26,588 nt of DNA from Candidatus Heimdallarchaeota archaeon (lineage in GTDB: Archaea > Asgardarchaeota > Heimdallarchaeia > Heimdallarchaeales > Heimdallarchaeaceae), in assembly GCA_016840095.1 (NCBI GenBank), contig JAEOSZ010000074.1:1-26588 (forward strand). Direction: 5' to 3'. Below, in pieces: positions 1 to 26,588 of this stretch. The stretch's first letter is position 1. Each line of letters opens with the position of its first letter. The position numbers were made by a program, and so were the translations under genes. Below the pieces are notes generated by a model that saw only the letters and a list, made by a program, of their open reading frames with translations, searched no databases and had not been told where the DNA came from.

Positions 1-671
1 ATGTGCCAAAATTCATTCACATGTCTTTTGGTTCTCATTTTTTCTGCTCTGAAGCTAGGAGTTATTGCATATACTTTTTCTAAACTGTAAATGAGTGCTT
101 CCAGATAAAGTTGAATACTCTGACTCAGATAAGCTGTATGATCGAAGTATTTCAAACTGAATAGAGTTGAACCTCCTTCACAAGCTGAACCTGTAAGTAT
201 TGGTGGTGTTGTCTCGTAGAAATCGTTCTCAAAGAACCATTCTCTTGCTGCACGTAAGACAGATGCTTTGACTTTCCAAACATTGGTTGCTTTGTAGCTT
301 CTCACAAATAAATGAGTGTTATCAAGCATGAACTCTTTGCTTTGATCTTTAGCAACTGGGAAAGTTTCTCCTTTATGCATAAGCATGAAGTTGGAGAGTT
401 TAACCTCTACATTATTGACTGCCCTATTATCCTCTACAGGATTTCCTTCAACTATTATATAATTCTCAATTGCAGCTTCATTCAACATTTTCCAAGCTTC
501 AGGAGAAAGATTACCTTCCTGACCTATACATTGGATGATGCCAGAAGCATCTCGTAAAACGACAAAGATTTTGTCTTTCATTTTACGGATTCGATAGATC
601 CATCCTCGGATTGTTACTGAATCTTCCGAGGGAAGTACTTTTGCTGCACGTGTATAGTTGTAGTCGAGCAT
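1..671 (-). CDS. asnS: Asparagine--tRNA ligase, 5' part (runs off the window start; missing from the ORF track)
   Basis: Manual translation from ATG at 671: MLDYNYTRAAKVLPSEDSVTIRGWIYRIR...FVVLRDASGIIQC (OB-fold anticodon domain)...TPPILTGSACEGGSTLFSLKYFDHTAYLSQSIQLYLEALIYSLEKVYAITPSFRAEKMRTKRHVNEFWH (class IIb motifs 1 and 2, AsnRS-like). No stop before the window edge. Confidence 0.92.
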   Translation of the reverse strand, partial: MLDYNYTRAAKVLPSEDSVTIRGWIYRIRKMKDKIFVVLRDASGIIQCIGQEGNLSPEAWKMLNEAAIENYIIVEGNPVEDNRAVNNVEVKLSNFMLMHKGETFPVAKDQSKEFMLDNTHLFVRSYKATNVWKVKASVLRAAREWFFENDFYETTPPILTGSACEGGSTLFSLKYFDHTAYLSQSIQLYLEALIYSLEKVYAITPSFRAEKMRTKRHVNEFWH

Positions 672-789
672 AAGTTCTCATCTAAACAGATATAAAAAAA
701 TGTTAGGGTTACGAAGAAAAATCGTAAATACTATTTTCTCACTGGATTCACATTCAAAATCATTAGTTCTAAAGAGCTAGATTTTGGAG

Positions 790-1173
790 TTAATTCTTTC
801 TGGAACTTTTACGTAATTCTGAAAGTCTAATTGTGTTAATGTACTCACTACGTTCTGCAATTAGTTCATCTATTCTTTCTTGATGTTTTTCTTTGTCCAA
901 ATATACTGCAATGTAGATAGCATTACACCAAAGCAAATAATTATCCGAATAAAGCAATGTATCAATAATTTCGTTTATCACTTTATTATCGATTATAATT
1001 TTATTGTATTTCGTCAGTAGCTCTTTTTCCATTACTTTTGTTAATTTTCGATCAGGCAAAATAATATCAAAATTAAACGGGCTTGTCAAATAATACATAC
1101 CAATGAAAGCATCACTAGCTTCAAGAGGTACCAGTTTAGACAACTTATCTCGTTCATCTGAGAAATTATTCAT
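790..1173 (-). CDS. Hypothetical protein, 127 aa, probably alpha-helical
   Basis: ATG-initiated ORF filling the gap between asnS and the next gene; no motif recognised. Confidence 0.6.
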   Translation of the reverse strand: MNNFSDERDKLSKLVPLEASDAFIGMYYLTSPFNFDIILPDRKLTKVMEKELLTKYNKIIIDNKVINEIIDTLLYSDNYLLWCNAIYIAVYLDKEKHQERIDELIAERSEYINTIRLSELRKSSRKN

Positions 1174-1223
1174 CTTAAGAAATTTACTACAGGCTATTAA
1201 AGGATTGTTCAGCTAAATCTAAT

Positions 1224-1235
1224 CGAAAATTATAA
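1224..1235 (+). promoter_or_regulatory. Archaeal promoter: BRE (CGAAAA) plus TATA box (TTATAA)
   Basis: CGAAAATTATAA ends 23 nt before ATG 1259, the spacing expected for a leaderless archaeal transcript. Similar TTTA(T/A)A boxes lie about 22-24 nt upstream of the starts at 1912, 11093 and 12162. Confidence 0.6.
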
Positions 1236-1258
1236 TAGTTGGAACAAGCTTAGTGGAA

Positions 1259-1864
1259 ATGAAAATGGAGTTTAGTTGGATAAATTTTATCTTAATGAAT
1301 GTCAATGCTCTACTATTCTCGATAATGAGTATTGTCAGTGTTATCCCTGTTACTCTTTTTAGAAGATATGGTGAGAAGGCATGGAAATTCTGCTATTATC
1401 TTCGAATTGCTATGGCTATCTTTGTTGTGTTTATGATAGTGAATATGATATTGTGGATTTGGTATCCAATCGAACTGATATCATGGGAGATTTGTGAGAA
1501 ATTTTGGGTAGGTATAATGATTGGAGTTGTCATCTTAATTCCTTGTTCAATATTCACCTATTTGGCCTTGAGAGATGGAGGAGAAGAACATATGAAACCA
1601 GAAAAAGATCGAGAGATGTTCGGTGGAATATACAATCATATTAGACACCCTGGTGTTCTCGGTGAAATGCCTTTCTATATTGCAATTGGTTTCTTTGTCA
1701 ATTCTTGGTTTTTGGTAATATGGACTATTATATTCGTTTCTCTTTACACTGTAATTTATATTCCAATTGAAGAAAATGATCTTGTTAAAAGGTTTGGAGA
1801 TAAATACATTGAATATCGAAAGAGGACTGGAGCTTTAATCCCTAAACTTAAACGAAGGAATTAA
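1259..1864 (+). CDS. Isoprenylcysteine carboxylmethyltransferase / phospholipid methyltransferase family membrane protein
   Basis: Multiple TM helices; GIYNHIRHPG and EENDLVKRFGDKYIEYRKRT motifs of the ICMT/PEMT family. Start placed at ATG 1259 from the TATA spacing (ORF track gives GTG 1253). Confidence 0.85.
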   Translation: MKMEFSWINFILMNVNALLFSIMSIVSVIPVTLFRRYGEKAWKFCYYLRIAMAIFVVFMIVNMILWIWYPIELISWEICEKFWVGIMIGVVILIPCSIFTYLALRDGGEEHMKPEKDREMFGGIYNHIRHPGVLGEMPFYIAIGFFVNSWFLVIWTIIFVSLYTVIYIPIEENDLVKRFGDKYIEYRKRTGALIPKLKRRN

Positions 1865-1911
1865 CAGTATCATCTATATCTTTTTAAAACTAATTTTTGA
1901 ACGAAAATTTA

Positions 1912-3306
1912 ATGCGGAAAGAGAGACAGACTTTATTTGGTCTAATGTTATCAAGTTTCATCATAAACTTGGGCTGGGGTGCCATTTTACCATTTATGGC
2001 TATTTATGCAGATCTCTTTTTCTATGATTTTCATTGGGGATCCTTAACCATAGATGTTACAACACAAATAGGTCTGCTCACTTCTGCAATGATGATTTCT
2101 AGAGCAATATTAGCTCCAATTTTTGGTCGTCTTAGTGATGCTGAAGGAAGAAAACCAGTTATTGTTGTTGGATTGGCTATGTATGTCTTTCTAACTTTCG
2201 GATTTGGTTTAGCTAAAGCATTTTGGTCACTGTTTCTAGTCAGATTCTTTCAAGGAGTTGCTTCAGCCTTAGTTTGGCCTGTCGCGGAATCAGCCATTGT
2301 TGATATCTCTGAAGATGAAAAAAGAGGTAGAAATCTAGGTTGGTTTATACTATCACAATCTCTTGGGTGGGCAATAGGTCCTTTTCTGGGAAGTGGGTTA
2401 TTTTCACTGTCGAAGCTTATGGTTGTAGGTGATGTTGCAGCATTCAGAGTAACTTTTTTCCTTCTAGGAGCTTTATCTTTTCTTTCATTCTTAGCTTTCA
2501 ATTTCATGGTAATAGATCCAAAGACAGGAAAGACAAGAATGAATTTGAAAGATTTATGGAAAGCTTTGGTTGAAGTACTGAAAACCTTTGGTAAATTCCG
2601 CATAAGAATACCAAAACTTTTGAGACCTTCTTTCTGGAGAGAACGATCTGGAAGTCTGAAATCAATTTATTTCTTGAGTTTCACGAATGGTTTTAATTTT
2701 GCAATGGTCTTCCCAATTCTATCACTGTTTCTAGTAGATAGTTATGGACTTACAGCTGAAACTGTAGGAATTATATTTGGAATATCTGGAATAGCTGGTG
2801 TAACATTTAATCCACTAGGGGGATATCTTGCAGATAAAACTAGTAAGAAGATTCTTGTTGTTATATCAGGAATCCTTTCAGCTATTCTACTATTCTTCCT
2901 AGGTTTCCAAATGATTGCTTACGGTTTGATAGCTCTATTCATTATCAGACAGCTAATTCAACAGATTAACATGCCTGCTTTTAGAGCTCTTCAAGCTGAT
3001 TTAGTTAAGGATGAAGTAAGAGGAATGGAATTTGGCAATGTTCAAATGTTCAACAACTTTGGTGCAGTCTTAGGTCCAATAATTGGAGGAGTGTTATATG
3101 GACAATTTCGAGGAGCAACTCCATTATGGTCAATTGGTAATGTGAATATTTTTGGACTTGAAGTTTTACTGATAATTACAACCTCTATTATGATTCTTTC
3201 TGCATTAGTTATACTCTTCTTTGTTAAGAAAAAAGATTATGTAGTTAATATTAAGAAACAACAGGAAGAATCTGAACGAATTGTTGCTGTAGATATGAGT
3301 GATTGA
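1912..3306 (+). CDS. MFS transporter (DHA1-like)
   Basis: About 12 TM segments; motif A GRLSDAEGRKPV and its repeat GYLADKTSKK; LFLVRFFQG. Start at ATG 1912 follows a TATA-like TTTTTAAAA (ORF track gives TTG 1897). Confidence 0.9.
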   Translation: MRKERQTLFGLMLSSFIINLGWGAILPFMAIYADLFFYDFHWGSLTIDVTTQIGLLTSAMMISRAILAPIFGRLSDAEGRKPVIVVGLAMYVFLTFGFGLAKAFWSLFLVRFFQGVASALVWPVAESAIVDISEDEKRGRNLGWFILSQSLGWAIGPFLGSGLFSLSKLMVVGDVAAFRVTFFLLGALSFLSFLAFNFMVIDPKTGKTRMNLKDLWKALVEVLKTFGKFRIRIPKLLRPSFWRERSGSLKSIYFLSFTNGFNFAMVFPILSLFLVDSYGLTAETVGIIFGISGIAGVTFNPLGGYLADKTSKKILVVISGILSAILLFFLGFQMIAYGLIALFIIRQLIQQINMPAFRALQADLVKDEVRGMEFGNVQMFNNFGAVLGPIIGGVLYGQFRGATPLWSIGNVNIFGLEVLLIITTSIMILSALVILFFVKKKDYVVNIKKQQEESERIVAVDMSD

Positions 3307-3378
3307 AAGCATCTATTAGAATAATAAGTCAAGGGTTAAAATTAAATACTGCTTGCTTTTTGTTATTTGTGGAACAAA

Positions 3379-4137
3379 ATGTGTAGACTCTTTCTAAATA
3401 TTGGTCAAATTGTTTCGAAAAAAACCTTAGAAGAATATATTGGTTCTTGTTCAGACTATGTTGGGGGAGTAAAGTTAGATGTTCATGAGCGAAATGAAAC
3501 AAAACTAGAGCAACATAAAGATGGTTATGGGTATGCATATGTAAAGAAAGATCATTTTGAAATCCATAGATATCGTGAACCGATCTTTCATCGTGATCCA
3601 TTAGATGAGATAGCAAAATTAGATACCAATGTTCTCTTTGTTCATGCAAGACAAGCATCACCTAACATCCAAGTTAGCATCAAGAATAATCATCCTTTCT
3701 ACTGGTATAATGGAGATGAATATGTTTTTGGACATAATGGTACCATAAAAAGTCAAATAAAGAACTATAATGATAGAAAGTTTTTCTTAAAAGGTTCTAC
3801 AGATTCTGAGAAGTACTTTTATGCTTTATTGACAGAGATGGGAGAAAATGAGTGGAAAGTGGATAAACAGATGCTCACCAAGATCTTAGAATATTGGGAT
3901 TATACTGCAGCTAATTTTATACTAGCCTCTCCAAAGAAAGCTTGGATAGGTGTGTTTTATAGAAAAGATCCCCTTTATTTCACAATGAAGCTGTATAAAA
4001 CAGATGACTCAATAGTAGTAAGTTCTAGTGCTCTTCCATCATTAGGATCTCCAATTGAGAGATTAAGAAATGGAGATTTAATCGAAATTGATATCGAGAG
4101 TATGAATTACTATTACCTAAGTGAATACAGAGTTTAG
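3379..4137 (+). CDS. Class II glutamine amidotransferase family (Ntn-hydrolase, YafJ/EgtC-like)
   Basis: Start at ATG 3379 gives M-C-R-L, with the N-terminal Cys nucleophile; HKDGYG, HARQAS, NNHPF, HNG and TDSE motifs. Confidence 0.88.
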   Translation: MCRLFLNIGQIVSKKTLEEYIGSCSDYVGGVKLDVHERNETKLEQHKDGYGYAYVKKDHFEIHRYREPIFHRDPLDEIAKLDTNVLFVHARQASPNIQVSIKNNHPFYWYNGDEYVFGHNGTIKSQIKNYNDRKFFLKGSTDSEKYFYALLTEMGENEWKVDKQMLTKILEYWDYTAANFILASPKKAWIGVFYRKDPLYFTMKLYKTDDSIVVSSSALPSLGSPIERLRNGDLIEIDIESMNYYYLSEYRV

Positions 4138-4711
4138 GGTAGGATCAATCTTGTCAAATTCTGATGTAAGAAAAACTAGAAAAGAAATGAAGAAAAGTTT
4201 CTCTGAGAGAATGCGAATCTTTTCGATAAGATATTTAGCTCATCATCCTTCATGTATAAAGTTTGATAATCATATCTTTAAAATTGGACAACTATTTCTC
4301 TGTGTTGGGTGTACGAGTGTATTTATAGGATTCATCTCTTACACAATAGTTTTCTTCTCATTGCTTAATTACTTTAAACAATTCCCTTACATAATTGGTG
4401 CAATTGCAGCTTTTGGTGTTGGAATAGCATTGATACAAGTCTTACTCAAACCAAAGTTGAAATTAATCAAGGCTTCATTCAGATTCTTCTTAGGTATAGG
4501 TTTGGGAGCTTACATCTCACTAATAGTTCAAGTATCTTCTATTTCTCAATTGGGAAATTATGCCATGTTAGTTCAAATTGGTCTTTTCTTACTTCTTCTA
4601 CCAGGAATTTACCTTTACAATATCCTTCGAGGAGACTCTCCCTATTTGGAGTGTAAAGAATGTTCAATAAAAGACTCAGAGCCAACTTGTGATTATTCAA
4701 TCGATTCTTGA
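4121..4711 (+). CDS. Cys/His-containing multi-pass membrane protein (DUF2085-like)
   Basis: HHPSC...LFLCVGC before about 4 TM helices and CKEC...C at the C-terminus. Start uncertain (GTG 4121 or ATG 4187). Confidence 0.6.
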   Translation: MNTEFRVGSILSNSDVRKTRKEMKKSFSERMRIFSIRYLAHHPSCIKFDNHIFKIGQLFLCVGCTSVFIGFISYTIVFFSLLNYFKQFPYIIGAIAAFGVGIALIQVLLKPKLKLIKASFRFFLGIGLGAYISLIVQVSSISQLGNYAMLVQIGLFLLLLPGIYLYNILRGDSPYLECKECSIKDSEPTCDYSIDS

Positions 4712-5064
4712 ATTTCAATCTGGTATCCCTCTGGATCATTAAACACAAATGCCTTGATTTTGATTTCGTTATTTACAAACATCTCAGAGAGTCCATCAAC
4801 ATTAGCTTGTTTACAATATTCGTAAAAAACATCAACATCTGGAACTCGAATACAAATTTGAACTGGTTTGATTTCATTCCATTTATGCATCCCTTTCTTC
4901 TCATCAACTATACCAACATAACCTGCTTCTGATATTCTATATATTTTGCAAAAACCTTGATCGATTTCCATTGGGAAGCCAAGGAAGTTTTCATAAAAAT
5001 CAATACCTTTCTTAAGATCTCTATAATAGATGAAAGTGATAAGTTTCTCTGCTTTATTTCCCAT
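4693..5064 (-). CDS. VOC (glyoxalase/bleomycin-resistance) family protein
   Basis: DLKKGIDFYENFLGF, ICIRVPDVD and FVFNDPEGYQIEI motifs. Start at ATG 5064 or 5082; the latter overlaps the inverted repeat. Confidence 0.88.
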   Translation of the reverse strand: MGNKAEKLITFIYYRDLKKGIDFYENFLGFPMEIDQGFCKIYRISEAGYVGIVDEKKGMHKWNEIKPVQICIRVPDVDVFYEYCKQANVDGLSEMFVNNEIKIKAFVFNDPEGYQIEIQESIE

Positions 5065-5080
5065 TAGTTCGGGGCGTTTC

Positions 5081-5108
5081 ATGATGAGTTTTTGTCATGT
5101 AGTCATAT
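5081..5108 (-). repeat. Inverted repeat copy at the tnpB 3' end
   Basis: Reverse complement ATATGACTACATGACAAAAACTCATCAT matches 6487-6514 at 23/28 positions (18 of the first 19). Confidence 0.75.
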
Positions 5109-5240
5109 AAACTTTACATCGTTGAGCATGTTTCATAGTCGATGTGGGTATCATTCCTGGTGGGTCCACACACACCCTACATGGATACATCACGTACCCT
5201 CCTACCCCATCAGCACCTCTGAGAGGAAGTGCATTAGGAT
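5081..5240 (-). ncRNA. Putative omegaRNA/reRNA overlapping the tnpB 3' end (boundaries approximate)
   Basis: This is the established location for TnpB guide RNAs. The minus strand has stems CCTCT-C-AGAGG and ACATCG...CGATGT, and the protein tail after NADVN looks poorly conserved. Confidence 0.45.
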
Positions 5241-6405
5241 CGCTTTTAATTAGAATATTGTACGCAGCATTCACATCAGCATTAACTTTGTAACCTTGAG
5301 TAGAAGTGAACATTCCACGAGAAGAACGTCTACCGGCATAAGTTGATCGTTTCTGAGGGAACTCATTGTCTAGAAAACTACTCTTGGAAGTATAGTTCTC
5401 AAGTACAGTATCAACGAGAATCCCTCGTTCTTCCGCTTTATACTTCAACTGTTGGATGATTTTCAGAAAGGGAATATTAACAAACAGCTGGGTGGTCTTC
5501 TTCCCCAGATTAACCTGTTGTTTCCATTTAGGATTATACCCTACAATCACTTCTTGAAGCTCTCGTTCAACAAATACCTTGACCAAATAAGTTGTCAATT
5601 GATGAAGAGCGTTCTTGAGTTTCTTCCTATATTTCTCACGCAATTTATAGTAAGCTGATCCATACATTAACTTCTGCTGGTTTTTCAATCTTTTTTTCTG
5701 CTGCTGCACGTACCGTGCTCGTAATTCTTTCTGCTTCTTTTGATAAAATTGGATAATACTTTTGATCCCTTTTCCATGGTCCTTGACAACAATCGGTTGG
5801 TTTCCGAGGTTATCCACGAAGGCCACAATATTCTTAGTCCCTAAATCTATAGCTCCCTTTCTAGTTCTTTTTCTCACTTGCTTCGAAAGGGATTTTTCAT
5901 AAACAATTTCTAGAGTGTACCCAACCTGTCTAGGTACTACTCTTACTTCTTTCAATCTACATCTAGCTGTTAAACGAGTTTTGTAGTAAAATCCTACTTT
6001 CCTGGGTAGGATTACCCACCCATTCCTTAATCTAGTTTGTTGGTTGGTTACAATCGCTACTCCTTCTCCATCCTTAGGTTTGTATCGTGGAGCTTTGGGT
6101 TGTCCTAGAAACTTCTCAGGATGAGCTTTCCATTCTTTTAGTGCCTGAAAATACGCCTTCCAATTTCTCACCAACAGTTTGAGCGTATGTTGAGCTGTAT
6201 GTGCTGGGAGAACTGTGTAACAATCTTCAGGCTTGAGTAGTCTATTGAGCTCGTAATAGTTTAGAAATTTGTTGTTTTTAGTAAGAGATTGTTTTATGAG
6301 ATAATTTGTTCGATTGTAGAGATTCTTCACTTGATGACACAGTTTACCTAAAGCTGGTGTAGACGGCAGTTCTATACACTCTACTCTCCACACTAGTGTC
6401 ATCAT
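5095..6405 (-). CDS. tnpB: TnpB RNA-guided endonuclease (IS200/IS605/IS1341-type), RuvC-II-rearranged, zinc-finger-less subtype
   Basis: KNLYN N-terminal motif, RuvC-I AIDLG, VIVGYN..WKQ, LKYKAEERGI, ENYTSKSSFLD, RGMF and RuvC-III NADVNAAYNI. Confidence 0.92.
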   Translation of the reverse strand: MMTLVWRVECIELPSTPALGKLCHQVKNLYNRTNYLIKQSLTKNNKFLNYYELNRLLKPEDCYTVLPAHTAQHTLKLLVRNWKAYFQALKEWKAHPEKFLGQPKAPRYKPKDGEGVAIVTNQQTRLRNGWVILPRKVGFYYKTRLTARCRLKEVRVVPRQVGYTLEIVYEKSLSKQVRKRTRKGAIDLGTKNIVAFVDNLGNQPIVVKDHGKGIKSIIQFYQKKQKELRARYVQQQKKRLKNQQKLMYGSAYYKLREKYRKKLKNALHQLTTYLVKVFVERELQEVIVGYNPKWKQQVNLGKKTTQLFVNIPFLKIIQQLKYKAEERGILVDTVLENYTSKSSFLDNEFPQKRSTYAGRRSSRGMFTSTQGYKVNADVNAAYNILIKSDPNALPLRGADGVGGYVMYPCRVCVDPPGMIPTSTMKHAQRCKVYMTT

Positions 6406-6486
6406 ATCTTCTACTTTGTTTCTCTATTAAAACCCCCGTAATATTTTACTTTCATCCTTCATTCAGGTTGACTCATCATCATTTTA

Positions 6487-6514
6487 ATATGACTACAAGA
6501 CAAAATTCTATCAT
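6487..6514 (+). repeat. Inverted repeat copy upstream of tnpB
   Basis: ATATGACTACAAGACAAAATTCTATCAT, partner of 5081-5108. Confidence 0.75.
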
Positions 6515-6651
6515 AAGTCAATCAAATATTCCACAGATTTCAATCTTTCTCAAAATGTGTGTTATTGAAGAAGGTCCTTCTAACAAGATCTCAAGTAAAT
6601 TTGGGGAGATGTAAGACGCGAAAAACATAACTTGAATATCTCTAATTACAA

Positions 6652-6738
6652 TAAGGTTCTCGGGCCTTACATGGGGTATTTATACCCCCTTCCTTCTTGT
6701 ATATGTCTCCTACCAAGAAGAAGACCTTAATGCAAGGT
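6652..6738. other. Array of four adjacent hairpins/palindromes
   Basis: TAAGG..CCTTA (6652-6669), GGGGTAT-TT-ATACCCC (6673-6688), CTTCTTG..CAAGAAG (6693-6720) and ACCTT..AAGGT (6724-6738), followed by a T-run. Confidence 0.55.
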
Positions 6739-6781
6739 TATTTTTTAACAAAATTTGAGGGAAGAAATTGTTTCAAACGGA

Positions 6782-6821
6782 GAATCTTACCACGTAAATT
6801 ATTTTTTGTGTGGTAAGATTC
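6782..6821. repeat. 40-bp palindromic element, copy 1
   Basis: GAATCTTACCAC-16 nt-GTGGTAAGATTC, with perfect 12-bp arms. Confidence 0.9.
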
Positions 6822-6864
6822 ACAAGTCGGAATTTTTTTAGTAACAGGTTTAGTGTTGTAGTGT

Positions 6865-6900
6865 AAAAAGATAAAGATTAGTTCATTCAGAAATCTAATC
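6865..6900 (-). terminator. Putative terminator of the 6901-9318 gene
   Basis: GATTAG..CTAATC stem directly after the stop codon, followed by TTTATCTTTTT on the minus strand. Confidence 0.45.
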
Positions 6901-9318
6901 TCAATGCACTTTCTTTCTTCTTATAACTATCATTATGAAGATGGTTAATAGAAGGCTTGTTGATAAAAACAGTTCAAAGTGAGTCCTCTCAATTGGAGAT
7001 TCAGTTTCAGTAATGTTACTAATGTGAAACACAATGAAAGAACAAATCGGAACTGTGTAATCGAAATTTGATTCTAATTTCATCTCACTTATTTCCAGTA
7101 AATTGCCATTTTCATAAATTGTAACATTGGCTTTCGAATACTCAGGTACATCAATTCCACTGTCAATTAGCAATTTCTTCAAATTTCCACTCCACTCGAG
7201 ACTACCCATTCTTCTATTTGAAAATACTAAAGCAATTTCTCCTTTGCTGTTTCTAAATCCTTGAACTGCACCAAATGGTACATAAATTGTTTTATCATAC
7301 TGCGTTAATATTTGAATTGGGCTACCTTCCCACTCTATAGGAAATAGAAGATCACCGTCTCTGAAGAAACTGTAGTTGTCGATTTTTCTTGTATTATATG
7401 CGTTAGAAACAATTGAAAAAGGATTAGGATCAAATGAATGAACGCTGGGCATACCTGTTGATCCAGGAATATATCCTCTTAACACCCTTTCACTGATAGC
7501 CCAAATGAAATGATTCATTGAAGTTGGATGAATATCTGCCCAACCACCAAATGAAGTATATTTGTGATAAACATAGCTAAATAATGGAATAGATTTTCCA
7601 TTAGGAAACCAACCATGTACTCCTAAATCAAAGCTTAATTGATAAATCCAGAATTGATCCAGGTATCGTAAATAAGTTTCAAGGATATTCTCTGAACTCA
7701 TAATTGTTTCATTATTTATCGCTCTTAGTTCTTGTCTTACATCTGCTAATAGCTGATTTTGTGCTTCCTGCCACCATGATCCTCCTCCTGGAGGGTGTGT
7801 AGTTACATTTCTGTAATCAAATTGTGGCGAAGCAACTGAAATTTGATCAAGATAAACACCGTCTGCTCCAAAAAACTCGATCGCTCGTTTTGTAAAATTC
7901 TTAACTGTTTCTTGCCACCATTCTGATGCAGGATCAGGAAGTGCAGCTGTAAAATAAGGATTATAGGTTTCAGTATAAATATCATCATAAAATCCAGTCA
8001 TATATTGAGTATTGTTTGCATAGGTATCTGTAGTGACATCAACTAATCTACCATTGAAATATAGCATTACCTTAGCAGATTTGCTGTGAGCATCTGCCAT
8101 TCCATACAACAAGGCCAAATCACCATCGATAGGAGGGTAATATTCAGGAAAATAACGATCATGACCACCTTTTCCCCACGCCCACCATTCGATCAAAAGA
8201 TTATCTGATAAACCCCAGTTATGTAAACTACTAGCTAGAAGTCCTATGTTATCAACTGTATCACCTTCTAAGATTATTTCACCTGTTCCATGATCAGTTG
8301 AATATGAACTTCCTTTCCAGACATAATCGATTTTTTTCAACCAAGTAGGTGTATCATTTCTCAATCCAACAGGACCTTTATCTACATACCATTGTTCAGT
8401 TGCCCATTCCTTGTATATTTCTGCACCTTCAGCCCAGCTATTTCCTTTATACCCTTGTAGTGTAACCCAATAATCCATAGTAAAGTTATTTGATTTCTCA
8501 AATCTCATGTTATCTGCTGTATGAGTAATTTGAGCATGAATGGTCTTCTTGACCCAATTATCACCACCAATTCCAAATTCCTTATGTCTACTGCTGCTAT
8601 CATACGATGAAAGAACAAAACCTCCTACCTTAGGCTCTACTAGAACAATGAATTGCATCGACATGGTTCCAGGATATTCTCTATAAAATTCATAATCCAA
8701 TATTGAGTTGATTGCATTTTCTACCAACCATCCTGTTCTGTCTGGAAACGCGATCTGTTCAATAGATGGATCTCTCCCCCATCCTTTGATACCAGAAATA
8801 TGAGGTACAGTTGCTTTGCTTATTCCAGGATGGTTCTCACTTGAAGTTATATTGATATTGAAATTGACACCAATTTGTGGTTCATCTAATTGAATAGTCA
8901 AAATAACATTCATATATTCTGAATCGATAAGAACTTGATATTCTAGTTCAACCTTGCTTGAACTTATAATAGAATAGACGAAGTTGGAACTCCAGGATGA
9001 ATCATACCATCTCCCATCTATTAATTCAAAGCTCCAGAGATATCCTATCTCTTCTGAATCTAATTCTATTTCTTTTGAAGTGAGAATATTTTTTATTGAA
9101 GAAATGGAACCTTTATTTCCTAGATCAAGAATCATCTCTATTGTTGTACTATTTAGAACCAAAGAATCTCCATCAACATCGATTTGTTGCTTTACAGAGC
9201 TATTATTGTTGGATTCCAATAAGTTTCCTATTTCAGCTTTGGATTGTGAGGCTCCATTTGGAAGAATAACTAGCGAAAATAGAATAATCAAAAGGAGAGT
9301 ATATGGTGTTGCTTTCAT
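6901..9318 (-). CDS. Secreted, C-terminally anchored putative glycoside hydrolase (DUF6259-like TIM barrel)
   Basis: Signal peptide; Trp/Tyr-rich barrel with YFPEYYP, MLYFNGR, GADGVYLDQI, HPPGGGSWW and SSEN; C-terminal TM helix plus RRKK. Confidence 0.7.
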   Translation of the reverse strand: MKATPYTLLLIILFSLVILPNGASQSKAEIGNLLESNNNSSVKQQIDVDGDSLVLNSTTIEMILDLGNKGSISSIKNILTSKEIELDSEEIGYLWSFELIDGRWYDSSWSSNFVYSIISSSKVELEYQVLIDSEYMNVILTIQLDEPQIGVNFNINITSSENHPGISKATVPHISGIKGWGRDPSIEQIAFPDRTGWLVENAINSILDYEFYREYPGTMSMQFIVLVEPKVGGFVLSSYDSSSRHKEFGIGGDNWVKKTIHAQITHTADNMRFEKSNNFTMDYWVTLQGYKGNSWAEGAEIYKEWATEQWYVDKGPVGLRNDTPTWLKKIDYVWKGSSYSTDHGTGEIILEGDTVDNIGLLASSLHNWGLSDNLLIEWWAWGKGGHDRYFPEYYPPIDGDLALLYGMADAHSKSAKVMLYFNGRLVDVTTDTYANNTQYMTGFYDDIYTETYNPYFTAALPDPASEWWQETVKNFTKRAIEFFGADGVYLDQISVASPQFDYRNVTTHPPGGGSWWQEAQNQLLADVRQELRAINNETIMSSENILETYLRYLDQFWIYQLSFDLGVHGWFPNGKSIPLFSYVYHKYTSFGGWADIHPTSMNHFIWAISERVLRGYIPGSTGMPSVHSFDPNPFSIVSNAYNTRKIDNYSFFRDGDLLFPIEWEGSPIQILTQYDKTIYVPFGAVQGFRNSKGEIALVFSNRRMGSLEWSGNLKKLLIDSGIDVPEYSKANVTIYENGNLLEISEMKLESNFDYTVPICSFIVFHISNITETESPIERTHFELFLSTSLLLTIFIMIVIRRKKVH

Positions 9319-9442
9319 TACTTAATAAGAACAAAGTGAAATTAAAAATATTATCCCATATTTCTAATTTTGATATCACTTTTTCCATTCATTTTCACAT
9401 ATTTCTCTCTAATTTTGAAGAAAAAAAAATGTTTCGAGCAAG

Positions 9443-9482
9443 GAATCTTACCACACAATAAGATGTTTATGTGGTAAGATTC
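9443..9482. repeat. 40-bp palindromic element, copy 2
   Basis: GAATCTTACCAC-16 nt-GTGGTAAGATTC; arms identical to copy 1, spacer different. Confidence 0.9.
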
Positions 9483-9539
9483 TTTTTGTTATCAGTTTTT
9501 TAATTATTTCTAGTGTAAGAAAAAAGAATGGAAAGAATT

Positions 9540-11093
9540 CTATTGATTCTTTCTTCTTCTATTTATTACCGGAACTGCTAGGATTGATATAAGAGCCATC
9601 AAAATAGATATTGTTAATGCGAAACTCGATTTCTTTGGAAGCTCTTGTGCTTCAAAGATTAGTACCATTTCATTGTTCTCTTCAGATACTTCATCTAATT
9701 CACTATCTATATCCAAGGTTAACACTGCATTAACAGTTTCAGGTTGCTCAGGAGTATAAGAAATGATTACTTCATAGCCTTCATTGATATCTAAAGGTGG
9801 AATTATAGCATATTGAGTCCCTTCTGCACCTTCATACTTTAATCGGGTTTCTACAGTTATGTTTTGCTCTCCAGTATTTCTTACCATGATAGGAACTTCG
9901 AAAGTTTCATTCCAGTATTTAGTATATTTTATTGGTAAAGATTCAAAACTTAAATCTACTTTGTCTACTTTGTTTTTAACATATTGATCCATAACGGAGT
10001 AATCCTTTCTATATGTTATAGTTTGTAATTTGTTCTCATCAACTTCGAAGATGACAAAATTATAATCTGCTTCCATATATACTGAGAAGGGTAATTGTTG
10101 TTGAGGTAGTGGATTATACAATCTACTACCTGCTCCACCTGAGATGATATAAGTTACATTATTCAGAAACATCCTCTCATATCCATGCTCATGACCCATA
10201 ACAACAACATCAACCTGGTATGCTTCAAAAATTGGAACGAATGTTTCGTTAATTAATTTATACCATTCAGATAGTTCATAATGTCTAGGAAATGATGAAA
10301 ATGGTGGTCTGTGCATCATTACAACTGTCCACAAGGCATCATCATTTGCTGCTAAATCCGCTTCTAACCATGCAGCTTGATTATCATAGTCTCCACCTAG
10401 ATCTTCATATCCTTCATAATATGTATGAAGAACTGGAAAATGAATTGGTCCATAGTCAAAGGAGTAAAATTCTTCTCCACCAGGAAGTGCAAAGAATTCA
10501 TAATAATAGGAGTGGTTCTTTTCATGATTACCCATCGTTGTCATAAAAGGAGTGTCAACTGTTATTCTTCTAAAAGAATGAAACCAGTCATACCATTCTG
10601 TTACTTCAGATGATATTTCAACAAAGTCTCCAGTATATAATGAAAAATCGACTGTTATCGGATCAATAGCATTAATTATTTCATATCTTGCAGGAGTGCT
10701 ACTTTGAGAATCACCAAAATCCAAAAATTTGGTATAATTGCCTGTTCTCCCAGTTCTGAATAGATAATCAGGACTCCAAGTAGTCCCATCTCCCACTCTG
10801 TAATGATAAAAAGTCTCAGGTGTTAGTCCAGTTATTTCTACATGATGCCATTTTCCAGCTACTCCTTCTTCTTGACTTCCATAAGAAGAATCCAAACCAT
10901 ATTGGACAATGGAAGAAGTACTAACATCAGTCATCCAACTCATTGTCATAGTTGTTTTAGGATCATGTTGCCAAGTAAGATGAAGATGTTGAACATCAAA
11001 GTCAGCTGCTTGTAAATTTATCAAATTATTAGTTATTGGAACTAAAAAACTAAGTATTAAAACCAAAGCAAAAGCTTTCCTTAATATTTGCAT
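9540..11093 (-). CDS. Purple acid phosphatase-like metallophosphoesterase with N-terminal FN3-like domain, CARDB-like domain and C-terminal membrane anchor
   Basis: Signal peptide; HLTW..DPKTTMTMSW...HHVEITGLTPETFYHYRVG; FGDSQ, GDFV, GNHE, HRPP and GHEH metal motifs; VRNTG...DEVSEENN (CARDB); TM plus RRRK. Confidence 0.88.
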   Translation of the reverse strand: MQILRKAFALVLILSFLVPITNNLINLQAADFDVQHLHLTWQHDPKTTMTMSWMTDVSTSSIVQYGLDSSYGSQEEGVAGKWHHVEITGLTPETFYHYRVGDGTTWSPDYLFRTGRTGNYTKFLDFGDSQSSTPARYEIINAIDPITVDFSLYTGDFVEISSEVTEWYDWFHSFRRITVDTPFMTTMGNHEKNHSYYYEFFALPGGEEFYSFDYGPIHFPVLHTYYEGYEDLGGDYDNQAAWLEADLAANDDALWTVVMMHRPPFSSFPRHYELSEWYKLINETFVPIFEAYQVDVVVMGHEHGYERMFLNNVTYIISGGAGSRLYNPLPQQQLPFSVYMEADYNFVIFEVDENKLQTITYRKDYSVMDQYVKNKVDKVDLSFESLPIKYTKYWNETFEVPIMVRNTGEQNITVETRLKYEGAEGTQYAIIPPLDINEGYEVIISYTPEQPETVNAVLTLDIDSELDEVSEENNEMVLIFEAQELPKKSSFALTISILMALISILAVPVINRRRKNQ

Positions 11094-11176
11094 GAATGAA
11101 GTACAGGTATTTTTCTTTTAAAGTTTACTTACTCAATGAAAAATTTTTGAACAAAAGTAAAAGGGAAGTTGTTTTA

Positions 11177-11344
11177 TTATTTGTCTATTCCCATTGCAGC
11201 AGCGGATAGTTTTCGTCTCAACCTTCTACTGGTTAGTCCCCTATTTAGTTTTCTGAGAGCCCAGAAAGCAAAACCGAATACTACTCCAAAGATTGTTAAT
11301 ACTATGAATACACTAATGATTGATGGGATGACTATTGGAGCCAT
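11177..11344 (-). CDS. 55-aa single-pass membrane peptide (OadG/MmdD-like topology); not in the ORF track
   Basis: MAPIVIPSIISVFIVLTIFGVVFGFAFWALRKLNRGLTSRRLRRKLSAAAMGIDK; AGGTG Shine-Dalgarno and a TTTAAAA box upstream; obeys the positive-inside rule. Confidence 0.7.
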   Translation of the reverse strand: MAPIVIPSIISVFIVLTIFGVVFGFAFWALRKLNRGLTSRRLRRKLSAAAMGIDK

Positions 11345-11418
11345 AGTTTCTTAACACCTACACAAAGAAAATCTTATACATTTTTAAACTTTTATGTTGG
11401 AGAATTAATATCGTTAGT

Positions 11419-12162
11419 TCAGGTATTCAGATTATTTGACTGATCTATCTGAATTTCGATGTAAGAATGATTCGAAGATTCAAGTTTTAGCAATCCTGTT
11501 TCTGAAATTCCTATGCATTTGAATACAGAAGATTGGTATTCAAATTTCCTGTTTATATCCAATGAATTTTCATTGAAAAAAGAAACTAACTTCTCATAAT
11601 CTTCTGCTATAGTTAAATTAACAAAACTAAACAAGGATTCAGTAATAAGTTTTACAAGATCATCCCTTTTGACTGAATGATGAATAATATCTTCAAGAAA
11701 CACAGCTGGAATGCAATCTAGATTTTGAGAAATATCACTTTCTCGTGAAATATTAACTCCTATTCCTAATAGTAGAAAATCTGCTTTTTTAGTCACTAAC
11801 TCTATTAAAATTCCTCCCAATTTTCTATTTTTATAGTATATATCATTCGGCCATTTTACAAGAATTTCAACAGAGTAAATATTCTTGAGAACTTGTTGAA
11901 CTCCAAGAGCTGCTGCATAGTGTAAAAAACGTAATTGTATACTGTTTAGTTGTGACATAAGAGGAAATGCATAGGTCATGTAAAGACCTCCTAATGGCGA
12001 AAACCATGCTGAATCATATCTTCCTCTTCCTCTTGTTTGTTGATTTGAGATTACTAAAATTGGTTTTGCAGTATCTTCTAAGATATGATCTAAAACCACA
12101 TCCATAGTAGATGACACTTCTTTATAATGAACAGTGTTCATAGATTCAACTTTATATGCCAC
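11419..12162 (-). CDS. birA: Biotin--[acyl-CoA carboxylase] ligase (no N-terminal HTH)
   Basis: VSSTM, QTRGRGR, WFSPLGGLYMT, KWPNDIY, KLGGILIE and GIGVN motifs. Confidence 0.93.
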   Translation of the reverse strand: MAYKVESMNTVHYKEVSSTMDVVLDHILEDTAKPILVISNQQTRGRGRYDSAWFSPLGGLYMTYAFPLMSQLNSIQLRFLHYAAALGVQQVLKNIYSVEILVKWPNDIYYKNRKLGGILIELVTKKADFLLLGIGVNISRESDISQNLDCIPAVFLEDIIHHSVKRDDLVKLITESLFSFVNLTIAEDYEKLVSFFNENSLDINRKFEYQSSVFKCIGISETGLLKLESSNHSYIEIQIDQSNNLNT

Positions 12163-12258
12163 AAGACCGCTACAGAAATGGTATGTTATAAAGCTTTTTT
12201 CATTTCTTCGTCATAAATGAAGATGTTGTTTTTATTCAACTAATTTGAATGAATTATA

Positions 12259-13836
12259 ATGTATCTAAATAATAATAATAGAGCTAATGAGAAAGAAGAA
12301 TCAAATTATGATAAGCTCTTAGATAAAAGACAAAAAAGTCTAGAAGGAGGAGGGAAACAAAGAATAGAGAATCAACACAAGAAGGGTAAACTAACTGCAC
12401 GAGAAAGAATTGAAGTGCTAGTTGATGAAAACTCATTCGTTGAAATTGACTCTCTTGTAACACATCAAGCTCAAAAATTCAATTTAGAAAATAACAAGCC
12501 TTTAGGTGATGGAGTGGTTACTGGTCATGCAATTATCGCTGAAAGGCAAGTTTTCATTTATAGTCAAGATTTCACTATATTTGGGGGGAGTTTGGGTAGG
12601 GCTCAGGCAACTAAGATATGTAAAGTAATGGATCTAGCAATAAAAACTGGAAATCCAATTATTGGTATCTTAGATTCAGGTGGTGCAAGAATACAAGAGG
12701 GGGTTGCTTCACTAGCTGGTTATGGGGATATATTCTATAGAAATACTCAAGCATCTGGAGTTATTCCTCAAATTTCAATTATTCTAGGTCCATGTGCAGG
12801 AGGAGCAGTTTATTCTCCAGCTTTAACAGATTTTGTTTTAATGAACAAAGAAAATTCCTTCATGTTTGTAACCGGTCCAGAAGTTGTAAAAGCTGTTACT
12901 GGTGAAGAAATATCTTTTTACGATTTAGGTGGAAGTGGAGTTCATAGCAGGAAAACTGGTGTTAGTCATCTAGTTGGAGAAAATGAAGAAAAAACCTTAG
13001 ACATTGCTAGAAAACTTTTATCCTATCTTCCCTCAAATAATCTTTGTGATCCTCCATTTAATCCTGAGATTATAGAGGAAATTGATCAACATTCTCTCCG
13101 TGAGATAATCCCTGATTTGGAAAATGAACCTTATGATATGAAAGAAATCATAAGCACTATATTTGATTCTGATAGCTTTCTTGAATTGAATGAAGACTGG
13201 GCAAAAAACATAATCGTTGGTTTTGCTCGAATACAAGGATTATCAACAGGTATAATAGCTAACCAGCCTCTCTTCTTAGGAGGAGCAATTGACTATAATG
13301 CAGCAGATAAAGCATCACGGTTTATTCGTTTTTGTGATTCATTCAACATACCTGTTTTAACACTAGTTGATGTTCCTGGTTTCCTTCCTGGTGTTAAACA
13401 AGAACATGAAGGAATTATTCGTCATGGAGCAAAGCTACTTTATGCTTATTCAGAAGCATCAGTTCCAAAGATTTCGATTATTGTACGAAAAGCATATGGT
13501 GGAGCTTACATAGTGATGAGTTCTAAACATCTGGGAACAGATATTAATCTAGCTTGGCCATCAGCAGAGATCGCTGTTATGGGAGCAGAAGGTGCATGTA
13601 GGATTCTCTATAAGAACAAATTGAAAGATGCGGAGAATCCAGAAGAAGTTCTTGAAGAATTTACTGCTGAATTCAAAGAAGAGTTTGCTAATCCATATCA
13701 AGCTGCAGAATTAGGTTATGTTGACAAGGTAATATTTCCCGAAGAAACTCGAAAGGAAATTATTACTTCATTACTTTTACTTCAAAATAAAAGAGAACAG
13801 TCTCCTAAAAGAAAACATGGAATTTCTCCTGTCTGA
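12259..13836 (+). CDS. pccB: Acyl-CoA (acetyl/propionyl-CoA) carboxylase carboxyltransferase subunit
   Basis: QHKKGKLTARERI, GDGVVTG, QDFTIFGGSLG, DSGGARIQEG, GPCAGGAVYSPA, VDVPGFLPG, RKAYGGAY and KRKHG motifs. Confidence 0.93.
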   Translation: MYLNNNNRANEKEESNYDKLLDKRQKSLEGGGKQRIENQHKKGKLTARERIEVLVDENSFVEIDSLVTHQAQKFNLENNKPLGDGVVTGHAIIAERQVFIYSQDFTIFGGSLGRAQATKICKVMDLAIKTGNPIIGILDSGGARIQEGVASLAGYGDIFYRNTQASGVIPQISIILGPCAGGAVYSPALTDFVLMNKENSFMFVTGPEVVKAVTGEEISFYDLGGSGVHSRKTGVSHLVGENEEKTLDIARKLLSYLPSNNLCDPPFNPEIIEEIDQHSLREIIPDLENEPYDMKEIISTIFDSDSFLELNEDWAKNIIVGFARIQGLSTGIIANQPLFLGGAIDYNAADKASRFIRFCDSFNIPVLTLVDVPGFLPGVKQEHEGIIRHGAKLLYAYSEASVPKISIIVRKAYGGAYIVMSSKHLGTDINLAWPSAEIAVMGAEGACRILYKNKLKDAENPEEVLEEFTAEFKEEFANPYQAAELGYVDKVIFPEETRKEIITSLLLLQNKREQSPKRKHGISPV

Positions 13837-13845
13837 GGTTTTATT

Positions 13846-16800
13846 ATGAAAACAAAAAAACAATTAGAAAAAGAACTGAAACTAAATAGTATTATTTGGG
13901 GTTATTCTCCAAAAGGCATAAAAGATCCTCAACTCGCAATTGAATTGTCTAAAAATGGTGGTGTAGGTTTAGTTGATCTTGAAGGTTTAGACAAAGAAAT
14001 ATCCAAGCAAGTTATTGAAACATGTTTTAACGAAATACCTTCTGATAAATTGTGGGGAGTTAGATTTCCTGATGTTGAATCATTATCTGTTCTCTCAGAG
14101 GTAGATTTACTTCCAATAGGTATAATTGCATTTGAAGTTGACCAGAGTAACTTAGCAAAGATAAGTTCTAAAATCAAATGGAAGGTAGCTGAAGTTGTTA
14201 ATCTAGAAGCAGCTCATAAGAGAACTGAATGGGCTGATTTCTTTTTAGCAAAGGGATTTGAGTCAGGTGGAAAGATAGGAGAACAGACCTCCTTCATACT
14301 AATTCAAGAATTCCATAAAGCTGGATATCCTTTTATCATACAAGGTGGATTTGGTGTTTACAATATAGTTTCTGCTATAGTAGGAGGAGCTCTAGGTGTT
14401 GTACTTGAAGGACAACTCTATTTACTTCCTGAATGTCCTCTTAACGTTTCAACTAAGGAGTACCTTGAGAGCTTAGATGAGAGTGATTCTTATATTGTAG
14501 GAGAAAGCTTTGCAACTAAATACCGCTTGATAGGTAAAATAGCAAATAATGTTATTCGAGATCTGAAAAAGTTTGAAAAAGATAATTCAGATAGTGAAGA
14601 AGAAGTTTTACTAGACTATCTGAGAGATATTTCAAATCAGTCTCAATATTTTGATTCAGAAGAAATAAAACATTCATTCTTACCTAGTGACTTAGGTTTT
14701 TGTTTTGGTCCCTTTATTAGAGATATGTTCAACAATCTAGTAGTTTTCCTAGTTTCAATTCAAGATATAATAGATGATCAAATAAGTAAAATTTCTAAAG
14801 ATTGGCCTTTTAAAGAAGGAAGTGAGTTTGCACAAAGCTTGGATATTAGGTTTCCAATAATTCAAGGTCCAATGGCAAATATAACTGATAACACAGAATT
14901 TGCTATCAAAGTTGCGAAAGAAGGAGCTTTACCTGTATTAGCAATGGGTGGTCTCCTAAAAGAAGAAACAGAAATATTATTTGAAGAATTTTCAGCAAAA
15001 TTTCCACAAAATCAAAACTATGCTGGTGGAATTATTGGTCTAGAAGTGATGAAAGAGAGAAGAGAAGCTCATATTTCATTGATGGAACAATACAAGACTC
15101 CATTATGTCTTATTGCAGCTGGTTCTATTCAGTTAGCGGTCAGAATTCAGAAAACTGGTATGAGAACGATTGTTCATACTCCTGCATTAAGTTTGTTTAA
15201 AGAAGCTATCAAAAATAATCTTGATTATCTGATTTTAGAAGGTAGTGAATGCGGAGGGCATATTGGAAATCTTACATCAATGATACTTTGGGAAACAGTA
15301 CTTCAATATTTTACAGTCAATGTTTCAGAATTACCTGATGAAGTAAACATTGTTTTTGCTGGAGGTATAGGTGATGAACTAGGTGCAGCAATGGTTGCAG
15401 CAATGCTTGGTGTTCATCTTGATATGATAAATCCTGGAATTCAAATGGGGACTGCTTACTTACTAACAGATGAGATTGTTAACACTAGAGCTCTTACTCC
15501 TTTATACCAAGAAAAATTACTAAATTCATCAGTAACAAGAATTATTGGTTCTACAGTTAATACTAGAGCAAGAACCATTCCGTCTAAGTTTGTTACAAAA
15601 ACTATCGAAGATGAGAGAAGCAGAATTAAAGAAGGAATATCAATCAGTGAAAGAAAAAAACTCTACGAGCAAGATAATCTAGGTGCATTGAGAATTGCAG
15701 CTAAAGCTGAAATATGGAACAATGAACATACGCCAGGAGGAGATTCAACTCAATTTTTGTTTGTTGATGAAAAGAAACAAGAATCCTTAGGATGCTTTAT
15801 GGCCGGTGAAATCATTAGTTTGAAACGAAATGTTGTTCAAATTAAAGATCTACATTATGATATTGTAGTTGCAGGAAAAGAAGTAATAAAACCAATAAAG
15901 AACATGCTTAGAAGAGATAAAGAGGTTGAATTTGAAAAAGAAAGCTCAGAAGTTACATTACAGGAAATATCAACACAAAATAGAATAGCAATAGTTGGTT
16001 TAGGTTGTATATTTCCAGATTCTTCTAATATCAATGAATACTGGGAAAACATTATCGATAAGAAGTACTCAATTACTGAGGTTTCTGACTCGAGATGGAA
16101 CAAATCAATACATTATGATGATGATAAAACTGCTAGAAATAAAACCTATTCGAAAATAGGTGCATTCATTAAAGATTACAAGTTTAATCCTTTAAATTAT
16201 CGAATCCCTCCCAAAATTGCTGATAATATGGATGATGTTCAGAAGTGGTCTCTTGATGCAGCAAAACAAGCTTTAGAAGATGCAGGATTACCTACAGACG
16301 GTAAAACAAGACTACCAATACCTGTGATTGTTGGAAATGCTTTAGGAGGGGAAAACCAGAGGGTAACAAACAAAGCAATTTTTGCTCCTGAATTCCTTTA
16401 TGAGCTAGAACAAGATAACGTTTTCCAATCTCTTGAAAAAGAAAAACAAAGTTCTCTACTTGAAAATCTCAAATTAAAATACAATTCCTTGTTTCCACCG
16501 ATTAATGAAGATTCTATGCCAGGAGAGCTATCAAATATAATTTCAGGACGAATAGCTAATGTGTTCAATCTTACAGGAAAATCTATGACTACTGATGCAG
16601 CTTGTGCTTCTAGTATAGCTGCACTCGATACAGCTGTAAAGTCACTAACTTCTGGTGACTTTGATTTAGTATTAGTAGGAGGAGCTGATAGATCAATGGA
16701 TGTAGTATCTTACATCAAATTCAGCAAAATTGGTGCTCTTTCCTCAACTGGATCACGTCCATTTGATAATAGTGCAGATGGCTTTGTCATGGGCGAAGGA

Positions 16801-19800
16801 GTAGGATTCATGGTTTTAAAACGACTAGAAGATGCTATTCGAGATAACAATAAAATTTATGCAATAATCTCATCTATAGGAGCATCTTCAGATGGAAAAG
16901 GTAAAGGTATTACTGCACCTAATCCTGAAGGACAAAAACAAGCAATAGATATGGCTCTAAAATTAGCCGATTTGACTGTTAATGATATTGATTACATAGA
17001 AGCTCATGGCACATCGACAATTGTAGGAGATGCAGTGGAATTAAAAGTGCTAGAAGAGATTTTTCAGAATAGATCAATTTCAAAGAAAGTTGCTGTAGGA
17101 TCTATTAAAAGTCAGATAGGCCACTTAAAAGGTGCGGCAGGTATTGCTTCTCTTATCAAAACAACGCTTTCCATTTATCACAGTAAATTACCTCCTACTG
17201 TAAATGTTGATACTCTAACTTCAAGTATAGATTGGGATAAATCTCATTTAGTTGTAAATACTGAACCTAAAAACTGGGAAACTAGTAAAAAATCAATCAG
17301 AAGAGCTGGAGTTTCTGCTTTCGGATTTGGTGGAACCAATTATCATACTATTCTAGAAGAATATTCTCCTGACAAGATGAAGTACTCTCTTGAGAGCAGT
17401 TCTCAAGCAGTACCTAAACAAACAATAACAGCTAGTTCAAACGAAATATCGTTACAAAGTATTAAACCAAAATTATGTTTCATGTTTACTGGACAAGGAA
17501 GTCAATATTTAGGGATGGCAAAACATCTTTACGAAAATTCTCCTATAGTGGCTCAAACATTTGAAAAAGCAGAGAAGATATGGTACAATTACTACAGTTA
17601 TAGTATTAAAGAAATAATTTTTGGATCAGAGAAGCTTTCAGATGAAGCCAATAAAAAGAGACTTACAGACACTAAATTTACTCAACCAGCTCTGTTCATT
17701 GTTGATGTTGCACTAGCTCGACTTCTAGCCGAGGAAGGATTGAAACCTGATATAGTAGCTGGTCACAGCCTTGGAGAATATGTAGCTCTAGTTGTTTCTG
17801 GAGCAATGTCCTTCGAAGATGGGTTACGAGCAGTTATTGAACGTGGAAGAGCCATGAGTAGAGCTGGAAATACAATTCCAGGGGCCATGGCAGCAATATT
17901 AGCACCTATTGAAATTGTAAAAGATATAGTCAAAAAAGTTGAAGATTCTTATCTTACAATAGCTAATTACAATTCCACTTCACAGACTGTAGTTTCTGGA
18001 GAAATTGAAGCAATAGAGGAAGTTCTAGAACTTTCTGAGAAGAAGGGAGTAAGAGCAGTTCGATTGAATGTGTCAACCGCATTTCATTCACAGATTGTGA
18101 AGAGTGTTGAAGAGGAAATGGAAAAAGAACTCTCGAAAATTGAATTCAGTACACCCTCAATTCCTGTTTTCAGCAATGTAACTAGTAAAGAGTATCCAAA
18201 TGATTCTGATTTAATAAGAAAACATCTTGTAGAGCAAATTAGTTCATCTGTTAGATGGGTTGAAGAAATTGAGAATATGTATAAAGCAGGAGCAAGATAC
18301 TTCGTTGAAGTTGGACCCAAAAAAGCTTTGTTCTCTTTTGCTAAAGATGTTCTAAAAGATAAGAAAGATATCTTTGTATTCAATACTTTAACCGCAAAAG
18401 ATGATGATATTAATAAAATCAAAGACACTGTTACTAAAATTGTTCAATCTGGTTTTGAGAATGGTATAACAGAAACAATCACTCATTCTAGTATAATCGA
18501 AAAATCAATAGTTGAAAAGGAAATACCAATAAAAACTACAGAAAAAACTGATTTTAGTTCATTCTTAAATCTGAATCCAGATTTACTTGAAAACTTCTTG
18601 AAGTCAGGTTATGATATTTATTCAACATTTTTGGGTGATAATAAACAGAAAGCTGAAATTGCAAGAATTTCTACTATAAGTGAAGAATCTATTGGTATCA
18701 CTGGTATTGGTGTTGGATTGCCAGGAAAGGGTCATAGTGTTTTTGATGATGATAACATTGATTTAATACTCTCAGGCCATAATTTTATAGACTCTATTGA
18801 TGAAGAATTAAAACAACACATTTTAGATAAGAACATTAATCGATTAGTCAAATCAGCAGATGGTTCTGCTTCTTTTGAAGAAATTAATGAATTATCTCAG
18901 GTTATAAGTTTAGCTGGTCAAATAGGTGAATTTGACCCAATAAATGATTTTAAACTTGATGAGAAATTTTTGCAGTCCTTAGATATATCTTTCACTCTTG
19001 CTATATGTGCTGGCCTAGAAGCTCTTGCAGATGCTGGAATTCCTTTAGTGAAATCCTCAATCACTACAACTACAGGGAAGGTTCTTGAAGGTGATTGGGT
19101 TCTTCCAGAGGAACTCCAAGAAGAAACTGGTATAATTTTTGCTTCTGCATTTCCTGGATATGATAATCTGATAAAAGAAATAGAAGAATATCAATCGACA
19201 GAGGACAAAAAGAGTTTCAGAAGAAATTTTCTATTTAGAATTCTGTCTATGGGACATTCACAGTTTGCTCAGTTAATAAAAGCTAAAGGGCCTAATACAC
19301 AAATAAATGCAGCTTGTGCATCTACTACTCAAGCCATAGGTGTTGCAGAAGACTGGATAAAAACAGGTCGATGCAATAGAGTTATTGTGATAGCAGCTGA
19401 TGATGCAGCAGGTGAAAATCTACTCCCCTGGATCGGCTCAGGATTCCTAGTTGCTGGAGGTGTTTCAACAGAAAGTGATGTTGAAAAAGCTGCTATTCCA
19501 TTTGGAAAAAACAGACATGGGTTGATTATAGGATCAGCTGCGGCAGGGATAATAATCGAAAATGAATCAGCTTATTCTAAAAGAGGAATTAAACCTATTG
19601 TTGACTTGATAGGATCTCAGTTTACAAATAGTGCATTCCATGGTTCAAGATTAGATGTGAAGCATATTACAAAGGAATTCGAAAGTTTTGTAAGTAAGAT
19701 AGAACAGAAGCATAATCTAAGTAGAAAAGAAATAGCTGAAGACGGGATTTTTGTGTCTCATGAGACATATACACCTGCTAGAGGTGGTAGTGCAGAATCT

Positions 19801-22800
19801 GAAATTGAAGCCTTGAAAAACGTTTTTGGAAACGATGCATCTAAAATGACTATAGTAAATACTAAAGGTTTTACAGGTCATGCAATGGGAGCAGGAATTG
19901 AAGAATGTGTAGCCATTAAATCTATGGAAAAAGGTATTATTCCACCTATAGCAAATTATTCCCAGATAGATCCTGCTTTCTCCGAATTAAAATTCTCTAA
20001 AGGAGAAAATAGACAAGTGAAGTATGCTCTAAGATTGGCTGCAGGATTTGGTTCTCAGATTGCTTTCACAGCTTTCAGATTGAACACCGCTGAGGATAGA
20101 TATGATTTGAATTATCATGAGAAGTGGTTGAATCATCTAGGTGGAAGTCTTGATGATGGTTTTCTAGATGGTCGAGTTTTGAAGATGAAAACCAAACAAA
20201 GGAGGATTGAACCAACAGAAGGTGTTCTTGATAGAAAACCAGTTTTACCAAAAGTTGAAACTGGTAACATTCTTCCTGAATTAATCAATATTATTTCTGA
20301 TATTACAGGATATGAATCTAATTTGATTGAAGCAGATATGCATCTAGAAGAAGATCTGGGTATTGATACCATTAAACAAGCAGAGATTTTTGGCTTTGTG
20401 AGAGATAAATGGAACCTAGAACTAGATGAAACTCTAAGCCTTGCTGATTTCACAACTCCGAATAAAATAGTAACTTACATTCAAGGTAAACTACCTCAAG
20501 ATTCTACAGAAATAAGTCCTAAGAGTTCTCAAGAAACGCATGTTCCAGGTACCTCTAATCTAAAGGAAAGAATAAAGGAAATTGTTTCAGAAGCAACAGG
20601 ATATGAGCCAGATTTAATCGAAGATGATATGGATTTAGAAGAAGATTTGGGGATAGATACTATCAAGCAAGCTGAGATATTTGGGGATATCAGAGAAATC
20701 TACGATTTAGTTATGGATGAAACTGTGAGTTTAGCAGAATTTAGAACAATTCAAGATATAGCTAATTATGTAACACGATATGGAGCTTTAACACATACTG
20801 ATTCTTCAGAACCTATGAAGGAAGAACAAACCATAGTTCAGACTAAAGAGGATATTCATGAGGAAAAAGATGTCAAGATTGAAAAATTAGTTTTATCTCC
20901 AGCTGTTTTAGATAAAGAGAAAGCATACAGAGTGAAATTATCTGATTTAAACTTATTAGTAATTAATCTATCATCCTCAAGAACACAATCAATACTAGAA
21001 GAATTTGAGAAGAAGAAAATTCAATACAATGAATTTAACGTGTTCAATGACTCTATTTCTGAGCTAAAAGATAAAGACTTTGATACATTTGTTATTGTAT
21101 TACCAGATGAGGAATCTACTCCTGGTTATATTGATCAAGAAATCTATGAAAAGATGTTCAATCTTTTTCAAGCTATAGACCTAAAATCTGACCAAAGAAT
21201 ATTAGGTATATCTAATGAAACATTCTTTGGTTTCGAGAAAGATGCAAAACCAATTTCAGGTGGAATTACTGGATTTATCAAAACTCTCGGACTGGAATAT
21301 GAAATGAAGGTCAAGCATCTTTATTCTTCTAAAAACAATGAAATACTACAAGAACTAATGTATTGGGATGATTTCATTGAAGTATCCTACAATAAGAAAT
21401 TACGATATACAATTGTCTATTCTGAAATTACTGAAGTTGTTACCAAATCATCTAAACTAGATCTCAAAAATGATGATTTGTTATTAGTTACTGGAGGAGG
21501 AAGAGGAATTACTTTCAAGTGTCTTGAAGCATTGTGTACAATTGTTAAACCTAAAGTGGCAATACTAGGAATTGAAGACATTTCTCACTGCACTCCTGAA
21601 GTTTTATCCTTATCTGAAGAAGAGTTACAAGAACACAAAGAGAAAATGATTGAGGAGTTGCGATCTACAGAAGAGAAAGTAACACCTGTAATGATAGATA
21701 AGAAATGGAATACTTTTATCTTTGGTTTAGAAGTAGCAAAGAATCTTCAAAAACTTGAGAAACTGAAGATAAGAGCACAATATCATAGAGTTGATGTAAC
21801 TAAGAAAACAGATGTTAAGAAAGCAATCACTAAGCTTGAGAAACAGCTTGAAACAAAGGTTACACACATTATTCATGGAGCAGGACTTGAAGAATCAAAA
21901 TCTTTCAAGAAGAAAAAATTGAGTTTCTCAAAATTAATAGTATCTGTTAAAGTTGAAGGTATATGGAACATTCTAAATTCAGTTGACAAGGAAAATCTAA
22001 GACGAGTTGTCTGTTTTGCTTCAATAGCTGGAAGATTTGGAAACAGAGGTCAAATAGATTACTCTTTTGCCAATGGTTATTTGTCTCGACTTTGTTGGAT
22101 GCTAACTCAACAGGGAATACCTTCAATTGCTTGTGATTGGAGCGCTTGGGGAGGTGTAGGAATGGCAACAAGAGGTTCTATTATGAAGATTTTATCTTCT
22201 TTTGGAATTAATCCTATCTCACTTGAAACAGGAACTAGTGTATTTGTAAAACTATTTCTAAATGAAATTGGAAAAGAAGTAGTCGTATCTAATGGACTGG
22301 GTCCCTTTGAACTAGCTAATGTACCACTACAAACTATTTCTGATAAGGCTTATCCTTTAATTAATCTCCTCGAATATTCTGATTCAAAGTTTAAAGGTTA
22401 TCATCATCTTTCAGTGGATACTGACTTATATATGTTAGATCATCAAATACAAAATGTTCCATTTTTCCCAGGAGTAATGGGAATAGAAATGTTCTCTGAA
22501 ATGTTTCAGATTATTACTCTTTCAAAACCATTTGTATTGAAAGAGATTGAATTTGCATCTGCTTTAAAACTTCAGAATAACCAACCTAAAGATATCTTTG
22601 TTGAATACGATCCTTCAACCAATAAAATGTCTTTACAATCTGTTTTTATTCCAAAAAATGATGAGAAACTGAAACGAAATATTGAACACTTTAAACTACA
22701 AGTTGGAAATGATATTAGAAAACGGACAACACGAAAATCAAGTTTTCTATATGATGATTCTCACTTACCTCTTATGGTTGCAGAAGAAATCTATAATATA

Positions 22801-23931
22801 TTTTTCCATGGTAAAAGTTTCCAAGTATTGGATAAACTACTGGAATTATCTGATGAAACTGCAATAACCATTGTTAAAATTCCTGAAGAGAAGATCTTTT
22901 CTGAAAAAGGTAGTAAAGTTTTGATTAATCCAAGAACAATAGAAGCCGCTTTACAAACATCAGGGCTCTATGATTTGATAGTTAATAACGAGTCATCCCT
23001 ACCTTCAACTATTGATAAAATTACATTTTACAGTAATAAGAAACCTCACCACATTGTATCTCAATTTAAAATGAAGGATTCTGATTATAGCTACTTTGAT
23101 GTTGAAGTATTTGATGAAAGTGGGTACTTGATTCTTTCATTAGAAGGATTAGGAATGATTCACACCCAATTCTCATTTACAGAAGATTCAGAAAGTATTG
23201 AGAAACTGAAAACACTTAAAGAATATTGGCAAATTTCCAATTCATTTCCAGATAATCTGATGAAGATCACTCCTATTCAAATGGTAGCTACACAGTATGA
23301 AACTCAACCAAAAACAATGATGAAATACCTATCACCTGAAGAGAAAGCTTCCTTTGATAAGAAGAAAAGCGAAAAGAGAAAAATTGAATATCTTGCTGGA
23401 GTGCTATCAGCCAAACAGCTGATAAGAGATATTTCAGAAGATCCAAAAACAATTAAATCAACAGAAATTCGAAAAACTGCTAAAGGACAACCATATATCT
23501 ATGATTCTAAGAAGAAAGAGAAAAGTAAACTCAATCTTTCAATAACTCACTCCAGTGAATTTGCTATTGCAGTAGTTGGAAAGAGTCCAATTGGAGTAGA
23601 TATTGAAAAGATAGAGGACAGAAGTGAATCTTTCTATAAAGAAGCTTTTACAGAAAAGGAAAGAAATCAAATCTCTTCTAATTCAGAATTGGGAACTGTT
23701 TACTGGACAATAAAAGAAGCTATAACAAAAGCTCTAGGAGAGGGATTGAATCTAAGCTTACATGATATTGAAATCACTGCAGATGAGAAGAAATCTTCAT
23801 ACACAGTAGATTTTTCATCTAAAGCTGCAGAAACGGTACCATATTCTCCAGAATCCTTTGAAATAACTAGTAAGAAATTCCAAAATTATACTCTTAGTTA
23901 TTGTGAGATAAAATCTGAGGACAAGAAATGA
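13846..23931 (+). CDS. Iterative type I polyketide/fatty-acid megasynthase, PfaA/PksE-related: ER'(degenerate)-ER(FabK/PfaD TIM barrel)-KS-AT-KS-ACP-ACP-KR-DH-PPTase
   Basis: ER: PIIQGPMA, EGSECGGHIG, FAGGIGD, IQMGTAYL. KS1: DAACASS, EAHGTST, GHLKGAAG. AT: FTGQGSQY, GHSLGE, TAFHS. KS2: NAACASTT, SHETYT, GHAMG. ACP x2: DLGIDTIKQAEIF. KR: VTGGGRGI, HGAG, GNRGQIDYSFAN. DH: DHQIQNVPFFPG, IEAALQ. PPTase: SITHS, IGVDIE, WTIKEA. GAGGT Shine-Dalgarno upstream. Confidence 0.93.
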   Translation: MKTKKQLEKELKLNSIIWGYSPKGIKDPQLAIELSKNGGVGLVDLEGLDKEISKQVIETCFNEIPSDKLWGVRFPDVESLSVLSEVDLLPIGIIAFEVDQSNLAKISSKIKWKVAEVVNLEAAHKRTEWADFFLAKGFESGGKIGEQTSFILIQEFHKAGYPFIIQGGFGVYNIVSAIVGGALGVVLEGQLYLLPECPLNVSTKEYLESLDESDSYIVGESFATKYRLIGKIANNVIRDLKKFEKDNSDSEEEVLLDYLRDISNQSQYFDSEEIKHSFLPSDLGFCFGPFIRDMFNNLVVFLVSIQDIIDDQISKISKDWPFKEGSEFAQSLDIRFPIIQGPMANITDNTEFAIKVAKEGALPVLAMGGLLKEETEILFEEFSAKFPQNQNYAGGIIGLEVMKERREAHISLMEQYKTPLCLIAAGSIQLAVRIQKTGMRTIVHTPALSLFKEAIKNNLDYLILEGSECGGHIGNLTSMILWETVLQYFTVNVSELPDEVNIVFAGGIGDELGAAMVAAMLGVHLDMINPGIQMGTAYLLTDEIVNTRALTPLYQEKLLNSSVTRIIGSTVNTRARTIPSKFVTKTIEDERSRIKEGISISERKKLYEQDNLGALRIAAKAEIWNNEHTPGGDSTQFLFVDEKKQESLGCFMAGEIISLKRNVVQIKDLHYDIVVAGKEVIKPIKNMLRRDKEVEFEKESSEVTLQEISTQNRIAIVGLGCIFPDSSNINEYWENIIDKKYSITEVSDSRWNKSIHYDDDKTARNKTYSKIGAFIKDYKFNPLNYRIPPKIADNMDDVQKWSLDAAKQALEDAGLPTDGKTRLPIPVIVGNALGGENQRVTNKAIFAPEFLYELEQDNVFQSLEKEKQSSLLENLKLKYNSLFPPINEDSMPGELSNIISGRIANVFNLTGKSMTTDAACASSIAALDTAVKSLTSGDFDLVLVGGADRSMDVVSYIKFSKIGALSSTGSRPFDNSADGFVMGEGVGFMVLKRLEDAIRDNNKIYAIISSIGASSDGKGKGITAPNPEGQKQAIDMALKLADLTVNDIDYIEAHGTSTIVGDAVELKVLEEIFQNRSISKKVAVGSIKSQIGHLKGAAGIASLIKTTLSIYHSKLPPTVNVDTLTSSIDWDKSHLVVNTEPKNWETSKKSIRRAGVSAFGFGGTNYHTILEEYSPDKMKYSLESSSQAVPKQTITASSNEISLQSIKPKLCFMFTGQGSQYLGMAKHLYENSPIVAQTFEKAEKIWYNYYSYSIKEIIFGSEKLSDEANKKRLTDTKFTQPALFIVDVALARLLAEEGLKPDIVAGHSLGEYVALVVSGAMSFEDGLRAVIERGRAMSRAGNTIPGAMAAILAPIEIVKDIVKKVEDSYLTIANYNSTSQTVVSGEIEAIEEVLELSEKKGVRAVRLNVSTAFHSQIVKSVEEEMEKELSKIEFSTPSIPVFSNVTSKEYPNDSDLIRKHLVEQISSSVRWVEEIENMYKAGARYFVEVGPKKALFSFAKDVLKDKKDIFVFNTLTAKDDDINKIKDTVTKIVQSGFENGITETITHSSIIEKSIVEKEIPIKTTEKTDFSSFLNLNPDLLENFLKSGYDIYSTFLGDNKQKAEIARISTISEESIGITGIGVGLPGKGHSVFDDDNIDLILSGHNFIDSIDEELKQHILDKNINRLVKSADGSASFEEINELSQVISLAGQIGEFDPINDFKLDEKFLQSLDISFTLAICAGLEALADAGIPLVKSSITTTTGKVLEGDWVLPEELQEETGIIFASAFPGYDNLIKEIEEYQSTEDKKSFRRNFLFRILSMGHSQFAQLIKAKGPNTQINAACASTTQAIGVAEDWIKTGRCNRVIVIAADDAAGENLLPWIGSGFLVAGGVSTESDVEKAAIPFGKNRHGLIIGSAAAGIIIENESAYSKRGIKPIVDLIGSQFTNSAFHGSRLDVKHITKEFESFVSKIEQKHNLSRKEIAEDGIFVSHETYTPARGGSAESEIEALKNVFGNDASKMTIVNTKGFTGHAMGAGIEECVAIKSMEKGIIPPIANYSQIDPAFSELKFSKGENRQVKYALRLAAGFGSQIAFTAFRLNTAEDRYDLNYHEKWLNHLGGSLDDGFLDGRVLKMKTKQRRIEPTEGVLDRKPVLPKVETGNILPELINIISDITGYESNLIEADMHLEEDLGIDTIKQAEIFGFVRDKWNLELDETLSLADFTTPNKIVTYIQGKLPQDSTEISPKSSQETHVPGTSNLKERIKEIVSEATGYEPDLIEDDMDLEEDLGIDTIKQAEIFGDIREIYDLVMDETVSLAEFRTIQDIANYVTRYGALTHTDSSEPMKEEQTIVQTKEDIHEEKDVKIEKLVLSPAVLDKEKAYRVKLSDLNLLVINLSSSRTQSILEEFEKKKIQYNEFNVFNDSISELKDKDFDTFVIVLPDEESTPGYIDQEIYEKMFNLFQAIDLKSDQRILGISNETFFGFEKDAKPISGGITGFIKTLGLEYEMKVKHLYSSKNNEILQELMYWDDFIEVSYNKKLRYTIVYSEITEVVTKSSKLDLKNDDLLLVTGGGRGITFKCLEALCTIVKPKVAILGIEDISHCTPEVLSLSEEELQEHKEKMIEELRSTEEKVTPVMIDKKWNTFIFGLEVAKNLQKLEKLKIRAQYHRVDVTKKTDVKKAITKLEKQLETKVTHIIHGAGLEESKSFKKKKLSFSKLIVSVKVEGIWNILNSVDKENLRRVVCFASIAGRFGNRGQIDYSFANGYLSRLCWMLTQQGIPSIACDWSAWGGVGMATRGSIMKILSSFGINPISLETGTSVFVKLFLNEIGKEVVVSNGLGPFELANVPLQTISDKAYPLINLLEYSDSKFKGYHHLSVDTDLYMLDHQIQNVPFFPGVMGIEMFSEMFQIITLSKPFVLKEIEFASALKLQNNQPKDIFVEYDPSTNKMSLQSVFIPKNDEKLKRNIEHFKLQVGNDIRKRTTRKSSFLYDDSHLPLMVAEEIYNIFFHGKSFQVLDKLLELSDETAITIVKIPEEKIFSEKGSKVLINPRTIEAALQTSGLYDLIVNNESSLPSTIDKITFYSNKKPHHIVSQFKMKDSDYSYFDVEVFDESGYLILSLEGLGMIHTQFSFTEDSESIEKLKTLKEYWQISNSFPDNLMKITPIQMVATQYETQPKTMMKYLSPEEKASFDKKKSEKRKIEYLAGVLSAKQLIRDISEDPKTIKSTEIRKTAKGQPYIYDSKKKEKSKLNLSITHSSEFAIAVVGKSPIGVDIEKIEDRSESFYKEAFTEKERNQISSNSELGTVYWTIKEAITKALGEGLNLSLHDIEITADEKKSSYTVDFSSKAAETVPYSPESFEITSKKFQNYTLSYCEIKSEDKK

Positions 23932-24689
23932 AAATAGAAAATACCAATATTAACTTCAGAAATGAAACAATAAATGGTGTACTTTTTCTACCAAATAGAA
24001 AAAAACCTTCACCTCTTGTGATTCATCTGAATGGAATGCCTGGTTTAGAACCAGAAACTGAAGGTGAAAGATTCGCTCAAGAGTTGAACCATTTTGGTAT
24101 TGCCTACTATGCATTCGATTATACTGGAGTAAGGAACAGTTCAGGTTTGTTTGAATACTACTATTCACAAGAAAACATAAACACCATAATATCCTTTTTA
24201 GTTCATCATCCTAAGATCTTACCAAATAAAATAGCTCTACTTGGTGAAAGTTTTGGAGGGGCAATGGCTTTGTGTCATGCAGTTCGAGATTCTAGAGTAC
24301 AGTGTTTAGCAATACGATCACCAGTATATGATACTAAACAGATACCTAATCTGAAGATATTTGATGGTTTGTCTTTAATGTGGAAGTTGAATAAGCAAAT
24401 GAGATTTCCAGAAGTAAATTTGAAATCCTTCTTTCAAAATCAATCATCACATTATAATCCATCTAAATTGATATCAGAACTTAAGTGTCCAATTAGGATG
24501 ATAACTGGAACTAAAGATGAGATTCTTGATGCCAAGGAAATAGAAAAATGGTTTAAAAAACTTCCAGAAGATTTAGACAAAGACTTCCAAATTATTGAAA
24601 ATGCTGATCATAACTTCTCTAACAAAGTTCATTTTCAGAAAATGAAAAACTACATTATTGATTTCTTTAAACAGCAGTTGATTAGTTAG
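23928..24689 (+). CDS. Alpha/beta-fold hydrolase, candidate thioesterase/product-release enzyme
   Basis: GESFGG nucleophile elbow, GTKDEI Asp and NADHNF His; ATGA overlap with the synthase stop. Confidence 0.85.
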   Translation: MKIENTNINFRNETINGVLFLPNRKKPSPLVIHLNGMPGLEPETEGERFAQELNHFGIAYYAFDYTGVRNSSGLFEYYYSQENINTIISFLVHHPKILPNKIALLGESFGGAMALCHAVRDSRVQCLAIRSPVYDTKQIPNLKIFDGLSLMWKLNKQMRFPEVNLKSFFQNQSSHYNPSKLISELKCPIRMITGTKDEILDAKEIEKWFKKLPEDLDKDFQIIENADHNFSNKVHFQKMKNYIIDFFKQQLIS

Positions 24690-25167
24690 GAAGAACCTCA
24701 AATTCAACAAGTCGTTGATCTTGCTCTACATTAGCATCTTCTTTTACATAGATTTTGATTATCCTTCCTCTATCCGGAGAAAAAATTCTGTTGCGCATTT
24801 TCATAGCTTCAAGAATCATTAATTCGTGATCCTTTTCCACGATTTCTCCTTCTTTAGCTAGAATTTGAATGATTTTACCTGGAATTGGAGCTTTAATAGA
24901 GATTTTTTTCTCTTTTTGAGAATCAAGATTAATGCTTCTCTTTGGAATGTAAGGTTTAGTAGATATACTCACTTCTTCTCCATCAACAATGAAGTTGTCT
25001 TCGGTAACCTCTACAGTAAAAGTGTGTTTATTAACTGTAACTTTATAGACCGATTTTATTTCTTGATCTACTGAAGCAACAAATATTTCACCATCTATAC
25101 TTAGGTTTCCATTTGGTAAAACCTCAAATATATAGTCATTTTCATTGAGTGTTACTTTTTTCTTCAA
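24682..25167 (-). CDS. accB: Biotin carboxyl carrier protein
   Basis: IKAPIPGKI...ILEAMKMRN biotinylation motif; TTG start with a GGTG Shine-Dalgarno. Confidence 0.92.
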   Translation of the reverse strand: MKKKVTLNENDYIFEVLPNGNLSIDGEIFVASVDQEIKSVYKVTVNKHTFTVEVTEDNFIVDGEEVSISTKPYIPKRSINLDSQKEKKISIKAPIPGKIIQILAKEGEIVEKDHELMILEAMKMRNRIFSPDRGRIIKIYVKEDANVEQDQRLVEFEVLPN

Positions 25168-25184
25168 AATTTAGCACCAGATTA

Positions 25185-26588: not shown

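What the first reader, a model, noticed from the sequence alone, without database searches (positions are those of the whole stretch)
20280..20780. Both ACP domains have Thr instead of the canonical phosphopantetheine-accepting Ser
Seen: both tandem ACPs read EEDLGIDTIKQAEIFG. The Thr codons differ (ACC at 20368, aa 2175; ACT at 20659, aa 2272), which argues against a sequencing error and fits selection for Thr. Established: PfaA-type ACPs read LGIDSIK, and this Ser is the essentially invariant Ppant attachment site. No other ACP was found in the window, and the catalytic domains look intact apart from the degenerate first ER barrel. Inference: either the fused PPTase phosphopantetheinylates threonine (non-canonical carrier chemistry, which could explain the fusion), or the synthase uses CoA thioesters or a trans carrier.
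Basis: partly seen in the sequence, partly recalled or inferred. Interest (0 to 1): 0.9.

Follow-up and report, generated by a model that had tools for sequence, protein, structure and literature searches.

The report
Threonine-site carrier domains in Asgard synthase
Both carrier domains of a giant fatty-acid/polyketide-type enzyme in a Heimdall-group Asgard archaeon have threonine where studied carrier proteins have the serine that holds the phosphopantetheine arm; this is the rule across a large unstudied enzyme family, so a threonine-linked cofactor, which I could not find described, is likely but unmeasured.

Summary
Confirmed: Thr2175 (ACC, 20368) and Thr2272 (ACT, 20659); a second sample's contig agrees. 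The 3361-aa synthase (ER-ER-KS-AT-KS-ACP2-KR-DH-PPTase) is Heimdallarchaeia-like. Thr is the family norm: 774 of 799 intact carrier domains have Thr, 25 Ser, none anything else; queries lacking the ACP gave 334/368 and 404/404. All four Thr codons occur. In a confident ACP-fold model Thr sits at the start of helix II, the serine position. Catalytic residues are near-invariant, and the fused Sfp-type PPTase is the only one found in this 89%-complete genome. Fusion is not the explanation: about half of the relatives are unfused, and two all-Ser proteins are fused. The genome's only other ACP-like protein has no conserved Ser/Thr, and no other Ser in the domains is conserved. Ser forms sit in several separate places on the tree, and Gln+3 relaxes with them (771/774 vs 11/25). 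Best reading: a cognate PPTase attaches phosphopantetheine to threonine (~0.78); E. coli S36T is not modified. Closest described: Type R secondary-lipid synthases, Thr not noted. The scan reported this before on at least eight other windows.

The parts
13846..23931 (+). 3361-aa iterative type I FAS/PKS-like synthase: ER(degenerate)-ER-KS1-AT-KS2-ACP-ACP-KR-DH-PPTase
20266..20490 (+). ACP1 (aa 2141-2215)
20368..20370 (+). Thr2175 (ACC) at the phosphopantetheine site of ACP1
20557..20781 (+). ACP2 (aa 2238-2312); ACP fold, model mean pLDDT 90, helix II begins at the Thr
20659..20661 (+). Thr2272 (ACT) at the phosphopantetheine site of ACP2
20377..20379 (+). Gln+3 of ACP1 (aa 2178), nearly fixed with Thr and relaxed with Ser
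20668..20670 (+). Gln+3 of ACP2 (aa 2275)
14818..15915 (+). second FabK/PfaD-like enoyl reductase barrel, His472 invariant (40/40)
15979..17385 (+). KS1, Cys920-His1054-His1093 intact
17458..18435 (+). acyltransferase, Ser1308 and His1414 invariant (112/112)
18667..20115 (+). KS2, Cys1824-His1972-His2012 intact (not a Cys-less chain-length factor)
20863..22335 (+). ketoreductase region, Ser2726/Tyr2739/Asn2743 intact
22348..23190 (+). dehydratase, His2866 invariant (112/112)
23263..23928 (+). fused Sfp-type PPTase (His3235, Asp3252, Glu3254, Trp3287, Lys3290, Glu3291); only PPTase found in the genome
12259..13836 (+). acyl-CoA carboxyltransferase (extender supply), 9 bp upstream of the synthase
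11419..12162 (-). biotin-protein ligase (BirA type)
23928..24689 (+). alpha/beta hydrolase with a G-x-S-x-G motif, candidate thioesterase, overlapping the synthase stop
24682..25167 (-). biotin carboxyl carrier protein
25185..26588 (-). biotin carboxylase (runs to the contig end)

Best explanation
The synthase is a working iterative fatty-acid/polyketide-type enzyme whose carriers bear the phosphopantetheine arm on threonine. Steps: (1) the flanking biotin carboxylase genes make malonyl-CoA or a similar extender (genes shown, product inferred). (2) The cognate Sfp-type PPTase, fused here, transfers 4'-phosphopantetheine from CoA to the Thr hydroxyl at the start of helix II (inferred; position and catalytic residues shown). 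The fixed D-T-[VI]-K-Q-x-E surface, Gln+3 in particular, may help present the secondary hydroxyl (inferred from covariation only). (3) AT loads the arm; two intact KS domains, KR, DH and ER elongate and reduce the chain (residues shown, activity inferred). (4) The adjacent hydrolase may release the product (inferred). Thr is a family-wide trait shared with many bacteria, not a local adaptation to the fusion.
For: Intact domains carry only a hydroxyl residue at the site: 774 Thr, 25 Ser, 0 other among 799 distinct domains of >=55 bits. ACP-free queries agree: 334 Thr/19 Ser of 368 and 404/404 Thr, against 23/23 Ser in unrelated PKSs. Thr codons ACT/ACG/ACC/ACA occur 31/29/24/23 times. Thr is the first residue of helix II in a pLDDT-90 model matching ACPs at rmsd about 1.5 A. 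PPTase Asp, Glu and His are 47/47 and map to Sfp D107, E109, H90. It is the only PPTase, and this the only KS/AT, found in the genome. A same-class PPTase is present in 5/5 bacterial genomes with unfused Thr-only synthases, 3 of them not in the query alignment. Whole proteins with only Ser carriers sit nested among Thr lineages; 6-9 state changes on two trees, and the Ser codons seen (AGT, TCT) are each one step from ACT. No alternative Ser: 159 of 778 Thr domains have no Ser at all, and no column exceeds 28% Ser.
Against: No measurement exists. E. coli ACP S36T cannot be modified and is non-functional (PMC3340395). No paper on a Thr-linked arm was found. Two other conserved Thr in the same domain also exchange mostly with Ser, so Thr/Ser exchange alone does not prove a reactive role. 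I found no PPTase residue that separates Thr-type from Ser-type partners. The genome is 89% complete, so another carrier could be missing.
Confidence: 0.78

Rival explanations
1. The ACP domains stay unmodified (docking or scaffold role) and the catalytic domains work on CoA thioesters; Thr is kept for a protein contact.
For: S36T blocks modification in E. coli. Five ER-less bacterial loci have an acyl-CoA dehydrogenase gene directly upstream, a family usually acting on CoA esters (own knowledge; ACP-acting members exist). Other conserved Thr in the domain show a similar Thr/Ser pattern.
Against: It leaves the intact, fused or neighbouring PPTase without a substrate. The AT keeps its Ser-His pair in 112/112. 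Carriers are amplified to 2-8 tandem copies, and ACP number raises throughput in Pfa synthases (PMC3098273). Copies that have lost Thr/Ser are degenerate throughout, <=44 bits.
Confidence: 0.11
2. A separate Ser-type carrier acts in trans and is the PPTase's real substrate.
For: The genome encodes a free 80-aa ACP-fold protein (L002:1480-1722) that is common in the genus. The genome is incomplete (89%).
Against: In 19 homologues from family f1 the site position holds Lys, Glu, Asp, Asn etc.; the nearby Ser of this genome's copy is not conserved. It is not linked to the synthase locus. True Ser ACPs turned up only sporadically in relatives.
Confidence: 0.04
3. Thr is the working residue but carries something other than phosphopantetheine, such as a direct acyl ester or a different CoA-derived group.
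For: The evidence pins a conserved hydroxyl, not the adduct; the motif around it is far more fixed than in ordinary ACPs.
Against: The partner enzyme is a standard Sfp-type PPTase, and both KS domains keep the Cys-His-His triad that handles thioesters.
Confidence: 0.05
4. The arm goes on another Ser inside the domain.
For: ACP1 has three Ser and ACP2 has two.
Against: None is conserved; 159 of 778 Thr domains contain no Ser.
Confidence: 0.02

Closest known systems
'Type R' secondary lipid synthase cluster (Shulse & Allen 2011, PMC3098273): pfaA homologue KS-MAT-CLF-ACP(3-6)-KR plus downstream PPTase, product unknown
   Same: Same core order; Roseiflexus sp. proteins are 45-46% identical in both KS domains and carry only Thr ACPs; a Roseiflexus sp. 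locus has synthase, PPTase and carboxylase genes in a row; short S-h-x-H PPTase motif as described for Type R.
   Different: Here two ACPs, N-terminal ER barrels, a DH and a fused PPTase; the second KS keeps Cys-His-His rather than being a CLF. The paper never mentions threonine (0 occurrences).
PfaA of bacterial PUFA synthases (NCBIfam TIGR02813) with PPTase PfaE
   Same: Best NCBIfam hit; KS-AT, tandem ACP, KR and DH content; dedicated PPTase.
   Different: Score 855.5 is below the cut-off of 1010.1; second KS between AT and ACPs; Thr in place of Ser; no separate PfaB/C/D genes at the locus.
Sfp-type 4'-phosphopantetheinyl transferases (PDB 1QR0, 4MRT; human AASDHPPT 2CG5)
   Same: Mg/CoA-binding and catalytic residues align.
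   Different: Fused to the synthase C-terminus; its only apparent substrate in the genome has Thr.
E. coli AcpP S36T mutant
   Same: Same substitution at the same position.
   Different: Engineered, not modified in E. coli and non-functional (PMC3340395); here Thr is the conserved natural state.

Membership tests
Acyl carrier protein (PF00550) | ACP helical-bundle fold and profile match | tested here: met
   Pfam 45 bits over cut-off 20.8; model pLDDT 90, Foldseek TM about 0.8 to solved ACPs
Acyl carrier protein (PF00550) | Invariant Ser at the start of helix II | tested here: not met
   Thr in both domains
Acyl carrier protein (PF00550) | Carries 4'-phosphopantetheine | not testable with these tools
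   needs mass spectrometry
Type R secondary lipid synthase | One pfaA homologue with KS-MAT-second KS-like domain-tandem ACP-KR order | tested here: met
   homology across all domains to Roseiflexus sp. protein P0446
Type R secondary lipid synthase | 3-6 ACPs and a separate downstream PPTase gene | tested here: not met
   2 ACPs and a fused PPTase; both traits vary across the family
Type R secondary lipid synthase | KS groups with the five named reference strains | tested here: inconclusive
   only Roseiflexus sp. MAG proteins were retrieved; the named strains were not fetched or placed in a tree
PfaA / PUFA synthase (TIGR02813) | Score above curated cut-off | tested here: not met
   855.5 vs 1010.1 bits
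PfaA / PUFA synthase (TIGR02813) | pfaB/C/D partner genes at the locus | tested here: not met
   none in the window; no other KS or AT found in the genome
Sfp-type PPTase | Single chain of about 230 aa with G-x-D-x-E and W-x-x-K-E motifs and the CoA-binding His | tested here: met
Sfp-type PPTase | Transfers phosphopantetheine to a carrier | not testable with these tools
   needs an assay

The most novel reading that the evidence does not exclude
A large, uncharacterised family of bacterial and archaeal lipid synthases, present across the Asgard genomes sampled here, uses a natural threonine-O-phosphopantetheine link made by its own class of PPTase. That would break the rule that carrier proteins are always modified on serine, could give a carrier/PPTase pair orthogonal to AcpS and Sfp, and would point to an ACP-dependent route to acyl chains in Asgard archaea.
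Probability: 0.75. Interest if true: 0.78.

Novelty: new variant of a known kind. Interest (0 to 1): 0.65.

Why it matters
The serine of carrier proteins is treated as invariant, and S-to-T is used as an inactivating control in E. coli. A natural Thr-linked arm would be an undescribed protein modification. Annotators could wrongly call these carriers dead, and the pair could serve as an orthogonal labelling system. The locus is also the only acyl-chain synthase found in this Asgard genome and is kept beside its carboxylase genes in relatives, which bears on whether Asgard archaea make fatty acyl chains. The key test needs two small soluble domains and one mass spectrum.

Tried and rejected
Sequencing error: rejected (two codons, second-sample contig, family conservation). 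Recoding or editing of Thr codons to Ser: rejected, all four codons are used across distant taxa. Decay of a dead gene: rejected, catalytic residues near-invariant. Thr as helix N-cap in a T-x-x-Q capping box: disfavoured, since the model starts helix II at the Thr itself, leaving Asp as the cap. Fusion caused by Thr: rejected. A KS1-only homologue search returned multi-KS modular PKSs and served only as a Ser background. The first count (546/559) used a query containing the ACPs and is biased, so it was repeated with ACP-free queries. Search for PPTase residues that track Thr vs Ser: nothing convincing, few Ser cases. Literature searches for the motif or for Thr-linked phosphopantetheine: no relevant paper; the library lacks most subscription journals. 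No RNA holder listed. Run X1 gave no laid contig, which proves nothing. Complex prediction was not run: an ACP-PPTase pair would pass by likeness to solved complexes and says nothing about Thr chemistry. The tree root rests on one outgroup KS with weak basal support.

Full report
Observation. The window holds a 3361-aa ORF at 13846-23931 (+). Its two carrier domains have Thr at the phosphopantetheine position: aa 2175 (ACC, 20368) and aa 2272 (ACT, 20659). The domains are 41/75 identical with many synonymous differences. A contig from another sample of the same study matches 20200-20690 without a difference. The Thr aligns with the Ser of solved ACPs. An AlphaFold2 model of ACP2 (mean pLDDT 90.4) has helices 2-16, 37-51 and 67-77, with the Thr as residue 37, the start of helix II.

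Host and locus. The nearest loci are Candidatus Heimdallarchaeota MAGs, 74-78% identical over the ACP region; reads come from marine sediment metagenomes. Domain order is degenerate ER, ER, KS1, AT, KS2, ACP, ACP, KR, DH, PPTase. The gene lies among biotin ligase, carboxyltransferase, an alpha/beta hydrolase, BCCP and biotin carboxylase. The carboxylase genes flank it in the Asgard relatives examined; the hydrolase was seen only within the host's family. In this 89%-complete genome the fused domain is the only PPTase found, and no second KS or AT was found. Among 61 genomes of the class, 53 have a PP-binding match and 50 a PPTase, mostly inside the long synthase ORF.

The family. Relatives include Heimdall-, Loki- and Thorarchaeota, Thermoplasmatota, Desulfoluna, Actinobacteria, Chloroflexota, Saprospirales, Calditrichaeota and Spirochaetota. 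A first count gave 546 Thr of 559 domains, but that query contained the ACPs. Two ACP-free queries removed the bias. The KS2 domain against 50%-identity representatives gave 334 Thr, 19 Ser and a few low-scoring degenerate copies among 368; 110 proteins were all-Thr, 5 all-Ser and 15 mixed. A Chloroflexota KS2 query gave 404 of 404 Thr. Unrelated PKSs gave 23 of 23 Ser. Pooled, 799 distinct domains of at least 55 bits hold 774 Thr, 25 Ser and nothing else; copies with other residues score at most 44 bits. All four Thr codons are used about equally. These sequences are related, so the counts show breadth, not independent events.

Catalytic integrity. KS1 Cys-His-His, AT Ser-His, KS2 Cys-His-His, KR Ser-Tyr-Asn, DH His and ER2 His are invariant apart from alignment gaps in 40 to 120 relatives. 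The PPTase keeps His, Asp, Glu, Lys and Glu, which map to Sfp H90, D107, E109, K150 and E151, and Trp or Phe at W147.

The fusion. A fused PPTase occurs in 47 of 120 and 44 of 88 relatives. Thr-only synthases of Chloroploca, Saprospirales and Roseiflexus have a separate PPTase gene directly downstream. Those of Desulfoluna, Kineosporiaceae and Calditrichaeota have no adjacent one within the flanks read, but each genome holds a same-class PPTase at E <= 2e-34. Two all-Ser proteins are fused, one of them from a Heimdallarchaeota MAG. So what travels with the Thr carriers is a PPTase of this class, not the fusion.

Ser forms. Ser-bearing proteins fall in several separate places, each nested among Thr lineages; parsimony needs 6 changes on the KS1 tree and 9 on the KS2 tree. 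The Ser codons seen are AGT and TCT, each one substitution from ACT. I read these as repeated reversions; the root rests on a single outgroup. Gln at +3 is present in 771 of 774 Thr domains but only 11 of 25 Ser domains; it is lost in about three Ser lineages. This suggests, but does not show, that Gln+3 is needed only when the acceptor is Thr. A caution: two other conserved Thr of the domain also exchange mainly with Ser, so the exchange pattern is not proof of chemistry.

Alternatives tested. The genome has a free 80-aa ACP-fold protein, common in the genus. Its homologues have no conserved Ser or Thr at or near the site, so it is a poor trans carrier. No other Ser in the synthase ACPs is conserved, and 159 of 778 Thr domains have none. 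CoA-based chemistry cannot be excluded; five ER-less bacterial loci have an acyl-CoA dehydrogenase gene just upstream. It would, however, leave the PPTase, the intact AT and the 2-8 tandem carriers unexplained.

Mechanism. Most likely the cognate PPTase transfers 4'-phosphopantetheine to the Thr hydroxyl and the enzyme then runs ordinary iterative thioester chemistry towards a reduced acyl product (0.78). Shown: residue, position, fold, conservation, PPTase presence and integrity, lack of an alternative acceptor. Inferred: the modification, the role of Gln+3, the product and release by the hydrolase. The main evidence against is that E. coli S36T is not modified and cannot support growth (PMC3340395); that concerns a Ser-adapted pair.

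Relation to what is known. The closest described system is the Type R secondary-lipid synthase cluster (PMC3098273), a pfaA homologue of unknown product with a downstream PPTase; that paper does not mention threonine. Roseiflexus sp. proteins retrieved here are Thr-only and homologous in every core domain. This protein works like a Type R/PfaA synthase but is not PfaA (855.5 vs cut-off 1010.1 bits) and differs from the Type R description in ACP number, ER, DH, fusion and an intact KS2. I found no paper on Thr-linked phosphopantetheine, within a library that lacks most subscription journals. The scan has reported the same trait on at least eight windows of other genomes. My reading was formed before that look-up; I took the Type R paper from it and checked it. 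Added here: the Ser-less free ACP-like protein, the Gln+3 covariation, the codon routes to Ser and the read check.

Verdict. Real, family-wide, a new variant of a known kind, cheap to test. Interest 0.65.

Noticed in passing
L002:1480-1722 (G000:C107); homologues L044-L061: A free 80-aa ACP-fold protein is conserved in this genus and family but has no conserved Ser/Thr at the attachment site; a cofactor-less ACP mimic of unknown role.
   Followed up: partly
L010:4324-5961, L012:4283-6004, L013:4265-5929, L014:4268-5935, L089:4350-5987: Synthases that start at KS1 without an ER domain have an acyl-CoA dehydrogenase gene directly upstream (with ETF and an Fe-S protein in L012); the ER-bearing Desulfoluna locus L011 has none. 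It may replace the enoyl reductase. The ER-less all-Ser locus L088 is an exception.
   Followed up: partly
window 18667-20115: The second KS, labelled CLF in the Type R description, keeps Cys-His-His in 119-120 of 120 relatives, so it is probably an active condensing domain.
   Followed up: partly
P0066, P0091, P0102; L028, L038, L041: In several Asgard-clade proteins the first and last ACP-like copies are degenerate and flank four intact Thr copies; in one Heimdall lineage the flanking copies have Ser (S-T-S; P0032, P0037, L020, L027).
   Followed up: partly
L069:5350-16232 (G027, single-contig genome): The synthase reading frame is only 2729 aa and a second near-identical PPTase copy lies about 2.7 kb downstream with repeated hydrolase and BCCP matches: a local duplication or an assembly problem.
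   Followed up: no
window 13846-14820: First ER barrel lacks the catalytic His (Lys143; variable in 45 relatives) yet is retained in the Asgard proteins and Desulfoluna.
   Followed up: partly
window 5095-6405 (-): TnpB/Cas12f-like IS605 OrfB gene, 436 aa.
   Followed up: no
window 6901-9318 (-) and 9540-11093 (-): An 805-aa DUF6259 protein and a purple acid phosphatase with a CARDB domain; the phosphatase also precedes the locus in close relatives.
   Followed up: no
L011, P0017, P0366: Desulfoluna-type members carry an extra KS-like domain between KS1 and AT and up to eight ACPs.
   Followed up: no
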